A stretch of DNA of 64,000 nt from contig JAHHIM010000001.1 of assembly GCA_019358915.1 (NCBI GenBank), positions 96,001 through 160,000 of the forward strand, written 5' to 3'. Positions 1-64,000 of this stretch are shown in pieces. Position 1 is the first letter of the stretch, and every line of letters starts with the position of its first letter. The translations under genes were made by a program, and so were the position numbers. Under the pieces are notes generated by a model. The model was given only the letters and a program-made list of their open reading frames with translations. It had not been told where the DNA came from and made no database searches. Source of the stretch: Trichormus sp. ATA11-4-KO1. Lineage in GTDB: Bacteria > Cyanobacteriota > Cyanobacteriia > Cyanobacteriales > Nostocaceae.

Positions 1-201
1 TGGCACATACAATGTCAAATTAGTTTTTTGTATAACTTGATACTGTTTTTTTAACTTATATCCATTCAGGTCGTCAAAACTACATAAAAAAGATCCGGAC
101 ATTATTCAGTTTACTATTCACTAAACTCAATTTGAGTTAGGCATTTAAGTATATAGAGTAATTATTAGCTGCTAGTGATTTCAATATAATCAGAAACTAA
201 A

Positions 202-564
202 ATGTTAACAGAAGCAGAAGGGAACGTATCCAAAAGTATAGCAAGAGAAGGGAAGACTCCCCAACAGCAAATACAATCTGCTAGACAGCTTCTCTTGGGC
301 ACTCCTAACCCTGAACTATTGCGAATAGTTTCATATCTACGCATCTGTTGCTCGGTAATGGAGATAGACTACCTACAAGCACTCACAGAAAAAGGGGACA
401 AGCTACGGGAAACACCTTATTTCATTAGTCTGCTCAAGTCTCTGTTTGAATATGATCCTGAGTGGTGGCAAAATTGCAAAGTTTCTGCTGATGGTGATTT
501 AAAGTCTGATGATCCAATCATTGCGGAAATTTTGCAACCTTTAGAGGCTATTTGTCAAAAATAG
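202..564 (+). CDS. hypothetical protein (120 aa)
   Basis: ATG-started ORF with protein-like composition; no motif recognised. Confidence 0.6.
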   Translation: MLTEAEGNVSKSIAREGKTPQQQIQSARQLLLGTPNPELLRIVSYLRICCSVMEIDYLQALTEKGDKLRETPYFISLLKSLFEYDPEWWQNCKVSADGDLKSDDPIIAEILQPLEAICQK

Positions 565-927
565 TAAAGTTAAATTAAGGATTTTGATTATCTGACTTAA
601 AGTGTTGAGTGCATGAAAATAATTGTCTAATATTAAATTTTTAACTTTTAGTCTTAAATAAAAAACAAATTGATCCTGATTGAATTTCTTAACTAGACAA
701 ACCAATTGATACTTAGTTATAATTATTTTATTTTTTATACTTTGGCTAAGTTGATGCTCTTTGGTTTCAGGTGGAGAAGATTTGATTTGGATTATTATCT
801 GTTGTAGTTGTCCATCCATACTGAATATTTATCAGGTCTTTCTAAAGGGTTAATATTTCCATCGTTCTCAGACTTATACATTTAGTTGCAAAACTTAGCA
901 TTAGTGTAAAAATCCTTTTTTTCGTTG

Positions 928-2067
928 CTACAAACTAGGATTTCTATGATTTATAAGTCCCAGTTTATCTAATGCTTGCATAATAGCGGCAATGCGAGTT
1001 TGAACACCGAGTTTTTCGTAGATATGCTCAAAGTGTTTTTCCACTGTTTTATCACTACAGTCGAGCAGAGAAGCGATCTCCTTTGTGCTTTTGTCTTTAG
1101 CACCCCAAAATAAGATTTCTGCTTCACGTCTTGTTAATCCCAGCATTTCCAATGATTGGAGAGAAAACGAACTAAGTGGCTGTTCTTCCAGCATGAGTAA
1201 GTATTGTTCTTGTGGGCGATCGCAAATTAAGCGGACAATTAAGCACTTATGTTCTTGTTCAATTCGCAGGGGTGGATAAAATGGAGTCACATGATCATTG
1301 TCAGACTGAGAGATTTGATAATTTACCCAATGTTGTAAAAGTTCTGGTAAATTAAAGCCTTGTGTCCGAGAATATGAGAAATATTGCGTCAGCATCTCCC
1401 AGGCTTTTTGTGTCATAACTTGAACATTTCCACTGGCTGACATTGTAATCATGCCCAATTGCTCCATCGTTTGGTGTAATCGGGTTAACTCTTGCTGCAT
1501 TTGGCTGAAGACCTTGGCATTTTCATAAGCTTGAATTAGATGAGGACGTAGTAAGTTCAGCACCAGGCGATCGCGTTCAGAAAAATTCCGTTGTGGTCGA
1601 TGCAGCGCAATTACAATATCTGTAAATGAATTATGTAATGAAAAACTGGCAGAGGCTATTGGTAGTACCATAATCATTTGCTCTTCTGCATCGATCAATC
1701 GCAAAAACCCATGATATAAGCCCTCTAAGCGGTGAAGTTCTTGCTCACACAAAAAATCTGATATCTTATAAGCCCCGCCATCATTGGTTACCACATAGTG
1801 TCTAGCTAGTGGATGTTCATAGAAATGATCATGGGCAGTTCTCTCAACATCTTCCAGCATAGGAGAGTCAAAGTTTTTTGATGTGATAAAAGGTGATATC
1901 CGGTTTTTGGGAAAGTTTACTGGTGACCAAGCTACCACATCTGAAGCAACTACCTGCGGCAAAGTTGAGATTACCCTTGTTGCCAGTATTTCTAAGTTGC
2001 AGAGTGTATGCAATTCCTGAAGAAAGTGCTGTATTTGTCGAACATCCCTTTGCCTCAAAGTAGTCAT
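928..2067 (-). CDS. LuxR/CsgD-family HTH transcriptional regulator with N-terminal GAF-like sensor region
   Basis: C-terminal GLTRREAEIL...KSTKEIASLLDCSDKTVEKHFEHIYEKLGVQTR LuxR HTH; NFSERDRLVLNLLRPHL GAF-end motif; SD-like AGAGGGG upstream. Confidence 0.9.
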   Translation of the reverse strand: MTTLRQRDVRQIQHFLQELHTLCNLEILATRVISTLPQVVASDVVAWSPVNFPKNRISPFITSKNFDSPMLEDVERTAHDHFYEHPLARHYVVTNDGGAYKISDFLCEQELHRLEGLYHGFLRLIDAEEQMIMVLPIASASFSLHNSFTDIVIALHRPQRNFSERDRLVLNLLRPHLIQAYENAKVFSQMQQELTRLHQTMEQLGMITMSASGNVQVMTQKAWEMLTQYFSYSRTQGFNLPELLQHWVNYQISQSDNDHVTPFYPPLRIEQEHKCLIVRLICDRPQEQYLLMLEEQPLSSFSLQSLEMLGLTRREAEILFWGAKDKSTKEIASLLDCSDKTVEKHFEHIYEKLGVQTRIAAIMQALDKLGLINHRNPSL

Positions 2068-2149
2068 TTCCCCTCTCCTATTGCTATAAAACCAATTTGA
2101 CAGAAAGTGTGCTGATAAAACGCATAGTGTATCAATTTCTTAATATTTG

Positions 2150-2169
2150 AATACGGGATTTTCCGTATT
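2150..2169. promoter_or_regulatory. 20-bp near-palindrome, candidate LuxR/NarL-type operator
   Basis: AATACGG-GATTTT-CCGTATT in the divergent intergenic region. Confidence 0.45.
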
Positions 2170-2229
2170 GAACATGAATAACTTACTCGTTATTATCCAT
2201 CCATGTAGATATCCTTTTACCTTGTTATT

Positions 2230-2348
2230 TACAGCATCTTGCATGCAAGTACATAAGGTACACCCCTCCCCAACCCCTTGGTAAAGGCAGGGTGCGCGAT
2301 AGCGCGGGTGGGGTATTCATGTACCTCACAAAGCTGAAATCTGCTGTA
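2230..2348. mobile_element. MITE-like dispersed repeat
   Basis: Ends TACAGCA...TGCTGTA; GC-rich core GGGTGCGCGATAGCGCGGGTGGGGT recurs inverted near 6190-6216. Confidence 0.6.
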
Positions 2349-2453
2349 TATTAATCCCTGCATTACTTGGATATTTATACATGTCATTTACAAAAATAAT
2401 TTTTGAAGATTTTGTATAAAACCATAAAGCTTTTTAAAAATTGGGGAATTTCT

Positions 2454-2768
2454 ATGAAAGTCAGGCATATCATTTTAACAACTGCGCTTTTTGCATTGCC
2501 AATAGTGCTAAGTTTAACTGGACAAAGTTTTGCTCTCATCAATCGAAGTCAAACACAAAATGACAAAGGTGATTTAGAGGAAAGGGGGTACAAATGCGAA
2601 CGTATAGCAACTAACTTTACCGAATGTACTAAAAATGGATCACCAACCTATTGGTGTACTGATAATGGAAGTTGTGAGGAAGCACCTAAAAGAAGTTCAG
2701 CACCCACGCGGATGCGGATTCCCACTTATAAAATACAGCCAGTAGATCGCTACTTTTATCAGTACTAA
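2454..2768 (+). CDS. small secreted Cys-containing protein
   Basis: Start at MKVRHIILTT (signal-peptide-like); four Cys in C-x7-C-x9-C-x5-C. Confidence 0.7.
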   Translation: MKVRHIILTTALFALPIVLSLTGQSFALINRSQTQNDKGDLEERGYKCERIATNFTECTKNGSPTYWCTDNGSCEEAPKRSSAPTRMRIPTYKIQPVDRYFYQY

Positions 2769-2908
2769 CCCTCTTCCGTCACTCTGGGGTGAAACCTTAA
2801 TTTTTCGTTGGCTGAAACTTCGAAAATTCGTTCATTCTTCCAAATTGGAATGCAGTATCTAGAAATTGTTGTTAAATGAAGACGAGCCACTAAGAGTGAG
2901 AGATGTAA

Positions 2909-2938
2909 AAATACCCTACTGCAAGCGGTAGGGTATTT
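2909..2938 (+). terminator. stem-loop, possible terminator or processing site
   Basis: AAATACCCTAC...GTAGGGTATTT inverted repeat. Confidence 0.5.
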
Positions 2939-3004
2939 AATTTAACCTGTCAAAAATTACTGTTGACAATTATGTGATCTACAGATTCTGCTTGTGGAGA
3001 GAGT

Positions 3005-3601
3005 ATGAAAATTAAAGACAACCAACAGCAAACAACGTTACTAAGTCATGGATTGTGTTTATTATTAACACTTACTACTTTTGTCTTTCCAGCTAACGCT
3101 CAATCAAAAGATAGAGACAATCCTACACCACTCACATCTAATGTAGTCACTGGTCAAGTAGGTAAAGATGATACTAGTGAGTACTTTTACAGCTTCATTG
3201 CTGGGCCTGGTGAAGTCACTGTTACACTTGATGTTCTACCAGAAAGGAATTCTCTGTCTATTACTGTTGATTTATTCGATACAACTAATGCTAAAGAACT
3301 TTTGTCTTTTAGGAAATCATCTGTTGAATTTCACAGTGCGCGAGAAATTAGACGTATTCAATTCAACAAGCAACAACCTGTTGTGATGCGTGTTAGATGG
3401 AATCATTTTAATAAAACTGGTGGTTACAAAGTAAGACTGGATGGTGCTGTGAAGTTTGCTAATACCCAGTCGCCTACAACAGGAACTAATACTTCAGTTC
3501 TGACTGTGCCAAATCAGGGAATGCTTCGGATAGAAATGGATGATGGCACTACCCAAGAATTTAATCTCAATCGTGTAAGAAGAGTACTCATTCAACAGTA
3601 A
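3005..3601 (+). CDS. secreted protein with PPC-like beta-sandwich domain
   Basis: Signal peptide ending ANA-Q; EYFYSFIAGPGEVTVTLD...GYKVRLDG; SD GGAGAGAG. Confidence 0.75.
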   Translation: MKIKDNQQQTTLLSHGLCLLLTLTTFVFPANAQSKDRDNPTPLTSNVVTGQVGKDDTSEYFYSFIAGPGEVTVTLDVLPERNSLSITVDLFDTTNAKELLSFRKSSVEFHSAREIRRIQFNKQQPVVMRVRWNHFNKTGGYKVRLDGAVKFANTQSPTTGTNTSVLTVPNQGMLRIEMDDGTTQEFNLNRVRRVLIQQ

Positions 3602-3799
3602 CTTTTTCACTTGATATATATGAGCAAAATTATTAACCAAAAATATTTCTCGAATTTTATATAAAAATTTGGTTTTCTTGAGTGACTAAGAAATACTTAT
3701 ATCTTGCACTCCTGCACTAGAAGTCACGGCTACACAGGCTTGATGCGCAGATTTACTTGTAACCTTCAATTAAGTCCAACAATTACGAAAAACAAAGAT

Positions 3800-4786
3800 A
3801 TGAAATCTCATAAATATTCATTCAAGGCTGCTTTATGCAGTTTAGGTCTCTTGCTTTCTGCATCGCCTTTATTCTTAGCCGGGTCTACAGCTCATGGGAA
3901 ACTCGATTGTCGAGGTGAGAATCCAGCACCAATATGCATAAATCCGCCAACACCCAGGCTGATATCCCAAGCAAGACCACCAGAGGCAGACTCAATGCCT
4001 GTGACTATTGAACTAACCGAATTCATTTGTATCAACGCAGATGAAGACAGTTTTTATAGCAATGGTGATGAGCCTTACCTGTTTGTAGCTGCTATTTATG
4101 CAGACGGTACAACAATCGATTTACGGAAGTTTTCTGATGCTACCGTTCGCATCCAAAGCCCTAGTAAAACTCATGGTAACTTAAGACGCAAAGGCGTTAA
4201 AGCTGGACACAGGTTCCCAATTCCTAGTAGCACTGGACGTTTCACAAATAGTATCTTACCGATTGCTGGAAAACTACCAGGTAATCTGGCGAAAGAAAAA
4301 AGCATCGTGGGACTTATAGTGATTGCAATGGAAGAAGATGCTACTCCGACAAAAGCTGCAAATGCGGCACAAAGGGCGCTGGTAAAGGTGCTGAAAAATG
4401 ACTTAGAACAGACTATTCGTAATTTCGATGAACCGGATATTGAGACTCTTAAAAGGAATATTAGAACAGCAATGCAAAATGCAATTAAACAAGGAACCTT
4501 GAGAAGATTTGGTATTTTTGGCTTTCTTGATCCAGATGATTATATAAATGCCGATTTTGCTACATGGAGTTATCAAGAAATCCAAGATGCAGGTACACGA
4601 GGGATTCCTATTAATATGACTTTTAAAAAATCTGGTGTTGAGTACAGAGTTACAGGAAGAGTGCGTCGCGGTAGTCCTGCGGTAGAAACATCCCCACCAT
4701 GTCCGAGGGGGCAGATCTGCGCTGAACCAGGACTAGGACGAGATGAATGCCGCATTTGCATCCCTGATGGTACTCATCGGCCTTAA
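3800..4786 (+). CDS. secreted hypothetical protein with Cys-rich termini
   Basis: Start MKSHKYSFKAALCSLG signal peptide; GDEPYLFV and DPDDYI motifs; C-terminal PPCPRGQIC..CRIC. Confidence 0.75.
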   Translation: MKSHKYSFKAALCSLGLLLSASPLFLAGSTAHGKLDCRGENPAPICINPPTPRLISQARPPEADSMPVTIELTEFICINADEDSFYSNGDEPYLFVAAIYADGTTIDLRKFSDATVRIQSPSKTHGNLRRKGVKAGHRFPIPSSTGRFTNSILPIAGKLPGNLAKEKSIVGLIVIAMEEDATPTKAANAAQRALVKVLKNDLEQTIRNFDEPDIETLKRNIRTAMQNAIKQGTLRRFGIFGFLDPDDYINADFATWSYQEIQDAGTRGIPINMTFKKSGVEYRVTGRVRRGSPAVETSPPCPRGQICAEPGLGRDECRICIPDGTHRP

Positions 4787-4938
4787 GCTAGACCAGAGTT
4801 TTCAATAGTTTCAACTATCCCACACAAAGGTGCAAATAGTCAGAATTCCTAAAAGAAATATAGGGAGATAGGCGATCGCTTATTACTTAGGTTGGTGCTG
4901 TTTGGGTGAGAAAATCTTTTAGTAGAGTTTGCTAGGGA

Positions 4939-5712
4939 ATGATGAGTCAAAATCCCGCAACCCTTTATCCTTGTCCCTGCTGTGGCTATCTAACCCTATT
5001 AGAAAAGCCACCAGATACTTATCTGGTCTGTCCCATTTGCTTTTGGGAAGACACCGGAGAACACTCACGGCTGCTGATTGCCCAGCGCAATTTTGTTGAG
5101 TTGGGCGCGTGTGATGCTGCTTGGCTTGCCCAAGTGCGTCGTCCCACAGAACAAGACCAGCGAATACCAAACTGGCAGCCCCTTCATGTTCTGGCAGAAG
5201 CAGCTAGACCAAAAGTGATTGCACAAATTACTAGTGCCTTTGAAGATGTAGTTCGCTCAGATGGGGTTTCTCTTCATGAAGCAAGAGTAATTGATGATTG
5301 GGGAGGCATGGAAGAACGTATGGTGGCACGAAAAATGGATACAGATAAGCGGTGGCAGGATGTCCCTTGGGAATGGATTGAGAAGTTACACGATGCTTTA
5401 GCCTTTCTCGACCCCAAAGGATGGCGGTACTATATTCCTGCCTATATGCTCTATTCACTCAACAACTATATAACCTCTCGCTCAAACGCTGTTTATTCAG
5501 CAATTTATTCTTTGCTACTTCACGAAGATACGAAAAAAAGGAAGGGACTCAAGGAACATCAATTATCCTACTTTAGGGTGTTAACAACGGAGCAATCAAA
5601 AGCAGTGTGTCAATTTCTGCGATTTATGGTTGTCTATGACAATTGGGATGGATATGGTGGGACAGCGCAAGAAGCATTAAACCGTTATTGGGATAAATTT
5701 TGCCTTGAGTGA
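4939..5712 (+). CDS. CPCC Cys-rich domain fused to DUF6714-like domain
   Basis: YPCPCCGY..CPICFWED N-terminus; FLDPKGWRYYIPAYM motif. Confidence 0.75.
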   Translation: MMSQNPATLYPCPCCGYLTLLEKPPDTYLVCPICFWEDTGEHSRLLIAQRNFVELGACDAAWLAQVRRPTEQDQRIPNWQPLHVLAEAARPKVIAQITSAFEDVVRSDGVSLHEARVIDDWGGMEERMVARKMDTDKRWQDVPWEWIEKLHDALAFLDPKGWRYYIPAYMLYSLNNYITSRSNAVYSAIYSLLLHEDTKKRKGLKEHQLSYFRVLTTEQSKAVCQFLRFMVVYDNWDGYGGTAQEALNRYWDKFCLE

Positions 5713-5745
5713 AACAGGACTTACGCAAAAGTCGTTTTAAATCTG

Positions 5746-5898
5746 AAACCCTTATCCTGCCTTCAATACGTTAAAAAACCTTTGTGGGAAACCTAGAAGG
5801 AATTTTTATGACTGATTGTTTTTGCCAAGCCGAGTGAGAAATGGGAGTTAATGGTTAAAGCATCATCATCTCACCCTCGTAAATTGGCGGAGGTATTG
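5746..5898 (+). repeat. about 150-bp dispersed repeat (MITE-like), copy 1
   Basis: Near-identical inverted copy at 22981-23133; inner ends CAATAC...GTATTG. Confidence 0.85.
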
Positions 5899-6163
5899 GC
5901 TATTAGGTATTTGTTCTAGCGATCGCCTATCTGCTTCCACATTAATTCCGGCGCTATTACCCAGAATTGTCAGAACTCAAATGAGAGTTCTGGAGGTAAT
6001 ATTTTTTCTTCTTCTGTTACCTGTTGTGGAAATTACTACTTCGTTTTTGTTCCTTCCTCTAGGGGATCTGATCTGGCTAAAGTCGTTGACAAATGACTGA
6101 ACAAAATCAAAAAGTTTGCTTGATCAGACTGAAGCGATGAAACTGCGGTATTGTTTATTTTTA

Positions 6164-6465
6164 TATAGCGTTTCCCAGTCACGTGAAATACACCCCACCC
6201 GCGCTGTCGCGCACCCTCCCCTTGCCAAGGGGAGGGTTGGGGACAGGGCTGTTTCATTCGCTTGTGTTGGAGATTTGTCAAGAGGATAATCTCACGCAAA
6301 GGCGCAAAGACGCAAAGAAAAATCAGGTATTTCGGACTGAAGATGCCAAAATTTTCGGTCTTAATTGTGGATTTGTCCTTGCAATTTTAACCCTTTTAGG
6401 GAACGAATCAGCCCTGGGGTTGGGGAGGGGTCATTTTGTACCTTACCGGAGTCGGAATTGCTATA
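6164..6465. mobile_element. composite MITE-like repeat next to the tRNA 3' end
   Basis: Ends TATAGC...GCTATA; core shared with 2230-2348; nested CGCAAAG repeats. Confidence 0.55.
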
Positions 6466-6507
6466 CCCAATTGGTTATAGGCTGGATCTATGTAACACTT
6501 GAAGCCA

Positions 6508-6579
6508 AGCCGATGACGGGATTTGAACCCGTGGCCTGCTGATTACGAATCAGCTGCTCTACCACTGAGCCACATCGGC
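6508..6579 (-). tRNA. trnT: tRNA-Thr (CGT)
   Basis: GCCGATG acceptor stem, TGGTAGAGC D arm, anticodon loop TTCGTAA, GGTTCAAATCC T arm; CCA not encoded. Confidence 0.97.
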
Positions 6580-6611
6580 GCACACAGTCAGTAATTATAG
6601 CATTACTTTTT

Positions 6612-6926
6612 ATGCCCGAAATAAATCCCAAAAATCGCCTTAACCCTGAACAATATGCCCGCCTCAAAGCTGAAATAGCAGCCCCCTATCGTGGCTTGCG
6701 GCAATTTATCTATATTGGTTGCGGTGCTTCTGGTTTGATTGGTGCATTTATTTTCTTTTTTCAAGTGCTTGCTGGACGAGAAATTGATAGCGCTTTGCCT
6801 AATTTGGCTCTTCAAGTAGGAATTGTTGCTCTGATGGTCTTCCTCTGGCGCTGGGAGCAAAGACGGCAAAACAGGGGACAGGGGACAGGGGACAGGCTTC
6901 GGCGTGAGCGCTCAGTCGAACGCTAA
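6612..6926 (+). CDS. DUF3493 (LPA1-like) membrane protein
   Basis: RLKAEIAAPYRGLRQFIY motif and two hydrophobic helices; C-terminus runs through repeat DNA. Confidence 0.8.
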   Translation: MPEINPKNRLNPEQYARLKAEIAAPYRGLRQFIYIGCGASGLIGAFIFFFQVLAGREIDSALPNLALQVGIVALMVFLWRWEQRRQNRGQGTGDRLRRERSVER

Positions 6927-6940
6927 CGCTCACGCCGAAG
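6871..6940. repeat. ACAGGGG heptamer tandem repeat plus 14-bp inverted repeat element
   Basis: (ACAGGGG)x3 then CTTCGGCGTGAGCG...CGCTCACGCCGAAG. Confidence 0.8.
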
Positions 6941-7226
6941 TCCGAACGGTGACAGTATTGGAATACAGCGATTTCAGACGTGTTGAAAAATCGCTAAATG
7001 TTTATGCGTAGGTACTTATCAGTGCTGAAGCAAAAAATTAACAGTTAATTTTTTTGGTTTTTCGGTTATTTTTATGAAAAACCTGGTTCAAATTCATTGC
7101 AAGCCCTATCCTGTAAGGATTTCATTTAAAACAAAAGCATAATTCTTTATAACGCTTGCCCCGTCAAGATTCTGTTATAATCAATCGTCAATCACGTGTT
7201 TTTAACTAGGTTTGCTTAATAAATCT

Positions 7227-7850
7227 TTACTTTCTAAACAACATTGATACAATCCTTGGTAGTTTATTTTGATCTTGTTCATGCCACCACTCTTTGAAAC
7301 CCTCAAGTAGGAACCCATGATCTTTCGCTGTGTTAAAAAAGTCTGATAGATGATGCACAAATGCTGGAATTTCAATGATTTCTTGATGTCTTTGAAAATT
7401 AGCTTTTGTTCCTTGATATTGCCTGAATGGATGAAGCTCAGAAATAAAAAAGTATCCTCCTTTGACTAATACACGGAATGCTTCTGAAAATATCAAGCTG
7501 AGGTTTTCGATGTGTTCTAGAACAAGATTACAAGTGACTAAATCGGCAGACTCATTGCGACAAGTCCATTGTTTCGTGATGTCTTCTGTAATAAACACCA
7601 CATTAGCTGACCTCACTTTCTCTTTCGCTTTTTCTATCATGTGTGCTGAAAAATCGAGCGCATAAACTTTCTTAGCAAGTTGTGAAAGCAAAAGCGTATT
7701 TTTACCTGTACCACAGCCAATTTCGACTACTGATTTACACTTCAAAACCATCAAGGTTTCTCTGGTGACGGTTTGATCCAGATCACGCGTTAGATTTTTG
7801 TCAACATCGTATGTGGCTGACCAATTATCGTATGCTGCTTGAACATTCAT
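7227..7850 (-). CDS. class I SAM-dependent methyltransferase
   Basis: VVEIGCGTG motif I; ALDFSAHM; NLVLEH. Confidence 0.9.
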   Translation of the reverse strand: MNVQAAYDNWSATYDVDKNLTRDLDQTVTRETLMVLKCKSVVEIGCGTGKNTLLLSQLAKKVYALDFSAHMIEKAKEKVRSANVVFITEDITKQWTCRNESADLVTCNLVLEHIENLSLIFSEAFRVLVKGGYFFISELHPFRQYQGTKANFQRHQEIIEIPAFVHHLSDFFNTAKDHGFLLEGFKEWWHEQDQNKLPRIVSMLFRK

Positions 7851-8083
7851 ATAGCTTCATTTTAAGGTATTGTTTTCTTCAAACTTATTTATATTTTGAC
7901 AAAATCTGAGACATAAATAGAGAAAAAATATTAGGAAATCTCCAAAAACAAAAATTTCTGAGAAACTGGTAAATTGTTCAAACGGGGTCAGCAAATATAA
8001 AGACCCTGAATATAAACTCAATCTCATTCAAATGGGGTTAGCTATATTTAAAAACCCCAAATTTTTAAAAAATCACAACTTTG

Positions 8084-8117
8084 AAAGCGCCAAACTAAAA
8101 TGTTAGTCTGGCGCTTT
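8084..8117 (-). terminator. probable intrinsic terminator of the SLH protein gene
   Basis: AAAGCGCCA...TGGCGCTTT hairpin just past the stop codon. Confidence 0.55.
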
Positions 8118-8136
8118 TTATTTTCTCTCTCAAGGC

Positions 8137-9828
8137 TTACTGAGCCGTTACCAAATAGGGTGAGGGAATTGGTTGGGCGCGGCCAGCATTGACCAGTGCT
8201 TGATAAACAAAGGCAGCAATTTCGGCTCTAGTCGCAGCACGATTGGGATTGAGTTGCCTAGCTGTAGGATAGTTAATCACTAATTGTTTTGTAGTCGCAG
8301 CCGCAACCGGGCCAATCGCATAATTAGGAATCTGGGCAGCATCGGTGTACAAAGAAAGGGCATTCTGATTGTCGGCAGTTAAGCCCAAACCATTGGCTAA
8401 GGAAACTAGTGCCTGTACTCTAGGAATTTGCTGCTGTGGTTTAAATGTACCATCAGGATAGCCAGCCAGAAATTCACTCCGGTAAGCAGATTGAATGGCA
8501 GCGTAAGCCCAGAAATTGCTGGCCACATCTCTAAAATTAGTGCCTGCGCGTTTAACTGGTGGTGTTAAAGCTTTGGTGATAATAGTGGCAAATTGAGCGC
8601 GGGTTACAGGATCATTGGGTTTAAAGGTGCCATCAGGAAAGCCAGCAATGATATTTTGGGAGGCTAAGGCTTCGATGTAAGCTTTAGCCCAGTAACCTTC
8701 TGGTACATCTCCAAAGGCGGTTTGACCTGTAGGTAGGTCAACAGTAGCAGCAACGAAATTTACTTGACCGGAAATCCGACTTTGATCAATATCGTTGCCA
8801 ATAGCGAGAATTGTATTAGTTCTAGTGGCATTGTTCACATCATGACGAGCGTTACCACGAATGAGATTGCCACCGGGATTTTCATTAGTACCGAGGTCAG
8901 GTAAAGCGTTGACAGTCGCTACAATACCATCTCGCTTATTATTCTGAATGACATTTTTACGTAATATGGGTCTGGCTGACTCTGAGATAAACAGACCGTC
9001 TTGGTTTTGGACGATCTGGTTTCCTTCTACTAAGGGTGTGGAAGTACCACCTATAGCTAAACCAAAACCTGTATCCTGAAATAAGTTATTGCGGATTTCA
9101 CCTTGGGCAGTTCTAGCTACTGAAATCCCATTGCCTTGGTTTTGCACAAACAGGTTATTTTCTATTGTGGGATTTCCTGAACCAGTGACAAATACACCCT
9201 CTCTGACACTGTTAGTAAAAGTATTATTGTTGATTCTGGGATTACTTGATTCCACCCAAACTGCGGTACCACGTTGATTGGGGTTAGTGACAGTGACACC
9301 TGTGATAGTGGTATTGTTGTTAGCCAGGATTGTAATGTCTTGTCGGGCAAAGGTACGACTGGTGTAAAAACCACCACCTGTAATTAAAATTGCCTGACCT
9401 CTACTTTGTTCATCACCCCGTAATGTTACCCCTTCTTTGAGTAAGAGTGGGAATTTTTCGCCACTGTCACTGTTATATATCCCAGGTGCTAGTTGAATAG
9501 TAGTACCTGGTTGGGCTTGATTGAGAGCGAAGGTAATAGTTTTATAAGGCGCTGCTGCTGTTGCACCAGCACCAGCAGTATCTGCACCAGTGTCTGGGTT
9601 GACATAAATCACTGTTGCATTTGCCGGAACCTGCGCTATTAAAATAGGGGGTGTTGCTGTGTGCTGGGTAAAACCAGCATTCACCGAACTATTCAGTAGT
9701 ATGGAAGCTCCAGAAACAACTAACAAAGCCGTGAGTCCGGTACGCAAGGGTTTAGCAGGAAGGCGAAAATTGTTGGCTGACGGCTGGCGTGGCGCAGCCT
9801 TAAAAATGTGAAAACCCCGATATTTCAT
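8137..9828 (-). CDS. DUF1565 beta-helix protein with three SLH domains
   Basis: IYVNPDTG..PYKTITFAL; parallel beta-helix repeats; FGDVPEGYWA/GFPDGTFKP/TRAQ SLH motifs. Confidence 0.9.
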   Translation of the reverse strand: MKYRGFHIFKAAPRQPSANNFRLPAKPLRTGLTALLVVSGASILLNSSVNAGFTQHTATPPILIAQVPANATVIYVNPDTGADTAGAGATAAAPYKTITFALNQAQPGTTIQLAPGIYNSDSGEKFPLLLKEGVTLRGDEQSRGQAILITGGGFYTSRTFARQDITILANNNTTITGVTVTNPNQRGTAVWVESSNPRINNNTFTNSVREGVFVTGSGNPTIENNLFVQNQGNGISVARTAQGEIRNNLFQDTGFGLAIGGTSTPLVEGNQIVQNQDGLFISESARPILRKNVIQNNKRDGIVATVNALPDLGTNENPGGNLIRGNARHDVNNATRTNTILAIGNDIDQSRISGQVNFVAATVDLPTGQTAFGDVPEGYWAKAYIEALASQNIIAGFPDGTFKPNDPVTRAQFATIITKALTPPVKRAGTNFRDVASNFWAYAAIQSAYRSEFLAGYPDGTFKPQQQIPRVQALVSLANGLGLTADNQNALSLYTDAAQIPNYAIGPVAAATTKQLVINYPTARQLNPNRAATRAEIAAFVYQALVNAGRAQPIPSPYLVTAQ

Positions 9829-10125
9829 TTTTGTGTCTGTGATGTGCTGAATTACAATTGGTTAAACAGGGTCAAATATAGCAGCTAAGTAGCTAGCAAA
9901 CCCATGCAAAACTATACTGGATGACTAGCAATTAATCAGCTAAGTTTCGTCAGAAAACACATACATGATTTCATTCATCTCTGAAAATTTTACCAGGGTA
10001 ACCCACGAGATGCAGCGATCGCCATGTGCTAGTTATCCCTAGGGTAGATACCTAGAGCTAGATGCACCAAGTAGTTGTAATTGATATCATCCTCGAAAAA
10101 GCCAGCCTGGGGATAATTAGAGGAA

Positions 10126-10659
10126 ATGCGTTGTCAATTTTTAGTGCTGCGTCGAGCCATTGTGATAGTTAGCACCTTTCTTCTACTCCTGGGCAATCCT
10201 GCATTGGCTGCTGAACGAGTAGTACTGAAATATGGTATCTTCCGTGAAACAATTTCAGTGGAGGAACTGGCAACTTTTGCCGCAACTGGCGAACTTTCAC
10301 GTTCGCTACGGGTAAATTTTGCTTTGGCGCGACAAGATCCCCAAGCGATTCGTCAATATTTAATCACACCAGTGCGGGTAGATTTGGTGATTTTAGATAA
10401 AGTATTAAATAGCCCAGTTGGTAACGTCATTCTCGATGAACTAAGTCAAGTTATTTATACGCCATCCCGTGCTGCCGATCGGCAGGCTTTACGCTCAGCG
10501 TTGATCCTGTCTGCTAGTAAAGACGGACAGGTGACGTTGCTAGAAATAATTCAAAATTATCCCACGCCGGATGTGGAAGTTGACGGAGATCGCTTGGAGA
10601 ATGCTTACCGTCAACTCCGCCGCTTGCAAACAGGTTTACAAGATTTACTCAAATTTTAA
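10126..10659 (+). CDS. DUF1400 alpha/beta-hydrolase-associated protein
   Basis: Signal peptide, AAERVVLKYG...ALRSALILSA..VTLLEIIQNYPT. Confidence 0.8.
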   Translation: MRCQFLVLRRAIVIVSTFLLLLGNPALAAERVVLKYGIFRETISVEELATFAATGELSRSLRVNFALARQDPQAIRQYLITPVRVDLVILDKVLNSPVGNVILDELSQVIYTPSRAADRQALRSALILSASKDGQVTLLEIIQNYPTPDVEVDGDRLENAYRQLRRLQTGLQDLLKF

Positions 10660-10853
10660 TAAGCTAAGGTTTCTAAAGTTTCTCGTAAATATCTCTGTAC
10701 CTGCTGTTCCAGGCGCAGCCCTTGTAATTGAGTATCATGTTCTAGTTGCCAGCGTTGGAAACCGGAACTAGTGGCGATCGCGCATTTAAGACTATACCAA
10801 ATTTCCGGATCAGCAGAAAATTGGCGATCGCTAGTAGATGGAATTTGAGCCAT
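10656..10853 (-). CDS. conserved small cyanobacterial protein
   Basis: W.SLK.AIA.SSGFQRW...YLRETLETLAY motif; SD GAGGAATGAGG. Confidence 0.75.
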   Translation of the reverse strand: MAQIPSTSDRQFSADPEIWYSLKCAIATSSGFQRWQLEHDTQLQGLRLEQQVQRYLRETLETLAY

Positions 10854-10935
10854 AGTTCCTCATTCCTCAGTTTTAACTTCAGTAAATACGACGCTGCCAT
10901 AGGACAGGACATAATTCACTTAATACCTATCAGGG

Positions 10936-11571
10936 TTACTTTAAGGGTTTTTGCGGGTCTGTGTTAATCTCTCTCAGGGATAGAAATAACTGGGGCACAA
11001 TTTGATTAACCCGCACACCTAAAATTGTAAAATCCTGCTTAATCTTTTCTAAAGATAATGGTTCTATAGCTGCAAATTCTGTGTCATTGGTCACTAAAAC
11101 TCGCGCCAAACTCACGGGAATTTGTAGAAATAGATTACTGGCAAAAAAGGCTAAAGCAGCTAGTAATAATCCCAGGCTTCGCCACTGGGGTAAAAACCTG
11201 GCTAAACTTTCTACCTGTGGAACCACTTGGTAAAGTTGCCACAACACCCCAACTAATAATATTGCTGCCACAAGGGCTAAAAAGCGATTTAATTTTGTCT
11301 TAATTAAACAAAGAATTTTACGCTGTTGCTCAGTGAGATTTTCCGGCTTGAGGGCTACGCCCAAAATAGCAAATATGTAAAAAGGGCGATGTAATTGCAT
11401 CCACAACAGTGGAATCACACCAATGCTAGCTACGAGGAACAACTCTACCCATACTGGTAAAAGTGGTTCGCCCACAGACAAAAACAATAAGCACAGTAAT
11501 AAAAAAAGTGGTAGCATCGCCAGTCCGGCGACGTGAATCCACAATATAGGTTCAGAGCGAAATAAGGGCAT
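10936..11571 (-). CDS. low-complexity tail membrane protein
   Basis: Start MPLFRSEPILWIHVAG; multiple TM segments; LFLQIPVS motif; upstream ORF extension is heptamer repeat. Confidence 0.75.
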   Translation of the reverse strand: MPLFRSEPILWIHVAGLAMLPLFLLLCLLFLSVGEPLLPVWVELFLVASIGVIPLLWMQLHRPFYIFAILGVALKPENLTEQQRKILCLIKTKLNRFLALVAAILLVGVLWQLYQVVPQVESLARFLPQWRSLGLLLAALAFFASNLFLQIPVSLARVLVTNDTEFAAIEPLSLEKIKQDFTILGVRVNQIVPQLFLSLREINTDPQKPLK

Positions 11572-11575
11572 ATAA

Positions 11576-11608
11576 AAGTGCTGAGTGCTAAGTGCTGAGT
11601 GCTGAGTT
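11576..11608. repeat. AGTGCTG heptamer tandem repeat
   Basis: About four copies visible. Confidence 0.8.
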
Positions 11609-11671
11609 TTGAGATTTGAGTTGTCAACTCTTTTCAACTCAAAACTCATCACTTTTGCTGATGACCCAGCA

Positions 11672-14600
11672 CTATTTCGTTAATGTGAGAGTGCGACGCT
11701 TGGTTACCATTTGGAAGGCTTCAATGATGTCACCTTCAACCCAGTCATGGAATTTATCGATATTGATACCGCATTCATAACCGGCGTTGACTTCTCGTGC
11801 ATCTTCTTTCATCCGTTTGAGGGAGTCAAGGACACCTTCGTAGACCACCTTACCAGCACGACGCACCCGCAGTTTGCAGTTGCGAACTAGTTTACCCGAT
11901 TGCACGTAACAACCAGCAACGGCTCCACGACCGACTGGGAAGACAGCACGGACTTCGGTTTGTCCCAAGGGTTCTTCCACCAACTCTGGTTCCAGAAGAC
12001 CTTCTAAGGCTCCTTGGATGTCTTCCAGAAGTTTGTAGATGATGTTATATTCCCGCACATCCACCCCAGCTTCATCGGCGGCTTGTCTGGCGCCACTGGC
12101 GTAGGTAGTATTGAAGCCAATAATTACAGCACCACTGGCTGCGGCTAGATCAATATCTGTTTCTGTGATTTCTCCAGCAGTAGCCAATAGCATCCGAATT
12201 TGGACTTCGTTTTGGGGAATTTGTCTGAGAGATCCCACGATCGCTTCCACAGAACCTTGGACGTCTCCCTTCAAGATCAAGTTGAGTTCTTTCAACTCGC
12301 CTTCTTGTGCTTGAGCTGAGAGGGTTGTGAGGGTGACACGTCCCTGCAACAGGCGGGATAGACGTTGTTTGTCGGCGCGATCGGCAGCCAGGGACCGAGC
12401 TTCTTTCTCATTAGCGAAGACTTCAAACTCATCACCTGCGGCTGGCACATCACTTAAACCCAGCACTTCGACGGCAAAGGAAGGACTAGCAATCTCTACT
12501 CTTCTGCCTCTGTCATCGACCATTGCCCGGACTTTACCAAATGCCGAGCCAGCTACCAACATATCTCCTACATGCAAGGTGCCATTCTGAATCAACAGGG
12601 TAGCAACTGCTCCTTTGGCTTTATCCAGATGTGCTTCAATTACGGTTCCTTTAGCAGATCGATCTGGGTTAGCAGATAGTTCTCCTACTTCTGCTACTAG
12701 CAGAATCATATCTAAGAGCGTATCTAGGTTTTCACCCTTGATAGCACTCACAGGAACCATGATTGTCTCACCACCCCATTCTTCTGGGGTGAGGCCATAT
12801 TGCGTGAGTTCTTGTTTAACCCGTTCTGGTTGTGCCCCTTCTTTATCAATTTTGTTGATGGCTACCACAATGGGCACTTCGGCGGCTTGAGCGTGGCTAA
12901 TAGCTTCCACAGTTTGGGGACGAACACCATCATCAGCGGCCACGACCAAAATGGCAATGTCAGTTACCCTAGCTCCCCGTGCCCGCATAGCTGTGAATGC
13001 TTCGTGTCCAGGGGTATCTAGGAAGACTATCTGCTGCGCTTTGCCCTCATGTTCTACATCCACATGGTATGCACCAATATGTTGGGTAATACCACCAGCT
13101 TCGCCAGAAGCTACTTTGGTTTTGCGAATTGAGTCGAGCAAGGTGGTTTTGCCGTGGTCTACGTGACCCATAATCGTCACTACTGGCGGACGGCGTTGGA
13201 GATTTTCCAAGTCTGCCACATCCAACATTTCTGTGACTTTGCGGGCTTCGGCTTCTGGTTCGGCGGTTTCGACTTCTATTTCTAGTTCTTTACCTACCAA
13301 AGTGATTGTCGGCACATCCAAATTTTGGGTGATACTCACCGCCATACCTTTGAGGAACAGGATTTTCACAATCTCTGTATCGGCAACAGCCAAGACATCA
13401 GCCAGTTCTTGTACTGTCATTGGGCCTGTGACCACTACTTTTTCCGGTCGCTCACGCTTTGTTTCGACTTCTTGACGACGGTTTTGGTCGCGGCGGGAAA
13501 AGGATCTCTTCGCGCGAGTGGTTGGGGCACTAGCAATTGCGGCACCTGGCGACTGTGTGGCACGAGCAGCTTTTGGTTTGGGAGGACGGGCAATGGAAAG
13601 ACTTACCTGGACAGTTGCTGGTGAATCGAGATCCTCATCATCCAGTAAATCGTCTTCTTCAAAATCATCATCCAGGATCGGTTTAACCCGCTTGCCTTTA
13701 ACACCTACCTTGCCAGTTTTTTCTTTGATTTCGTCAATAATTTCTTCTTCTTGCCACTTTTTACCACCTTTAGCTAAACGCGGTGGTGTTGGGCGTTTCA
13801 AATCAAGGAGTTCGGCTGCGACACCATCATTACCTACTTCCACTTTCCCTGCTGCGCCTGACATCTGTCTGGGCGGAGTAGCAATTGGCATTGCTGCTAC
13901 AACTTCAGATGAACGTACAGGCCTAGTAGGTCTTTGCCCATCTGGGAGTGGTGCTTGGCCGGGAGTTCTATTTCCTCTTGGCTCCGGTCTGCCTGGCGAT
14001 GTAGTCGGACGAGCCTGTTTTTGAACTGGCGCCTGTGGGGTATCTGTGGTTGTTGGCTTAGCGACTTTTGGTTTGGCTTGATCGCGTTTGAGTATTGGTT
14101 TGTCTGCCGGACTTAGCTGGTCAGTTACATGAGAGCTTTCCGCCGCAGGTCTAGCAGGTGGGGACACCAACTGCGGTTTTTGGGGTTTTTCCGGTTTTGG
14201 TCTAGGTGAAACTGTTTTTTCCGGTTTTGGCGTTGCTGTTGTTTCTGGTGCCTCTGTGTTAGACACATAATCTGCTTCTGTGATTGCAGGTTCTGGTGAG
14301 GTCTCAGAGTGATTCCGGGGTACAGGTCGAATTGGTGCCGTCGGCTTCATGGGTGAGACTGGTGTATCGAAGGGCCGTGGAGGTGAAGGAGGATTAACTT
14401 CAGACGACGAAACAAGTTGGGTGTCTGTAGCAACTGACGCCTCTGGGGCGTTGGAGGTAGGATTTCTCAATATTTTGGGTTTGCGAATTTCCAAAATTTG
14501 CTGTTTGTGAGGTGGAGCTGGTCGGTTGCGAGAGCCAGTTTGTGGTGAATTTGGTTTATGACTGGTTGTACCTTGTTCCCTTTTAGGCATCACATTCGTA

Positions 14601-14770
14601 GCTGCCAATTTTTCGGCAGCCGCCCGGATGCGTTCTGCCTCAGACTCTGAAATAGTGCTGCTATGGCTTTTTACCGCAATGTTGAGCTGGTCGCAAATTG
14701 CTAGTAGCTCTTTGTTATCCAAATTCAATTCCTTTGATAATTCGTAGATTCTAACTTTGCCGTTGTTCAT
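11672..14770 (-). CDS. infB: translation initiation factor IF-2
   Basis: [10 protein letters not shown]-terminus; [17 protein letters not shown] GTPase motifs. Confidence 0.99.
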
Positions 14771-15211
14771 CCACTCTTCCCCTTTAATTTACAGTTTTTT
14801 AGCGGATGGTTGCCTGGTTTTCGACATCTCCATCCTTCGATTACTGTTTTTAGGTTGCCCTTGGTGATTTTGCCGGTGCCTCCAGTCAGGAAAGAGAGAT
14901 GTTTAGGTTTAGCGCTGGCATCGCCACCAGGAAGGATGGTTGAAGCCAAGCTGCGCCTGAGCGTTACCAGGTTGCCATTTTGTATTTTCTTGTTTTGCTG
15001 ATTCTGAGTCTTCCACAACACAATCGAGTAAAACTTACTGGGAGTTAAGTATCGCTTTGCCTATCTTCATTGTGGAAGAGGCTTAAACTAAACTACACCC
15101 ATTTACTATTTTGGCACTAACCCCATTAATTGCAGAGGGTGTGACTATAGCACGACTAGTTCGGCTTTTGGCACAACTACTCTGGGGATTACCGCCAGAA
15201 AGTCTTTCAAC

Positions 15212-15481
15212 TTAATTTTGATTTTGGGTATGGCTATGGGCTAGACGTTGCCACAATGTTTGATACAGTGTTTCTGGCACTGATGCATGTAGCGATCGCC
15301 CTAGTCGATTTTTTTTCTGAGCTGCTTGCAGGCAACTCATTTGTGGGCAAATATAGGCAGAACGCCCCATGCCCTGATCTAATTGTACCTTTCCCGATGG
15401 AAAGACGCGGACAATCCGCCAAAAGTCATCTTTCAAGCCTACTTTGCGGCAACTAATACAACGCCGATAATTCGGTTTCAT
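15212..15481 (-). CDS. ylxR: YlxR/DUF448 RNA-binding protein
   Basis: RRCISC..GRSAYIC motif; between nusA and infB. Confidence 0.92.
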   Translation of the reverse strand: MKPNYRRCISCRKVGLKDDFWRIVRVFPSGKVQLDQGMGRSAYICPQMSCLQAAQKKNRLGRSLHASVPETLYQTLWQRLAHSHTQNQN

Positions 15482-15637
15482 TGGTCTTTTGTGATCTCAG
15501 ATGAGCAATCTGGTGATGAAAATAAAGTTGGCTTTACCAATCTTTACTTAATCATAAATTGCTTCATACTTGGTAATCATGAAGACTAATAATGCTGTCA
15601 ATAGCACCAGCACCAGAAGTCCATAAGGCTAACTAAA

Positions 15638-16927
15638 TTAATCTCTATCGCTAGTGCCAAAAGATTTTACTTGTTCTTCTAGTTCCTCTTCTAGTTCTTC
15701 TTGATTTTCATACTCTAGCTCCTCTAGTTCAATATCATCTTCCTCTGGTTCATATTTGGCACGTGAGGCGGCGAATTTAGCATCTTCTGCTGCATAGTCA
15801 TACTTAGCTTTGTCTTTAATATCTATTTTCCAACCAGTTAAACGGGCTGCTAAACGAACATTTTGACCTTCTTTGCCAATAGCTAAACTCAATTGATCTT
15901 CGGCTACCAGTACGTGAGTTTGCCGGGTTTCGGGGTCCATGAGACGAACTTCATCCACCCGTGCAGGACTTAAGGCGTTAGCAATATACGTCGATGGGTC
16001 AGGAGACCAACGAATTACATCTATTTTTTCACCGCGTAATTCGTTGACTACTACTTGAATTCGCGATCCCCTAGCTCCAATACAAGCACCCACTGGGTCT
16101 ACATCGCGATCAAGGGTATCTACAGCAATTTTAGTCCGAGGCCCCACGTAACGGGAAGGAGGATTGGCTTCTCTGGCTACAGCAACAATCCGTACCACTT
16201 CATCCTCAATTTCTGGGACTTCGTTGGCAAACAGATAAACTACTAACCCAGCATCAGCTCTTGATACTAACAGTTGAGGACCTCGTTGTTGACCTTGGGA
16301 AACTTTTTTGAGGTATACCTTAAACGTGGCATTTGCCCGATAATTATCATTGGGCAATTGTTCCCGCTTAGGTAATTCAGCTTCTACTTCTGGCTGACCA
16401 AAACCACTGCTCACTGCCAGAATTACTGATTGTCTCTCAAACCGCAATACTCTGGCTTGTAGGACAGTTCCTTCCAAGTCTTGGAACTCTTCTTGTACCA
16501 TCTGGCGTTGTTGATCCCGGAGTTTCTGCGCCAAGACTTGCTTGGTTTGCATCGCTGCCATGCGACCAAATTCTCCTTGGTCTGGAGTTACATCCAGGAC
16601 TACAGAATCTCCTAATTGCGCTTCGGGGGCTACTTGTTGTACTTCATCTAAAGAAATTTGATGGTCGGAGTTACTGACTTCTTCAACGATGCTTTTAGTA
16701 GAAAGAACCCGAAACCCTTCTCCTTCAATATCGAGTTCTACTTCAAAATTATCAAAATATTCTTCATCAAATTGTTTTCGTTCTAAATTTTGGGCACGAC
16801 GATAACGTTCATAGCCTTTGAGTAGTGCTTCTCTAATAGCTGATTGAACTGCTAGACGAGGCAAATTGCGCTCGCGGCTGATACTTTCAATTAATTCTTT
16901 TAATCCTGGTAAACTAACCATTGACAT
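15638..16927 (-). CDS. nusA: transcription factor NusA
   Basis: FGRMAAMQTKQV, S1/KH domains, AIGKEGQNVRLA; start at MSMVSLPG. Confidence 0.98.
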   Translation of the reverse strand: MSMVSLPGLKELIESISRERNLPRLAVQSAIREALLKGYERYRRAQNLERKQFDEEYFDNFEVELDIEGEGFRVLSTKSIVEEVSNSDHQISLDEVQQVAPEAQLGDSVVLDVTPDQGEFGRMAAMQTKQVLAQKLRDQQRQMVQEEFQDLEGTVLQARVLRFERQSVILAVSSGFGQPEVEAELPKREQLPNDNYRANATFKVYLKKVSQGQQRGPQLLVSRADAGLVVYLFANEVPEIEDEVVRIVAVAREANPPSRYVGPRTKIAVDTLDRDVDPVGACIGARGSRIQVVVNELRGEKIDVIRWSPDPSTYIANALSPARVDEVRLMDPETRQTHVLVAEDQLSLAIGKEGQNVRLAARLTGWKIDIKDKAKYDYAAEDAKFAASRAKYEPEEDDIELEELEYENQEELEEELEEQVKSFGTSDRD

Positions 16928-17053
16928 AAGCAATCTCCTTTTCAATAGGGAGTAGGGAACGATAAACTAATCATTAGAGAATGGGGATTTAGAGAAAAGT
17001 TTGACTCTAGTTCCCAATTTCTAACATTTAGCCTCTAGCCTCTAATTCCTCGT

Positions 17054-17515
17054 TTATCGGCGCTCATCTAGCTGCACTCTAGTAATTAGGGTGCGGGGGA
17101 TTTCGACTACGCGACCTTTTTGGTTTAAGTAAACAGTTGTCTCATCCCGGCGAATTAACTGACCAGTCCACTCTTGCTGTCCATCGTAGGGTTGGGAAGT
17201 GGAGATGATTACAGGAAATCCTTTGAAGGAAATAAACTCCCTATCGGTTACTAGTTGTCGTGAAATCCCAGGACTGGATATTTCCAAGACATAAGCGTCG
17301 GGAATGATCTCCGCCATATCTAAGGAAGCTTCCAAAGCACGGCTCATCCGCTCACAATCATCCAAACCAGTATCCTGCTGGGGATTGCGGATGTCTACCC
17401 GCAATACTGGTGGACGCTGGTTAGTGTGAAAAACTATGCCAACGACTTCCAAGCCCAGTTCTGCTGCTACTGGTGTTGCCAAATCTATAATTTGTGGGAC
17501 TAAGGGATGAGTCAT
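17054..17515 (-). CDS. rimP: ribosome maturation factor RimP
   Basis: [18 protein letters not shown]; start at MTHPL. Confidence 0.96.
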
Positions 17516-17528
17516 GCGAGATTTCAAT

Positions 17529-17555
17529 AAAAAAAGTGGGTGTAGACCCACTTCC
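17529..17555 (-). promoter_or_regulatory. rimP leader hairpin (terminator-like)
   Basis: Minus strand GGAAGTGGG-TCTACA-CCCACTT-TTTTT just upstream of rimP. Confidence 0.7.
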
Positions 17556-17828
17556 TGCGATAGGGATATCTTCCAAGAAGTCTTGTGACGAGCCAATGGT
17601 GGTTCGTCTCTATTCCGAGTTTAGCGCATTTCTCTAATAGTCAATAGTCATTGGGAGTAGGGAGTGGGCATTGGGAAAAAGAGGCGGAGGGGTGGAGGAG
17701 CGGAGGAGAAAAAACTTATATATATTTAGATAACTCCAAAAATTAAATTACCACTATCCTGCATCCCAGAAGACTATCAAATTCTTCTCCCCCTGCTCCC
17801 CTGGTTCCCTTGTCCTCGTTATCTCCTT

Positions 17829-19337
17829 CTAACTATCTTTAATTTTTGAGAGAGTAGTATTTTTGTCTACTAATGGTTGAACTGATGATTGTGTTCTTAG
17901 CTGTCTGGTTTGTTCCATAATTTGGTCTATATCTTCTTGAGACAAACGCTGGACGTAGTTGATCTTGACTTCTTCTAAAAGGTCAAACATTAAGCTCTGA
18001 ATTTCAGAGATTACATGTTTTTTCTGCATTTCTGTTCCCAAGGCTGCGCTAAAGCGTTCTGCAAGTTCACTGGTAAGTTTTGCACCTACAGGATCTTCCA
18101 CAGCAGCAACTACAGCTTTGTAAAGGTTAGTTGTGATTTGCGTGGCTAGTTGTTCGCTGAGCTGGGTTTGAATTTCTCCCACTTTAGGAAGATTTTGGAG
18201 ATTGCGATAAATTGGAGTTTGATGCAGGACGGTTGTAATATTGTGGTGCAAAATAGCAATTATCTCTGGTTGGATTTGGGGTAAAACTTGGTAAACGATT
18301 GTTTGCACCAAAATACCTGCGATCGCTTCCATTTCATTGATATTATTAATATTTATGTAGGGGCGCAGATTTTCTTTTTGCGACAACCAGCGTGTGAGGT
18401 CGCCTCGTTGAATTGAACCTTGGAACTGGTTAATTACTCTCACCACAACAATTTCTGTAAATTCCTCAGCAAAATCGGCTAAAATTGCTTGATGTATCTG
18501 CTGCTGCAATGGCTGGAGATTCAATATTCGTGCTTGGTCAAGGCGAATTGATACAGGTATAATTCGCAACCATCGGCTAAATGGCAGCAGCAAAAATAGG
18601 TCGTACCACCGCCACAAGATGGCATTTACCCAAGTAAAACTAGGATGACTACGCCGTAGATAAAAAGAACGTGCTAGTAGTTCTAAACCAAACAAAGTGA
18701 CAAAAGGTAAGTCAATCAGCCAAAAATTGTCAACAAATTCGCCATTTTCGCCAATTGAGCGGTAATAATTAGTAGCAATCAAAGGACGGAGTTTTTGGTT
18801 AAAAAAATTAATTTCTTGCTTCCAACCCCTTTGAGATAAATATTCTTGACTCCAAAAAGTGTCAAAGGATTGTTTTGCAGATTCTTGTCCGATGCGATCG
18901 CGTATCCGATTTTTGACTTTTTCTAGAGTACCACTCTTATTGACTGCTGCGAATGGATTACCGTCAATCATCTCATTGCTGAGACTGCTGAGTTGTTCTA
19001 ATTTAGTTTTAGCCTGTGGTGAGGTTAAACCAGTCTGGCTGACTTGTTCTTCTAGTGCGTTGACTGTTGCCAAATAATTGTTTGTTTCTCTATGTGCTTC
19101 AATGCCCTTAATTGGATCATAAATCTGGGTAATTTGGGTGAGTCTTCGCAAATAAAAATCTCTCCACGGTACATAACTTAAATCAAACAATACTAAACAT
19201 AAATTTACTGTGGCAATAATCGCCATTAATCTTTCAAATACCAGGTTTTGCGGTTTTGGAGATTTTCGTTTAGCCATTTTTAGTTTTGTCTTATACATAA
19301 TTGAAAACGTACTTATTTTAGTTCCATATCCATTCAT
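17829..19337 (-). CDS. conserved cyanobacterial membrane protein; true start may be downstream
   Basis: Long ORF; LVLFDLSYVPWRD, YDPIKGIE, WRWYDLFLLLP motifs. Confidence 0.8.
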   Translation of the reverse strand: MNGYGTKISTFSIMYKTKLKMAKRKSPKPQNLVFERLMAIIATVNLCLVLFDLSYVPWRDFYLRRLTQITQIYDPIKGIEAHRETNNYLATVNALEEQVSQTGLTSPQAKTKLEQLSSLSNEMIDGNPFAAVNKSGTLEKVKNRIRDRIGQESAKQSFDTFWSQEYLSQRGWKQEINFFNQKLRPLIATNYYRSIGENGEFVDNFWLIDLPFVTLFGLELLARSFYLRRSHPSFTWVNAILWRWYDLFLLLPFSRWLRIIPVSIRLDQARILNLQPLQQQIHQAILADFAEEFTEIVVVRVINQFQGSIQRGDLTRWLSQKENLRPYININNINEMEAIAGILVQTIVYQVLPQIQPEIIAILHHNITTVLHQTPIYRNLQNLPKVGEIQTQLSEQLATQITTNLYKAVVAAVEDPVGAKLTSELAERFSAALGTEMQKKHVISEIQSLMFDLLEEVKINYVQRLSQEDIDQIMEQTRQLRTQSSVQPLVDKNTTLSKIKDS

Positions 19338-19554
19338 CTCCTAATGATTGCTAAATCAAAAATACTTCTATAGGAAGATGTCAAAAATCTTTATTTAGAT
19401 ATTTAGTTTAATTTAACTAATAAATTTATATTAAGTAAAAATTATTCATAATTAATAGTCAGCGTTTTAACAAATTGTAAAAATTTGCTGTTAATCTCTA
19501 TATACTGCTGAATACTGCTAAATACTGCTGATTTAATCCAAAGGAGTTTTATAT

Positions 19555-20391
19555 ATGTGGTGTGGGTTTGGAAAATCCAGCATGATAATTGCTGTTAGCT
19601 GCTTAGTAACCACTACTGTGGTGGTTGCGGATACGACTTTTGCCGCTCGTCAACGTAACTATACGCCACAAGAGTTACGTACTGTGTTACGGGGCTTGGG
19701 CTATAACGTTAAAGTGACAAATGCACCCCTAACGGATGAAGAAACAAAAAAAGCCATCACTGAATTTCAAAGGGGTTACAAATTATCTGTTGATGGCATA
19801 GCAGGGCCAAAAACGCAAGATTTTGCTGCTAACATCGTCAAAATTCTGCAAGCCAATTTAAACGCGGTACTTAAACCTGATCCTCTTTTACCCCGTGATC
19901 AATTTTACGGGACTCGAACAGAAGAAGCTGTGAAGGTGGCTCAGAAAAAGTTTCAGATGGAAGAAACCGGCATTGCTAATTTAGCATTCCGCCAGAAGCT
20001 AAATGAAGAGGCAAAAAAAGTTATAGGTCAGCCTAGTACTGAGCTGACACCAACGCCAACGTCAACACCAACGCCGACACCGACACCGACACCAACGCCG
20101 ACACCGACACCAACGCCAACGCCGACACCGACACCAACGCCAACGCCAACGCCGACACCGACACCGACACCAACGCCGACACCGACACCGACACCAACGC
20201 CAACGCCAACGCCAACGCCAACGCCAACGCCGACACCGACACCGACACCAACGCCAACGCCAACGCCAACGCCAACGCCGACACCGACACCGACACCAAC
20301 GCCAACGCCAACGCCAACGCCAACGCCGACACCGACACCGACACCAACGCCAACGCCAACGCCAACGCCGACGCCAACGCCAACACCATAA
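19555..20391 (+). CDS. secreted peptidoglycan-binding protein with long Thr-Pro tail
   Basis: [25 protein letters not shown]-binding repeats; SD AAGGAG. Confidence 0.9.
20047..20388 (+). repeat. coding hexamer microsatellite (ACRCCR), about 57 TP units
   Basis: Direct reading of sequence and translation. Confidence 0.95.
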
Positions 20392-20549
20392 GCTTCAATA
20401 AAACAGTCTTACAGAGGAGATTACATAAAGCCCCCAGTACATCACGCATTAGCAGAGCTTTCACTTTAGTGATACGCTCATCACGTAGTGTACTGCGGGC
20501 TTAATTACGTTCGCGTAGCGTTTCCGCAGGAAATATTACGAATTACGAA

Positions 20550-21443
20550 TTACGAATTTTGATTTGGTTCTTCCAGAGGTCTGCCTTTAGGCGACGGTAA
20601 AATTGGGCGACGGTCATTGTAGGGCATGGGAATGTATTGGACAGTGGGTCGTCCCCCTTGGGGTTGTGGATACAAATCCATGAGTTTGTAAATAGAAAGG
20701 GGTAGTCCAACGGTTATGGGCAAACCTATTTCTGATGCTTCCTCAACAGTGACGGGATAGTCGTGGGTCACACGTCCTGTTGTCAAAGCTTCGATAATCG
20801 GTTCGATATTTTCCGGTAAAACTTTTTGTTTGGGTATACTGTCTTTCAGCAGAGTTCTAACAAAGCGCTGTACTTGCTGAATGGCTTTCCCTGCAAGATC
20901 TGCCATGATTAGGGTTTGGTCGTCAATATCACCGATGGGTTTATCTGCGACCACTTTTAAGATACTGGCTGCTGGATAATTACCTAATTGAGGATCAACT
21001 GGCCCCAAAACTGCGTTGGCATCCATGATAATTTCATCTGAGGCGAGGGCCAGCATTGTACCGCCACTCATGGCGTAGTGAGGTACAAAAACGGTGACTT
21101 TGGAAGGGTGACGAATTAATGCCCTAGCGATTTGTTCGGTGGCTAATACCAAACCTCCGGGGGTGTGCAAAATTAAGTCAATGGGGACTTCTGGCGGGGT
21201 GAGGCGAATTGCCCGCAATATCTGTTCTGAATCTTCAATAGTAATGTAGCGCGAGAGGGGAATTCCCAGTAAGCTGATGGACTCTTGACGGTGAATTAAC
21301 AAAATTACCCGACTTTTGCGTTCTTGTTGGAATTCTTGGAGGGTACGTAAGCGCCGATATTCCATTTGGCGCTTTTGCCAGAGGGGTTGTAAGGAAGTGA
21401 AGATCAGGAAAATCCAAAATAAATCACCAATGCCAAAGCCCAT
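20550..21443 (-). CDS. SDH-family ClpP-fold serine protease
   Basis: LHTPGG, YAMSGGTMLALA, GPVDPQ, THDYP motifs. Confidence 0.9.
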   Translation of the reverse strand: MGFGIGDLFWIFLIFTSLQPLWQKRQMEYRRLRTLQEFQQERKSRVILLIHRQESISLLGIPLSRYITIEDSEQILRAIRLTPPEVPIDLILHTPGGLVLATEQIARALIRHPSKVTVFVPHYAMSGGTMLALASDEIIMDANAVLGPVDPQLGNYPAASILKVVADKPIGDIDDQTLIMADLAGKAIQQVQRFVRTLLKDSIPKQKVLPENIEPIIEALTTGRVTHDYPVTVEEASEIGLPITVGLPLSIYKLMDLYPQPQGGRPTVQYIPMPYNDRRPILPSPKGRPLEEPNQNS

Positions 21444-21519
21444 AAAAAAATTGTGTAAAAATAAATTTTGCTGTCATTATTGTGACAGTTTTTGAGCGAT
21501 CGCATGTCTATCTAGAGGT

Positions 21520-22320
21520 TTATCTCAGTTCATCAGGATTTACTCCTAACTGACGCAACCATTCTGCTAGTTGTGCGGCTTTTCTTTTTGCTTGTTCAGC
21601 TTCCTGTTCCGCAATCATAGCCCGTTCATTAGCAGCCGCAACTTCTTCTGTAGGTTCAGGAATCAGTTCTCCTGACAAGGTAAACCACCTTAACCACAAT
21701 TTTTCAATATCCCTAAATGAACCTTGCCATAAGCCTAAACTTAAACCTATTTCTGGCATTGGCAAACGTCCATCAGTGAAAGTCATCGGTTCATAATGAC
21801 CACCGACTAATTGAAATGCCCGGAGTTCGTTGGTATAACGGCTAAAAACAATATAGTAGGGGATTCGCAAGATATTTTGATAAACTTCCCATTTACTCGG
21901 AGGTTGATTTGTGGTTTTTTGTGTGTTGCCTAAGTCTTCATCTTCTGTACCAGGAGATAATAATTCCACCACAACAAAAGGATTTGCTGGTTCTTGCCAA
22001 GTTACATAACTTAAACGTAAATCTTCACCTTTATAGAGTTTTTGTACACCGACAACGCCAAACCAATCAGGGCGTTTGTACCATAAAGGATGCTGAAGGT
22101 CATAGTAAAGATTGAGGTCAGCCGCACTATAAACTAATTCAGGATTCCAGTTGGTTGGCTGGAAAGTTAAATATAAAAGTAAGGGTTGTAAAAAATGAAA
22201 TTCGTCTGGCAAACCTGGTTCATCTGGGTTGTCACTGGGTAAATCATACATTGTGGGTAGCGTTTCCCAAGGAGGGAGCGGGGGGTCTGATTGGGGAATA
22301 TATTGAGGAGAAGAAGTCAT
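21520..22320 (-). CDS. Uma2-family endonuclease
   Basis: RPDWFGV, VVELLSPGT, ILRIPYY; coiled-coil tail. Confidence 0.92.
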   Translation of the reverse strand: MTSSPQYIPQSDPPLPPWETLPTMYDLPSDNPDEPGLPDEFHFLQPLLLYLTFQPTNWNPELVYSAADLNLYYDLQHPLWYKRPDWFGVVGVQKLYKGEDLRLSYVTWQEPANPFVVVELLSPGTEDEDLGNTQKTTNQPPSKWEVYQNILRIPYYIVFSRYTNELRAFQLVGGHYEPMTFTDGRLPMPEIGLSLGLWQGSFRDIEKLWLRWFTLSGELIPEPTEEVAAANERAMIAEQEAEQAKRKAAQLAEWLRQLGVNPDELR

Positions 22321-22434
22321 AATACAAATATTTTTAGATAAAAACCACTATTGACCAAATATCTATAATAGTAGTGAATAGCAGATTTATTACCCCAAGA
22401 AGTTGTTGATGTCACTTTTGGGGAAAAGCACAAG

Positions 22435-22610
22435 TTATTTTTTAATTTTCCCAATCATGATATTTTCTACTAGATTTCGCCATAACCTATCGGGAAGAAT
22501 AGCGTGGAGGAGTAAAAAAGCCTCACCATAAGGAGAATAACGTAATCTTCCTGAGCGATCGCTTGCTGCTTTATAAATTGTTTTTGCTACACCTTCAGGC
22601 TCAGGTACTG
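22435..22610 (-). pseudogene. C-terminal remnant of an SDR-family oxidoreductase
   Basis: Startless frame VPEPEGVAKTIYKAASDRSGRLRYSPYGEAFLLLHAILPDRLW...* resembles SDR C-termini. Confidence 0.5.
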
Positions 22611-22980
22611 TTCTAATTTGGATTGGGCGGTCGCCTTTATCATGCTTTTATATTAAAGTATAATTTTATACAATTTAAGCGAAAATGTAAAAAATTTTAT
22701 TAATAAATATTCTGTTTTAACGAAAATCAATTAATAGTTTACCTTTGGTATGATTTCAACTCTGATTTCCCTGAAAAAAATTGCCAGATTTAGCAAGTTT
22801 TTAGCTAATCTAGCAATCCTCAATTCTTAAATTTTTGGCAAAATGTCTAAATTTGTATTCCAATATGATGAAGGCGGAATATAACCACTTTCGGCGTTGC
22901 TGATTGATGGGATGAATTTGGTTTCGTGCATAGACGCGGAGCGGCTTCTCGCAGAGTAGACGCAAAGAATATACCTTTAT

Positions 22981-23133
22981 CAATACCTTAGCCAATTTAC
23001 GAGGGTGAGATGATGATGCTTTAACCATTAACTCCCATTTCTCGCTCGGCTTGGCAAAAACAATCAGCCATAAAAATTCCTTTAAGGTTTCCCACAAGGG
23101 TTTTTTAACGTATTGACAGCAGGATAAGGGTTT
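22981..23133 (-). repeat. about 150-bp dispersed repeat (MITE-like), copy 2
   Basis: Reverse complement of 5746-5898. Confidence 0.85.
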
Positions 23134-23237
23134 GGGATGACAAACTACCTTTTTATCGAAACGCTTATGTATGCTTATTTTTGCCAGTTTTGCCAAAAAT
23201 TATCAAGGCTCTTATTTTGGCTAAGGTATTGTTTATA

Positions 23238-23996
23238 TCATCCCATTTCTGGTTCAATACCTGCCGCCCGCAATTGTGCTGCTAGTCGTTCGGCGCGTTG
23301 TCTTTCTTGTTCGGCGCGTTGTCTTTCTTGCTCGGCGCGTTGTCTTTCTTGCTCTACTAATTCTGATCCCCAAAGTAGTAGATTTCCTTGTTCATCCCAC
23401 CACCTTAGCCAGTTTCCTGTGCGATTTTCCCGTGTACCTTGCCAGATGCCTAACTCAAGATTCATTTCGGTGATCCAGTAATTTTGGTTGTCATTAGGGG
23501 TTTGTAAGATGTATCGGCCTGTATTTTCATCAAGGCGATAAAATTCTAAGTTGCCGCTATCAGGAATAAAAATGGCATAGTTTGGTACTTTGAGGATGCG
23601 CTCATAAAAAAACCATTTTCCTGGGGGATAAGTAGGTTTGGCAGAATATTCTGTTCCCTCGGTATCAGATATAAATTCCATGACAATTACGGGAATGTCT
23701 CCCTGTAACTGAGGAGTGTAACTACGGATGACTTCTTCTCGATTAACGCTGATTTTGGGAATATATGCCCAGTCTGGGGCTTTGACGACAATTTTGCCAT
23801 TTAATGTAGCGCAGATGCCGTAATTGGTTGGGGTGAGGGCGGTGGTTGGGAGTTTTCCGGCGAGTTCTAAGCTTTCTGTTAATGCAGCAGCCAGGAAAGG
23901 TTGATTGATGTTGTCCACTGGATCGTCGGGTAGTTTGTAATCATCGGGTAGTTTTTCCCAAGTGATTTGGTATTTTGGGGTAACAATGGCTGTCAT
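23238..23996 (-). CDS. Uma2-family endonuclease with 21-nt tandem repeat tail (EQERQRA x3)
   Basis: KAPDWAYI, VMEFISDT, GKWFFYERILKVP; repeats at 23289-23351. Confidence 0.92.
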   Translation of the reverse strand: MTAIVTPKYQITWEKLPDDYKLPDDPVDNINQPFLAAALTESLELAGKLPTTALTPTNYGICATLNGKIVVKAPDWAYIPKISVNREEVIRSYTPQLQGDIPVIVMEFISDTEGTEYSAKPTYPPGKWFFYERILKVPNYAIFIPDSGNLEFYRLDENTGRYILQTPNDNQNYWITEMNLELGIWQGTRENRTGNWLRWWDEQGNLLLWGSELVEQERQRAEQERQRAEQERQRAERLAAQLRAAGIEPEMG

Positions 23997-24172
23997 GGCT
24001 GGTTTTCCTGGTGTGAGAGGTAGGTTTAGCCCTGTCAAGATAGATGAAAAATACCTCTAATTTGCTTGTAATTTTACTTGGTGTCTTGGTGGTTCATTGT
24101 CACCACAAAGGCACGAAGACACGAAGAAGACATAGTAATGTAGTTTATACTTTGACAGGGTTATAGGTAGGG

Positions 24173-25702
24173 TTAATCTTCGTCTTCATCTAGTTCTAAA
24201 TCGCTGGCTTCTAGGGTTTGGTGGGGGATGGCGGCGATAATTGCATCTATTACTTTGGAAACCGGTAAGATTTCGATATCATAGTCAGGGTATTTTTGTC
24301 CTTTGGGAACGATCGCCCGTTTAAATCCGAGTTTGGCTGCTTCTTTTAATCGCAGTTCCATTTGGGAAACCGATCGCACTTGTCCGCCTAAGCCGACTTC
24401 ACCAATTAATACCGTACCTGGATCAACAATGCGATCGCGGAAACTGGCAACGATGGCGATGGCAATGCCTAAATCTACCGCAGGTTCTTCTACACTCAAT
24501 CCACCCGCCGAAGCGACGTAAGAATCGAGTTTCGACATGGGAATTCCTACGCGTTTTTCTAAGACGGCGAGAATTTGCACGAGGCGGTTATAGTCTATCC
24601 CCGTACCTGCACGCCGAGGGGAAGGATAACTAGTAGGACTTACCAAAGCTTGCAACTCGACAACGATGGGGCGAGTCCCTTCGCAAGCGACGACAATAGC
24701 AGTACCTGGTGCTGGATCATCACGGTTGCCTAAAAATAATTCTGAAGGGTTGGAAACCTCTCGCAGTCCTTGTTCCACCATTTCAAAGATGCCGATTTCG
24801 TGAGTTGCCCCAAAGCGGTTTTTGACAGTTCTTAATAATCGATGAGAGGCAAAGCGATCGCCTTCAAAATACAATACTGTATCTACTAAGTGTTCTAAGA
24901 CTTTCGGCCCGGCGATCGCTCCTTCTTTGGTGACGTGTCCTACAATTAACATGGTGATGTCATCATGTTTTGCCACCTTCATCAAGGCGGCTGTACATTC
25001 CCTTACCTGAGCTACAGAACCAGGTGCAGATGTGAGTGCGGGAAAGAAGACTGTTTGAATACTGTCAATTACCGCCAGATTTGGTCTGAGAGATTCCATC
25101 TCCCTTAATATCTCTTCCAAATCTGTTTCCGGTAATACATATAAATCAGCATTTCTATTCTCTTCTGTTTGTTCTATGACCGGAGTTTCTGCGGCTTTGC
25201 CGTTCTCATTTTCCGGGATTTCTAAGGTTTTTGATACTCCCAAGCGAGAAGCACGCAATTTTACCTGTTGTCCTGATTCTTCGCCAGTTACGTAAAGAAT
25301 ACGGTATCTCTGCGCTAGCTGATTTGATACTTGTAAGAGTAAAGTAGATTTACCAATTCCCGGATCACCGCCAATCAATACCATGGAACCAGGCACAACT
25401 CCGCCACCCAGCACCCGATCCAGTTCCTCATAACCAGATCCCCAACGGGCAATTTGGCGATCGCTGATTTGAGCAAATGTCAGCGAGGCTCTGGGTTTTG
25501 CTGGTTTTCCCGCAGATTTGCCGTTATTTTGCGTTGCTTGCCAACCACTTATTCCCCCTCTACTTGGTATATCTACTGAGGACTGGATGGCAATCTGCTC
25601 TTCTAAGGAATTGTAGGTGCCGCAAGCTGGACACTTGCCAAACCATTGGGGAGATTCTGCTCCACACTCGTTACAAATGTAAAAGGTTTTAGGCTTTGCC
25701 AT
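24173..25702 (-). CDS. radA: DNA repair protein RadA/Sms
   Basis: C4 zinc finger, GGDPGIGKST, KNRFG motif. Confidence 0.98.
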   Translation of the reverse strand: MAKPKTFYICNECGAESPQWFGKCPACGTYNSLEEQIAIQSSVDIPSRGGISGWQATQNNGKSAGKPAKPRASLTFAQISDRQIARWGSGYEELDRVLGGGVVPGSMVLIGGDPGIGKSTLLLQVSNQLAQRYRILYVTGEESGQQVKLRASRLGVSKTLEIPENENGKAAETPVIEQTEENRNADLYVLPETDLEEILREMESLRPNLAVIDSIQTVFFPALTSAPGSVAQVRECTAALMKVAKHDDITMLIVGHVTKEGAIAGPKVLEHLVDTVLYFEGDRFASHRLLRTVKNRFGATHEIGIFEMVEQGLREVSNPSELFLGNRDDPAPGTAIVVACEGTRPIVVELQALVSPTSYPSPRRAGTGIDYNRLVQILAVLEKRVGIPMSKLDSYVASAGGLSVEEPAVDLGIAIAIVASFRDRIVDPGTVLIGEVGLGGQVRSVSQMELRLKEAAKLGFKRAIVPKGQKYPDYDIEILPVSKVIDAIIAAIPHQTLEASDLELDEDED

Positions 25703-25864
25703 TCTTAAAAGTTATTAAAAAATCTTAATTTTTCTTTAATTTTTTGCTCAAAACTAAAATCGAACAATAGTAAGAGTTAGAGCTTTTTTCCAATCAATTC
25801 AGGGAATGATATCTTAATATTATGGTATTAAAAATTAATCATGAAAAATTTTAGTTAAGGAGCG

Positions 25865-26602
25865 TTGAAAAACTTGGAAAGTCATAAAGAAAAAATCCTG
25901 GTGGTAGACGACGAAGCCAGCATTCGCCGGATTTTGGAAACGCGCCTTTCCATGATTGGCTACGATGTAGTGACGGCTGGCGACGGGGAGGAAGCTTTGG
26001 ACACTTTTCGCAAAGCTGAACCTGACCTGGTGGTTTTGGATGTGATGATGCCAAAGCTAGACGGCTACGGTGTGTGTCAAGAGTTACGTAAGGAATCAGA
26101 TGTTCCCATTATCATGCTAACAGCCTTGGGGGACGTTGCTGATCGCATCACTGGTCTAGAATTGGGTGCTGATGATTATGTAGTGAAACCATTTTCCCCC
26201 AAAGAGTTAGAAGCACGGATTCGCTCAGTGCTGCGCCGAGTAGATAAAACCGGGGCTTCTGGTATTCCTAGTTCTGGGGTGATCCATGTTGGTAACATCA
26301 AAATAGATACGAATAAGCGACAAGTCTACAAAGGCGATGAGCGTATTCGCTTGACGGGAATGGAGTTTAGCCTTTTAGAGTTGCTAGTCAGCCGTTCTGG
26401 AGAAGCTTTTTCCCGTTCGGAAATTTTGCAGGAGGTATGGGGTTACACACCAGAACGCCATGTAGATACTCGTGTAGTAGACGTGCATATTTCCCGTTTG
26501 CGGGCAAAGTTAGAAGATGATCCTAGTAATCCAGAATTAATTCTCACAGCCAGAGGTACTGGTTATCTATTTCAGCGAATTATAGAACCTGGGGAAGAGT
26601 AA
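25865..26602 (+). CDS. rpaB: OmpR-family response regulator RpaB (Ycf27)
   Basis: LVVDDEASIRRILETRLSMIGY; DTRVVDVHISRLRAKLEDDPSNPELILTARGTGY. Confidence 0.95.
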   Translation: MKNLESHKEKILVVDDEASIRRILETRLSMIGYDVVTAGDGEEALDTFRKAEPDLVVLDVMMPKLDGYGVCQELRKESDVPIIMLTALGDVADRITGLELGADDYVVKPFSPKELEARIRSVLRRVDKTGASGIPSSGVIHVGNIKIDTNKRQVYKGDERIRLTGMEFSLLELLVSRSGEAFSRSEILQEVWGYTPERHVDTRVVDVHISRLRAKLEDDPSNPELILTARGTGYLFQRIIEPGEE

Positions 26603-26644
26603 GGAAAGTTGTACAAAAGTCAATAGTTGTAGTCTAACAAACAA

Positions 26645-26681
26645 CTAATGACTAATAACTAATGACTAATGACCAATGACT
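26645..26681. repeat. CTAATGA heptamer tandem repeat
   Basis: About five degenerate copies. Confidence 0.75.
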
Positions 26682-27317
26682 AAACCTGATCCCAATCGAA
26701 TTTTACGGCGTCTACCCTTAGCTGTCGGTGGGTTAGGCGCTGTACTTTTGCTGATTAACCGTTTGTTGACTCCACAACTAACGGAGTCTCAAGCGCGTGG
26801 GGATGTGTTGGGTGTAATTTTAAGTGCAGTCTTAATTTTGACGGGTTTAATTTGGCAGCAAGTACAGCCGCGATCGCCTGATTCTGTAGAATTAATTGGG
26901 GAAGAAGGTTTTGTCCTAGCAGCAGATTTACCAGAAGCTGTAAAAACAGAATTAGCTTGGGCATCCCATTTATTATTGACTAATACAGTCACGCGATCGC
27001 TGGTTATTGTTTATCAAGACAAGGTTTTGTTACGTCGTGGGATTCTGGCTGCAAAATCTGAAGTCACACCAGGGCCAATATTAAAACGAGTATTAGAAAC
27101 AAAAAAGCCGATTTATTTAGTTGCTTTAAAAGTTTACCCAGGACGAATTGAATTTGATTATTTACCAGAAAATACACAAGGTGTAATTTGTCAACCAATT
27201 GGTAACCAAGGTGTGATGATTTTGGCTGCTAATGCTCCTCGCAGTTACACCAAACAAGATGAAAATTGGATTGCAGGAATTGCTGATAAATTAGCCGTTA
27301 CTCTTAAAGAGATTTAA
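26676..27317 (+). CDS. cofactor assembly of complex C subunit B (CCB2/CCB4 family)
   Basis: LLLINR..SQARGDVLG; ELAWAS; YPGRIEFDYLPENTQGVICQP. Confidence 0.85.
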   Translation: MTKPDPNRILRRLPLAVGGLGAVLLLINRLLTPQLTESQARGDVLGVILSAVLILTGLIWQQVQPRSPDSVELIGEEGFVLAADLPEAVKTELAWASHLLLTNTVTRSLVIVYQDKVLLRRGILAAKSEVTPGPILKRVLETKKPIYLVALKVYPGRIEFDYLPENTQGVICQPIGNQGVMILAANAPRSYTKQDENWIAGIADKLAVTLKEI

Positions 27318-27347
27318 TTTTATTATTGTTTATTGTTAATTCCCCAA

Positions 27348-27986
27348 ATGGTAACAACAGCACCACTGGCAGAAACAAGAACATTGCTAAAAAACATTAG
27401 CTGGCAAACATTTAAAGCCATGCTAGTAGATATGGGCACTGAACGCAACTTTCGACTGGCCTACGACAATAAAAGAGTAGAAATCATGACCCCACTCATG
27501 CCGCATGAGAACTCCAATCGCCTGATTGAAGGCTTAATTCTTGTGCTTTGTGAGGAATTTGCTTTAGAGGTTAAAACTACAGGTTCATTAACTTTGACAC
27601 GAAATGACCTAGAAAAAGCAGGAGAGCCAGATAGTAGTTATTATATTCAGAATGAATTTTTGGTAAGGGATAAAGAAAATATAGATTTAGATCAAGACCC
27701 ACCACCAGATTTAGTCCTAGAGGTAGATTACTCCAGACCCAAAATAGATAAATTATCTCTCTATGCTTCAATGGGTATCCCTGAGTTTTGGAGATATAAC
27801 GGTTCTGTATTGCGAATTTATGCTCTTTCAGGTAATCAATATTTAGAAGTTGAGCTTAGTCCTACCTTTACGCCAATTTTGGTAAAAGACATTCCCCGAT
27901 GGATACAAGAAAGTAAAAAAATTGGCCAATTAGCAGCTAAGAATGCTTTTCGCGTTTGGGTAAAACAGCAAATATTTAAAGCATAG
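27348..27986 (+). CDS. Uma2-family endonuclease
   Basis: EPDSSYYI, PPPDLVLEVD, YASMGIPEFWRY. Confidence 0.92.
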   Translation: MVTTAPLAETRTLLKNISWQTFKAMLVDMGTERNFRLAYDNKRVEIMTPLMPHENSNRLIEGLILVLCEEFALEVKTTGSLTLTRNDLEKAGEPDSSYYIQNEFLVRDKENIDLDQDPPPDLVLEVDYSRPKIDKLSLYASMGIPEFWRYNGSVLRIYALSGNQYLEVELSPTFTPILVKDIPRWIQESKKIGQLAAKNAFRVWVKQQIFKA

Positions 27987-28058
27987 TTAGGATACTTAAT
28001 AATCGATTCATACCAGAAAGTAAAGCAAGCGCCAGTTAGAAATTACGAATTATAAATT

Positions 28059-28577
28059 ATGCAACTTATTTATTGGCTACTAATTCTTGTTATGGTTGTG
28101 GGGATAATTGGTTCTGTAGTTCCTGGTATCCCTGGTAGCGGCTTAATTTTAACCTCTATTATTATCTGGGGAGTGATTAGTGGTTCCTTTGCTGCCATTA
28201 AAATCCCACTCATTGTGATCGTTATAGTTTTGTTCCTGAGTATTGGAGTTGAATTATTAGCTAGCTACTTAGGTGCAAAACATGCAGGTGCTAGCAAGTG
28301 GGGACAAATAGGCGCAATTGTCGGGTTGATATTGGGATTTTTTGGTTTACTCCCAACCTTGCCTTTTGGGGGGCCTTTGTTAGGAATTTTACTAGGGCCA
28401 CTCTTAGGAGCGATTATCGCTGAATTTCTTTACCGACGTGAACTATGGCCAGCAGTTAAGGCTGGTGTGGGAATTATCGTAGGTTCACTGATTGGAAACT
28501 TGATTCAAGGTTTGTTAGCGATCGCCGCCGTGATAATTTTTGTGATTACAACTTGGCCCCAAGTCTACGGGGCTTAA
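28059..28577 (+). CDS. DUF456 membrane protein
   Basis: VPGIPG, GAKHAGASKWG, GPLLGA motifs. Confidence 0.85.
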   Translation: MQLIYWLLILVMVVGIIGSVVPGIPGSGLILTSIIIWGVISGSFAAIKIPLIVIVIVLFLSIGVELLASYLGAKHAGASKWGQIGAIVGLILGFFGLLPTLPFGGPLLGILLGPLLGAIIAEFLYRRELWPAVKAGVGIIVGSLIGNLIQGLLAIAAVIIFVITTWPQVYGA

Positions 28578-28608
28578 AATTTGATATATTGTACTTACCC
28601 CATCCCCC

Positions 28609-28644
28609 GGAAGCCCGGTTGTTTCTTGAAGCAACTGGGCTTCC
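28609..28644. terminator. hairpin between convergent genes
   Basis: GGAAGCCCGGTTG...CAACTGGGCTTCC. Confidence 0.55.
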
Positions 28645-28718
28645 CCCCTATCTATGGCATGGTGCAAAATCTCAAACTACTTTAACTGTGCTAATACTTT
28701 AAATAGTCGCCACAAACG

Positions 28719-29585
28719 CTAACCCATAATTTCAATATCATACAACTCGCATAAGGTGCGGAGTTTTTGTTTCAGGCGATCGCGCAGACTCTCCGGCGCT
28801 ATCACTACACAATCGGGAGCATACTGCATAACTTCGCGGCTAAACCAAAAGCTACTTGATACACGTCTGATGACTCGGCGGACTCGCGGCTTATCTGGTA
28901 GCCATTCATTAATATTGTCTTCTGGTTTAGCTTGATACCCAAAAGCCAAGCCAGCAAATAAGTGCATTTCTACTTCTATTTCGTCTAATTGAGTCCGCCA
29001 CTCACCAGGAATAGAAAGCACAGCCGCCTCAGTAATTCTGTCTAAACGCAAACTCCAGTTGTGAATGAGTTCGGGAATATCAAAGTTTCCTTCTGTTTCT
29101 TCACACCAACAATCAAGATATTGCCGTTTTTCGTGCGGTTTCACTTTGGCGTGGCGCACTGTGAAATTTAATAAGCGTCCAGCTGCATCTTGATAAGAAA
29201 GCTGAAATGGTTGGTTTCGCAGAATGTAGTTATCTATCTGTAAGCGCCAAGTTGGGGGTAAATTTTCTAAGAAGCGTTCAATGTCGCTTCTCAGTGGTAT
29301 TGATAATTCGCTGCGTTCTAAAAGTAAGTTTGCAATAACTTGTGCTTGTTCGATTTGTCCAATGTCGGTTAATGCAGCAATACACCGATGTAATGCACGG
29401 ATACGGGTTTCTGACCAATTGTTATTGTTACCGATGAGTAACTTACGTTGGGCGATCGCTTCTACTAGCTTGGATATATTCGGGCGATCGCCCCACATCA
29501 TACCAAATTCTAAGGCGATCGCTTCTAATTCCGCTTTATCGCGTTCTGAAATAGAGAGAGTTATAGACTGACCTTTCCGACTCAT
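28719..29585 (-). CDS. CRISPR-associated WYL-domain transcriptional regulator
   Basis: Start MSRKGQSITLSIS (RHH-like); YLDCWC..HNWSLRLDRI WYL core; divergent from cas3'. Confidence 0.9.
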   Translation of the reverse strand: MSRKGQSITLSISERDKAELEAIALEFGMMWGDRPNISKLVEAIAQRKLLIGNNNNWSETRIRALHRCIAALTDIGQIEQAQVIANLLLERSELSIPLRSDIERFLENLPPTWRLQIDNYILRNQPFQLSYQDAAGRLLNFTVRHAKVKPHEKRQYLDCWCEETEGNFDIPELIHNWSLRLDRITEAAVLSIPGEWRTQLDEIEVEMHLFAGLAFGYQAKPEDNINEWLPDKPRVRRVIRRVSSSFWFSREVMQYAPDCVVIAPESLRDRLKQKLRTLCELYDIEIMG

Positions 29586-29590
29586 ATTTG

Positions 29591-29672
29591 TACGGACACT
29601 TTTATACGGATGTATATTGCCAACCTTTATTTTGCATGGCAATATAAGAAGTAACAACCAGTTACGGACACT
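29591..29672. promoter_or_regulatory. WYL/cas3 divergent promoter with operator-like repeats
   Basis: TACGGACACT at 29591 and 29663; 10-bp inverted repeat TATATTGCCA-N14-TGGCAATATA at 29613-29646. Confidence 0.6.
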
Positions 29673-29682
29673 ATTTAAGTGT

Positions 29683-31860
29683 ATGTCCGAAGAATACCAA
29701 ATTACACTCAAGCCTGTTTATTCACAAACCGTCCCCACACCTGACGGAGTGAAATTACCTAAAGATTGGTCACTTTCATGGCATCAATTAGCTACTTTAG
29801 AAGCTTTGCGCGATCCAAACATTGATGTAGTATTCAACACAGCCATGACAGGCGATGGTAAAAGCTTGGCTGCATATTTAGAAGTTCTCCAAGGTATATT
29901 TTCCGCTATTGGACTTTACCCAACTAATGAACTCGCTCGTGACCAAGAAACACAAATTAGAGGATATATTCAGCAATTTCAGCCGGAAGATGAGCCGCGT
30001 GTAGTTAGATTAAGTGGGGCTGATTTAGAAATTTATGCCGAAAATGAGGGGTTAAAAAAAGGGGCAGCAATTTCTACTCTCACTAGCCAAAGAGAGGCAT
30101 TATTAACTAACCCTGATATTTTTCACTATTTGCATCGAGGGGCTTATATAATTCGTGGCGATAGCCCAGACAAGTTATGGGGAAGAATCGATAAAGATTT
30201 TGACTTATTTATTTTTGATGAATTTCACGTTTTTGCTGCTCCCCAAATTGCCAGTGTAATTAACACAATGTTATTAATTCGTTGTACAAATCGCCGCAAA
30301 AAATTTCTGTTTCTCTCAGCCACACCAGATACAAATTTAATTAGCAGGTTCCAACAGGTAGGATTTCGTTGTCAAGTCATCAATCCCATTGCCCAAAATA
30401 AATATCAATTTCCTGAGACACCAGAACAAGGACAGCAACTGCAAACACAGGGCTGGCGAAAGGTAGCGCGAACAATTTCACTGAATTTTATTCCTCTAGA
30501 ACCTACTTTTAAAGCTTCGGAAACTTGGCTAAAAGAAAATAGTGATTTAATTTTGGCTCAATTTCAACAGTATCCAGGTAGTAAAGGAGCAATTATTCTC
30601 AATTCAATTGCCGCAGTCAAGCGTTTAAAGGTATTTTTTCAAGAAATTCTCCAGCCTTATGAATTAACAGTAGGAGAAAATACAGGGCTTTCTGGAAAAG
30701 GCATAAAAGAGCGAAGCCTTACGGCTGATTTAGTTATCGGCACTAGCACAATTGATGTGGGTGTTGATTTTAAAATCAATTTTCTAATTTTTGAGTCATC
30801 GGATGCAGGTAACTTTATTCAGCGTTTAGGGCGCTTAGGTAGACATGACGGCTATGAGAAAAATGGTCAAATAATTAAGTTTGAAAACTTTACAGCTTTT
30901 GCCCTTGTGCCTAACTTTTTAGTAGAACGTTTATTTCAGGTAGATGCACCACCATTAGAGGTAAATAGTATTTATGAGCGACCATCTTTTCACAATACAA
31001 TTAGCGAGAACTATCGACAAATTAATGATTTTCGCGGTTATTATCGCCGTTGGGGTGCTGTACAATCATTTTGGCTGTATTACAAATTGAGCGATCGCAC
31101 AATTAAACAACAGTATGCTCAAAGCCGAGAACAGTTTCAAAAAGCCTGTGAACAAGTATTTGAAAGCAAGCTGAATTCCATAGCCGGACGTGTTTCAGGA
31201 TGGGCGAAAGACTGGAAAGTACTATCAGGTAAATCAGGAAATCCCATCGCTGACGATGCGTCTAGTTTTCGCGGTTCTAGTCCTTTGCAATGCGGTTTAT
31301 ACGATTTAACCGAAGAGAACGAAGCCGACAGGTTTAAAACCTACGATTTACCAGGTATTTTGGGGAATTTAGAAATTGAAATGTGGACAGAGGCAGGATT
31401 TATACGGACACTTAAAGAAACCGCACAACGCACAGAACAACCCATAGCCAAAGGTAGATTTGCTCATTGTCTAGCATTTATGAAGTTGCGTTCCTACCGT
31501 GAGGAACGGCTGAACTGGAAGTTTACCTATGCTGGCGACTTACAGCTAATAGCTGATGCTTGGAAAGTTCAGGTTTTGACTGGTTTGGAAATTTGGCAAC
31601 CTGACAATCAATGGATTGGTGCAATTAACAAACGACTGAAGAAGGAAGGTTTGGTTTGTTACGTAATTCGCCGTCCTGTGTCTGAGGTGCGGATGCGGTT
31701 ACGGCTACCGATGCACTTTCAGATTTACCCCATTAGTGATCAGTATAGCTTTCATGATGTTAGTGCAAGCTGTGCGATCGCTTTTGGTCACTCTGCACTG
31801 CTGCTAGATACCCTCGCTTATACGTTTAAAAGCACAGGAGATGAGATATGGGTTGTTTAG
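29683..31860 (+). CDS. cas3: type I-D Cas3' helicase (no HD domain)
   Basis: AMTGDGKS Walker A, IFDEFH, SAT, QRLGRLGRH; start at MSEEYQITLK. Confidence 0.95.
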   Translation: MSEEYQITLKPVYSQTVPTPDGVKLPKDWSLSWHQLATLEALRDPNIDVVFNTAMTGDGKSLAAYLEVLQGIFSAIGLYPTNELARDQETQIRGYIQQFQPEDEPRVVRLSGADLEIYAENEGLKKGAAISTLTSQREALLTNPDIFHYLHRGAYIIRGDSPDKLWGRIDKDFDLFIFDEFHVFAAPQIASVINTMLLIRCTNRRKKFLFLSATPDTNLISRFQQVGFRCQVINPIAQNKYQFPETPEQGQQLQTQGWRKVARTISLNFIPLEPTFKASETWLKENSDLILAQFQQYPGSKGAIILNSIAAVKRLKVFFQEILQPYELTVGENTGLSGKGIKERSLTADLVIGTSTIDVGVDFKINFLIFESSDAGNFIQRLGRLGRHDGYEKNGQIIKFENFTAFALVPNFLVERLFQVDAPPLEVNSIYERPSFHNTISENYRQINDFRGYYRRWGAVQSFWLYYKLSDRTIKQQYAQSREQFQKACEQVFESKLNSIAGRVSGWAKDWKVLSGKSGNPIADDASSFRGSSPLQCGLYDLTEENEADRFKTYDLPGILGNLEIEMWTEAGFIRTLKETAQRTEQPIAKGRFAHCLAFMKLRSYREERLNWKFTYAGDLQLIADAWKVQVLTGLEIWQPDNQWIGAINKRLKKEGLVCYVIRRPVSEVRMRLRLPMHFQIYPISDQYSFHDVSASCAIAFGHSALLLDTLAYTFKSTGDEIWVV

Positions 31861-31861
31861 C

Positions 31862-31962
31862 GTTTCAATCCCTGATAGGGATTAATTTTGAGAAAAAGCT
31901 TACGGTTCTAAGCACAGACTTATTCGTTTCAATCCCTGATAGGGATTCATGAAGTTGTTATG
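31862..31962 (-). CRISPR. antisense mini-array: two 5'-degenerate repeats and one 27-nt spacer (crRNA-like regulatory RNA)
   Basis: AATCCCTATCAGGGATTGAAAC (3' 22-23 nt of the main repeat) ends at 31926 and 31862 on the minus strand; spacer GAATAAGTCTGTGCTTAGAACCGTAAG at 31925-31899. Confidence 0.92.
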
Positions 31963-31987
31963 TGCCTGTAAAGCTCTCTCACATAAG

Positions 31988-32017
31988 AGTATTCCATAAT
32001 CAGGTTGAATATGTCAA
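31988..32017 (-). promoter_or_regulatory. putative promoter of the mini-array
   Basis: TTGACA-N18-AATACT with TGn extension, about 25 nt upstream of the first pseudo-repeat. Confidence 0.45.
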
Positions 32018-32029
32018 TACTTAAAAATG

Positions 32030-32059
32030 GTTGAATAAGTCTGACCTTATAGCAATTTT
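32030..32059 (+). promoter_or_regulatory. PAM-flanked partial protospacer for the mini-array spacer
   Basis: GTT followed by GAATAAGTCTGaccttatagc: spacer positions 1-11, 14-17, 19 and 21 match. Confidence 0.8.
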
Positions 32060-32068
32060 AGAAATTGC

Positions 32069-32097
32069 TTGACAAGAGGTTTCGTTTTATGTAGCTT
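32069..32097 (+). promoter_or_regulatory. sigma70-type promoter for the wHTH gene and possibly the TA-cas operon
   Basis: TTGACA-N17-TAGCTT; SD AGGAG before the ATG at 32188. Confidence 0.7.
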
Positions 32098-32187
32098 CAG
32101 ATTATACAAATCAGTGAAGCTCAGAGATATAACAAGAATTTGGGCGGCTATAGCTGTATGTCAAAAGTTGTAAATTAGGAGAATACT

Positions 32188-32385
32188 ATGCTTGTCAAAT
32201 CGACAAACCTTGAGAAATTAATTGTACTTCTCAAGGATGGTAAATGGCATTCGAGCGATGAATTAGCAGCAAAGGTTAGTTTTCGATTTGGACACACTGT
32301 GTTTGAAGCTCGCAAGAAAGGCTACTTTGTTGAAACAAGGCAAGTTGCTCATAACCAATTTCAGTATCGGTTGTTAGCAGCGTAA
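32188..32385 (+). CDS. small winged-HTH protein (65 aa)
   Basis: LLKDGKWHSSDELA..ARKKGYFVET...YRL pattern of a HTH_11-like wHTH; strong SD. Confidence 0.8.
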   Translation: MLVKSTNLEKLIVLLKDGKWHSSDELAAKVSFRFGHTVFEARKKGYFVETRQVAHNQFQYRLLAA

Positions 32386-32403
32386 CCGATTCGATAGCTT
32401 ATC

Positions 32404-32604
32404 AGGGAATTTCTCTAGCTAAATTAGAGAATTCCCTTACAAGAGGGAAGCACAAGCTTGCGGTATTAAGCTCAGGCGTAAGCAGTCTTCATCCCCAACA
32501 GCTTGGCTGATGGTTGAGTAAGCCACTTAGAAGGCCACATCTTAAGACAGTAAGTTTTAGTCCAGCTTCCCTCTTTAGAAATTCTGCCACCAATGGTGGC
32601 AGAA
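32404..32604. other. structured non-coding segment (hairpin, 135-nt IR-closed domain, hairpin)
   Basis: Hairpin 32404-32437; AAGAGGGAAGC (32441) pairs with GCTTCCCTCTT (32575); hairpin TTCTGCCACC-AAT-GGTGGCAGAA 32582-32604. Confidence 0.55.
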
Positions 32605-32679
32605 ACTTGAATTAACATTGGAACTTACAAAATTAGTATCTAATTAATTAATTTATTCACCCAACTGGAGAATGAGCAA

Positions 32680-33132
32680 ATGCAAAATAATAACCCAACA
32701 ATTGCAGAACTTACAGAACTTTCCTTACAACTACCTGAAAAAATACCTTACTTAAAAATGTTAGTCCTCTTTGGTTCTAGAGCTACTGGTAATACACACG
32801 CAAATAGTGACTGGGATTTTGCTATTTTGTGTGATGAAGAACAGCGTCAGGCTTACACGGAAAATAATATTGGGGGTTTGTTTGAATTACCTATGCTGAT
32901 TGGCGAAGTATTGAAAATTAATTCTGACCATATTGATATTGTACAACTTAATCATTGTTCCGAATTAATAGCACATTTTGTTGCTCGTGATGGTCAGGTT
33001 TTATATGAGGATGAGGTGAAAGAATTTGATAAATTTAAACAAAAAGTATTACTGAGTAATTCAGACATCAAAAAAATTGAACATACTAAACGCAAAAATA
33101 TTGAACAGTTTCTAGCAAGATGGGGTGTATGA
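32680..33132 (+). CDS. mntA: MNT minimal nucleotidyltransferase antitoxin
   Basis: LFGSRATG...SDWDFA (GSx10DxD) and IDIV. Confidence 0.92.
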   Translation: MQNNNPTIAELTELSLQLPEKIPYLKMLVLFGSRATGNTHANSDWDFAILCDEEQRQAYTENNIGGLFELPMLIGEVLKINSDHIDIVQLNHCSELIAHFVARDGQVLYEDEVKEFDKFKQKVLLSNSDIKKIEHTKRKNIEQFLARWGV

Positions 33133-33572
33133 AAAATATAGATACTGTAATTATTTCAACTCGATTAGAGTTTATTGTTCGTTACCTTGAGAATTTGAAG
33201 AGATTCGAGGCGATTAGTTGGGATGATTACGTAAATAGCTTTGATACTCAACTAATTATTGAAAGGCTTCTACAATTAATGACTCAAGCGGCGATAGATA
33301 TCAACGACCATATATTGTCAAAGCTAAATCCTGGAAAGTCGCCAACTAACTTTGAGGCTTTTATTGAAATTGGTAAATATGGTGTCATTTCAACCGAATT
33401 AGCAGCACAATTGGCACCATCAGGAGGATTAAGAAATCGGCTGGTTCATGAATATGACGATATAGATCCAACAGAAGTTTTTAAAGCAATTAGTTTCGCG
33501 TTACAACAATATCCGCTTTACGTGCGGCAAATAAATACTTATTTAATTTCATTGGATGTAGATAATGACTAA
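33129..33572 (+). CDS. hepT: HEPN (DUF86) RNase toxin
   Basis: RNRLVHEY (RX4H plus Tyr); ATGA overlap with the MNT stop. Confidence 0.92.
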   Translation: MKNIDTVIISTRLEFIVRYLENLKRFEAISWDDYVNSFDTQLIIERLLQLMTQAAIDINDHILSKLNPGKSPTNFEAFIEIGKYGVISTELAAQLAPSGGLRNRLVHEYDDIDPTEVFKAISFALQQYPLYVRQINTYLISLDVDND

Positions 33573-36500
33573 AGAAACAAACCCCAAGGAAGAAAATCAA
33601 CAAGTATCTTTGTTTGAAAATAATACTGAAGAAGCGGAAGAATTAGAAGATAATTTCTTAAATCAAGACTTTGGCTTTGATGGTGATTCTTCAGACCGTA
33701 CTATTGAAACTGAAGGCGAATTACTCACACTCAAACTATTGCGAGAGGCAATTCAGGCGCAAAATGCTGATGATCAAGTAATGGCAGATTTTGCCGAGTA
33801 TGTTTTACCAAACTTGCTACGAATAGCCCTTGGTGTCACGGCTAAAGGAGGTAAATTTTTTGATGAAATTGACCAACAACGAGAAGCAGAAGGTAAAACT
33901 AAAGTTAGGCGAGATAATGCAGCTGATCAATCTCTAAATACTCACTTACTCAACGGTTTATTTCCCGCTAACTTAATTGAAAAGCGTTTAGAAAAACTCA
34001 ATACCACAGTGCGGCGAGTGGTGAAAGAAAGAGAACGCCGATTAGTAATTGCTGGGTTTATTTTACATGATTTTGAAAAATTTCCTGATGCACCAGAAGA
34101 TTGTCGTAAGTTACCGTTAGCAGAACATCGTCAAATTATTGATCAAAAAGTTCGCCAGTTAGGACTTGATAAGTTTATTAACCCAGATAATTCAGAAGCT
34201 TATCTGGAGTATTTAGATGATTTGTTGTGCATGGCTTATAATGCTCAACGACGCTGGGATACTAACTGGAATTTTTCGGAATTTGGCTTAAATCCTGTTT
34301 TGAAAGACCGCACCCTTCGCAGTCTGTCTGATTTAACTTGTTTGGCTGATTCTCTCGCCTCAATTGTTAAGCATCCCCAAGATGCAGAAAATACCAGACT
34401 CCAAGAAATTATCCATAATCTGAGTGATGGACAGTTGAAATTTACCTATCACAGCATTGCTGAAAATAGGGGTGTTTTAACTAATGTAGTGAATAATGCT
34501 TTAATTCAGACTCATACCAGTCTCAACACTGATGAAAATATCTACTATGAACCTTTGTTATATCTGCCAACAGGTGTAATTTATCTGGCTTTGCGTAATG
34601 CGCCGCCTATTGCACAAGAAGACTTATCAGACCGTGTAGTTGATAGTATTAAATCACTTTGTGCAGGTCAATTGCGTCTCAGACAAACAGGATTTGGTAG
34701 AGATGGCAAAGGTATGAAATATGCCGAATATTACAATTTATTTTTTGATGACTTAGGTTTAATGCGAGTAGCGTTAGATGCTACATTACGTGTATTAAAT
34801 TCTAATAAGCCTTCGGTTGCTCAAAGTCGTAGTGAAAATCTGATTAAATTTCAGCAACGAAAGGTTTTATCTGCTGATTATGACTTTAAATTTGCAGATG
34901 ATATCCGCATCGACCAAATAGCAGAATTTGGTGATTTAATTAGTAGGAAGATTTGGGAAGAGACTGTTAATCGCATTGACTCTGCTAGGAAGCAAGATAA
35001 AAAACTACCAGCAGTCCCAGATTTAGATTTAACTCACAAAATTGCAGAGTTTTGGAATTTATCAGCATATTTACCCCCAATTCGAGAAATTCAACGCATT
35101 AATGAAAGTCTCAAAGAAAATAAGTTAAAAGGAAATACTGGCGGAGTACCTTATGAATGGTATTACCTTGCGGCTAAATATCTGGAACGTCATCCTGGTA
35201 TTGAAAATGTCCGCGACTCTTGTCAGCAAGTCATCGATTACTTAACAACTTTGATTTCGCCGATTATTTCTCAGTACAACTTACCTGATGGCTGGGATGA
35301 TTTAAGGCTGTGGGTAAATCGCGTTGTGATGTTACCAAATACAAATCAAGAATTAGCAACTGAAACTCAAATTCAAACATTTTTAGATGAGCTAAGTAAC
35401 TACAATGCTGCCAAAAAACCAGGACGAGGACGGCAACTCATTTGCTCAATTTCTCACTCAGCTTACACTGTAACTGAGCAAATGGAATCAGCAGTTTTAT
35501 TTACGCCGCAAGTTTATACAAATAAGCAAATGTTAGGAGGTTCCAATGCCAAGCGTAACATCTCCAGTATTGCTGGTGTGGAGATGATGTTGAGGCAAAT
35601 ATTGATGAATCAAACTCAAGCAGTTGGTAAACGATTTGAAGATGGCAAATATCGCTATCTCTATTTTTACCCTACTTATTACTTCACACCAGAAACTAAT
35701 AAGTTTTTGCAGAAAGCTTACAACGGCATTGCTCAAACTCGCTTTGATACAAGCGTCCGTAATCATTTCATTAGTAAGGATTTACAGGCAAATTTAGCCA
35801 GAGAAAATTATCAAAGTGTAGATAGTTTCTTAATTGACGAAAATCTCCAGGCTGATAAAGACCGCACATTTAAGCTTTCTTATCCTGAAGACCAGCCTTT
35901 AACATTTTACTTCATGGCACTGCCACCAGGAAGAGACAGCACAGATACAGAATCTTGGGTAATGCCTAGTTGGTTAGCCTTTGCTTTCCCGATGATTTTA
36001 GACGTGAAAACAGTGGTTTCTGAGTCGCCAATTCCACCTTTTAATGATGGTTCTGAGTTTGAGGAAAGCGTTTTCTTAGATAGTGCGCCTCATGCTTTCC
36101 GTGCATTGGTAAGACGAGACAGATTTCGTCTTGACTACATCCTTGAAGGTTGGCAAGAAAACGGTATTCAATACCCTGCACCGTTGAATGTGCTTACAGC
36201 CGCCTACGCCATTCACTTAGATGTGAATGCTAGACAAGGTAAAACTGGTTACGATGCCAACTGGGGTAGATTCACAGAACTAGCAAAGGATTTTGAAACC
36301 AGTCCTTTGTACGTTTTCGCTTATCTCAATCGTTGGGTGCGTAACCAAGGAGTGGAAACAGCGCGAATCGAAAAAGTTAGGCTTTATGTCTATCATTTTT
36401 ACCCTTGTTTTGACCCCTATGTTAAATATGAAAAAAATATGGAGCAATTAATTGTGGGAGAAGAATCACACCTGAATCATCCAAAAATTTTAACAGATTT

Positions 36501-36903
36501 ATACCGCCGATTTTATCGGGCAAATAAGCGTTATAATCCCAAATCTAATGCTGTTTTAAAACCCATTGATATTGCAGCCGAAACTATTCTTAAAGCTGAA
36601 TCAAGTGTATTTCAAGGAGAAACATTAGTGGCGGCTGTAGCTGCGGAAGTCTTTAAACTCATGGATCGCGTTCATTCTTCTACTGCTGAGGGACGTTGGG
36701 TAATGAGTAAACGTGAAGAAGAACGGCAAGCTGTTTTAGAGTTTGCTAAATATTTTGTACAGGAGGTATTTGAGAAATCATTTGCAGGCGATCGCGCTCG
36801 TTTAGCAGGTCGCCAACTTAACTTAATTCGAGATACTTGTGAATTTCTTTATCGGCTTGAAGATGACAAAGAAAACGCAGAAAAAGTTGTAGAAACCGAA
36901 TAA
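33565..36903 (+). CDS. cas10d: type I-D large subunit Cas10d/Csc3 with N-terminal HD nuclease
   Basis: DQSLNTHLLNG..ILHDFEK HD motif; 1112 aa; operon context. Confidence 0.95.
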   Translation: MTKETNPKEENQQVSLFENNTEEAEELEDNFLNQDFGFDGDSSDRTIETEGELLTLKLLREAIQAQNADDQVMADFAEYVLPNLLRIALGVTAKGGKFFDEIDQQREAEGKTKVRRDNAADQSLNTHLLNGLFPANLIEKRLEKLNTTVRRVVKERERRLVIAGFILHDFEKFPDAPEDCRKLPLAEHRQIIDQKVRQLGLDKFINPDNSEAYLEYLDDLLCMAYNAQRRWDTNWNFSEFGLNPVLKDRTLRSLSDLTCLADSLASIVKHPQDAENTRLQEIIHNLSDGQLKFTYHSIAENRGVLTNVVNNALIQTHTSLNTDENIYYEPLLYLPTGVIYLALRNAPPIAQEDLSDRVVDSIKSLCAGQLRLRQTGFGRDGKGMKYAEYYNLFFDDLGLMRVALDATLRVLNSNKPSVAQSRSENLIKFQQRKVLSADYDFKFADDIRIDQIAEFGDLISRKIWEETVNRIDSARKQDKKLPAVPDLDLTHKIAEFWNLSAYLPPIREIQRINESLKENKLKGNTGGVPYEWYYLAAKYLERHPGIENVRDSCQQVIDYLTTLISPIISQYNLPDGWDDLRLWVNRVVMLPNTNQELATETQIQTFLDELSNYNAAKKPGRGRQLICSISHSAYTVTEQMESAVLFTPQVYTNKQMLGGSNAKRNISSIAGVEMMLRQILMNQTQAVGKRFEDGKYRYLYFYPTYYFTPETNKFLQKAYNGIAQTRFDTSVRNHFISKDLQANLARENYQSVDSFLIDENLQADKDRTFKLSYPEDQPLTFYFMALPPGRDSTDTESWVMPSWLAFAFPMILDVKTVVSESPIPPFNDGSEFEESVFLDSAPHAFRALVRRDRFRLDYILEGWQENGIQYPAPLNVLTAAYAIHLDVNARQGKTGYDANWGRFTELAKDFETSPLYVFAYLNRWVRNQGVETARIEKVRLYVYHFYPCFDPYVKYEKNMEQLIVGEESHLNHPKILTDLYRRFYRANKRYNPKSNAVLKPIDIAAETILKAESSVFQGETLVAAVAAEVFKLMDRVHSSTAEGRWVMSKREEERQAVLEFAKYFVQEVFEKSFAGDRARLAGRQLNLIRDTCEFLYRLEDDKENAEKVVETE
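36454..36903 (+). CDS. cas11d: Cas11d small subunit from internal translation start (149 aa)
   Basis: In-frame GTG 9 nt after GGAG, just before LTDLYRRFYR; internal Cas11d translation is established for type I-D. Confidence 0.6.
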   Translation: MGEESHLNHPKILTDLYRRFYRANKRYNPKSNAVLKPIDIAAETILKAESSVFQGETLVAAVAAEVFKLMDRVHSSTAEGRWVMSKREEERQAVLEFAKYFVQEVFEKSFAGDRARLAGRQLNLIRDTCEFLYRLEDDKENAEKVVETE

Positions 36904-36962
36904 GTAAATCTTTTATTTTGGTAAACGCAAACCAATAGTAAATCATTCATTGGAGACTAATT

Positions 36963-37973
36963 ATGTCATTTCTCAAAACAGTTGAATCCAAATTTTTTCA
37001 ATCTAAAATTCCCTACAAACCAATGGGTAAATATGTCCATTTTATCACTGTACGCATCACTGAATCTTATCCTCTATTTCAAACAGATGGAGAATTAAAT
37101 AAAGCCAGAGTGAGGGCTGGAGTTCAAGACAAAGCAACAATTAGCCGTTTGTCAATGTTTAAGCGCAAACAGTCTACACCAGAGCGTTTAGTTGGTCGGG
37201 AATTGTTGCGTAACTATGGCTTGATGACTGCGGAAGAATGCGAATATAATGTCAATTTTGCCATGGATAATCCTGATTGTATTATTTACGGTTTTGCTAT
37301 TGGTGATTCTGGTTCGGAAAAATCTAAGGTTGTAGTAGACACCGCATTTTCAATTACCGCTTTTGACGAATCACACGAAACTTTCACTCTTAACGCTCCC
37401 TATGAGAATGGCACAATGGCTTCTAAGGGTGAAAATGGTTCTAAACCTGGTGAAGTTACCAGTCGCATTAATCAGCAAGACCATATTAGACCACAAGTTT
37501 TCTTCCCTAGTATTGTTACCCTCAAAGACCCCACTGAAGCTAGCTTCCTTTACGTTTTTAATAATATCCTCAGAACGCGCCACTATGGAGCGCAAACTAC
37601 CCGTACAGGTCGTGTGAGAAATGAGTTAATTGGTGTTGTATTTGCAGATGGAGAAATTACTAGTAACCTGCGTTGGACTCAAGCAATATATGACCAAATG
37701 AAGGCACAAAAGACAATCAATCCTCCTGATCCTTTGGATGAAGATGATGTAATTACTGCTGCTAAAGGTGCAATTGAGGCTTTAATGGCTGATGAGTTTA
37801 TTGTGCATACTGATTTCATCGGTGAAGCTTTTTCACCTCTGCTGCATGAAGTTAAGAGCCTCGTAGGTGACGAAACAGGAATTAAGGCAGTTTTAGAAAA
37901 AGCTGATGCAGAGGCTAAAGATTATGCCAATACACATATTAGCAAAAAGAAAACTGCTGCTAAGGCTAAGTAA
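36963..37973 (+). CDS. csc2: Cas7/Csc2 backbone subunit
   Basis: FKRKQSTPERLVGRELLR, PDCIIYGFAIG, YGAQTTRTG. Confidence 0.95.
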   Translation: MSFLKTVESKFFQSKIPYKPMGKYVHFITVRITESYPLFQTDGELNKARVRAGVQDKATISRLSMFKRKQSTPERLVGRELLRNYGLMTAEECEYNVNFAMDNPDCIIYGFAIGDSGSEKSKVVVDTAFSITAFDESHETFTLNAPYENGTMASKGENGSKPGEVTSRINQQDHIRPQVFFPSIVTLKDPTEASFLYVFNNILRTRHYGAQTTRTGRVRNELIGVVFADGEITSNLRWTQAIYDQMKAQKTINPPDPLDEDDVITAAKGAIEALMADEFIVHTDFIGEAFSPLLHEVKSLVGDETGIKAVLEKADAEAKDYANTHISKKKTAAKAK

Positions 37974-37978
37974 CAGCT

Positions 37979-38686
37979 ATGGCTATGATCTACCGATGTC
38001 AATTAGAACTACATGACAGCCTATATTTTGCTACTCGTGAAATCGGGCGACTTTACGAAACAGAGCCAGTAATTCATAATTATGCTCTCTGTTATGCACT
38101 CGGTTTAGTTGATAGCGAAGTCTACTCTACTATAGTGGCTGAAGAACATTCCTATCGCTATTTTTGCCCTGAACAAGTGCCAAAATATGAGGAGCATTTA
38201 ACACCACTCAATCAACAGGGAATTTACATTACTCCGGCTCGTTCTATCAAACATTCAGCCATTCTCAATACCTGGAAGTATGCTAACAATAACTACCATG
38301 TTGAAATGGAGAAAACACAGAAGAATATTCCTAGCTTTGGTAGAGCAAAAGAAATAGCACCAGAAAGTCAATTTGAGTTTTTCGTTATTTCTCAAAAAGA
38401 CATCAAACTACCAAAGTGGATTCGCTTGGGTAAATGGATGAGTAAGGCTGAGGTGACAGTTACAGAATTGCCGAAACCTAAAACTAATGGAGGAATCTTC
38501 ACCTGTAAACATCCCTTAAACCCTTTAGATGTGATGTTCACTCATCAAGTGATTAGTTACGATGTAGTGAATATGCCTCCAGTTAGTCTAATTCAAAATG
38601 TGCAAATTAGAGGAGAATATTACCAGTTTGATGCTTTAAAAGACTTAAAAATTCCAGCGAGAATGGAATACCGTTTTCGTAGTTAA
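37979..38686 (+). CDS. csc1: Cas5/Csc1
   Basis: LHDSLYFATRE, HNYALCYALG, WIRLGKWMSK. Confidence 0.95.
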   Translation: MAMIYRCQLELHDSLYFATREIGRLYETEPVIHNYALCYALGLVDSEVYSTIVAEEHSYRYFCPEQVPKYEEHLTPLNQQGIYITPARSIKHSAILNTWKYANNNYHVEMEKTQKNIPSFGRAKEIAPESQFEFFVISQKDIKLPKWIRLGKWMSKAEVTVTELPKPKTNGGIFTCKHPLNPLDVMFTHQVISYDVVNMPPVSLIQNVQIRGEYYQFDALKDLKIPARMEYRFRS

Positions 38687-38718
38687 TTACAATTGCTAGA
38701 TTACTCCCCACATCCATC

Positions 38719-39330
38719 GTGAAATACTATCAACAACAACCCAACGCCTTCCCCAGCGACTACTTAAATAACTTGTGGGGAGTAATCCAGGCTTGTCCTT
38801 ACTTTGCTACCAACAACCTTAACCGTGATTTTGTCGCCACTAAAGGATTTTCTGTTGTATTCAAACGATCGCACATCCCCACAGTAGAACAAAAATTCCC
38901 TTACTTCAAGCCATACCTAGATTTAGCTCTCCAAGAGAGTTGTAATGCTTTTTACCTCAATCCTTTACAGCTAAAAGAAGGTTCCCGTGTAGATCCGCAC
39001 ATTGATCGCTCTTTGCGTTCTTACTGCAAAACGGTTGAACCGCCTGCGGTTGTCAGTGTTCTGTATGTGCGATTACCAGAGAATATGGAAGGGGGAGAAC
39101 TACTACTCAAGTCGCACAAACGCCAACTTGGGGAAATTAAGCCACAAGTAAATACATTACTCTACTTTCAAGGTGATTTAACCCACTCCGTCAACGCCGT
39201 GAAAACACCAGGAAATCGCCTGAGTTTGGTTTGTGAACAGTATAGTTTAAGTAATGCTGAACTCGCAGAAATACCAGAGTTTACCATCGAATCAAGAATT
39301 GCTCAATCTACAACAAAAAAACGCAAGTAA
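38719..39330 (+). CDS. 2OG-Fe(II) oxygenase inside the cas operon
   Basis: PHID, GGELLL, LTHSV, RLSLV (HxD...H...RxS). Confidence 0.88.
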   Translation: MKYYQQQPNAFPSDYLNNLWGVIQACPYFATNNLNRDFVATKGFSVVFKRSHIPTVEQKFPYFKPYLDLALQESCNAFYLNPLQLKEGSRVDPHIDRSLRSYCKTVEPPAVVSVLYVRLPENMEGGELLLKSHKRQLGEIKPQVNTLLYFQGDLTHSVNAVKTPGNRLSLVCEQYSLSNAELAEIPEFTIESRIAQSTTKKRK

Positions 39331-39360
39331 TTTCTTGAATTTTTAATTTTTAATTGTTAT

Positions 39361-40200
39361 ATGCCTCATAGCCTTATTCTTAACTTACTCCCTCAGTCGC
39401 CTATTCCATCCCAATATCTCACAGGCAGACATCTACACGCTTTATTTTTAACTCTTGTCAGTTCCGTAGATCGAAAATTAGGCGATCGCTTGCATGATGC
39501 TACCGCAGACAAAGCTTTCACCCTCTCTCCCCTACAAATTAGTAGCGCTAACTCTCCCCTTTTGAAGGGGGGTAGGGGGGGATGTAAACTACAACACTCA
39601 CATCAGCAACCCATTCCAGTCGGAACGCCTTGTTGGTGGCGCATCTCCCTATTAGATGACACACTCTTTAGCCAACTTACCCAACTGTGGCTCAATCTTA
39701 ACCCTAATCATCCTTGGCATCTTGGCCCGGCTGACTTGTATATTACCAGCATTCAAGGTACACCCCAATCTACTCAACCTTGGGCAAATGCCTGTAGCTA
39801 TGCTCAATTATACGAACAAGCCAGCGATCGCGATCGCACAATTGACCTTATATTCTCCACTCCCACTGCCTTCCGCCAAGGAAAATTTGACACTACTCTT
39901 CCCACTAGAGAATGTGTTTTTAATTCTCTAGTTTCCCGATGGAATAAATACAGTGGTATGGAATTTGACCACATTGCTATTGAGTCAATATTTCCCTCTT
40001 TCATCAACATACATACAGAAATATTAGCCGACTCTCGCAGCAAATTTATTGGCATTATCGGAGAAGTTAGTTATCGGATTTTAGGAGAAATTGAACCAAT
40101 ACAAATTAAGCAAATTAATGCTTTAGCTGACTTTGTTTTATATGCAGGAATTGGACGAAAAACCACAATGGGTATGGGGATGGTGCGACGGCGACATTAA
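39361..40200 (+). CDS. cas6: Cas6 crRNA endoribonuclease
   Basis: GRHLHALF, FTLSPL, C-terminal G-loop YAGIGRKTTMGMG. Confidence 0.96.
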   Translation: MPHSLILNLLPQSPIPSQYLTGRHLHALFLTLVSSVDRKLGDRLHDATADKAFTLSPLQISSANSPLLKGGRGGCKLQHSHQQPIPVGTPCWWRISLLDDTLFSQLTQLWLNLNPNHPWHLGPADLYITSIQGTPQSTQPWANACSYAQLYEQASDRDRTIDLIFSTPTAFRQGKFDTTLPTRECVFNSLVSRWNKYSGMEFDHIAIESIFPSFINIHTEILADSRSKFIGIIGEVSYRILGEIEPIQIKQINALADFVLYAGIGRKTTMGMGMVRRRH

Positions 40201-40229
40201 CCACAACTTCAACTCAATTATGCAAAATA

Positions 40230-40361
40230 CTGACTAAATTTAAGCATCCCGTCATGCAAAAACAACATACCTATCAAGAATCATTTGAAATTCAAGGCCG
40301 TCTGCTAGCTAAATATCTCATGGGAGAAATTGACAAATATCCCCCATTAGTCATGAAATAA
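40230..40361 (+). pseudogene. cas1: 3' remnant of cas1 (cas4 and most of cas1 deleted)
   Basis: Frame LTKFKHPVMQKQHTYQESFEIQGRLLAKYLMGEIDKYPPLVMK* resembles cyanobacterial I-D Cas1 C-termini and sits directly before cas2. Confidence 0.85.
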
Positions 40362-40373
40362 TTAGTCAATTCT

Positions 40374-40646
40374 ATGTTTTTAGTAATTTCCTACGATATA
40401 TCCGAAGACAAGCGCCGCACCAAAATTCACAAAATTCTCAAATCTTACGGACAGTGGATGCAGTATTCCGTATTTGAGTGCGACCTCACCCAGACTCAGT
40501 ATGCTAAACTGCGATCGCGCTTGTCTAAAGTCATCAAACCAGACCAAGACAGCATCCGGTTTTATTTCCTCTGCGCTTGCTGTCAGGGAAAAGTTGAGCG
40601 CATTGGTGGTGAAATGCCAATCAACACCACAGTATTTTTTGCCTGA
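40374..40646 (+). CDS. cas2: Cas2
   Basis: VISYDISEDKRR..YGQWMQYSVFEC. Confidence 0.97.
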   Translation: MFLVISYDISEDKRRTKIHKILKSYGQWMQYSVFECDLTQTQYAKLRSRLSKVIKPDQDSIRFYFLCACCQGKVERIGGEMPINTTVFFA

Positions 40647-40899
40647 GTTTAGCGTCAACCAGTAGGTGTTTTACAAAAAAGTTGAGATTTTGCATCTCAA
40701 AAGCTTATCCCATCTGGGTTTTAACCCTCTAATACCAATATTAAGATTGACGCTAACTAACTAAACCGTTGCTGTAAATGCCTTTGAGGTAATTTTCTCA
40801 AATGTCACTCTTGACAACCCAATGCCTGAAAAGTTATCTTAGGCTGTAATTGACGAAACTGTACCTTGAAAATCAAATATACCAATGCTTTCAGATGCG
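40647..40899 (+). promoter_or_regulatory. CRISPR leader
   Basis: AT-rich; GCGTCAA...TTGACGC inverted motif; TTGACA(40811)-N18-TATCTT promoter candidate. Confidence 0.7.
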
Positions 40900-41151
40900 G
40901 TTCCAATTACTAATAATCCCTATCAGGGATTGAAACCAGACTTTTTATCGGGTTTGGGGGTAGAACCTGTGTTCCAATTACTAATAATCCCTATCAGGGA
41001 TTGAAACTTCAGCAAAAAAGTTATTTTAAAAGCGCTAAGAGACAGTTCCAATTACTAATAATCCTTATCAGGGATTGAAACGATTTTGGACAATTCCCAT
41101 GTCTAGCAGTTTTTGTTCCAATTACTAATAATCCTTATCAGGGATTGAAAC
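40900..41151 (+). CRISPR. type I-D array, 4 repeats and 3 spacers
   Basis: 37-nt repeat GTTCCAATTACTAATAATCC(C/T)TATCAGGGATTGAAAC at 40900, 40971, 41045, 41115; spacers 34, 37 and 33 nt. Confidence 0.98.
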
Positions 41152-41359
41152 TGCTTTTAAACACGTAGAAAAGTCCTGAGAAGGTATCTAGGATAATCAC
41201 TCATACTTCTTCTCTTGCCCGCTTAAAAAGCTATTCTTAACTAGAAATCAAAGATTTTTGTCAGGGTAGGTTGAGGGATAATGCTTACTTACAGCTAATT
41301 TCGTTATCCCTACAACCACCACAATTGCTCTTTTTCTACACTAGGCTACTTAGTTTAAA

Positions 41360-41818
41360 TTAGTCCCAATCGGGGATCATTTCTGCTTCTTCTCCACCAA
41401 TACCAATGCCAGTATGATAGATTTCCGCATCAGTGATAATCATATGATCCATTGATGCACCATACACATTAGAGTCGTAAATTTGAGCGCGAGTCAGATT
41501 TGCACCGTTGAGATTAGCTTGCTTGAAGTTAACGTTGGAAAGCAAAGCCGAGGTTAAGTTAGCAGCTTTCAAGTTAGCGTTTGTTAGGTCTGCTCCTTCA
41601 AGATTGACTCCTTCGAGGTTGGCTCCAGAGAGATTTGCTCCTCGTAAGTCAGCACCAATTAAATGAGCACCTCTAAGGTTAACTCCTGATAAATCGCAAT
41701 CGATACATTCTCTAGTTAAAAGCAGTCTTTGTAAGTCTTGCGAATTCCCAGCGTTAACCGTGCTAGTAAAAAGTAGGGGAGTTGCTAAGGCTAGAACTGC
41801 GAATAGCTGGAGTTTCAT
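41360..41818 (-). CDS. secreted pentapeptide-repeat protein
   Basis: Signal peptide, CIDCDL, A(D/N)Lxx repeats. Confidence 0.92.
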   Translation of the reverse strand: MKLQLFAVLALATPLLFTSTVNAGNSQDLQRLLLTRECIDCDLSGVNLRGAHLIGADLRGANLSGANLEGVNLEGADLTNANLKAANLTSALLSNVNFKQANLNGANLTRAQIYDSNVYGASMDHMIITDAEIYHTGIGIGGEEAEMIPDWD

Positions 41819-42129
41819 ATTTTTATCCCCTTTTTCTGAGATTACATCCGTTCTTTTCCTCACTTTTTTATTATCTCACTAAATTGCTGAAAATTGTTGA
41901 TTTAACACGCAAATTCATTGTGATCTCTAACAGATGTGTTCGTGATGCCAAAAGTACTATTAATTATAGTTTTGGGCTATTACTGACGATAAATTTTGCG
42001 AAACAAACACAATTAAATTAGTGTTAAATATTTTTAAGTGATTGTGCCACTTGGCATAATTGCACATTAGATATTAATCAGTATTTTCCTACTACCAAAT
42101 GGCACTCCGTAAAAGTGATATTTAGTTAC

Positions 42130-42993
42130 CTAAATTACCAAGAATTCACGCATATACTGGTTGACTAAATCAGGCTTTTCTTGCTGTACCCAATGTCCGC
42201 AATGGGGAATATACTTAATTTGTAAGTTTCTGACATAGGTTGTAGTGTTGTAAGTGAGTTCCTTCCCCAGTGCAGTATCGTTTTCTCCCCAAATCATCAG
42301 TGTAGGCACAGTTAAAATTCCCCAATCTTTAGTGATAAAAGACTGTTGAAAAATGTTGCGATAATAGTTCAACATGGCGGGGATAGCACCACGTTTTGCA
42401 GCAGCATCTTTATAAGCATCAATATCTGCTGGAGTGAAAGCACTTTTATTAACTGCTGTGCCTTGAATAATCCTTTCAATTGCCTGATAATCTGAAAATT
42501 GTAAAAGTAATTCTGGTAGCAAAGGTAGCTGAAATAAGAAGATATACCAACTACGTAGCAACTGTTGGGAAGTGCGTAAGCCTTGGGCAAATTTGGCAGG
42601 GTGAGGTAAGTTGAGAATAATTAATCGTTCTAACATTTCCGGGTGAGTATAGGCAAAAGACCAAGCGATCGCACCACCCCAATCATGTCCAACTAAAATA
42701 CACTTGTCGTATCCTAAGCCTTTAATTACACCCTCAATATCTTTAACCAACTCATCCATGACATAAGCTGATTGCTCCTTGGGTTTATCACTATCGTTGT
42801 AGCCACGTAAATCCAGAGCGACGACTTGAAAATATTGGGCGAATTCTGGGATTTGATGCCGCCAAGAATACCAAAACTCAGGAAACCCATGTAACATCAG
42901 CATTAATGGCCCTACTCCTTGGGTGACGTAGTGCAGTTTTACCCCATTGGTATTGATATATTCGTGTTTCCAGGAATTCTGTATTACAGACAT
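42130..42993 (-). CDS. alpha/beta hydrolase (epoxide hydrolase-like)
   Basis: LHGFPEFWYSW, GHDWGG, GHWVQQE. Confidence 0.93.
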   Translation of the reverse strand: MSVIQNSWKHEYINTNGVKLHYVTQGVGPLMLMLHGFPEFWYSWRHQIPEFAQYFQVVALDLRGYNDSDKPKEQSAYVMDELVKDIEGVIKGLGYDKCILVGHDWGGAIAWSFAYTHPEMLERLIILNLPHPAKFAQGLRTSQQLLRSWYIFLFQLPLLPELLLQFSDYQAIERIIQGTAVNKSAFTPADIDAYKDAAAKRGAIPAMLNYYRNIFQQSFITKDWGILTVPTLMIWGENDTALGKELTYNTTTYVRNLQIKYIPHCGHWVQQEKPDLVNQYMREFLVI

Positions 42994-43196
42994 ATGTTGT
43001 ATTTTTCCAGGTATGACGTGAGCATTGTAAAAATTATGTGTTGAATTTTTGGTCGCAACATCTGTTTAGCGACAGTTTTGTGTAGTCATTCTCTGTAGGT
43101 TGAATGATCGGTTAAGTCAGCAAACTGTCACATTAAGTAGTATGCTCAGCCAAAGGGGATTGACAAAAAGCCGTTAATTTGCAAAAGGAAAGAGGC

Positions 43197-43625
43197 GTGA
43201 AAACTCAATTACCGATAGAACATGTAATTAAAACTCTTCAAGAAGATTTGCCGACACTTTTTCAAAAAGATATTTCCTATGACATCTATACACAGGATAT
43301 CTACTTTCAAGACCCTGTGAATAGATTCAAATGGAAATTCAACTACCGCATTATATTTTGGACATTGCGATTTCACGCACGGCTATTTTTTACGCAAATT
43401 TATTTTGACTTGCATGAAATCTCTCAGCCAGCAGACGACACTATTTTAGCCAAGTGGACCGTTAGAGGAGTGTTGCGTGTTCCCTGGAAAGCGCGTCTGT
43501 TTTTCAATGGCTATTCGACTTACAAACTCAACCAAAATAATTTAATATACAAGCATATTGATACCTGGGATCGCCCACCAAGAGAGATTTTACAGCAATT
43601 TTGGCAAAAGAGTGAAGATAGTTAA
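43197..43625 (+). CDS. DUF2358 (NTF2-like) protein
   Basis: YDIYTQDIYFQDPVNRF..HIDTWD; GTG start after AGAGG. Confidence 0.82.
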   Translation: MKTQLPIEHVIKTLQEDLPTLFQKDISYDIYTQDIYFQDPVNRFKWKFNYRIIFWTLRFHARLFFTQIYFDLHEISQPADDTILAKWTVRGVLRVPWKARLFFNGYSTYKLNQNNLIYKHIDTWDRPPREILQQFWQKSEDS

Positions 43626-43689
43626 GTAATTGTTTAGCATTGCTTATTGGTGGGATGATTTGCCTCCCGCAGAGAGGCATAAAACATAA

Positions 43690-44121
43690 CTAATTATTTA
43701 TTGCTAAAATCAAGTCCATCGCATCTTGAATTAATATTTTCTGATTAACTATTTTACCTAATTCGTCTGTTGAATATTTTCCTTCAAAAACTTCTAATGC
43801 AGCCTTTCTTAGTGCTGATTCATAAGCATCTTGTAAGGTTTCTAACAACTCTGCTTCGGTTAAATAATTACCTTGAGATTTTAGTCGTTTATTAGTGCGT
43901 TGAATTTGCTTAACAGAATTTAAAATAGAAGTTTCCCAAGACCTAGTTGTACGGTTTTCTGCTGCTTGTTTAATTAAATGCAATAGCACAATAATTCCAT
44001 AACTAAAAATTTTATTTAATTTGTCAGATTTACTCATTTCCTCCAATTCTTCTACCAATTCCAGAGCATCTGAAATTTTACCCTCTTGTAACAATTCCTT
44101 TAACAGCAACAACTCTTCCAT
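43690..44121 (-). CDS. DUF29-family protein
   Basis: EELEEMSKSD..LLHLIK..RSWETSI. Confidence 0.82.
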   Translation of the reverse strand: MEELLLLKELLQEGKISDALELVEELEEMSKSDKLNKIFSYGIIVLLHLIKQAAENRTTRSWETSILNSVKQIQRTNKRLKSQGNYLTEAELLETLQDAYESALRKAALEVFEGKYSTDELGKIVNQKILIQDAMDLILAINN

Positions 44122-44217
44122 CTTTTCCCTCTCTTCCTTCGCGCCTTTGCACGCCAGTTGCTACAAGTCGGCGGAGCCGCCCAACGCACTGGCTCGACTT
44201 TGCGTGAAATATAACCC

Positions 44218-47106
44218 CTATTTCCTCATAGCCGGGTACTGCTGCAACACCTGCTGCAAATATTGCCCAGTATAAGATTTGGAATTCTTTGCAACTTCCT
44301 CCGGTGTCCCTACAGCAATCACTTCTCCACCTTTATCGCCACCTTCTGGCCCTAAATCTATCACCCAGTCAGCGCAACGAATTACATCTAAGTTGTGTTC
44401 AATTACTAAAATTGAATTACCTTTATCTACTAATCTTTGCAACACATCCAACAACTTGTGGACATCATAAAATGATAACCCTGTTGTTGGTTCATCTATT
44501 AAATAAAGTGTCTTACCTGTAGCACGTCGAGATAGTTCCGTGGCTAATTTTACTCGTTGTGCTTCCCCACCAGATAAGGTTGTAGCCGATTGTCCTAGTT
44601 TGACATAACCTAAGCCGACATCATATAAAGTTTGCAAGCGGGTCACGGCTTTAGGAATATTTTGAAAAAATTCTAAACTCTCCTCAACTGTCATATTGAG
44701 AATATCAGAAATCGACTTATCTTTATATTTCACTTGCAAAGTTTCGCGGTTATATCTTGCACCTTTACAAACTTCGCATTGTACATAAACATCAGGGAGA
44801 AAGTTCATTTCAATAACATTCACACCTTGTCCGCTACAAGCTTCGCAACGTCCACCTTTAACATTGAAAGAAAATTGTCCGGGTTTGTATCCCCTGGCTT
44901 TGGCTTCTACTGTTTGAGCAAATACATCCCGAATAGCATCAAAAATGCCTGTGTAAGTTGCAGGATTAGAACGCGGTGTACGTCCAATGGGAGATTGGTC
45001 GATGACAATTGCTTTATCAACGGCATTTAATCCCTTAATTTCTTGTAAGTGTTTGGGTAAAGGAACTTTTTTGGTGAGATGATGTTGTAATGATGGATAA
45101 AGTAATTCGTTAATTAAAGTAGATTTACCAGAACCAGAAACACCAGTAACAGCGACAAGTTTACCTAAAGGTATTTCGACATCGATATTTCTTAAATTAT
45201 TACGATGGGCATTTTTAATTACTAAACTGCGTCCATTTCCTTCTCGCCGTTCCTGTGGAGTGGTAATTACTCGCCGTCCCGATAAATAAGCACCCGTCAA
45301 AGAATTTTCTGCTGCTAGTAAAGCTTGTAAATCTCCTTGGGCGACAATATTACCACCGTGAATTCCTGCACCAGGGCCAATATCGACAATGTGGTTGGCT
45401 GCACGGATGGTTTCTTCATCATGTTCAACTACGATTAAAGTATTACCTAAATCGCGCAATTTAGTTAAGGTTTTCAGTAAACGTCCATTGTCTCGTTGAT
45501 GTAAACCAATACTTGGTTCATCTAAAACGTAAAGCACCCCAGTTAAACCAGAACCAATCTGCGTTGCTAAACGAATACGTTGAGCTTCCCCACCGGAAAG
45601 GGTCATGGCTGGACGATCAAGGGTGAGATAATCTAAACCCACATCTAACAAAAATTGCAATCTAGCTTTGATTTCCCTCAGGACTAAATCGGCAATTTGC
45701 ATCTGCCGATCGCTTAACTGTAACTGATCAATTCTCTCTCGGCAATCCCGAATCGATACCCCAGTTAAATCTAAGATTCCATATTGTCCCAACCTTACCG
45801 CTAAAGCCTCCGGTTTTAAGCGTTTCCCCCCACAAACCTCACACGGCTGGTCAATCAAATATTGTTCTAATTTTTGCTTAATTAACTCCGAACCACCCTC
45901 ATATTGCCGTTGCAAAATGGGAATCGCACCCTTAAAATTTTGCTTTCTCTGGGCTGCTGTGGTTCCCTCTTCCTGCTCACCATACAACACAGTTTGCTGC
46001 TGTTCTACTGTTAGCTGGTTCCACTTAGCTTGCAACTCAAATCCATGAGACTGCCCCACACTATAAAGCAATTCCAGATAATAAGAATTATCTTTTTCTG
46101 ACCAAGGTGCGATCGCCGCGTAAACTGGTGCTTCGGGGTCAGGTACAATCAAATCTGGCGCAAATCTTTTTAATGTCCCAATTCCGTGACAGTTAGGACA
46201 AGCACCGTAAGGCGAGTTAAACGAGAACAAGCGCGGCGATAATTCTTCCATTACCGCCCCATGTACTGGACAAGCAAAGTTCTCGGAAAATACTAATTCT
46301 TCTTCTTTCTCTTCTCCACTATCAGATAATAAACTCACAAGTATGTTAGCAATACCACCAGATTGCTTTAGACACGTAGAGAGAGAATCGACCAAACGCT
46401 CTTGAATACCTGGCTTTTTCACCAAGCGATCAATAACAACTTCAATAGTATGGGTTAAATTTTTATCTAATTCAATTGAGTCTGACAGTTCGCGTACTTC
46501 CCCATCAACACGCACACGTACAAAACCTTGAGAAGCGAGACTGGATAACAGCTTGCGGTGAGTGCCTTTTTTACCCCGGACGACAGGTGCAAGAATTTGG
46601 AAGCGGGTGCGATCTGGTAAATCTATGATGCGATCGCACATCTCATCAATTGTCTGCGGTGCAATAGAGCGATCGCATATGGGACAATGAGGTTCACCAG
46701 CACGACCAAACAACAACCGCAAATAATCGTAAATTTCTGTTACCGTCCCCACAGTGGAACGGGGGTTATGGGAAGTTGACTTTTGGTCAATGGAAATCGC
46801 CGGACTTAAGCCTTCAATGGCTTCCACATCTGGTTTATCTAATTGTCCCAGAAATTGCCGGGCGTAGGCGCTAAGAGACTCTATGTAACGCCGTTGGCCT
46901 TCCGCAAAAATTGTATCAAACGCCAGAGAAGACTTTCCCGAACCAGAAACACCAGTAAAGACAATCAGGCGATCGCGTGGCAATTCCAAGTCAATATTTT
47001 TCAGATTATGTTGCCTAGCACCCCGAATCCGAATGGTATTCTGGCTGTTGTGGTTAGGGTAGGGAAGATGTCCATTTAAGGATGGGGCTAGCTTTTGATC
47101 TGACAT
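44218..47106 (-). CDS. uvrA: excinuclease ABC subunit A
   Basis: Two GVSGSGKS Walker A motifs, LSGGEAQR signatures, zinc fingers. Confidence 0.99.
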   Translation of the reverse strand: MSDQKLAPSLNGHLPYPNHNSQNTIRIRGARQHNLKNIDLELPRDRLIVFTGVSGSGKSSLAFDTIFAEGQRRYIESLSAYARQFLGQLDKPDVEAIEGLSPAISIDQKSTSHNPRSTVGTVTEIYDYLRLLFGRAGEPHCPICDRSIAPQTIDEMCDRIIDLPDRTRFQILAPVVRGKKGTHRKLLSSLASQGFVRVRVDGEVRELSDSIELDKNLTHTIEVVIDRLVKKPGIQERLVDSLSTCLKQSGGIANILVSLLSDSGEEKEEELVFSENFACPVHGAVMEELSPRLFSFNSPYGACPNCHGIGTLKRFAPDLIVPDPEAPVYAAIAPWSEKDNSYYLELLYSVGQSHGFELQAKWNQLTVEQQQTVLYGEQEEGTTAAQRKQNFKGAIPILQRQYEGGSELIKQKLEQYLIDQPCEVCGGKRLKPEALAVRLGQYGILDLTGVSIRDCRERIDQLQLSDRQMQIADLVLREIKARLQFLLDVGLDYLTLDRPAMTLSGGEAQRIRLATQIGSGLTGVLYVLDEPSIGLHQRDNGRLLKTLTKLRDLGNTLIVVEHDEETIRAANHIVDIGPGAGIHGGNIVAQGDLQALLAAENSLTGAYLSGRRVITTPQERREGNGRSLVIKNAHRNNLRNIDVEIPLGKLVAVTGVSGSGKSTLINELLYPSLQHHLTKKVPLPKHLQEIKGLNAVDKAIVIDQSPIGRTPRSNPATYTGIFDAIRDVFAQTVEAKARGYKPGQFSFNVKGGRCEACSGQGVNVIEMNFLPDVYVQCEVCKGARYNRETLQVKYKDKSISDILNMTVEESLEFFQNIPKAVTRLQTLYDVGLGYVKLGQSATTLSGGEAQRVKLATELSRRATGKTLYLIDEPTTGLSFYDVHKLLDVLQRLVDKGNSILVIEHNLDVIRCADWVIDLGPEGGDKGGEVIAVGTPEEVAKNSKSYTGQYLQQVLQQYPAMRK

Positions 47107-47176
47107 ATCGACTGGCTGATAGTGAGAGGCAGCTTGAAACAATCCTTAATGATACTATCTTTAGTGTGGTTATAGT

Positions 47177-47190
47177 AGAACAATCGTACT
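47177..47190 (-). promoter_or_regulatory. cyanobacterial LexA (SOS) box upstream of uvrA
   Basis: Minus strand AGTACGATTGTTCT fits RGTAC-N3-DGTWCB. Confidence 0.8.
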
Positions 47191-47279
47191 GTTTTAGGTA
47201 GTGATTACTCCACTTTTATGCCGCAGGCATCCTCCCTTGCGTGCTAATTTAAAAGCATCAGAATAAAAAATTATCAAAT

Positions 47280-47309
47280 TCAGGACTGAGATTTATTTCT
47301 CAGTCCTGA
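47280..47309 (-). terminator. hairpin downstream of ycf35
   Basis: TCAGGACTGAGA...TCTCAGTCCTGA. Confidence 0.6.
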
Positions 47310-47377
47310 TAAAAAAGCGGGCTAACCGCTAATAATGTGGTTAACCCGTGCAGCTTTGGGAACGCGCAGAGAAATTA

Positions 47378-47728
47378 TTATTGCAATACCAACTTCACAT
47401 TGGCGTTTTGCAGACCGCGCTGTTTTACTTCAGACAAGGTTTTGTTAACGGCATATTTTTGGTTGATGGAGTTGATCAACTCGGTTTGGTTATGCTTTTT
47501 AGCAACGCCCCACAGGTCAGCGATGAGGTCAAAGGAACCATCGCTATTGCGAGACCAACCTAGATCATATTCGCCTTCCAAAACAGCTACGATGTCTGAG
47601 CGTACACGCTGACCGTTATAACCACGAACATCAGCTTCAGTCTTTACGCTGATACCAAGGTCGCGCAAAGAAGACTTAAGGATTTCAGCATCGGTGATTT
47701 TGGTACGCAGAGTGCTAAAATGAGACAT
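47378..47728 (-). CDS. ycf35: Ycf35/DUF1257 protein
   Basis: MSHFSTLRTKI..VRGYNG..FDLIADLW. Confidence 0.88.
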   Translation of the reverse strand: MSHFSTLRTKITDAEILKSSLRDLGISVKTEADVRGYNGQRVRSDIVAVLEGEYDLGWSRNSDGSFDLIADLWGVAKKHNQTELINSINQKYAVNKTLSEVKQRGLQNANVKLVLQ

Positions 47729-47871
47729 TTGGGTTTCCTCCAGTGAGAAGATTGAGAAAAAAGACAACGGTTTGTTTTTGGGGAAGCCGCGCTGATTAAG
47801 ATGCGGCTTTTTTTCGTAACTGCTAGCTTTTTGGGCTAGCCTTTGCCCCTGGAGTTAGCAGGGGAAAGCTT

Positions 47872-49383
47872 TTAAAACTCCATGCGCTGATATTCAGCAA
47901 CGGAGGCTGCGGCCGGTCGTGCGCGCTGTCTAGCCCAATCCCTTAGGGCTGTTACCTGTTCTTGCATGGTACGAGACAACGGCAGAGTCGCTTTCAGCGC
48001 AGCAATAATATCTAATTGGGTGAACTCGCGGTCTTGGGCAAAGGCTTCATACATTGCCGCCACCAGCGCCTGTTCAATTTCTGCCCCAGAGAAGCCGTCA
48101 GACATCTTGGCTAATTGCTCAAGATCGAAGCGGGATATGTCTTCACGACGCTTAGTGAGGTGGATTTTGTAAATATCCTGCCGTTCTTCGGCTGTGGGCA
48201 GATCCACAAAGAAAATTTCGTCGAAGCGTCCTTTCCTTAAAAACTCTCCAGGCAAGCGTTCCACTCGGTTAGCGGTTGCCATCACGAATACTGGAGATTT
48301 TTTATCCTGCATCCATGTGAGGAAAGAACCAAAGATTCTACTTGAAGTACCACCATCAGAATCTGATGAACCCGAGCTACCTGCAAAGGATTTATCTAAC
48401 TCGTCTATAAACAGAATCGCTGGAGAGATAGATTCTGCTGTTTTTAGGGCATTACGCAGATTGGCTTCACTTCGTCCCACCATTGAGCCGTCGTAAACTC
48501 GACCCATATCTAGGCGTAATAATGGTAAACCCCATAGTCGGGATGTAGTCTTGGCAATTAGTGACTTACCACAACCTGGAACCCCCAGAATCAGCATCCC
48601 TTTGGGTTGAGGTAAACCGTACTCTCTTGCTCTTTCTGTAAATGCATTGGAGCGCTGTTTGAGCCATCTTTTCAGTTCTTCTAAGCCACCTACAGCATCA
48701 ATGGTTGCATCTTCTTCGATGTATTCTAAGATACCATTGCGCCGAATTAGTTGCTTTTTCTCAGATAGAACTATATCTACTTCTTCTTCCGTTAAGCGAC
48801 CTGTAGTTACTTGCGCCTTACGGTACACCTTCTCAGATTCATCTTTAGTTAAACCCAAAGCTGCTCTCAGAAGTTTCTCTCGCGCCTCAGTTGTGAGCCG
48901 TCGTCCACGATTTTGCTCTAGATGGTGAGTCAACACTTTGTTCAACTCAGCCATATCCGGTAACTTAAAGTCGAGTACGACAACTTCTTTTTCTAGCTCA
49001 ATGGGAACCTGTTGCATTGGTGACATCAAAATGATGTTCTTTTGCATTCCCTTGAAACTAGCGATCGCATCACGTAACGACCTTGTTGTGGCAGGCGCAT
49101 CAATAAACGGATGTAAATCTTTAAGAATAAATATACCAGGTTCTCTTTGCCGGATAATCCACTCAATAGCCGCTTCTGGAGAAACAGTATTATGTTGGGT
49201 AACGTTCCGGGGTTGCCCATATTCCACGATGCCGTGAGTTACTGTCCAAACGTATATGCGGCGTTGGGGCTTTAACATTTGGGCGATTGTGGAAATTGCC
49301 TGCTCAGCCCGCTCTTCCTCGGAGGTCACAAGGTAGATTAGAGGGTATTGAGCTTGAATTAGGATATTGAGCTCTTCTTTCAT
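47872..49383 (-). CDS. ycf46: Ycf46 AAA+ ATPase
   Basis: GVPGCGKS, FIDELDK, RKGRFDEIFFVDLP. Confidence 0.92.
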   Translation of the reverse strand: MKEELNILIQAQYPLIYLVTSEEERAEQAISTIAQMLKPQRRIYVWTVTHGIVEYGQPRNVTQHNTVSPEAAIEWIIRQREPGIFILKDLHPFIDAPATTRSLRDAIASFKGMQKNIILMSPMQQVPIELEKEVVVLDFKLPDMAELNKVLTHHLEQNRGRRLTTEAREKLLRAALGLTKDESEKVYRKAQVTTGRLTEEEVDIVLSEKKQLIRRNGILEYIEEDATIDAVGGLEELKRWLKQRSNAFTERAREYGLPQPKGMLILGVPGCGKSLIAKTTSRLWGLPLLRLDMGRVYDGSMVGRSEANLRNALKTAESISPAILFIDELDKSFAGSSGSSDSDGGTSSRIFGSFLTWMQDKKSPVFVMATANRVERLPGEFLRKGRFDEIFFVDLPTAEERQDIYKIHLTKRREDISRFDLEQLAKMSDGFSGAEIEQALVAAMYEAFAQDREFTQLDIIAALKATLPLSRTMQEQVTALRDWARQRARPAAASVAEYQRMEF

Positions 49384-49473
49384 ACAATCGACCTACTTGA
49401 GACCTTATACAGTAAAGACATCGTTTGTTGGTAGTGACAACCGAATCATGAATTGTTCATTCATAATTCTTAC

Positions 49474-49821
49474 CTAGCAAGGAACCAACTCTTCTTCACC
49501 CTTGGGATGAGTTTCATCTTTATCTTTCTCGTCAATGGGTAGATGCTCTTGAGAGACGATTCCTGGTTGATTACCCATAGCAATCAAATCTCCATCACGC
49601 AAGACTAATGAACTCTCGCAGCTTGGACAGGAATAAACTCGGTGAGTTCGCCCATAAGCAGAAGCTTCAACTTCCTCAATTAATTCTGAGTTAGCTAGGT
49701 AGAAAACTAGGGCACGTTCGGCAAGTTCTGACATTGGTTCGGAATCAACAGCTGAACGAATCTTCAGTCTCTTGTGAAGTTCTGGCGACAAATACAAAGT
49801 AACCTTTTGCTTAGCTTGCAT
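49474..49821 (-). CDS. RHH-like protein with CxxC, first gene of the ycf46 operon
   Basis: KQKVTLYLSPELHKRLK; CPSC. Confidence 0.75.
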   Translation of the reverse strand: MQAKQKVTLYLSPELHKRLKIRSAVDSEPMSELAERALVFYLANSELIEEVEASAYGRTHRVYSCPSCESSLVLRDGDLIAMGNQPGIVSQEHLPIDEKDKDETHPKGEEELVPC

Positions 49822-50067
49822 ATAACTCTTTGACGGCCTTACCCGGGTATGTCTATTACGTTATCGGCTGCATTTACAGTTGTCAAGCCATTAAAACGTT
49901 TTGACGGCTTGTTTGTTACATTTATTTACATAATGCAGATTGTTGTTGAGTGACCTAATTATCAACCTAAGTTATCTATAAAACATCTGCTCAATTGTAT
50001 TAAGTACTAGTAAAACATCTCCAAATTTCCCATAGAGATGCTCTGATATAGTACTTATAAAAAATAA

Positions 50068-50622
50068 GTGACTTGGGCAAAAGTTAGAATCATGTCTATC
50101 ACTACAGTAAAATTCTGTAGATCAAAACAAATAATTTATACTAAAATTCTCAGTTTTGGGGGAGCGATCGCTTTGTTTTTCAGCTTGTGCGGTTGTCACG
50201 CAAAAAGTTTCGACAGTTCTGATGTGACATGGAAGACTTATAAAAATTCCCGTTATGGCTTTGAATTTCCCTATCCCAGTAACTGGACTACCTTACCAGC
50301 ACCAGCAAATGATGACGGAGTTGCCTTAGTTTCACCACAAAAAAAGACTGGAGAAATTCGGTCATGGGCAGTTAATCAGTTACCAAAGCCAATCACTCAA
50401 GAACAAGACATCAAAACAACCATCAATCCCAACTTCCAGACAACCCAAGGTGTATCTGGAATACTGCTTGTGGAAATCGACTACCAAACAAGCTCAATGA
50501 CACTGAGTCTAACTCAGAATGAAGTTAAATATTATTGGCAGGGTCGAAGCCACAACCAAGATTTTCCAGATTACTATCGCTTGTTCTACTACATCGCCCA
50601 GCAGTATCGGATTCGCCAGTGA
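50068..50622 (+). CDS. putative lipoprotein with PsbP-like N-terminal motif; start uncertain
   Basis: LCGC lipobox-like; WKTYKNSRYGFEFPYPSNW. Confidence 0.65.
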   Translation: MTWAKVRIMSITTVKFCRSKQIIYTKILSFGGAIALFFSLCGCHAKSFDSSDVTWKTYKNSRYGFEFPYPSNWTTLPAPANDDGVALVSPQKKTGEIRSWAVNQLPKPITQEQDIKTTINPNFQTTQGVSGILLVEIDYQTSSMTLSLTQNEVKYYWQGRSHNQDFPDYYRLFYYIAQQYRIRQ

Positions 50623-50746
50623 AGCAGCAGGGAAAGCAACTAGACTATTATTCTTCCTCATCTTTTACCCCAGAGATCACGCATCTTCACAAGAATCATG
50701 GTGAAGAGGGTACAGAAACCTGATAGATTTAGCTATCAGCGAGTAA

Positions 50747-51913
<1,167 letters not shown>

Positions 51914-51929
51914 GGTAAAGCCTCTGAAA

Positions 51930-51968
51930 AACTGATTGTCATGTCTTAGCACAATATGACAATCAGTT
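51930..51968 (+). terminator. intergenic hairpin between sqdB and sqdX
   Basis: AACTGATTGTCAT...ATGACAATCAGTT. Confidence 0.5.
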
Positions 51969-52058
51969 AATCTCGCCACCCTGAAAACCCAATCGCAACC
52001 CGACATTCTTAAATTACGAATTACGAATTACTGGGATTATTTGCTTGTATAGTCTTTT

Positions 52059-53195
52059 ATGAGAATTGCCCTATTCACCGAAACCTTTTTACCCAAGGTT
52101 GACGGCATTGTCACGCGCCTGCGTCACACTGTTGACCATCTACAGCGTAATGGTGACCAAGTATTGGTGATTGCCCCTGATGGTGGCATCACTGAACATA
52201 AAGGAGCTCAAGTTTACGGCGTTACTGGCTTTCCCTTGCCATTGTATCCAGAGTTAAAAATGGCATTACCCCGCCCAGCTATTGGTTATGCCCTAGAAGA
52301 GTTTCAGCCAGACATTATTCATGTCGTTAATCCAGCTGTTTTAGGATTGGCGGGGATTTTTTATAGCAAGATGCTCAAAATTCCTTTAGTAGCGTCTTAC
52401 CATACACATTTACCCCAATATCTCCAGCATTACGGCTTGGGAATGCTCGAAGGGTTTCTCTGGGAATTGCTGAAAAACGCTCATAATCAAGCATCCTTGA
52501 ATCTTTGTACCTCCACAGCGATGATGGAGGAACTGACAGAACACGGTATTGAACGGGTGCAAGTGTGGCAAAGGGGTGTAGATACAGAATTATTTCATCC
52601 TGATTTAGCTAATACTCAGATGCGATCGCGTCTGTCACAAAATCACCCAGAAAGCCCCTTGCTGCTGTATGTCGGGCGTCTTTCTGCCGAAAAAGAAATT
52701 GAGCGCATCAAACCAATTTTAGCGGCAATTCCCGCAGCGCGATTAGCGTTAGTAGGTGATGGCCCCCATCGCCAAGAACTAGAAAAACATTTTGCCGGCA
52801 CCAATACCCATTTTGTCGGCTATCTCATGGGTCAGGAGTTAGGTTCTGCCTTTGCTAGCGCTGATGCCTTTATCTTTCCTTCCCGGACAGAAACACTAGG
52901 CTTAGTTCTACTAGAAGCAATGGCTGCTGGATGTCCCGTGGTAGCAGCCCGTTCTGGAGGAATTCCGGATATTGTGACAGATGGCGTAAATGGATATCTT
53001 TTTGACCCTACAGCAGATATTCAAGATGCCATTGCTGCTACTGTCCGTCTCTTACAAAACCAACAAGAACGAGACATCATCCGTCAAAATGCCCGTCGAG
53101 AAGCAGAAAGTTGGGGGTGGTCAGCTGCCACATGCCAGCTGCAAGATTACTATCAAAAGGTGCTATTTTCAGAACAACTGATAAAAGCTGCGTAA
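52059..53195 (+). CDS. sqdX: GT4 sulfoquinovosyl transferase
   Basis: FTETFLPKVDGIVTRL, ETLGLVLLEA; follows sqdB. Confidence 0.93.
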   Translation: MRIALFTETFLPKVDGIVTRLRHTVDHLQRNGDQVLVIAPDGGITEHKGAQVYGVTGFPLPLYPELKMALPRPAIGYALEEFQPDIIHVVNPAVLGLAGIFYSKMLKIPLVASYHTHLPQYLQHYGLGMLEGFLWELLKNAHNQASLNLCTSTAMMEELTEHGIERVQVWQRGVDTELFHPDLANTQMRSRLSQNHPESPLLLYVGRLSAEKEIERIKPILAAIPAARLALVGDGPHRQELEKHFAGTNTHFVGYLMGQELGSAFASADAFIFPSRTETLGLVLLEAMAAGCPVVAARSGGIPDIVTDGVNGYLFDPTADIQDAIAATVRLLQNQQERDIIRQNARREAESWGWSAATCQLQDYYQKVLFSEQLIKAA

Positions 53196-53296
53196 ATAGG
53201 GTTTTTAATTACACTAAGGTTTGAGAAATCGGTTCCTTTAAGAAACCAGGTTTCTCAAAACTTAATTATATATATCAAGAAAAATTTAAACTTTCC

Positions 53297-55972
53297 ATGA
53301 CTCTTCCCAATTCTGGTAGCGTCTTGGCTACATTAACTGAACTAACTCAAGTTAATCGCATTCATACTCTACTAACTCGTTTAAAAGACCTGCCGGTTAA
53401 CGAATTTATTTGCTTACTTGACTTCATCACTGCTGAGTTTCAACAGTTTCTCCGAGCAATTGAGCTAATCAATAATGAAGCTCTAGAAACTATGTTGGAA
53501 AAGGTTCTAGAAGCCATCACACTCAAAATTGGTCAAATTCTCCAAGCCGAAAACTCAGCCATTTTCTTAGTTGACTATGATAAAGGTCAGCTATGGTCAA
53601 AAGTTCCCCAAAATAATACTCAAAAATCTTTAGAAATTAGAACTCCTATCACGGTTGGTATTCCCGGTCATGTTGCCAGTACAGGTCAATATCTGAATAT
53701 ATCTGAAACTGTTACTCACCCCTTGTTCAGCCCAGAACTAGAAAAACAAATGGGCTACAAAATCCATAATCTTTTATGTATGCCTGTAGTGAGTAGTAAA
53801 AACCAGATTGTAGCAGTAGTACAACTGGCAAACAAAACAGGGAGTCTTCCATTTAATCACGAAGATGAAGAACGTTTTCGCGACTTTGCCTCTTCTATTG
53901 GGATTATCCTGGAAAGTTGCCAGTCTTTTTATGTAGCGGCGCGCAATCAACGAGGTGCAACTGCACTTTTACGGGCGACCCAGACACTAGGGCAAAGTTT
54001 AGATTTAGAAGCAACTTTGCAAATAGTCATGGAACAAGCTCGAATTCTAATGCAAGCAGACCGCAGCACGCTATTTTTATATCGTAAAGAAATGGGCGAA
54101 CTCTGGACAAAAGTAGCAGTAGCGGCAGATGGGACAAATTTGATGGAAATCCGAATGCCAGCGAATCGTGGGATTGCTGGCTATGTAGCCTCTACAGGTG
54201 AAGCACTAAATATTTCTGATGCCTATAAAGACCCCCGTTTTGACCCGACTACAGACAAAAAAACTGGGTACATAACTCACAACATTTTGTGTTTACCAGT
54301 GTTTAATTCGGCCAATGAATTAATTGGTGTAACACAATTAATTAATAAGCAAAAAGGCTGTTTTACCGCCTCTGATGAAGAGTTTATGCGAGCTTTTAAT
54401 ATTCAGGCAGGAATTGCTTTAGAAAATGCTCGTTTATTTGAAAATGTCTTATTAGAAAAACAGTATCAAAAAGATATTTTGCAAAGTTTGTCAGATGCTG
54501 TAATTTCTACAGATATGACAGGTCAGATTGTCACCATTAATGATGCAGCTCTGGCCTTGCTGGGTTGTCCTTTAGATAAAGCTAATACCAAAAACAATAA
54601 GTTACTGTGGGAACAAAATTTAATCGGTCGCTTAGTTTGGGAGGTTGTACCAATTGAAAATTTACAAATGCGGTTGGAAGACAGCTTAACAACTGGTGCT
54701 AGACATTATGTGCCAGAGCAAAATTTGACAGTGGGGCTGTATCAGGTATGTAGTGGAACTCAACACGGGCTAAACATCCCGCCCTACGCGCAGCCATGCC
54801 CGCAGGGCTTTACAGCACTCAGCAACGCTACATATTCTACTACAGCGCTGTGCGCATCCTGCGGCGGGGGAGACTCCAAGACAGGTTTAATCTTAGCAGT
54901 ACGCGATCGCATTAACCCAGATATTTTTATTCCTTGGAATCAACCTCTAACGCCGCAATCTCATTTTCTCACTTCTAGTCAGGTGGAAAAATTAGAACGC
55001 AGCATTAATCTCACCGTTAATCCTCTGACAAACCCAGAAGGTGGCGTCCGTGGTGGTTTGGTAGTTCTCGAAGATATCAGTCAGGAAAAGCGCATGAAAA
55101 GTACCATGTATCGCTACCTCACACCTCATGTTGCCGAACAAGTGATGGCATTGGGGGAAGATGCTCTCATGGTAGGTGAGCGCAAGGAAGTGACTATTTT
55201 ATTTTCTGATATTCGCGGCTACACCACACTTACAGAAAACTTGGGGGCTTCTGAAGTGGTGTCGCTATTGAATCAGTATTTTGAAACAATGGTGGAAGCA
55301 GTATTTAACTACGAAGGCACTCTTGATAAGTTTATTGGTGATGCCTTGATGGCGGTGTTTGGTGCGCCGTTACCACTGACAGAAAATCATGCTTGGAGAG
55401 CGGTGCAATCAGCGTTGGATATGCGTCAACGTCTGAAGGAATTTAACCATCGGCGGATTATCCAGGCGCAACCACAAATCCATATAGGCATCGGCATTAG
55501 TTCTGGAGAAGTAGTTTCTGGTAATATTGGTTCCCACAAACGCATGGATTACACTGTCATTGGGGATGGAGTAAATTTAAGTTCGCGTTTGGAAGGAGTG
55601 ACAAAAGAATATGGTTGTGATATTATTTTAAGTGAATTTACTTATCAATTGTGCAGCGATCGCATTTGGGCACGGCAGTTAGATAAGATTCGGGTTAAAG
55701 GTAAACACCAAGCAATCAATATCTACGAGTTAATTGGCGATCGCACTACTCCCTTAGATGCTAACACCCAAGAGTTTTTGTTTCATTACCAAGCTGGACG
55801 TGCGGCTTATTTAGCTCGTAACTTTCCCCAAGCGATCGCTTGTTTTATGGCTGCCAAACATATTCGACCTACAGACCAAGCTGTTAATGTTCACCTAGAA
55901 CGTGCTCATAATTATCAAAAGACACCACCGGCAAAATCCTGGGATGGTGTCTGGACAATGATTGCGAAATAA
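53297..55972 (+). CDS. cyaB1: GAF-GAF-PAS class III adenylate cyclase (CyaB1-like)
   Basis: Two GAF domains (NK..F..EDE), PAS, FSDIRGYT, DKFIGDA, GDGVNLSSRLE. Confidence 0.9.
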   Translation: MTLPNSGSVLATLTELTQVNRIHTLLTRLKDLPVNEFICLLDFITAEFQQFLRAIELINNEALETMLEKVLEAITLKIGQILQAENSAIFLVDYDKGQLWSKVPQNNTQKSLEIRTPITVGIPGHVASTGQYLNISETVTHPLFSPELEKQMGYKIHNLLCMPVVSSKNQIVAVVQLANKTGSLPFNHEDEERFRDFASSIGIILESCQSFYVAARNQRGATALLRATQTLGQSLDLEATLQIVMEQARILMQADRSTLFLYRKEMGELWTKVAVAADGTNLMEIRMPANRGIAGYVASTGEALNISDAYKDPRFDPTTDKKTGYITHNILCLPVFNSANELIGVTQLINKQKGCFTASDEEFMRAFNIQAGIALENARLFENVLLEKQYQKDILQSLSDAVISTDMTGQIVTINDAALALLGCPLDKANTKNNKLLWEQNLIGRLVWEVVPIENLQMRLEDSLTTGARHYVPEQNLTVGLYQVCSGTQHGLNIPPYAQPCPQGFTALSNATYSTTALCASCGGGDSKTGLILAVRDRINPDIFIPWNQPLTPQSHFLTSSQVEKLERSINLTVNPLTNPEGGVRGGLVVLEDISQEKRMKSTMYRYLTPHVAEQVMALGEDALMVGERKEVTILFSDIRGYTTLTENLGASEVVSLLNQYFETMVEAVFNYEGTLDKFIGDALMAVFGAPLPLTENHAWRAVQSALDMRQRLKEFNHRRIIQAQPQIHIGIGISSGEVVSGNIGSHKRMDYTVIGDGVNLSSRLEGVTKEYGCDIILSEFTYQLCSDRIWARQLDKIRVKGKHQAINIYELIGDRTTPLDANTQEFLFHYQAGRAAYLARNFPQAIACFMAAKHIRPTDQAVNVHLERAHNYQKTPPAKSWDGVWTMIAK

Positions 55973-56011
55973 GCAACCCCCAAGATGTAACTGGAAAATC
56001 TCAAGTATTGA

Positions 56012-56287
56012 TTAACCTTCACTCTCCTCAGCTTGACCTTGAAAGGGGTTTTCGCCGATTTTCAATTGTTTTTTGGTTTTTTTCAGATGTTTCCATAAAG
56101 CCTTGATTTGTTCGTAAGCTTCATCTGGTGGTAGCTTTCCACCTGTTTCTAAATTGCAAATGTAACTGACTCGCTGGGCAAATTCTTGTAAATTAGAGTT
56201 AAAAACCAAGTTTTCCGGCTTTACCTGACCATAGTAGCGACCACGAGGATAGAGAAAATCGTCTTTGCTCACTATTTTTTTCTCCAT
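56012..56287 (-). CDS. conserved small cyanobacterial protein
   Basis: FLYPRGRYYG..NLVFNSNLQEFAQRVSYICNLETGGK. Confidence 0.8.
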   Translation of the reverse strand: MEKKIVSKDDFLYPRGRYYGQVKPENLVFNSNLQEFAQRVSYICNLETGGKLPPDEAYEQIKALWKHLKKTKKQLKIGENPFQGQAEESEG

Positions 56288-57103
56288 TTATGCAATACCC
56301 CTCTTGTTTTAATCTATGAAGCTGAATTATTGGCTCTCCTCATCTTTAATTTTTGTCAGATTAGCAGAAGTTGTATCAATACCTCTTCTGGTAGGGGTTA
56401 TACAAAAATCAGTTTATTATGACCTTTAATGTTAAAAAACAAGGAAAAACGTAAATTTTTTGCATTAGCAGATGCCATCAAGACAATATTCGTTCACTTG
56501 ATGATAGATGATAATTTACTTTTCTGACTCTTGCCAATTTATTTCATCAGATGATAATCTACTTTTCTTAACAGTTGCCAATTTTTCTACCTTTTAGAGA
56601 TTTGTGATTTCAATTAGTTGTGCTAAAAATTACTTACTACTTTAGTGTTACTATATCTCTCCCATTATATTACAATCTTGCAACGGCAAAAATAAGTAAA
56701 GTTAAGTGTTAAAAAATACGAGTCTTAAAATATAATGCGTAAACTTTCAGACATTGCGTCTGCCCCATCTCCCGCCAATAAATAAATTGGCTAATAGCCC
56801 AAATCCACTAAAATGGGCTGAGAACCATGCCATCAAAGAGATTTAGTCATCTACTATTCGGGAACGCTCCGCGCACAGAGGACTTTAGCTATTAGCCATA
56901 GATTTTTAGCCAAGGTATTAAGTAAAAACTCAAGATAATTAATTGTTATCAGAGATTGAATATCAGTTGTGATTTGTCTACCAACTAACCTGTCCAACGA
57001 TAGCTGACTAAATCACCAATGGCTAATCTTGAATAACTAAAGATAAAATGGTTAAGCCCGAAAGGGCGAGAGCTACCCACCGCTTAAAACTTTACCTCCC
57101 ATC

Positions 57104-57865
57104 ATGTCTGTTTATTCCAAGCTATACGAAGGCAAAGCTAAAATTCTCTATGCAACAGACGATCCAGAAGTCTTGTTAGCTGATTTTAAAGACGATGCCA
57201 CTGCTTTTAACGCTCAGAAGCGTGGCAGTATTACCGACAAGGGAAAAATTAATTGTAGTATTTCTAGCCAACTATTTCAGCAGTTAGCAGCAAATGGTAT
57301 AAAAAATCACTTCATTGATAGTCCAGCCCCGCATCAAATGCGAGTGAAGGCTGTCAAGATTTTGCCATTAGAAGTAGTTGTGAGAAACATTGCTGCTGGC
57401 AGTCTGTCTCAACAAACAGGTTTACCAGTAGGCACAGTTCTGAAGCAGCCGTTAGTAGAATTTTATTACAAAAATGACCAGTTAGGAGATCCACTGTTAA
57501 CACGCGATCGCCTATTGTTGTTAGAACTAGCAACACCGGAACAAGTAGATGCAATTGCCAATCTAGCATTGCAAGTCAACGAGTTTCTCCAAGACTTTTG
57601 GCAGCAGTGCGGCATTACTCTAGTAGACTTCAAACTAGAATTTGGTTTGGACTCACAACAGCAGTTGCTCTTGGCAGATGAAATTAGCCCCGACACCTGC
57701 CGTTTGTGGAATACAGCCGAAGCAGATCCTAACCTCCGGGTCATGGATAAAGACCGCTTCCGCCGAGACTTGGGAAATGTAGAGGATGCTTATCAGGAGG
57801 TTTTACAACGAGTGTTACAAGCAGTAGAAGGGAAGACGGAAAACCAGGTCGCCCAACAGGGATGA
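57104..57865 (+). CDS. purC: SAICAR synthetase
   Basis: LYEGKAK, FKDDATAFN, DFKLEFG, DEISPDTCRLW. Confidence 0.98.
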   Translation: MSVYSKLYEGKAKILYATDDPEVLLADFKDDATAFNAQKRGSITDKGKINCSISSQLFQQLAANGIKNHFIDSPAPHQMRVKAVKILPLEVVVRNIAAGSLSQQTGLPVGTVLKQPLVEFYYKNDQLGDPLLTRDRLLLLELATPEQVDAIANLALQVNEFLQDFWQQCGITLVDFKLEFGLDSQQQLLLADEISPDTCRLWNTAEADPNLRVMDKDRFRRDLGNVEDAYQEVLQRVLQAVEGKTENQVAQQG

Positions 57866-58063
57866 AGAAGTTTGGCTTTAAACCTTAACTTCGAGGCTAA
57901 TTCTTCCCCTAGAAACAGTAAAAACCGGTAGTTTTTTATTCTTGCCTTGTGACTTATAAAGTAAAAAGGCAACAGCAAACATCAATATTTTTGCCTTTGC
58001 CTTTTGCATAAGAGCATGATTGCCTTGTGATGGTGTGTGGAAGTGAAGAGGAATTTAAATAAA

Positions 58064-60532
58064 ATGCGTTTATCTCCCGTATGGGTAGCGGCTGTAGCAA
58101 TTGCAGCGCCATTAGGCGGCACGCTCAGTGCAAATGCCCAAACTACTAATAGTTTAGAACAGACAGCAGAGATTTTCCCGCCCGCGATTAATCAGCAGCC
58201 AGTAAAGGATGCAACTCAAGGGCTGACTAGCGAGAGTTTAGAACCTCACGCCAACTCAACAGAGTTTCAGGTCATAAATGAGCCGCCATCTTCTATTGTG
58301 GCAGTTTTCCCGGCGAAATCTGATGTCATAGTGCCTACTTTGACAACTCCAGATTTTCCGCTCCCACAGCTTAATTTTGCTCCAGATGCAGCAAAGAACA
58401 CAACTCAAGGGTTGACTAGTGAGAGTTTAAAATCTCACGCCAATTCCAAAGATATTCAGGTAGTTGAGGAGCCTCAATCTTCTGTTGTGGCAGTTTTCCC
58501 GGCAAAATTAGATGTAATTTTGCTTACTTTGACAACGCCTACAATTGCCCAAACCCCTGAAACAACCCCAGATTTTCCTACCGAACAGCCAGATACTGTA
58601 CCTCCAGCAACGCAGCAACAGATACCCTCCCCAACTCCTGAAACTCCTCCGACTCAAGAGAATTTCAACACTCCCAACGCCACCCCAGATGCTACGGAAC
58701 CTCGCGTACTGGTGTCAGAAGTAATAGTCAGACCGGAAACAGGGCAACTATCACCGGAACTAGAAAACCAAGTTTACACAGTAATTCGTACCCAACCAGG
58801 CCGGACAACAACCCGTTCCCAACTGCAAGAAGATATTAATGCCATCTTTGGTACTGGCTTCTTTGCCAATGTTCAGGCGGTGCCAGAAGATACCCCATTG
58901 GGCGTGCGCGTTAACTTTATTGTCCAACCCAACCCTGTGCTGACAAAGGTAGAAATAGACGCAAATCCTAGTACCGATGTTCCCTCCGTACTACCTCCTA
59001 GCGTTGTGGATGAAATCTTCCGTGAGCAATATGGTAGAGTTCTCAACTTGCGTGATTTACAAGAAGGCATCAAGCAATTAACCCAGCGATATCAAGACAA
59101 AGGTTACGTCCTCGCAAACGTCATTGGCGCGCCACAAGTCTCTGAAAGCGGAGTTGTTACCCTGCAAGTAGCAGAAGGCGTAGTAGAGAATATTAAAGTC
59201 CGATTCCGCGATCGCGAAGGTCGAGAGACAGATGAGAAGGGACAACCAATTCGGGGTCGGACACAAGAGTATATAATTACGCGAGAAGTCGAGTTACAGC
59301 CAGGAGACGTATTTAACCGCGACATTGTGCAAAGAGACCTACAGAGGGTTTTTGGGCTAGGATTATTTGAAGACGTAAATGTTTCCCTTGACCCTGGTAC
59401 TGACCCCAGCAAAGTCGATGTAGTGGTAAATGTGGCCGAGCGTAGCACTGGTTCTATTGCGGCTGGTGCTGGTATTAGTTCCGCCAGTGGACTGTTTGGA
59501 ACTGTTAGTTATCAACAACAAAACCTGGCAGGAAGGAACCAAAGACTGGGTGCAGAGATCCAAGTAGGACAGAGAGAACTACTGTTTGACCTGCGGTTTA
59601 CAGACCCTTGGATTGCAGGCGACCCCTATCGAACTTCCTACACAGCGAATATTTTTCGCCGCAGTTCCATTTCGTTGATTTATGATGGACAAGACGGTGA
59701 TATTAGAACTTTTCAAGTAGGAGAAACAGATGGCGATCGCCCCCGGGTTCTGCGTCTCGGTGGTGGTCTTACCTTTACTCGTCCCCTGTCTGCCAATCCC
59801 TATGAAAGATCAGAATGGACTGCCTCAGCAGGTTTTCAGTATCAACGAGTTTCTACCCGTGACGCTGATGGTAATGTCAGACGAGAAGGAGCTGTTTTCC
59901 GTGACGGAGAACGCGTCAGTGAACCAATTAACTTAAGCTTCTCTGATCGAGGTGAAGATGATTTGGTGTTATTACAACTAGGAGCGCAGCGCGATCTCCG
60001 TAATAACCCTTTACAACCCACCAGTGGTTCTTTTCTGCGCTTCGGGGTTGATCAGTCAGTACCAATCGGACTAGGAAACATTTTCCTCACCAGATTAAGA
60101 GGTAGCTACAGCCAATACGTACCTGTGAATTTTATCAACTTGGCTCCTGGGGCACAAACCCTGGCATTTAACCTGCAAGGAGGCACAATTCTTGGTGACT
60201 TGCCGCCCTATGAAGCTTTTACCCTTGGCGGTAGCAACTCCATTCGGGGTTACGAAGAAGGAGCATTAACTAGTGGACGCAGTTATGTACAAGCATCCGT
60301 TGAGTATCGCTTCCCAGTTTTCTCCGTAGTTAGTGGCGCACTGTTTTTTGATGTTGGTAGTGACTTGGGAACTACTACCGAGCCAGCTGAGGTGTTGAAC
60401 AAAAACGGCAGTGGCTATGGCTATGGTCTGGGTGTGCGTGTGCAATCCCCACTAGGTCCCATTCGGATTGACTACGGTATCAACGACGATGGCGACAGCC
60501 GCATCAATTTCGGTATTGGGGAAAGGTTTTAA
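58064..60532 (+). CDS. bamA: Omp85/BamA outer membrane assembly factor
   Basis: Signal peptide, POTRA domains, SIRGY motif, C-terminal FGIGERF. Confidence 0.95.
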   Translation: MRLSPVWVAAVAIAAPLGGTLSANAQTTNSLEQTAEIFPPAINQQPVKDATQGLTSESLEPHANSTEFQVINEPPSSIVAVFPAKSDVIVPTLTTPDFPLPQLNFAPDAAKNTTQGLTSESLKSHANSKDIQVVEEPQSSVVAVFPAKLDVILLTLTTPTIAQTPETTPDFPTEQPDTVPPATQQQIPSPTPETPPTQENFNTPNATPDATEPRVLVSEVIVRPETGQLSPELENQVYTVIRTQPGRTTTRSQLQEDINAIFGTGFFANVQAVPEDTPLGVRVNFIVQPNPVLTKVEIDANPSTDVPSVLPPSVVDEIFREQYGRVLNLRDLQEGIKQLTQRYQDKGYVLANVIGAPQVSESGVVTLQVAEGVVENIKVRFRDREGRETDEKGQPIRGRTQEYIITREVELQPGDVFNRDIVQRDLQRVFGLGLFEDVNVSLDPGTDPSKVDVVVNVAERSTGSIAAGAGISSASGLFGTVSYQQQNLAGRNQRLGAEIQVGQRELLFDLRFTDPWIAGDPYRTSYTANIFRRSSISLIYDGQDGDIRTFQVGETDGDRPRVLRLGGGLTFTRPLSANPYERSEWTASAGFQYQRVSTRDADGNVRREGAVFRDGERVSEPINLSFSDRGEDDLVLLQLGAQRDLRNNPLQPTSGSFLRFGVDQSVPIGLGNIFLTRLRGSYSQYVPVNFINLAPGAQTLAFNLQGGTILGDLPPYEAFTLGGSNSIRGYEEGALTSGRSYVQASVEYRFPVFSVVSGALFFDVGSDLGTTTEPAEVLNKNGSGYGYGLGVRVQSPLGPIRIDYGINDDGDSRINFGIGERF

Positions 60533-60783
60533 GTTGTCATTAGTCATTAGTTATTGGTCATTTGTGACTGAACTAATGACTCGTCTATCTAATCATCAAC
60601 ACTGATTCCCCGGTACTTTCAAGCCTATCCCCTGTCCCCTGTTCTACCTAAGCACTTGCTAATTTTTACATTTGCCTCAATACTGATTCGATAAAGGGAT
60701 CAGTTACATCTGGAAAATAGATCAGGGTCTTTGCCAAAACTTGATATGAATCATATAAATCAAAATATATTCACTTTTCGCTT

Positions 60784-61623
60784 ATGCAGCAGCACACCAT
60801 AGCAGAGGAAATCACTCAAACCGGAGTGGGACTGCATAGTGGTGTAAGTACCCATGTACGGATACTACCAGCTGAGGCAGGCAGTGGGCGCTACTTTGTC
60901 AGGGTGGATTTGCCGGATTTACCAATAATTCCAGCCCAAGTTGCGGCGGTAAGTCAGACTGTTCTCTCAACTCAGTTGGGTAAAGGTGAGGTAAGTGTTC
61001 GCACGGTAGAGCATTTATTGGCGGCGCTTACAGGTATGGGTGTAAATAATGCCCGAATTGAAATTGACGGGACAGAAGTACCACTTTTAGACGGTTCGGC
61101 CAAGGTGTGGACGGACAGCATTACCCAAGTTGGTTTAAAATCACAAGCTTTTACTAGCAACGAAGAAAACTTGGTGGTGCAAGAACCTATCTGGATTTAT
61201 CAAGATGATGCTTTTGTTTGTGCCCTTCCAGCACCGGAAACCCGATTTAGTTACGGTATTGATTTTGACTTACCAGCTATTGGTAACCAATGGCACAGCT
61301 GGTCACTGACTGCCAGCTTTGCTACGGAAATTGCCCCTGCTCGTACCTTTGGGTTACTACATCAAATTGAACACTTACAAAAAACAGGATTAATTAAGGG
61401 TGGTAGCTTAGACAATGCACTCGTTTGCGGTTCTGAAGGTTGGCTAAATCCACCATTAAGATTTGCAAATGAACCAGTTCGTCATAAAATCTTGGATTTA
61501 GTAGGAGATTTGAGTTTACTAGGAACTTTTCCTCAGGCTCATTTCTTGGCGTATAAGGCTAGCCATAATTTACACATTCAACTGGCCCAGAAAATTTTAG
61601 AATTGGGATTAGCTAAAGCCTAA
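60784..61623 (+). CDS. lpxC: UDP-3-O-acyl-GlcNAc deacetylase
   Basis: [26 protein letters not shown]. Confidence 0.97.
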
Positions 61624-61695
61624 AATATCAATTCGTGAAAGGTTTTAACGCCTGCCTACTTAAATTCACCAAGTTAAAAATCAATCATACCGCTA

Positions 61696-62205
61696 ATGGC
61701 AATCGTCAGTGAAGTGAATAGTACCGATACTACTGCGTCTACATCTACCGAAGAACAGATTACTGAAATTAAAACAACTTTTTCATCTGAAGAGATTCAG
61801 CAATTACTCCCCCATCGCTACCCATTTTTACTTGTAGATAAAATAATTGACTATGTGCCAGGAAAACTGGCTGTAGGCGTTAAAAACGTTACCTTTAATG
61901 AACCCCATTTTCAAGGGCATTATCCGGGAAGACCACTGATGCCAGGAGTGCTAATTGTTGAGGCAATGGCACAAGTCGGGGGCATTTTTCTCAAGCAACA
62001 GCCTGGGTTTGAGGATGGACTGTTTGTTTTTGCTGGTATCGATAAAGTCCGGTTCCGCCGCCAAGTAGTACCAGGAGACCAACTGGTGATGACAGTGGAA
62101 CTGTTATGGATAAAACAACGTCGTTTCGGTAAAATACAAGCCCGTGCCGAGGTTGACGGTCAACTTGCTGCTGAAGGCGAATTGATGTTTTCTCTAATCA
62201 ACTAA
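61696..62205 (+). CDS. fabZ: 3-hydroxyacyl-ACP dehydratase
   Basis: [29 protein letters not shown]. Confidence 0.97.
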
Positions 62206-62437
62206 AAATTGGCTGTTGTGGTGTCAGGTAAAGCCGTGATTTACTCATACTGCATCCAGAATCAGGATAACAGTAAAAAAACTATCCACAACAGCATTTT
62301 ATAATTTCTTGATTTTCGCCGTCATCTTTTCTCCTTCAAAGACGCTAACGCCCTCACACTTAAATTGCTTTGCCCGACACTTTCGGTCACTGAAAACTTA
62401 CACACTCAGCACTTAAGAAAGTTCTGGAGATTCACCA

Positions 62438-63256
62438 TTGAAGACGCTTATTCATCCAACTGCTGTAATTCATCCTAAATCGGAACTCCACCCTACAGTG
62501 CAAGTCGGTGCCTATGCTGTGATTGGAGCGCATGTCAAAGTCGGCCCGGAAACAATTATTGGCGCTCATGTAGTGCTAGAAGGGCCTTGTGAGATTGGGG
62601 CGCGAAATCAAATTTTTCCAGGTGCAGCTATTGGCATGGAACCCCAGGATCTGAAGTTTGTCGGAGAACCAACCTGGGTCAAAATTGGTGATAATAACTC
62701 AATTCGTGAGTATGTCACGATTAACCGCGCTACTGGTGCTGGTGAAGCTACGATCATTGGCAATAATAATTTATTGATGGCTTATGTACACGTAGCCCAT
62801 AACTGCATAATTGAAGACCATGTAATTATCCCTAACTCAGTAGCTCTGGCAGGTCATGTCCACATAGAGTCACGAGCAAGACTAGGTGGGGTTTTGGGTG
62901 TGCATCAATTTGTACACATTGGTCAACATGCAATGGTAGGGGGTATGGCACGAATTGACCGGGATGTACCTCCTTACATGCTTGTGGAGGGCAATCCAGC
63001 ACGAGTGCGAACCCTGAATTTAGTGGGACTCAAACGTTCTGGGATGACTTCAACCGACCTGCAAATCCTCAAAAAAGCGTTCCGGATTCTTTATCGGTCT
63101 GGTTTAACCTTTAAGGATGCCTTGGAACAGCTTGAACAACTGGGAGACACTGAACAACTGCAAAACCTGCGTCGCTTCCTACTACTGTCTCAAATGCCAG
63201 GAAGACGAGGCTTGATTCCAGGAAGGGGTAAACCAGGCGCGAGTGATGAGTCCTAA
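62438..63256 (+). CDS. lpxA: UDP-GlcNAc acyltransferase
   Basis: IHPTAVI, hexapeptide repeats, PQDLK, HVAHNC. Confidence 0.97.
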   Translation: MKTLIHPTAVIHPKSELHPTVQVGAYAVIGAHVKVGPETIIGAHVVLEGPCEIGARNQIFPGAAIGMEPQDLKFVGEPTWVKIGDNNSIREYVTINRATGAGEATIIGNNNLLMAYVHVAHNCIIEDHVIIPNSVALAGHVHIESRARLGGVLGVHQFVHIGQHAMVGGMARIDRDVPPYMLVEGNPARVRTLNLVGLKRSGMTSTDLQILKKAFRILYRSGLTFKDALEQLEQLGDTEQLQNLRRFLLLSQMPGRRGLIPGRGKPGASDES

Positions 63257-63329
63257 GTTATGTGTTAGGAGTTAGGAGTATAATTTATCTCCTAACTTTT
63301 TAAATTTTTTACTAATTACTAATTTTCAA

Positions 63330-64000
63330 ATGCGGATATTTATCAGCACTGGCGAGGTATCTGGCGATTTGCAAGGGTCGTTGTTGATTGCGGCGATCAA
63401 GCGTCAAGCTGCTGGTTTACAACTAGAAATTGTAGCGCTGGGTGGCGAAAAAATGGCAGCAGAGGGAGCCACTATTCTAGGCAATACCAGTGGAATTGGC
63501 TCAATGGGTCTAGTTGAATCCTTGCCTTATATTTTTCCTACTCTCCAGGTGCAACGGCGAGCGATCGCCTACCTCAAACAAAATCCACCTGACTTAGTGG
63601 TACTAATAGACTATATGGGGCCCAATCTCGGCATTGGCACTTATATGCAAAAGCATTTACCACAAGTGCCTGTAGTGTATTACATTGCTCCTCAAGAGTG
63701 GGTGTGGTCTATGAGTTTACGTAACACCGCCCGGATAGTTAGCTTTACAGATAAACTCTTGGCAATCTTCCCAGAAGAAGCCCGTTATTTTCGCCAGAAA
63801 GGCGCTCAAGTTAGCTGGGTAGGGCATCCGCTCATTGATAGAATGCAGGACGCTCCCAGTCGCCAAGCAGCCCGCGCTCAATTGAAAATTCCACCAGAAC
63901 AAAAGGCGATCGCACTGCTCCCCGCCTCTCGTCCTCAAGAATTAAAATATCTGTTACCAGTAATTTTTCAAGCTGCCCAAACTATTCAAGCTAAATTAGC
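63330..64000 (+). CDS. lpxB: lipid-A-disaccharide synthase (runs off the window end)
   Basis: MRIFISTGEVSGDLQG..YIAPQEWVW..LLPASRPQE. Confidence 0.95.
   Translation, partial: MRIFISTGEVSGDLQGSLLIAAIKRQAAGLQLEIVALGGEKMAAEGATILGNTSGIGSMGLVESLPYIFPTLQVQRRAIAYLKQNPPDLVVLIDYMGPNLGIGTYMQKHLPQVPVVYYIAPQEWVWSMSLRNTARIVSFTDKLLAIFPEEARYFRQKGAQVSWVGHPLIDRMQDAPSRQAARAQLKIPPEQKAIALLPASRPQELKYLLPVIFQAAQTIQAKL

Follow-up and report, generated by a model that had tools for sequence, protein, structure and literature searches.

The window, by which we mean the whole stretch of 64,000 nucleotides of Trichormus sp. ATA11-4-KO1 DNA that was analysed, carries a type I-D CRISPR-Cas locus whose gene set is readily recognised (TIGR03174 at 1234 bits, TIGR03159 at 276 bits, Pfam Csc2 at 412 bits, together with Cas6 and a DEAD/Cas3 C-terminal domain). 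On the minus strand, a gene for a WYL/WCX-domain regulator (28719–29711; Pfam WCX, E 3.6e-8) lies divergent from the plus-strand cas3′ helicase gene (29617–31860; Pfam DEAD and Cas3-like_C_2, with orthologues found); regulators of the Sll7009 type are described in PMC10212523. The listed TTG start of cas3′ is probably too early, judging by relatives, which match from about residue 20. Over 31400–32800, a metatranscriptome containing 0.05 of the words, which was the one RNA data set to turn up, covers only 31592–31852, in three partly divergent contigs that represent just the 3′ end of a related cas3′ and stop short of the element behind it.

That element, a minus-strand mini-array, is the subject of this report. 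It is followed on the plus strand by orf65 (32188–32385), a gene for a 65-residue winged-helix protein, by a toxin–antitoxin cargo recognised through Pfam (32680–33572, with MNT at 32680–33132 and HepT at 33120–33572), and by the effector and processing genes cas10d, csc2, csc1, a 2OG-Fe(II) oxygenase gene, cas6 and cas2 (33565–40646). We did not find cas1 or cas4 in the locus, cas1 being present on two other contigs. The main I-D array (40900–41151, plus strand) consists of four copies of the repeat GTTCCAATTACTAATAATCCCTATCAGGGATTGAAAC, the last two with a C>T change in the hairpin, at periods of 71, 74 and 70 that leave spacers of 34, 37 and 33 nt.

What is the element behind cas3′?

One base past the TAG of cas3′ (31858–31860) stands GTTTCAATCCCTGATAGGGATT (31862–31883), and a second copy follows at 31926–31947. 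Each of the two, read on the opposite strand, reproduces exactly the final 22 nt of the main repeat, made up of its hairpin plus ATTGAAAC, and with 22 of 22 nt the same in each, the parts that matter for processing and loading are retained; a pattern made from this repeat end has six matches in the window and none in 100 shuffles. The 15 nt that lie 5′ of each core are unlike the main repeat. The complete pseudo-repeats, on the minus strand, are a proximal one at 31862–31898, which would be 3′ in the RNA and joins the hairpin and ATTGAAAC of the main repeat to a diverged 5′ part of 15 nt, and a distal one at 31926–31962, 5′ in the RNA, which would provide an 8-nt ATTGAAAC handle, a handle that is conserved in relatives. 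Rfam matches both to CRISPR-DR5 on the minus strand, with 34.8 and 32.6 bits (E 0.005 and 0.016), scores that fall short of the gathering score of 40. The result is a pair of repeat-like copies around one spacer-like piece, 1 bp past cas3′ and 9 kb from the main array.

A preliminary description of this DNA had reported these two pseudo-repeats, with their hairpin and ATTGAAAC kept and their 5′ parts diverged, and a spacer of 27 nt between them, shorter than the 33–37 nt of the main-array spacers, and on all of this the sequence agrees. The 27 nt in question are 31899–31925; the part that is conserved and periodically constrained is 29 nt long, and we take the guide to be 31897–31925 on the minus strand, with position 1 at 31925. 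A promoter-like site lies on the same strand at 31988–32017, with TTGACA (32017–32012), 18 nt, AATACT (31993–31988) and a TG before the −10, agreeing with the consensus at 10 of 12 bases; relatives have a minus-strand promoter arranged likewise, its −10 ending 40–46 nt before the repeat core. The minus strand of 31862–31962 is in all likelihood a degenerate mini-CRISPR of one spacer with its own promoter (32017–31988), a reading that shares the single probability we give below for the best explanation as a whole.

Where does the guide find a match?

The PAM of type I-D systems is GTN or GTH (PMC8216271, PMC10212523), and a site with such a PAM lies right beside the mini-array. Site 1 (32030–32059, plus strand) comprises a GTT PAM at 32030–32032 and a protospacer that is matched by guide positions 1–11, 14–17, 19 and 21, or 17 of the 21 positions over 32033–32053. 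This is the match on which the preliminary description was built, and it stands, as the sole site of its kind in the genome: GTN followed by guide positions 1–11, with position 6 left free, occurs once in 5,970,731 bases (0.83 expected genome-wide), and that one site with PAM and 11-nt seed is 70 nt from the mini-array. When the guide was shuffled 500 times, no shuffle reached the observed seed within 200 nt.

Site 1 lies upstream of the −35 of a plus-strand promoter for the winged-helix gene (32069–32097), composed of TTGACA at 32069–32074, 17 nt and TAGCTT at 32092–32097. The presence of this promoter just downstream of the target had also been claimed, rightly as it turns out, and it is conserved in relatives, as seen in an alignment of 10 loci and in 15 of the 18 loci that have a plus-strand site. 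Its −10 is weak, with three of six consensus bases, and hence the promoter is absent from the list of a simple promoter scan. The distance from the start of the site 1 protospacer to the −35 is 36 nt, and in most loci TTGACA-N17-TAnnnT begins 23–36 nt past the start of the protospacer. Since a protospacer of 27 nt ends 9 bp short of the −35, occlusion of the promoter would need the footprint of the whole complex. Site 2 (32004–32033, plus strand) has its GTT PAM at 32004–32006 and a protospacer matched at guide positions 1–5 and 7–9; it overlaps the −35 of the promoter from which the mini-array would be read, at a fixed spacing to the repeat.

Is the arrangement conserved?

Two sets of relatives were compared, one of 28 I-D loci gathered by Cas3′ and another of 30 loci gathered by orf65; the loci of both sets share descent, so that counts taken from them are not counts of independent events. 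The repeat core is found after the cas3′ stop in 22 of the 28 loci, 15 of them with two copies, and upstream of orf65 in 25 of the 30, 22 of them with two copies, which then lie about 255 and 325 nt before the orf65 start codon. The mini-array is absent from the remaining five orf65 loci. Conservation of its position and hairpin reaches across genera and families and further still; the distal repeat of relatives retains the ATTGAAA[C/T/A/G] handle, the proximal repeat often being reduced to the hairpin alone.

Guides of at least 27 nt could be compared in 19 loci of the first set; in 13 of them no more than 1 of 500 shuffles equalled the best GT-PAM seed found within 200 nt, and in four (L011, L012, L020 and L028) there was no convincing target with PAM and seed. 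Another locus, L027, has lost the seed part of its guide. In the second set, 20 of the 25 loci together contribute 33 sites that have a GT PAM and a seed of 9 or more. The GTN PAM also emerges where no PAM is demanded: a search for sites with at most one mismatch in guide positions 1–9 returned 38 sites, and 37 of these are preceded by GTN (31 GTT, 5 GTC and 1 GTA), just as the earlier reading of the PAM would have it. Of 19 single mismatches in these sites, 15 fall at position 6, which lends weight to the idea that mismatches sit at the sixth positions that are flipped out of the duplex; in the window itself the idea holds in part, as site 1 is also mismatched at positions 13 and 20. One locus with an unrelated guide has a matched GTC site with mismatches at exactly positions 6 and 12. 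Spacer and target covary across homologous I-D loci, the guide and both targets changing jointly at positions 7–8 (GT to TT, CC or GC) and at position 1 (G to A), so that the spacer–promoter match looked for in relatives is indeed present there. Carriers of orf65 come from at least 44 genera, and across them the mini-array, its orientation, the PAM and the seed are conserved with covariation.

What lies behind the targeted promoter?

The first gene is orf65, and the earlier call of a winged helix-turn-helix (wHTH) protein is supported by its predicted fold. The AlphaFold2 model (pLDDT 88.5, order H-H-H-E-E) resembles solved ArsR/HlyU/MarR-type wHTH structures in Foldseek at TM 0.6–0.7, the best matches being HlyU, SqrR, NolR and MarR-type proteins with probabilities of 0.96–1.0 and E values of only 0.02–0.1. 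Searches of Pfam, NCBIfam and PHROGs assigned it to no family (best PHROG E 0.19), and no solved protein is related to it in sequence (best E 0.31). It has 60 homologues and occurs in 70 of the 401 genomes of the order that were searched. Going by the model, we think that its product is probably an ordinary small wHTH DNA-binding protein.

Further downstream, relatives vary in their cargo, with DUF433/PIN-like genes or a YhcG nuclease gene following the module, and six relatives are without any toxin–antitoxin gene, so that cas10d comes directly after orf65. A scan of 31500–33800 gave no terminator-like site. Before MNT there is a promoter-like TTAACA-16-TAGTAT in the window (32612–32639); among the six cargo-less relatives, five are without a promoter-like site between orf65 and cas10d. 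The suggestion that repression might extend as far as cas10d gains support from these five, and the read-through itself is something that we infer.

How might the element work, and what else could explain it?

From the observed anatomy, conservation, PAM use, seed pattern and covariation we infer a chain of transcription, processing, binding, repression and read-through, in which the mini-array RNA would guide I-D Cascade to the promoter of the next gene in a form of self-regulation; we put the probability of this explanation, mini-CRISPR included, at roughly 0.8. Cutting by the system's Cas6 at the two intact hairpins of the mini-array transcript would release a crRNA-like RNA whose 5′ handle is ATTGAAAC and whose guide begins GAATAAGTCTG. 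Loaded with this RNA, I-D Cascade (Cas10d, Csc2 and Csc1) would recognise both of the partially matched, GTT-flanked sites in the region of the divergent promoters, ending near the −35 of the wHTH promoter when bound at site 1 (from 32033) and covering the −35 of the mini-array's own promoter when bound at site 2 (from 32007). Because pairing is limited to the seed and a few further bases, Cascade would be expected to bind without cleavage, blocking RNA polymerase and leaving Cas3′/Cas10d cleavage untriggered. The outcome would be negative feedback, with plentiful Cascade holding down the wHTH gene and the mini-array, and scarce or inhibited Cascade releasing them. Genes reached by read-through, namely MNT–HepT and cas10d-csc2-csc1-cas6, would very probably be held down as well, the effect on cas10d being proposed from the lack of simple promoter and terminator matches. 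The preliminary description had arrived at crRNA-guided silencing of this promoter from the single locus, and comparative evidence now strongly supports the relation between guide and target on which that reading depends.

CreTA is a CRISPR-repressed toxin with CreA as its antitoxin RNA, and the present element could be seen in the same light, as an addiction or anti-anti-CRISPR module in which the guide holds down the promoter of a harmful product (the wHTH protein, the structured RNA downstream of its gene or HepT) and loss or inhibition of Cascade would lead to arrest of the cell. The guide mechanism would be that of the best explanation and the purpose a different one. Shmakov et al. proposed exactly this for I-D cargo (PMC10120712), the mini-array and the target promoter are divergent in the way described for CreTA, and toxin–antitoxin cargo does lie downstream, both here and in the relatives with DUF433/PIN-like or YhcG genes. 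Nonetheless, we regard this purpose as rather unlikely: the predicted orf65 fold is that of an ordinary small wHTH protein, with no pointer to toxicity, MNT–HepT has a promoter-like site of its own, and the six relatives with cas10d directly behind orf65 keep the module where there is no toxin–antitoxin gene to serve.

It might also be asked whether RNA is involved at all, since upstream of a regulator gene there are two co-oriented copies of GTTGAATA.GTC, spaced 26 bp apart, that could be the operator of a DNA-binding protein such as the wHTH protein itself, the guide being a third, duplicated copy; parts of the region do exist as paralogous copies, with gene conversion visible between them. 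Against this stands the fact that in every locus the sites are preceded by GTN and the guide by AAC, the end of the repeat. Furthermore, mismatches cluster at position 6 (at 6 and 12 for the unrelated guide), as expected of Cas7-bound guides and not of operators, PAM-flanked matches recur where the guide is unrelated and the downstream genes are different ones, and conservation of the handle is confined to the repeat from which it would come, all of which makes an operator highly improbable as the explanation. A decaying remnant of an inverted array, or a hairpin pair that terminates cas3′ transcription, with a chance match between spacer and promoter, would fit a first hairpin placed 1 bp past the stop and followed by AATTTT on the plus strand, in a locus without cas1 and cas4 whose array has four repeats only. 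We can give this hardly any credence, given that the genome contains a single such match, right beside the mini-array, that shuffled guides fail to reach it, that the terminator scan has nothing at the pseudo-repeats, and that in the 44 or more genera bearing orf65 the element is conserved together with its orientation, PAM and seed, and with covariation.

How does it compare with known systems?

The novelty claimed for the element by the preliminary description was overrated, as I-D mini-arrays after cas3 had already been described by Shmakov et al. in 2023 (PMC10120712), who inferred their transcription to be opposite to cas3 and predicted their targets to lie in promoters of toxin–antitoxin or regulator cargo between cas3 and cas10d. 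The present case agrees with theirs in having two repeat-like sequences directly after cas3, with the better-kept repeat beside the seed, in a partial match of at least 10 nt that has the cognate PAM and lies at a cargo promoter upstream of cas10d, and in a conserved position with variable cargo. It may differ in having a second site, at the promoter of the mini-array itself, and a full-length, PAM-less partner of the guide, neither of which is mentioned in sections 22 and 24 or in the legend of Fig. 6 of that work (PMC10120712). We would therefore place the element in the kind predicted for I-D in 2023, what appears to be new here being the second GTT site and a structured element with a paralogue of the guide (copy B, below). 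The I-D cases in PMC10120712 are computational only, and so is ours.

CreR RNAs of types I-B, I-E and V-A come from degenerate mini-CRISPRs that mediate autorepression of effector genes (Liu et al., 10.1101/2023.03.10.532045), and creA-like elements were found by hand for I-D as well (Fig. S7 of the same work). Like CreR, the present element is a degenerate mini-CRISPR with a partial match near a −35 and the right PAM, the promoter being that of cas genes in the case of CreR (10.1101/2023.03.10.532045). Here, in contrast, the first gene behind the targeted promoter encodes a wHTH protein and not a Cas protein, and control of cas10d would come about by read-through; CreR was moreover tested at the bench (10.1101/2023.03.10.532045), whereas the present element is a prediction from sequence. 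With CreTA and CrePA (for CrePA, 10.1101/2024.01.05.574328) it shares a predicted crRNA-like RNA, a divergent promoter that would be silenced through a match of seed length, and toxin–antitoxin genes nearby, and it is set apart from them in that no toxin was recognised under the targeted promoter and the module also occurs without toxin–antitoxin genes. HepT lies further downstream.

In the literature that was searched there was no bench test of an I-D mini-array, such regulation being only predicted for I-D. What makes the locus attractive, we think, is that it offers a clean and widely conserved case of putative CRISPR self-regulation by a crRNA-like RNA in I-D, a subtype that is a hybrid of types I and III. 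Natural variants are at hand in the form of covarying guides and targets, a seed-less locus and target-less loci, and with a second site at the promoter of the mini-array itself, the circuit would be autoregulated twice over.

What is the structured element downstream of orf65?

Downstream of orf65 lies a conserved structured element (32441–32575), listed on the plus strand although it could belong to either, with an outer stem formed by AAGAGGGAAGC and GCTTCCCTCTT; in cargo-less relatives it stands directly before cas10d. Rfam, searched over 31000–34000 with E up to 1, left it unmatched and returned just the two repeat matches and a chance match to psbNH. Sequences were re-cut at the outer arms for alignment, an earlier alignment with misaligned arms having given only inner hairpins in RNAalifold. 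As to strand, the ratio of G-U to A-C cells favours plus in P2 (36:3) and in a 4-bp hairpin (23:1), and it is 19:17 in the outer stem and 7:10 in a further helix, the last slightly favouring minus.

Within this element, the 29-nt hairpin region that we call copy B (32455–32483, plus strand) is paralogous to the guide, complementary to its positions 1 and 4–29, and without a GTN PAM. When guide and copy B are compared over 22 loci, differences occupy 71 of 88 cells at positions 6, 12, 18 and 24 but only 56 of 484 cells at the other positions from 4 to 29, 32 of these 56 still being pairable as G-U; the unrelated guide class has the same periodic pattern with a downstream copy of its own. Some lineages show gene conversion between guide and copy B (25 of 30 and 24 of 30 identical, sixth positions included), so that similarity alone is no proof of pairing. 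We considered copy B as a second guide gene on the minus strand, and its sixth positions, less variable than those of the guide, would fit a target better.

The guide might then have two kinds of target, PAM-flanked promoter DNA matched in the seed only and a nearly fully complementary, PAM-less copy B RNA in the transcript of its own operon, a possibility that we put forward tentatively and with considerable doubt. I-D Cascade binds complementary ssRNA in vitro at about 11 nM with any flanking sequence (Schwartz et al. 2022, PMC9123187), and PAM-independent binding of this sort is what copy B, being PAM-less, would need; their target was artificial and fully matched, with no natural RNA target named in the passages on this binding (PMC9123187), whereas copy B would be a natural, PAM-less candidate. 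Cascade on its own operon RNA could act as a second, post-transcriptional layer of autorepression, as a tether to the nascent transcript or as a sponge. The physiological role of single-stranded nucleic-acid binding by I-D Cascade is treated as an open question in a review of the subtype (PMC10212523), for which the PAM-less hairpin of full-length complementarity is a concrete candidate, and, if real, it would give type I systems their first natural RNA target. A separate hairpin just past the orf65 stop (32405–32436, plus strand) is variable in sequence among relatives; in a comparison with G001, the closest relative of the window, two of its stem bases have changed in concert.

Is there a real mini-array beside cas3'?

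The mini-array, a minus-strand degenerate one-spacer CRISPR at 31862–31962, is in our view real and conserved, and very probably functional. It sits in a type I-D locus that runs from a WYL/WCX regulator gene (minus strand) through cas3', the mini-array, the 65-aa ORF (orf65, 32188–32385, plus strand), MNT and HepT to cas10d (a TIGR03174 match of 1234 bits), csc2, csc1, a 2OG-Fe(II) oxygenase gene, cas6, cas2 and a four-repeat array. Reading along the sequence, the cas3' ORF ends at 31860 and the plus-strand string GTTTCAATCCCTGATAGGGATT starts one base on, to be repeated 64 nt further; both of these 22-nt copies, when reverse-complemented, are identical to the 3' part of the main repeat (hairpin AATCCCT-ATC-AGGGATT plus GAAAC), which is found on the plus strand in four copies at 40900–41151, 3' of cas2. 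The 22-nt core pattern occurs six times in the window and never in 100 shuffles, and this exact identity bears out the preliminary description, in which two minus-strand pseudo-repeats 3' of cas3' were said to keep the main-repeat hairpin. On the minus strand, Rfam CRISPR-DR5 scores the two copies at 34.8 and 32.6 bits, both below the gathering score of 40, and the 15 nt 5' of the core diverge between the main repeat and each pseudo-repeat. The guide region between the copies, read on the minus strand from 31925, begins GAATAAGTCTGTGC.

Cas3' finds matches in 31 of 61 related genomes at E ≤ 1e-50, and a hairpin core lies within 170 nt of the cas3' stop in 22 of the 28 loci with a placeable C-terminus, usually 3–6 nt after the stop, with two copies in 15 loci of this set. 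There are several guide classes, each usually with a GTT- or GTC-flanked seed match 40–125 nt past the distal repeat, and in 13 of 19 loci at most one of 500 shuffled guides performs as well as the real one; four of the 19 (L011, L012, L020 and L028) have no convincing target, and in one locus (L027) the first 9 nt of the guide are lost. Guides of the GAATA.GTCTG class go together with the 65-aa gene, which 10 of 21 sources carry. One genome (G029; L041, 300–460) keeps the whole mini-array and guide, has lost both target and orf65, and leads on to a YhcG nuclease gene that is truncated. Relatives differ in the cargo that separates the module from cas10d, which includes YhcG-type nucleases, MNT-HepT, and DUF433 together with a PIN-like DUF5615 protein.

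What does the guide match?

Site 1 (32030–32059, plus strand) has GTT at 32030 followed by GAATAAGTCTG, with extra matches at guide positions 14–17, 19 and 21; the type I-D PAM is given as GTN or GTH in the sections of PMC8216271 and PMC10212523 drawn on here. GTN followed by guide positions 1–11, with position 6 left free, occurs once in the 5.97-Mb genome against 0.83 expected, this sole site lies 70 nt from the mini-array, and 0 of 500 shuffled guides reach the seed match of site 1. The proposed spacer match at a GTT site before the TTGACA-N17-TAGCTT wHTH promoter (32069–32097, plus strand, from sequence) thus holds. As TTGACA-N17-TAnnnT, the promoter is kept across a 10-locus alignment and is present in 15 of 18 loci with a plus-strand site; in 12 of these 15 it starts 23–36 nt past the nearest protospacer start, so that a 27–36-nt footprint would abut or cover the –35, and in the other three the spacing is 51–52 nt because the promoter-nearest site is weakened.

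Site 2 (32004–32033, plus strand), absent from the preliminary description, is also GTT-flanked, and is matched at guide positions 1–5 and 7–9. Its GTCAA is the TTGAC of a minus-strand promoter-like site (TTGACA, 18 nt, AATACT; 10 of 12 consensus bases), and closer relatives have the same TTGACN with a –10 ending 40–46 nt before the repeat core. Since site 2 coincides with this minus-strand TTGAC and the arrangement recurs in relatives, we read the region as two back-to-back promoters with a protospacer at each –35. On this reading the mini-array RNA would repress the wHTH promoter and, to judge by position only, itself.

The 30 best loci found through orf65 share ancestry, so counts within this set represent cells rather than independent events. 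A repeat core lies upstream of orf65 in 25 of them, 22 with two copies, and in the two-copy loci the cores precede the start codon by about 255 and 325 nt. The distal copy keeps its handle (ATTGAAA, then C, T, A or G) and the proximal copy often just the hairpin, which is what a minus-strand crRNA-like product requires. Allowing at most one mismatch in guide positions 1–9 and demanding no PAM, we obtained 38 near-seed sites, of which 37 are preceded by GTN (31 GTT, 5 GTC, 1 GTA), the sole exception coming from a locus with a mis-assigned ‘guide’; single mismatches fall at position 6 in 15 of 19 instances. Guides that depart from the majority at position 1, 7 or 8 have the same base in their targets; this tabulation demanded a seed match, and the unbiased evidence is the PAM-free search together with individual cases. 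Guide GAATAGTTC has two GTT-GAATAGTTC sites, guide GAATAACCC has two GTT-GAATAACCC sites, and an unrelated guide, AGTGCCGCGATCGAG, faces GTC-AGTGCTGCGATAGAG with mismatches at positions 6 and 12 only. The spacer/target covariation that had been suggested as a check on homologous I-D loci is to be seen in these cases.

Might the guide have a second partner?

About 70 nt past the orf65 stop is a highly conserved stretch, common to 10 of 10 loci of the Cas3' set and enclosed by a covarying outer stem of complementary arms whose sequence varies by genome (AAGAGGGAAGC, AAGAGGAAAGC, TGGAGAGGATAA, CAGAGAGAGAAGC and others). The core of this structured element (32441–32575) occurs in 20 of the 30 orf65-set loci and once in the strain's own genome, and it has no match in Rfam. 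In a 20-sequence alignment 91.6% of cells pair, a value inflated by 13 of the 20 having been picked for exact arms of at least 9 nt, against 39–56% with partners slid; ten pairs are changed on both sides, and the observed values are reached by 0 of 500 shuffles. The element could be encoded on either strand. Within it, 32510–32535 reads GTT-GAGTAAGCCACTTAGAAGG, which looks like the guide and the targets apart from changes in the seed and a gap of 3 nt, and a relative (G033) has CTT-GAATAAGTCACTTAAAAA in its place; this is possibly a third site that has decayed or is read differently.

The inner hairpin of the element, copy B (29 nt, 32455–32483), is paralogous to the guide region of the mini-array and runs in the same direction on the DNA, and a plus-strand RNA would therefore be complementary to the guide. 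A comparison of guide with copy B over 22 loci shows differing bases in 71 of 88 cells at positions 6, 12, 18 and 24, and in 56 of 484 at the other positions from 4 to 29, where 32 of the 56 would be G–U pairs; copy B never matches the guide at positions 2 and 3, and its flank is never GTN. Within the guide, sixth positions take all four bases and their neighbours are nearly invariant. The promoter DNA sites match the guide only at chance level past about position 19, and cannot explain the conservation of guide positions 20–29. Two loci of another guide class (L040 and L049) show the same pattern: the guide's own downstream copy matches 21 and 22 of 25 non-sixth positions, and 9 of 10 sixth positions differ, as read from the strings, scoring having covered the non-sixth positions only.

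This periodic complementarity, together with the binding of complementary ssRNA by type I-D Cascade at about 11 nM whatever the flank (PMC9123187, in the part used here), leads us to float the rather doubtful idea that the I-D complex has a further ligand, the RNA transcribed from its own operon; the physiological role of I-D ssRNA binding is called an open question in the relevant section of an I-D review (PMC10212523). Against simple pairing with copy B, some lineages have near-identical guides and copies, sixth positions included, so gene conversion happens; a deletion in G050 (L048, 300–470), which has one end within the guide region and the other within copy B, removes seed, distal repeat, promoters and orf65; and two orf65 loci with a mini-array lack copy B.

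L040, L046 and L049 (G016, G021 and G048; 300–620) have a second mini-array class after cas3', with handle ATTGAAAT, guides beginning TTCC/TTCG, GTC-flanked imperfect targets and their own full-length downstream guide copy, followed by a small ORF, DUF433 and YhcG cargo, without orf65.

What lies behind the targeted promoter?

No Pfam, NCBIfam or PHROGs family matches the 65-aa protein, which has 60 homologues in cyanobacteria; within the order, 70 of 401 genomes and 44 of 143 genera contain a member. Its predicted fold is three helices and a two-stranded wing (pLDDT 88.5), with ArsR/HlyU/MarR-type winged-helix regulators as top structural matches (TM 0.6–0.7, E 0.02–0.1), and the earlier ‘wHTH’ label is reasonable on these grounds. 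More distant homologues (L073, L082–L084 and L087; 40–61% identity, longer frames of 74–214 aa) have no repeat hairpin upstream, which shows that proteins of this family also exist apart from mini-arrays.

We found no terminator-like site in 31500–33800, and no promoter-like site between orf65 and cas10d in five of six relatives where the two genes are directly adjacent; on these simple consensus scans, the targeted promoter probably serves the effector genes, and the mini-array RNA would then be a CreR-type autoregulator. Directly after the orf65 stop is a hairpin (32405–32436; GGGAATTTCTCTA ... TAGAGAATTCCC) without a U-tract after it, which varies in sequence among relatives, with two stem bases co-changing in the closest one, and which may act in termination or in processing.

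How does this compare with known systems?

This kind of element is already published for type I-D: Shmakov et al. 2023 (PMC10120712), in the portion available to us, describe I-D repeat-like sequences adjoining cas3, with mini-arrays in 15% of 128 I-D loci, transcription opposite to cas3 and PAM-flanked partial targets, as well as two Cas3 clades whose mini-array-to-cas10d interval contains cargo such as TA genes and transcriptional regulators. The window agrees with this account. The CreR preprint (10.1101/2023.03.10.532045), as far as its accessible text goes, backs I-B, I-E and V-A with bench work and refers to I-D elements identified by hand; ‘I-D’ is absent from the main text of the phage crlRNA preprint (2026 version), and our literature searches turned up no I-D mini-array that had been put to a bench test. 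Site 2 and the PAM-less periodic partner appear, in so far as the text of PMC10120712 and the CreR preprint could be consulted, to be undescribed, and they set this mini-array above the routine CreR case.

What else is in the neighbourhood?

The 2OG-Fe(II) oxygenase family gene (38719–39330, Pfam E 7e-8) is part of the effector operon, flanked by csc1 and cas6. At 39361–41151 the I-D locus has cas2 and lacks cas1 and cas4; cas1 matches occur at the ends of two other contigs of the same genome (C52 and C68). The main array has only four repeats, two of which show C>T in their hairpin. Isolated single repeat-core matches with one mismatch, away from the listed arrays (C14:28341–28362 and C22:33690–33711 of the same genome, G000), could represent lone repeat units or additional mini-arrays. 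Elsewhere in the window, at 20047–20388, the hexamer CCAACG forms a long tandem array of 56 copies, also readable as a 54-nt period.

Follow-up and report, generated by a model that had tools for sequence, protein, structure and literature searches.

A candidate second target of a type I-D mini-array guide lies on the predicted promoter of the guide itself in cyanobacteria

Introduction

Can one CRISPR-derived guide RNA act on the genes in front of it and also limit its own transcription? The question is raised by a degenerate mini-array in a cyanobacterial type I-D cas locus, located in the window analysed here (the whole stretch of 64,000 nucleotides from Trichormus sp. ATA11-4-KO1). The original prediction for this locus proposed that one guide controls two divergent promoters through two tandem PAM-flanked matches, with a strong site for the downstream genes and a weaker one overlapping the -35 box of the mini-array.

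Mini-arrays of this kind are known. In the accessible text of Shmakov et al. 2023 (PMC10120712), the mini-arrays of type I-D loci are placed between cas3 and cas10d, where they are predicted to regulate toxin-antitoxin and other regulator genes as cargo and have their targets upstream of these genes; for the I-E and I-F cases the text reports that no additional PAM-plus-seed targets were found. According to the CreR preprint (bioRxiv 10.1101/2023.03.10.532045), the CreA RNA of the type I-B CreTA system of Haloarcula hispanica represses both the toxin and the cas operon from one site between divergent promoters, and CreR RNAs of type I-E, I-B and V-A systems mediate cas autorepression that is relieved by competing crRNAs. 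For type I-D, creA-like elements are listed in Figure S7 of the same preprint.

Results

Type I-D locus and effector genes

Profile searches identified a type I-D cas locus with a full effector set in the window. The genes and arrays of the locus are as follows.

28719-29711, minus strand: WYL/WCX regulator
29617-31860, plus strand: cas3' (type I-D helicase) with a putative TTG start; TIGR03158 cas3_cyano, cut-off 69.1 bits
31862-31961, minus strand: mini-array encoding a predicted crRNA-like RNA, separate from the main array, with cas3' on one side and the cargo genes on the other
32188-32385, plus strand: wHTH gene, encoding a 65-aa winged-helix protein; first gene behind site 1
32680-33132, plus strand: mntA; NF047752, 83.6 bits, cut-off 60
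33120-33572, plus strand: hepT; NF047751, 111.6 bits, cut-off 60
33565-36903, plus strand: cas10d
33565-40200, plus strand: Cascade and processing genes, namely cas10d, csc2 (cas7d), csc1 (cas5d), a 2OG-Fe(II) oxygenase-like gene and cas6
40374-40646: cas2
40900-41151: main CRISPR array with four repeats

The effector genes cas3' (without an HD domain), cas10d (csc3), csc2, csc1 and cas6 were all found with profile scores above the respective cut-offs (TIGR03158, 456.8 bits; TIGR03174, 1234.1 bits; TIGR03157, 375.7 bits; TIGR03159, 276.2 bits; TIGR01877, 79.0 bits). The sole adaptation gene in the locus is cas2; cas4 and cas1 are absent from it, and cas1 matches are located on two other contigs (C52 and C68). 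Adaptation genes are usual in type I-D systems, but the effector is not defined by them. The Cascade and processing genes of this locus would use the mini-array guide.

The cargo genes mntA and hepT overlap by 13 nt and encode a nucleotidyltransferase antitoxin and a HEPN RNase toxin, the composition of a type VII toxin-antitoxin pair, and the pair (32680-33572) in turn overlaps the start of cas10d (33565). The 65-aa winged-helix protein has no confident family in Pfam or NCBIfam, its best match being PF22324 HTH_91 at an E value of 0.064, below the cut-off. In two related loci, L027 and L040, the wHTH is fused to MntA.

Mini-array and predicted guide RNA

The mini-array lies 1 nt from the cas3' stop codon, on the opposite strand. 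It consists of the following parts.

31862-31898, minus strand: psiR2, the downstream pseudo-repeat; its 22-nt 3' core with the Cas6 hairpin and ATTGAAAC equals that of the main-array repeat
31899-31925, minus strand: guide (pseudo-spacer) of 27 nt, read from 31925 downwards as GAATAAGTCTGTGCTTAGAACCGTAAG
31926-31961, minus strand: psiR1, the upstream pseudo-repeat; 22-nt core with 0 mismatches, source of the 8-nt 5' handle
31962-31987, minus strand: predicted mini-array leader, of which approximately 31966-31985 is complementary to the 3' part of the guide and the 5' part of psiR2

The 22-nt cores of both pseudo-repeats show 0 mismatches to the core of all four main-array repeats. The hairpin and the ATTGAAAC handle are kept in both units, while the 5' 15 nt of each is degenerate compared to the main repeat. 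The Rfam model CRISPR-DR5 matched both pseudo-repeats on the minus strand (psiR2, 34.8 bits; psiR1, 32.6 bits), in each case below the gathering score of 40. Repeat cores are spaced 64 nt apart in the mini-array versus 70-74 nt in the main array. The element has these sequence features of a CreA/CreR-type RNA gene: two repeat-like units around one spacer-like stretch with the processing and handle parts retained, a target with a cognate PAM and PAM-proximal complementarity, and a position of that target beside a predicted cas/toxin promoter. The GT that flanks both target sites is missing beside the guide itself.

Complementarity of the predicted leader extends over the guide from roughly position 19-21 on, and over the degenerate portion of psiR2. 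In the window, the fold had a minimum free energy of -38.3 kcal/mol and a z-score of -4.7. The z-score of the leader-guide duplex was below -2 in 18 of 28 loci, and the sequence of the duplex varies between clades. Since the 3' part of the guide is conserved without any matching target, such a duplex would account for its conservation. RNAalifold analysis of 24 mini-array transcripts returned only the repeat hairpins and a small intra-guide hairpin, with 0 compensatory pairs; the leader-guide helix was examined locus by locus because MAFFT leaves the variable leaders out of register. The intra-guide hairpin (GCTTA-N6-TAAGC) was considered as a terminator and dropped, as the U-run that follows it in the clade of the window is absent from other clades.

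The single RNA run found, a metatranscriptome sharing 0.05 of the sequence words, yielded three contigs from relatives, with 2-9 differences, that match only 31600-31852 at the end of cas3'; contigs of this kind are unable to show transcript starts, and none cover 31859-32700.

Two target sites in the window

The array and the wHTH gene are separated by 210 bp, and two GTT-flanked matches to the guide lie within this interval.

32004-32026, plus strand: site 2, with PAM GTT at 32004-32006 and protospacer positions 1-20
32030-32059, plus strand: site 1, with PAM GTT at 32030-32032 and protospacer from 32033
32052-32068: 17-nt palindrome GCAATTT-TAG-AAATTGC, between site 1 and the plus-strand -35 box

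The guide sequence used for comparison, GAATAAGTCTGTGCTTAGAA, was obtained by reverse-complementing the nucleotides immediately 5' to the repeat core at 31926. The 20-mer of site 2 (32007-32026) reads GAATATGTCAATACTTAAAA and matches the guide at 15 of 20 positions, with mismatches at positions 6, 10, 11, 13 and 18. Site 1 matches at 16 of 20 positions; its positions 1-11 are perfect (11/11), and positions 14-17, 19 and 21 also match. Site 1 is in addition part of inverted repeat I1. The sequence therefore bears out what was originally described: a GTT at 32004-32006 followed by a 15/20 guide match with mismatches including 6 and 18, placed 26 bp upstream of the GTT of the main site (32030-32032) and overlapping the minus-strand TTGACA at 32017-32012, which appears on the plus strand as TGTCAA at 32012-32017.

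A GTN followed by perfect matches to guide positions 1-5 and 7-9 is present at only six places in the genome (5,970,731 bases, both strands). Among these six, sites 1 and 2 have by far the longest further match, and they are 26 bp apart. Based on the genome-wide rate, roughly 1e-4 further sites of this kind would be expected by chance in the stretch of ~130 bp between the mini-array and the plus promoter. Site 2 is not a chance occurrence.

Predicted promoters on both strands

Promoters in this study are consensus predictions throughout. Two of them, facing in opposite directions, are relevant to the target sites.

31988-32017, minus strand: predicted mini-array promoter; -35 TTGACA at 32017-32012, an 18-nt gap, TG at 31996-31995 and -10 AATACT at 31993-31988
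32069-32097, plus strand: predicted promoter of the wHTH gene and possibly of the following operon; TTGACA at 32069-32074, N17, TAGCTT at 32092-32097

The mini-array promoter scored 10/12 in a consensus scan of 31750-32700 and was the best of three promoter-like sites found there; its TTGACA (32017-32012) belongs to the sole strong promoter-like site ahead of the mini-array. This -35 box is what site 2 positions 6-11 read on the opposite strand, and the site 2 PAM is located inside the spacer between the -35 and -10 elements. No terminator-like sites were found in the same 31750-32700 interval.

The plus promoter is absent from the list produced by the scan because its -10 hexamer fails the rule applied by the scan. 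In the related loci described below, an exact TTGACA-N17-TAnnnT is found downstream of site 1 in 24 of 33 cases, the TTGA columns are invariant in the alignment, and a GCTATCG within the promoter spacer is conserved, with GGTTTCG as its counterpart in the window. The distance from the first base of site 1 to the plus -35 ranges from 19 to 37 nt, most commonly 26 nt (9/31) and mostly 23-27 nt. It is 36 nt in the window, where the 32052-32068 palindrome intervenes; this palindrome was found only in the clade of the window, in which the distance is 36-37 nt, whereas elsewhere it is mostly 25-26 nt. A footprint of ~35 nt on site 1 would cover or abut the plus -35, and in the window would end at 32067, 1 nt short of it. 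Site 1 abuts this predicted promoter, which would serve the wHTH gene and probably also mntA-hepT-cas10d with the genes that follow. In the window, site 1 occupies the 51 bp that separate the two divergent -35 boxes.

Survey of related loci

Homologous intergenic regions were collected by a DNA search of 61 relatives. A search with the wHTH protein gave matches in 45 of 401 genomes of the class, and a scan of genome contigs with a wHTH alignment (7 close sequences) added 24 loci from Nostocales, Coleofasciculaceae, Microcoleus, Tychonema, Geitlerinema, Chroococcales and Spirulinaceae. The survey set comprised 47 loci with one or two repeat-core hits. A target site was called when a GT flank was followed by at least 8 of 10 seed matches to the guide of the same locus.

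Two PAM-flanked sites were found in 36 of the 47 mini-array loci, 33 of them non-identical. The two sites are in tandem in 27 of these 33, and site 2 is inverted in the other 6. PAM-to-PAM spacing in the tandem loci is 26 bp in 17/27 (range 24-32). Five of the six inverted loci have their PAMs 2 nt apart, and in this arrangement the sites point away from each other with no overlap; the inverted site 2 keeps its PAM and seed in all six, as it does by eye in L027 and L041, two loci with both sites in the inverted arrangement and another repeat variant. At the site 2 PAM, L036 has GCT in place of GT, and L042 is shifted by one base.

Eleven loci were left unclassified by the script. Inspection by eye of L062 revealed both sites in tandem with a third pseudo-repeat inserted. 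L006 and L009 retain the mini-array and have lost targets and cargo; L010, L014 and L032 have a single clear site; L044, L046 and L049 have other guide seeds and one inverted PAM-flanked site each; L020 is probably the end of an ordinary array, and L064 is decayed. As single-site loci exist, the second site is not obligatory.

Alignment of 26 of the 27 tandem loci (all except L065) showed that the GT of the site 2 PAM and positions 1, 2 and 5 of the protospacer are invariant, with conservation of 90% or more at positions 3, 4 and 7-10. Across these loci, the leader that separates site 2 from psiR1 was not alignable.

Promoter-like elements at site 2

The overlap between site 2 and a promoter-like element extends to the related loci. 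Among the 27 tandem loci, the reverse complement of site 2 positions 6-11 contains TTGAC in 18, CTGAC in 6, TTGAA in 1 and other sequences in 2. A -10-like hexamer follows 16-19 nt from the -35-like hexamer (17 or 18 nt in 25/27), with a TG in 19/27, and the element ends 15-57 nt (mostly ~40 nt) upstream of the psiR1 core. For the inverted loci, positions 5-10 give the hexamer (A/T)TGTCA or ATGTCG when read on the strand of the array. A TG-extended -10 lies inside the protospacer or shortly past it in 4/6, and likewise by eye in L027, L041 and L042; these loci have a poor -35, with a spacing of 19 nt in 3/6. Site 2 appears to sit on the predicted mini-array promoter, and the promoter-like element is conserved.

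The same bases seem to serve both elements. Position 10 of site 2 is a nearly invariant A that mismatches the guide T and supplies a T of TTGAC; with a perfect guide match, the hexamer would be CAGACA in place of TTGACA. Site 2 would therefore pay for its double coding as a -35 hexamer with mismatches at positions 10 and 11, and a protospacer that doubles as a -35 box would always be the poorer match of the two.

In the tandem arrangement, the prevailing 26-bp spacing (17/27) together with crRNA spacers of about 35 nt suggests competition between two footprints. It is plausible that the footprints abut or compete, as originally proposed, such that occupancy of the two sites would be mutually exclusive. 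This geometry also bears on a different role for site 2, in which Cascade binds there to strengthen or tune repression of the plus promoter together with site 1, or as a competing buffer. With a spacing shorter than the ~35-nt footprint, one occupied site could indeed exclude the other, and site 1 is already directly upstream of the minus -35. The plus -35, however, lies some 60 bp downstream of site 2, out of reach for occlusion; the sites of the inverted loci face away from each other without overlap; and the nearly invariant A that makes TTGAC at position 10 is explained only by a promoter located there. A tuning or buffering role in place of feedback is consequently considered unlikely.

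Pairing pattern and covariation

Type I-D Cascade flips out every sixth base, which remains unpaired, and recognizes a GTN or GTH PAM, as given in the accessible text of PMC10212523. Matching of site 2 to the guide of its own locus (n = 33) follows this periodicity: it was 0.97-1.0 at positions 1-5, 0.42 at position 6, 0.97-1.0 at positions 7-9, 0.06 at position 10 and 0.36 at position 11, the figures for positions 1-11 being partly built in by the seed threshold, and then 0.30 at position 12, 0.64-0.88 at positions 13-17, 0.30 at position 18 and 0.00-0.61, mostly under 0.4, at positions 19-30. Only positions 12-30, the third base of the PAM and the fixed location are free of bias from site picking. 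Site 1 has the same periodicity. Its match in the second 5-nt segment is consistently better (0.91 at position 10 and 0.64 at position 11), in agreement with the proposal that site 2 is the weaker of the two.

Site 2 also changes with the guide. Where a locus has a minority guide base at a pairing position, site 2 carries the corresponding base in 18 of 19 cases (position 1, 5/5; 4, 1/1; 7, 2/2; 8, 1/1; 11, 1/1; 13, 7/8; 17, 1/1), compared to 7 of 25 at positions 6 and 12 (2/12 and 5/13, respectively); for site 1 the count at pairing positions is 15/19. When guides were shuffled among loci 10,000 times, the observed site 2 total of 406/495 was never reached (0/10,000; maximum 394), and the observed site 1 total of 420 exceeded the maximum of 412, although counts and shuffle test alike overstate independence since the loci share descent.

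Three results, namely the pairing pattern, the covariation and the conservation, support site 2 as an RNA-guided site. Besides the main target, the locus has a second PAM-flanked seed match, which is conserved and changes together with the guide.

These data also weigh on the possibility that site 2 is merely the mini-array promoter beside a decayed duplicate of site 1, with nothing bound to it. The poorer match, with three effective mismatches within the first 17 positions in the window, and the lack of site 2 in some loci would fit such decay. A decayed duplicate would not be expected to keep PAM and seed invariant across several cyanobacterial orders while its flanks diverge, nor to track guide changes at positions 13 and 17 (8/9), which were unused in site picking, and this explanation is regarded as improbable.

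Least probable is the alternative named in the original prediction, a protein operator independent of Cascade, in which the GTTGAATA(A/T)GTC motifs would be operators of the wHTH or WYL protein and would resemble the guide through common descent of the pseudo-spacer. The wHTH gene is always present alongside the target sites, the sites of the inverted loci form a near-perfect palindrome like the operators of dimeric HTH proteins, and the conserved GCTATCG within the plus promoter suggests that a protein binds in this region; but two divergent targets of one guide must be palindromic anyway, and this explanation, disfavoured by the guide covariation and the tandem/inverted switch, predicts neither sites that track guide changes (18/19), nor freedom exactly at guide positions 6, 12 and 18, nor an invariant GT by both sites that is absent by the guide, nor a change from direct to inverted orientation. 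Independent RNA-guided sites allow such a switch.

Discussion

The comparative evidence (conserved PAM and seed, covariation, and a promoter-like element at site 2) supports the main points of the proposal that one guide acts on both divergent promoters. It is probable that guide-loaded type I-D Cascade binds the promoter of its own guide, which would constitute negative feedback, and that binding at site 1 represses the side of wHTH, MntA-HepT and cas10d.

In the mechanism envisaged, Cas6 would cut the mini-array RNA at both of the repeat hairpins that are retained, and the resulting guide RNA would be loaded into type I-D Cascade (Cas10d, Csc2, Csc1). The guide would pair with DNA over the first three 5-nt segments only (positions 1-17), and with pairing so limited Cascade would bind without licensing cleavage by Cas3'. 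Binding without cleavage has been shown for CreA/CreR-type RNAs of other subtypes. By analogy with CreA, CreR and type I-F mini-arrays, we infer that guide-loaded Cascade would bind its targets uncleaved and block RNA polymerase. Cascade on site 1 would repress wHTH and, by read-through, mntA-hepT-cas10d. Cascade on site 2 would keep RNA polymerase off the promoter of the guide, such that the guide would be made only until enough guide-loaded Cascade is present. Being weaker through its mismatches, site 2 would be the first to be vacated and the last to be filled. Both promoters would open whenever Cascade runs short, is inhibited or is taken up by other crRNAs.

Two considerations could reduce the contribution of site 2. 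By analogy with Haloarcula CreA, site 1 alone might repress both promoters and leave site 2 a smaller role, and binding through a 9-nt seed with a 3-nt bubble may be too weak to matter.

The element as a whole is already known, and the second target on its predicted own promoter appears to be what is new. The present locus resembles the type I-D mini-arrays in the accessible text of Shmakov et al. (PMC10120712) in subtype, in place, in its degenerate two-repeat array, in its toxin-antitoxin/regulator cargo and in a PAM-flanked, seed-only target in the likely cargo promoter, and it very probably belongs to one of the two Cas3 clades described there. In contrast to that text on type I-D, a second target, a target in the mini-array's own predicted promoter, and tandem and inverted arrangements are observed here. 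As with CreA, a degenerate mini-CRISPR RNA would guide Cascade by partial complementarity between divergent promoters, whereas CreA has a single target serving the creT and cas8 promoters and not its own, and its toxin is a small RNA instead of the HepT/MntA protein pair (bioRxiv 10.1101/2023.03.10.532045, accessible text). CreR is similar in that a crRNA-like RNA has a partial, PAM-flanked target beside a cas promoter; in the accessible text of that preprint, CreR feedback operates via Cas proteins only, and repression of the RNA's own promoter by a weaker second site is undescribed (bioRxiv 10.1101/2023.03.10.532045). The accessible texts of Shmakov et al., the CreR preprint and the 2026 Cracr preprint make no mention of a second target or own-promoter repression, and the literature searched, the supplementary protospacer list of Shmakov et al. 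aside, held no description of a crRNA-like RNA that represses its own promoter or of dual type I-D targets.

The locus can also be viewed as part of a wider design, advanced here tentatively and with somewhat more doubt than confidence: a widespread cyanobacterial type I-D homeostat with one guide, two graded outputs, a double-coded second site, two geometries and a leader helix. Such a circuit would hold the ratio of regulatory guide to Cascade steady, with the strong site on the cargo/cas promoter and the guide's own -35 box written inside the second protospacer. It would have been rebuilt in evolution both in tandem, with overlapping footprints, and back-to-back. The leader-guide helix would mask the guide from about position 19 onwards and permit only a cleavage-incompetent R-loop of ~17 nt.

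A natural short-match guide in type II-A systems, tracr-L, reportedly turns its effector into a repressor of a cas promoter. The tracr-L case is that of a class 2, single-protein effector with a single target, which is not known to be the promoter of the guide itself. Tracr-L of type II-A systems is also mentioned in the accessible text of bioRxiv 10.1101/2024.10.29.618823. CRISPR effectors are known to gauge their own abundance through CreA, CreR and tracr-L, and in the accessible accounts of the published circuits the regulatory guide is treated as constitutively made. If the present proposal is true, a second feedback loop would be closed, in which free Cascade would set the amount of regulatory guide. 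This would keep the regulatory guide from displacing immune crRNAs in Cascade, and would influence the speed at which the system and the HepT toxin are released once Cascade is inactivated by anti-CRISPRs or RNA decoys; it would also bear on the action of phage-borne mimics of such guides. The locus would further be a natural case in which one guide exerts graded CRISPR interference by means of designed mismatches, and in which a protospacer shares its bases with a -35 box.

The wHTH gene: predicted promoter and 5' untranslated region

The predicted plus-strand promoter preceding the wHTH gene contains a GCTATCG block within its 17-nt spacer, conserved among related loci (alignment A4). A conserved block is an unusual feature in a promoter spacer. 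The block may be a protein operator, and the wHTH protein is perhaps a candidate for binding it. A second conserved block, CTGAAGCCCAG-like, was observed in the 5' untranslated region of the gene in the related loci. Because this block is able to pair with the -10/start region (GCTTCAG ... CTGAAGC), a 5' hairpin on the wHTH mRNA is suggested.

32075-32091: promoter-spacer block, reading GGTTTCG in the window (A4)
32098-32135: conserved block of the 5' untranslated region (A4 columns ~205-240)
32052-32068: 17-nt palindrome, GCAATTT-TAG-AAATTGC

The palindrome, located between site 1 (the guide target with its PAM at 32030-32032) and the -35 element, is confined to the window's clade and lengthens the distance between the two from ~26 to 36-37 nt, a shift of roughly one helical turn.

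Predicted leader-guide helix of the mini-array RNA

The leader 5' of the first pseudo-repeat (psiR1) shows complementarity both to the distal guide, starting at approximately position 19-21, and to the degenerate 5' segment of the second pseudo-repeat (psiR2).

31886-31912 with 31966-31985: leader-guide/psiR2 duplex, minus-strand RNA, from complementarity and folding

The fold of the window's mini-array RNA has a z-score of -4.7, and the leader duplex scored below -2 in 18 of 28 loci drawn from the related loci L001-L074. The minus-strand RNA was the more stable strand in 18/28 loci, and the helix sequence varies from clade to clade. Such a helix may mask the distal guide or assist processing.

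Other matches to the guide

A GTN PAM followed by guide positions 1-5 and 7-9 was found at four further places in the genome, with little match beyond, and this number is close to chance expectation. These places are possible weak off-targets, or chance matches.

C2:52317, C5:7333, C22:66920 and C50:18032 (contigs of the same genome): PAM-plus-seed matches

Gene content and variant loci

The window's type I-D locus contains cas2 (within 40200-40646) and lacks cas1 and cas4; elsewhere in the genome, cas1 matches are present on two small contigs, C52 and C68. Two related loci encode fusions of a wHTH domain with an MntA-like nucleotidyltransferase (229-230 aa), which suggests that DNA binding by the MntA/HepT module is contributed by the small wHTH protein.

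38719-39330: 2OG-Fe(II) oxygenase-like gene, between csc1 and cas6
L027:1006-1695, minus strand: wHTH-MntA fusion
L040:1498-2190, plus strand: wHTH-MntA fusion

L006 retains the mini-array and an intact guide, with both targets and the cargo gone; in L009 a deletion fuses the guide to sequence matching window positions 32470-32560, downstream of the wHTH gene there; and L062 has an extra (third) pseudo-repeat inserted with the mini-array on one side and the two sites on the other. Mini-arrays with quite different guide seeds precede related wHTH genes in L044, L046 and L049, each with one inverted PAM-flanked target (seed match 10/10), the PAM end of which adjoins a plus-strand TG-extended -10 in L046 and L049. 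These three loci may represent a one-site form of the same circuit.

What the first reader, a model, noticed from the sequence alone, without database searches (positions are those of the whole stretch)
32051..32385. Uncharacterised 65-aa wHTH gene is the first output of the targeted promoter, with a palindromic operator on the -35
Seen: strong SD and wHTH-like sequence. A perfect inverted repeat AGCAATTT-TAG-AAATTGCT (32051-32069) bridges the PAM-distal end of the protospacer and the first base of the -35 box. Inference: the protein is either a Cascade-repressed toxin or effector released on Cascade loss or anti-CRISPR attack, or a repressor binding this palindrome as a second control layer.
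Basis: partly seen in the sequence, partly recalled or inferred. Interest (0 to 1): 0.75.

Follow-up and report, generated by a model that had tools for sequence, protein, structure and literature searches.

The report
Conserved winged-helix gene heading CRISPR operon
A real, conserved 65-residue winged-helix protein gene sits first behind a promoter that this cyanobacterium's own type I-D CRISPR machinery seems to switch off; it looks like a regulator rather than a toxin, and the neat palindrome beside it is not conserved.

Summary
The ORF at 32188-32385, its AGGAG ribosome site and the perfect 8+3+8 palindrome at 32051-32069 are all there, and the protein folds as a winged helix (pLDDT 87).

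The gene is real and tied to CRISPR. In 23 of 23 related genome loci it lies between cas3' and cas10d, and 22 of 24 more distant homologues head type I cas operons. PADLOC already lists the family as 'HTH'; RefSeq calls one homologue hypothetical.

A two-repeat mini-array on the opposite strand has a conserved guide. Its seed matches two GTT-flanked sites at divergent promoters, and guide and targets co-vary. This kind of circuit was predicted computationally by Shmakov et al. 2023.

The palindrome is specific to this window: 0 of 26 relatives have arms of 6 bp or more.

A toxin role is unlikely. The domain is fused to MntA antitoxins elsewhere and occurs without mini-arrays. The best reading is a DNA-binding controller of the operon, which is untested.

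New here: a conserved structured RNA at 32438-32576 follows the gene, and one segment of it is complementary to the guide and co-varies with it.

The parts
31862..31898 (-). Repeat-like unit psiR2 of the mini-array (3' repeat of the crRNA-like RNA)
   Evidence: Rfam CRISPR-DR5, 34.8 bits (gathering score 40), minus strand. Its last 22 nt are identical to the main-array repeat.
31899..31925 (-). Spacer-like guide psiS. Position 1 is 31925, and positions 13-28 are self-complementary.
   Evidence: The guide is nearly invariant across 28 loci from different genera.
31926..31961 (-). Repeat-like unit psiR1, which supplies the ATTGAAAC 5' handle
   Evidence: Rfam CRISPR-DR5, 32.6 bits, minus strand.
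31988..32017 (-). Promoter-like site for the mini-array (TTGACA, 18 nt, AATACT, with TG before the second hexamer)
   Evidence: 10 of 12 matches in the promoter scan. Its -35 lies inside target site 1.
32004..32030 (+). Target site 1: GTT PAM at 32004-32006, protospacer from 32007
   Evidence: 2 mismatches in the 10 seed positions. A homologous site is present in 26 of 28 loci.
32030..32067 (+). Target site 2: GTT PAM at 32030-32032, protospacer from 32033
   Evidence: 11 of 11 seed positions match. Guide and target co-vary in other lineages.
32051..32069 (.). Perfect palindrome AGCAATTT-TAG-AAATTGCT
   Evidence: Not conserved.
32069..32097 (+). Promoter of the small gene: TTGACA at 32069-74, 17 nt, TAGCTT at 32092-97
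   Evidence: By eye. The pattern is conserved in 22 of 24 rows. The consensus scan did not call it because the -10 matches only 3 of 6.
32118..32146 (+). Conserved inverted repeat AGCTC...GGGCG in the 5' leader
   Evidence: 87.8% of cells paired across 18 loci, but covariation is no better than in shuffles. RNAalifold predicts no structure.
32188..32385 (+). 65-aa winged-helix gene (Shine-Dalgarno AGGAG at 32177-32181)
32405..32436 (+). Hairpin directly after the stop codon
   Evidence: Aligned in most loci of A4.
32438..32576 (+). Conserved structured RNA element. The closing stem pairs 32441-50 with 32566-75. The segment 32455-83 is complementary to the guide.
32680..33572 (+). Variable cargo: mntA (32680-33132) and hepT (33120-33572), a type VII toxin-antitoxin pair
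   Evidence: NCBIfam equivalogs MntA (83.6 bits) and HepT (111.6 bits).
33565..40200 (+). Effector genes cas10d, csc2, csc1, a 2OG-Fe(II) oxygenase gene, and cas6
28719..31860 (.). WYL/WCX regulator gene (minus strand, 28719-29585) facing away from cas3' (plus strand, about 29683-31860)

Best explanation
The 65-aa ORF encodes a minimal winged-helix protein of a CRISPR-associated 'HTH' family.

It is the promoter-proximal gene of the type I-D effector transcription unit: small gene, then a structured RNA, then optional toxin-antitoxin or nuclease cargo, then cas10d-csc2-csc1-cas6. A crRNA-like RNA is made from a two-repeat mini-array on the opposite strand. Loaded into I-D Cascade, it should bind two tandem GTT-flanked sites by its seed only, without cleavage. 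Binding would block the -35 regions of the mini-array's own promoter and of the small-gene promoter, giving RNA-guided autorepression of the CreR/mini-array kind.

The winged-helix protein most likely adds a protein-based control layer. As the first product of the operon it would bind DNA in this locus and tune or limit transcription, much as the small controller proteins that precede restriction-enzyme genes do, or the Aca proteins of anti-CRISPR operons.

Shown here: the gene is real, the fold, the position, the linkage to CRISPR and WYL genes, and the guide-target covariation.
Inferred: DNA binding, the target site, the sign of regulation, and co-transcription with cas10d.
For: - Fold: winged helix, pLDDT 87.4. 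The best solved-structure matches are DNA-binding regulators.
- Family: PADLOC model PDLC01152 'HTH' matches the full length at E 5.8e-26. 16 of 52 relatives weakly match Pfam HTH_39.
- Purifying selection: codon-position differences 263:187:504.
- Position: between cas3' and cas10d in 23 of 23 loci. 22 of 24 more distant homologues lie beside type I cas genes, and 23 of 24 lie beside a WYL gene.
- The gene is constant while the cargo varies. Cargo is MntA/HepT, DUF433, a PIN-like protein or a YhcG nuclease, and 5 of 23 loci have none.
- Promoter: conserved in 22 of 24 rows.
- Targets: 27 of 28 loci have at least one GTN-flanked seed match and 26 of 28 have two. Other lineages have different guides with matching targets.
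- PAM: the I-D PAM is GTN/GTH (review PMC10212523, passages read).
- Fusions: in 7 of 30 scanned relatives the domain sits N-terminal to an MntA-type nucleotidyltransferase, the place where antitoxins carry their DNA-binding module.
- Co-transcription: no promoter-like site lies between the RNA element and the next gene in 16 of 22 loci.
Against: - No operator could be identified. The palindrome is not conserved, and the only conserved dyad in the leader shows no covariation and could be either RNA or DNA.
- A 65-aa winged helix has no obvious dimerisation element.
- Winged helices also bind RNA, and ribosomal proteins appear among the fold matches.
- In this window a 9-of-12 promoter-like site (32612-32639) could drive mntA and the genes after it separately. 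In that case the small gene would be a separate unit.
- No transcript data were available.
- Only 12 of 65 Cas10d-positive genomes in the sample carry the gene upstream of cas10d, so type I-D systems work without it.
Confidence: 0.55

Rival explanations
1. The protein belongs with the toxin-antitoxin cargo rather than with CRISPR. It would be the DNA-binding or adaptor component of MntA-HepT-type modules, and it stays behind in loci that have lost the cargo.
For: Seven fusion proteins join the winged helix to MntA, one of them through a DUF433 domain. Where mntA is present it always lies downstream of the small gene (11 of 23 loci). The plasmid pUHCC0315a shows the order hypothetical protein, nucleotidyltransferase, DUF86, cas10d.
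Against: In 12 of 23 loci tblastn finds no MntA, and 5 have no cargo at all, yet the gene is intact and conserved. Distant homologues directly head cas operons that lack MntA (L031, L033, L036, L044). In the sampled genomes the two are separate genes with stop codons between them.
Confidence: 0.15
2. The protein binds RNA. It would act on the conserved structured RNA that follows its gene, or on the crRNA-like RNA, and control downstream cas or cargo expression after transcription.
For: The RNA element at 32438-32576 follows the gene in every locus of this arrangement (14 used to build the model, plus 17 of 17 others). Ribosomal winged-helix proteins are among the fold matches.
Against: Homologues in the WYL-adjacent arrangement have no such RNA element (0 of 15 loci), so the element is not a universal partner. 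The top fold matches are DNA binders.
Confidence: 0.1
3. One reading: the protein is a toxin or effector kept silent by Cascade and released when Cascade is lost or inhibited, as in CreTA.
For: Its promoter is the seed-matched, PAM-flanked target of a mini-array guide. Shmakov et al. 2023 propose such addiction circuits for I-D cargo (section 24 and discussion read).
Against: - It has a small winged-helix fold with no enzymatic or membrane feature.
- The same domain is fused to antitoxins.
- 8 loci carry a homologue with no mini-array to restrain it.
- An actual toxin (HepT) sits further down the same unit.
- The known CreT toxins are small RNAs (recalled, not checked here).
Confidence: 0.05
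4. One reading: the protein is a repressor that binds the 32051-32069 palindrome.
For: The palindrome is perfect (8+3+8), abuts the -35, and an inverted repeat like it covers that fixed position in only 16 of 2000 shuffles. Three near relatives keep short arms with changes on both sides (AGTAA..TTACT in L002).
Against: 0 of 26 related loci have arms >=6 at that place. Most lack the roughly 11-nt insert altogether, although their proteins are 60-94% identical. The right arm is the conserved flank of the -35.
Confidence: 0.05

Closest known systems
Regulatory mini-arrays / crRNA-like RNAs that repress cas or cargo promoters. Sources: Shmakov et al. 2023, preprint PMC10120712, of which I read text passages and section 24 but saw neither figures nor supplementary file 6; and CreR of Liu et al. 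2023, recalled only.
   Same: Two repeat-like units flank a conserved spacer. The spacer is partly complementary, in its seed, to a PAM-flanked site in a promoter between cas3 and cas10d of type I-D loci. Toxin-antitoxin genes and 'transcriptional regulators' lie downstream as cargo.
   Different: - Here the small winged-helix gene is not variable cargo. It is the constant first gene.
- There are two tandem targets, one on each of two divergent promoters.
- A conserved structured RNA with a guide-complementary segment follows the gene.
- None of these points appears in the text I read.
CreTA (Cascade-repressed toxin RNA with a CreA antitoxin RNA; recalled)
   Same: A degenerate mini-CRISPR guides Cascade to the promoter of a neighbouring gene inside a cas locus.
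   Different: The first product here is a conserved winged-helix protein, not a small toxic RNA. No toxicity is shown, and homologues exist without any mini-array.
Controller (C) proteins of restriction-modification systems and Aca proteins of anti-CRISPR operons (recalled)
   Same: A small HTH protein is encoded first in an operon whose later products are nucleases or toxins. Those proteins autoregulate their own promoter.
   Different: The fold class may differ (winged helix here). No operator has been found. There is no sequence relationship (no Pfam or NCBIfam hit).
WYL-domain regulators of type I-D loci, such as Sll7009 (review PMC10212523, passages read)
   Same: A DNA-binding regulator encoded at the head of cyanobacterial I-D loci. 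A WYL gene accompanies the small gene in 22 of 23 and in 23 of 24 loci.
   Different: The small protein has no WYL or WCX domain. It is a separate 65-aa gene on the opposite strand.
PADLOC-DB model PDLC01152 'HTH' and Pfam HTH_39 (PF14090)
   Same: PDLC01152 matches over the full length at E 5.8e-26. 16 of 52 relatives match HTH_39 weakly.
   Different: The window protein itself has no Pfam match at E <=0.01. Neither model carries a tested function. Two searches for HTH_39 found two papers, neither of them functional.

Membership tests
Winged helix-turn-helix fold | Three helices followed by a beta-hairpin wing | tested here: met
   AlphaFold2 model: H7-15, H23-29, H34-43, E47-54, E57-63; pLDDT 87.4. 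Foldseek TM 0.6-0.7 to HlyU, NolR, MarR and AspA.
Pfam HTH_39 (PF14090) | Score above the curated cut-off | tested here: not met
   No Pfam family at E <=0.01. At E <=1 only HTH_91 appears, at 13.4 bits against a cut-off of 27. 16 of 52 relatives match HTH_39, best E 3.1e-6.
CRISPR-associated 'HTH' (PADLOC PDLC01152) | Full-length match to the model | tested here: met
   E 5.8e-26, residues 3-63 on model positions 3-62 of 63. The origin of that model in the published cas-profile sets is recalled, not checked.
CRISPR-associated gene (by neighbourhood) | Homologues consistently encoded inside cas loci | tested here: met
   23 of 23 loci. 22 of 24 further places; one contig is too short and one (L035) lies among Ser/Thr kinase genes.
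Mini-array / CreR-type autoregulation | Two repeat-like units with a spacer conserved among relatives | tested here: met
   Rfam CRISPR-DR5 twice on the minus strand. Present in all 30 window-like rows (WIN, L001-L023, L025-L030), and the guide is nearly invariant.
Mini-array / CreR-type autoregulation | Partial, seed-weighted match to a promoter, flanked by the subtype's PAM | tested here: met
   GTT plus 11 of 11 seed positions at 32030-32043. 27 of 28 loci have at least one such site, and guide and target co-vary. GTN/GTH PAM from PMC10212523.
Mini-array / CreR-type autoregulation | Cascade-dependent repression without cleavage | not testable with these tools
   Needs reporter and interference assays.
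CreTA toxin | The product arrests growth when Cascade or CreA is absent | not testable with these tools
   Indirect evidence is against it: fusions to antitoxins, and 8 loci without a mini-array.
Autoregulating controller (C-protein / Aca-like) | Encoded first in the operon it controls | tested here: met
   First ORF behind the conserved promoter in all window-like loci.
Autoregulating controller (C-protein / Aca-like) | Conserved operator (dyad or direct repeats) at its own promoter | tested here: inconclusive
   The palindrome is not conserved. The leader dyad AGYCC..GGGCT is conserved but uninformative.
Type VII toxin-antitoxin MntA-HepT (neighbouring genes) | NCBIfam equivalog scores above the cut-off | tested here: met
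   MntA 83.6 bits against 60; HepT 111.6 bits against 60.

The most novel reading that the evidence does not exclude
The winged-helix gene and the structured RNA behind it form, with the mini-array, a three-part controller that works at two levels. The crRNA-like guide would direct I-D Cascade to promoter DNA through seed plus PAM. It would also direct Cascade to the operon's own mRNA through the long, PAM-less, co-varying complementarity at 32455-32483, using the RNA-binding ability that type I-D shares with type III. The winged-helix protein, as the first product, would set the level or timing. That would be RNA-guided self-regulation of a type I system at the transcript level, which I did not find described.
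Probability: 0.15. Interest if true: 0.8.

Novelty: new variant of a known kind. Interest (0 to 1): 0.55.

Why it matters
Self-regulation of CRISPR-Cas by degenerate mini-arrays has recently been recognised. For type I-D it rests on computational prediction only.

This locus family offers a compact, strongly conserved test case. It has a constant guide, two PAM-flanked targets on divergent promoters, an unnamed winged-helix protein that is always the first product, and a structured RNA carrying a guide-complementary segment.

If the protein is a controller, it explains how a strong promoter in front of nucleases and toxins is kept safe when Cascade is absent, for example after horizontal transfer or an anti-CRISPR attack. 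If the RNA segment is a genuine target, it would show a type I system using its type III-like RNA binding on its own transcript.

Both ideas can be tested directly with reporters and purified components.

Tried and rejected
- Pfam and NCBIfam on the window protein: no family.
- Profile search against solved structures: nothing below E 0.37.
- Foldseek against the PDB: generic winged-helix matches only, none at E <=0.001.
- tblastn against 50,697 phage records: no match at E <=1e-3.
- Homodimer prediction: no verdict, so it counts neither for nor against binding.
- Public RNA runs: none was listed, so there is no expression evidence either way.
- Earlier findings of this scan: none for this genome.
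- RNAalifold on the 5' leader: no structure. The hand-drawn leader hairpin shows no covariation beyond shuffles.
- Search for a guide-complementary element behind the WYL-adjacent subfamily genes: background only, 13-16 of 26.
- Apparent in-frame wHTH-MntA fusions in two sampled genomes: rejected, because stop codons lie between the genes.
- Guide-plus-repeat pattern hits in G131, G174 and G002:C63: chance matches, with no repeat hairpin and no cas genes.
- The sequence 'GCTATCGC' between -35 and -10 as an operator specific to this protein: rejected, because it is shared by loci whose small proteins belong to a different subfamily.
- Literature: four searches and the texts read do not single out this small protein. 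Figure 6 and supplementary file 6 of Shmakov et al. could not be seen and may show it.

Full report
**Setting.** The window holds a cyanobacterial type I-D CRISPR-Cas locus.
- A WYL/WCX regulator gene lies on the minus strand (28719-29585).
- On the plus strand come cas3' (to 31860), the 65-aa ORF (32188-32385), mntA and hepT (32680-33572), cas10d (33565-36903), csc2, csc1, a 2OG-Fe(II) oxygenase gene and cas6 (to 40200).
- A short main array of four 37-nt repeats lies at 40900-41151 on the plus strand.

**The observation.**
- The palindrome AGCAATTT-TAG-AAATTGCT lies at 32051-32069, and its last base opens TTGACA (32069-74).
- TAGCTT follows 17 nt later. AGGAG lies six bases before the ATG.
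- In dinucleotide shuffles of the 327-nt intergenic region, a perfect inverted repeat with arms >=8 and loop <=12 turns up somewhere in 187 of 2000. One covering that fixed base turns up in 16 of 2000.

**The 'targeted promoter'.** Between cas3' and the ORF lie two repeat-like units, at 31862-31898 and 31926-31961.
- Their last 22 nt equal the reverse complement of the main-array repeat.
- Rfam reads both as CRISPR-DR5 on the minus strand, at 34.8 and 32.6 bits, below the gathering score of 40.
- A promoter-like site on the minus strand (TTGACA 32017-12, 18 nt, AATACT; 10 of 12) would drive them.
- The guide that follows the ATTGAAAC handle matches the plus strand at 32033-32043 in 11 of 11 positions behind GTT. 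It matches a second site from 32007, behind another GTT, with two seed mismatches.
- GTN/GTH is the I-D PAM (PMC10212523, passages read).
- Site 1 contains the -35 of the mini-array promoter. Site 2 ends at the -35 of the small-gene promoter.

**Conservation of the circuit.**
- A scan of species-representative genomes returned 23 loci. In all 23 the homologue lies between cas3' and cas10d, and 22 have the divergent WYL gene; the remaining contig is too short.
- The mini-array is present in all of them.
- Among 28 distinct window-like loci (WIN, L001-L023, L027-L030), 27 have at least one GTN-flanked seed match. 26 have two, L028 has one and L014 has none.
- Guides that differ have targets that differ with them. 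Examples are L029, L021/L022, the L045-L047 group with a different guide, and the L040-L044 group with yet another guide and a GTC-flanked site on the other strand.
- TTGA(C/T)A-N17-TAnnnT is seen in 22 of 24 rows.
- This architecture matches what Shmakov et al. 2023 predicted for I-D loci: mini-arrays between cas3 and cas10d, targets in promoters of cargo, and cargo rich in toxin-antitoxin genes and 'transcriptional regulators' (text read; figures and supplementary file 6 not seen).

**The palindrome is not conserved.**
- In 26 related loci the best inverted repeat between site 2 and the -35 has arms of at most 5 bp.
- The distance from protospacer position 1 to the -35 is 23-27 nt in most loci. 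It is 36-38 nt only in this window and a few near relatives that carry an A/T-rich insert.
- The right arm is the conserved flank of the -35, and the left arm is private to this window.
- In most loci the -35 lies inside the stretch a full-length protospacer would cover.

**The gene is real.**
- 60 homologues were found, all small proteins; sources that name an organism name cyanobacteria, apart from one metagenome bin labelled otherwise.
- Differences from 23 orthologues fall 263:187:504 on codon positions 1:2:3, with 352 synonymous and 356 non-synonymous codon changes (related sequences are not independent).

**Fold and family.**
- The AlphaFold2 model is a winged helix with pLDDT 87.4.
- The nearest solved folds are ArsR/SmtB, MarR and AspA regulators (E 0.017-0.1). 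The nearest viral models are small uncharacterised phage HTH proteins (best E 2.7e-4).
- Pfam and NCBIfam are silent on the window protein.
- PADLOC model PDLC01152 'HTH' matches end to end at E 5.8e-26, so the family is already catalogued, though unnamed and untested.
- RefSeq annotates one homologue, on plasmid pUHCC0315a, as hypothetical.

**Wider family.** A profile search found 301 representatives at E <=0.001.
- In a sample of 401 cyanobacterial genomes, 25 carry a homologue. Of the 24 places other than the window, 22 have type I cas genes within the fetched stretch (up to 8 kb on each side). One contig is too short, and one place lies among kinase genes.
- I distinguish three subfamilies:
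  - the window type;
  - a second type in the same cas3'-to-cas10d position, with a different guide (L045-L047);
  - a third type that lies directly opposite the WYL gene at the head of I-D-like operons (cas10d-like, csc2, csc1, cas3') or more divergent type I operons. Seven of these loci have a mini-array and eight do not.
- Cas10d is found in 65 of the 401 genomes. The small gene lies upstream of it in 12 of these (compared by eye). The module is therefore an optional add-on.

**What the protein does.**
- Against a toxin:
  - the fold;
  - seven relatives in which the domain is fused N-terminally to an MntA-type antitoxin, one through DUF433;
  - homologues without any mini-array;
  - a real toxin (HepT) lies further down the unit.
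- For a locus regulator:
  - it is invariably the first gene, while the cargo behind it varies (MntA/HepT, DUF433, a PIN-like protein, a YhcG nuclease, or nothing in 5 of 23 loci);
  - it always accompanies a WYL regulator;
  - it sits where antitoxins carry DNA-binding modules.
- I could not find its operator.
- I put the controller reading at 0.55 and mark DNA binding, its target and its sign as inferred.

**A further element.** The roughly 190 nt after the stop codon are more conserved than the ORF.
- RNAalifold on 14 loci gives a plus-strand structure of 23 pairs (-21.34 kcal/mol), 5 of them with compensatory changes. A 10-bp closing stem pairs 32441-50 with 32566-75.
- 94.4% of cells pair, and 0 of 500 shuffles reach the observed values on four of five measures. 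The structure was derived from the same alignment.
- Several invariant G-U pairs argue for the plus strand.
- A covariance model finds the element at full length behind the small gene in 17 of 17 further window-like loci. It finds it in 0 of 15 loci of the WYL-adjacent type, and once in the window's own genome.
- Segment 32455-32483 is complementary to guide positions 1-29 (21 of 29 identical to the reverse complement).
- Within-locus similarity exceeds between-locus similarity (21.5 against 20.1; 0 of 5000 permutations reach it). Lineage-specific changes are shared.
- It has no GTN flank and mismatches at positions 2-3, so it is not a standard DNA target. Whether it is an RNA target of crRNA-like-guided I-D Cascade, an antisense partner or a co-evolving relic remains open.
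- No promoter-like site separates the element from the next gene in 16 of 22 loci. This window is one of the six that have one.

**Verdict.** The circuit type is known from computational work. The constant winged-helix gene and the guide-complementary structured RNA are a variant that I did not find described in the texts I could read.

Noticed in passing
window 32438-32576 (+): A conserved structured RNA follows the small gene. It has 23 predicted pairs, 5 of them compensatory. The covariance model finds it in all window-like loci and in none of the WYL-adjacent type.
   Followed up: yes
window 32455-32483 (+) compared with the guide at 31925-31897 (-): This segment of the RNA element is complementary to almost the whole mini-array guide and co-varies with it across loci. 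It has no GTN flank. It may be an RNA-level target or pairing partner.
   Followed up: partly
window 31913-31898 (-): Guide positions 13-28 are self-complementary (GCTTA-GAACCG-TAAGC), and this part is conserved although it does not match the DNA targets. It might limit R-loop extension and so prevent self-cleavage.
   Followed up: no
window 29586-29682: The WYL-cas3' intergenic region has two direct ACGGACAC repeats (29592-99 and 29664-71) flanking an inverted repeat TTGCCA..TGGCAA (29617-42). The same motifs stand between WYL and the small gene in L036, L042 and L043. They are probably the WYL operator. They are absent at the small-gene promoter.
   Followed up: partly
window 38719-39330 (+): A 2OG-Fe(II) oxygenase gene lies inside the I-D operon between csc1 and cas6. 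It matches the PADLOC CAS-associated '2OG' model at E 2.4e-84 and is also present in L008, L009, L045 and L046.
   Followed up: no
window 40200-41151: The adaptation module is reduced. No ORF of >=100 aa lies between cas6 and the array. By eye there is only a cas2-like ORF at about 40374-40646, which I did not test with an HMM. The main array has just 4 repeats and 3 spacers.
   Followed up: no
P0067, P0068, P0069, P0077, P0083, P0090, P0109: Natural fusion proteins join the winged-helix domain to an MntA nucleotidyltransferase; P0090 also carries DUF433. This mirrors the gene order seen in the I-D cargo region. Their genomic context is unknown.
   Followed up: partly
L031:6576-13405, L033:882-7913: Behind the WYL and small-gene pair lie operons of about 820-850, 290-314, 270-278 and 890-905 aa. 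Only the last protein matches a known family (Cas3 core). This may be a divergent type I variant.
   Followed up: no
window 19993-20460: A long run of 12-nt (occasionally 18-nt) tandem units, 25 staggered copies, lies inside ORF 19555-20391.
   Followed up: no
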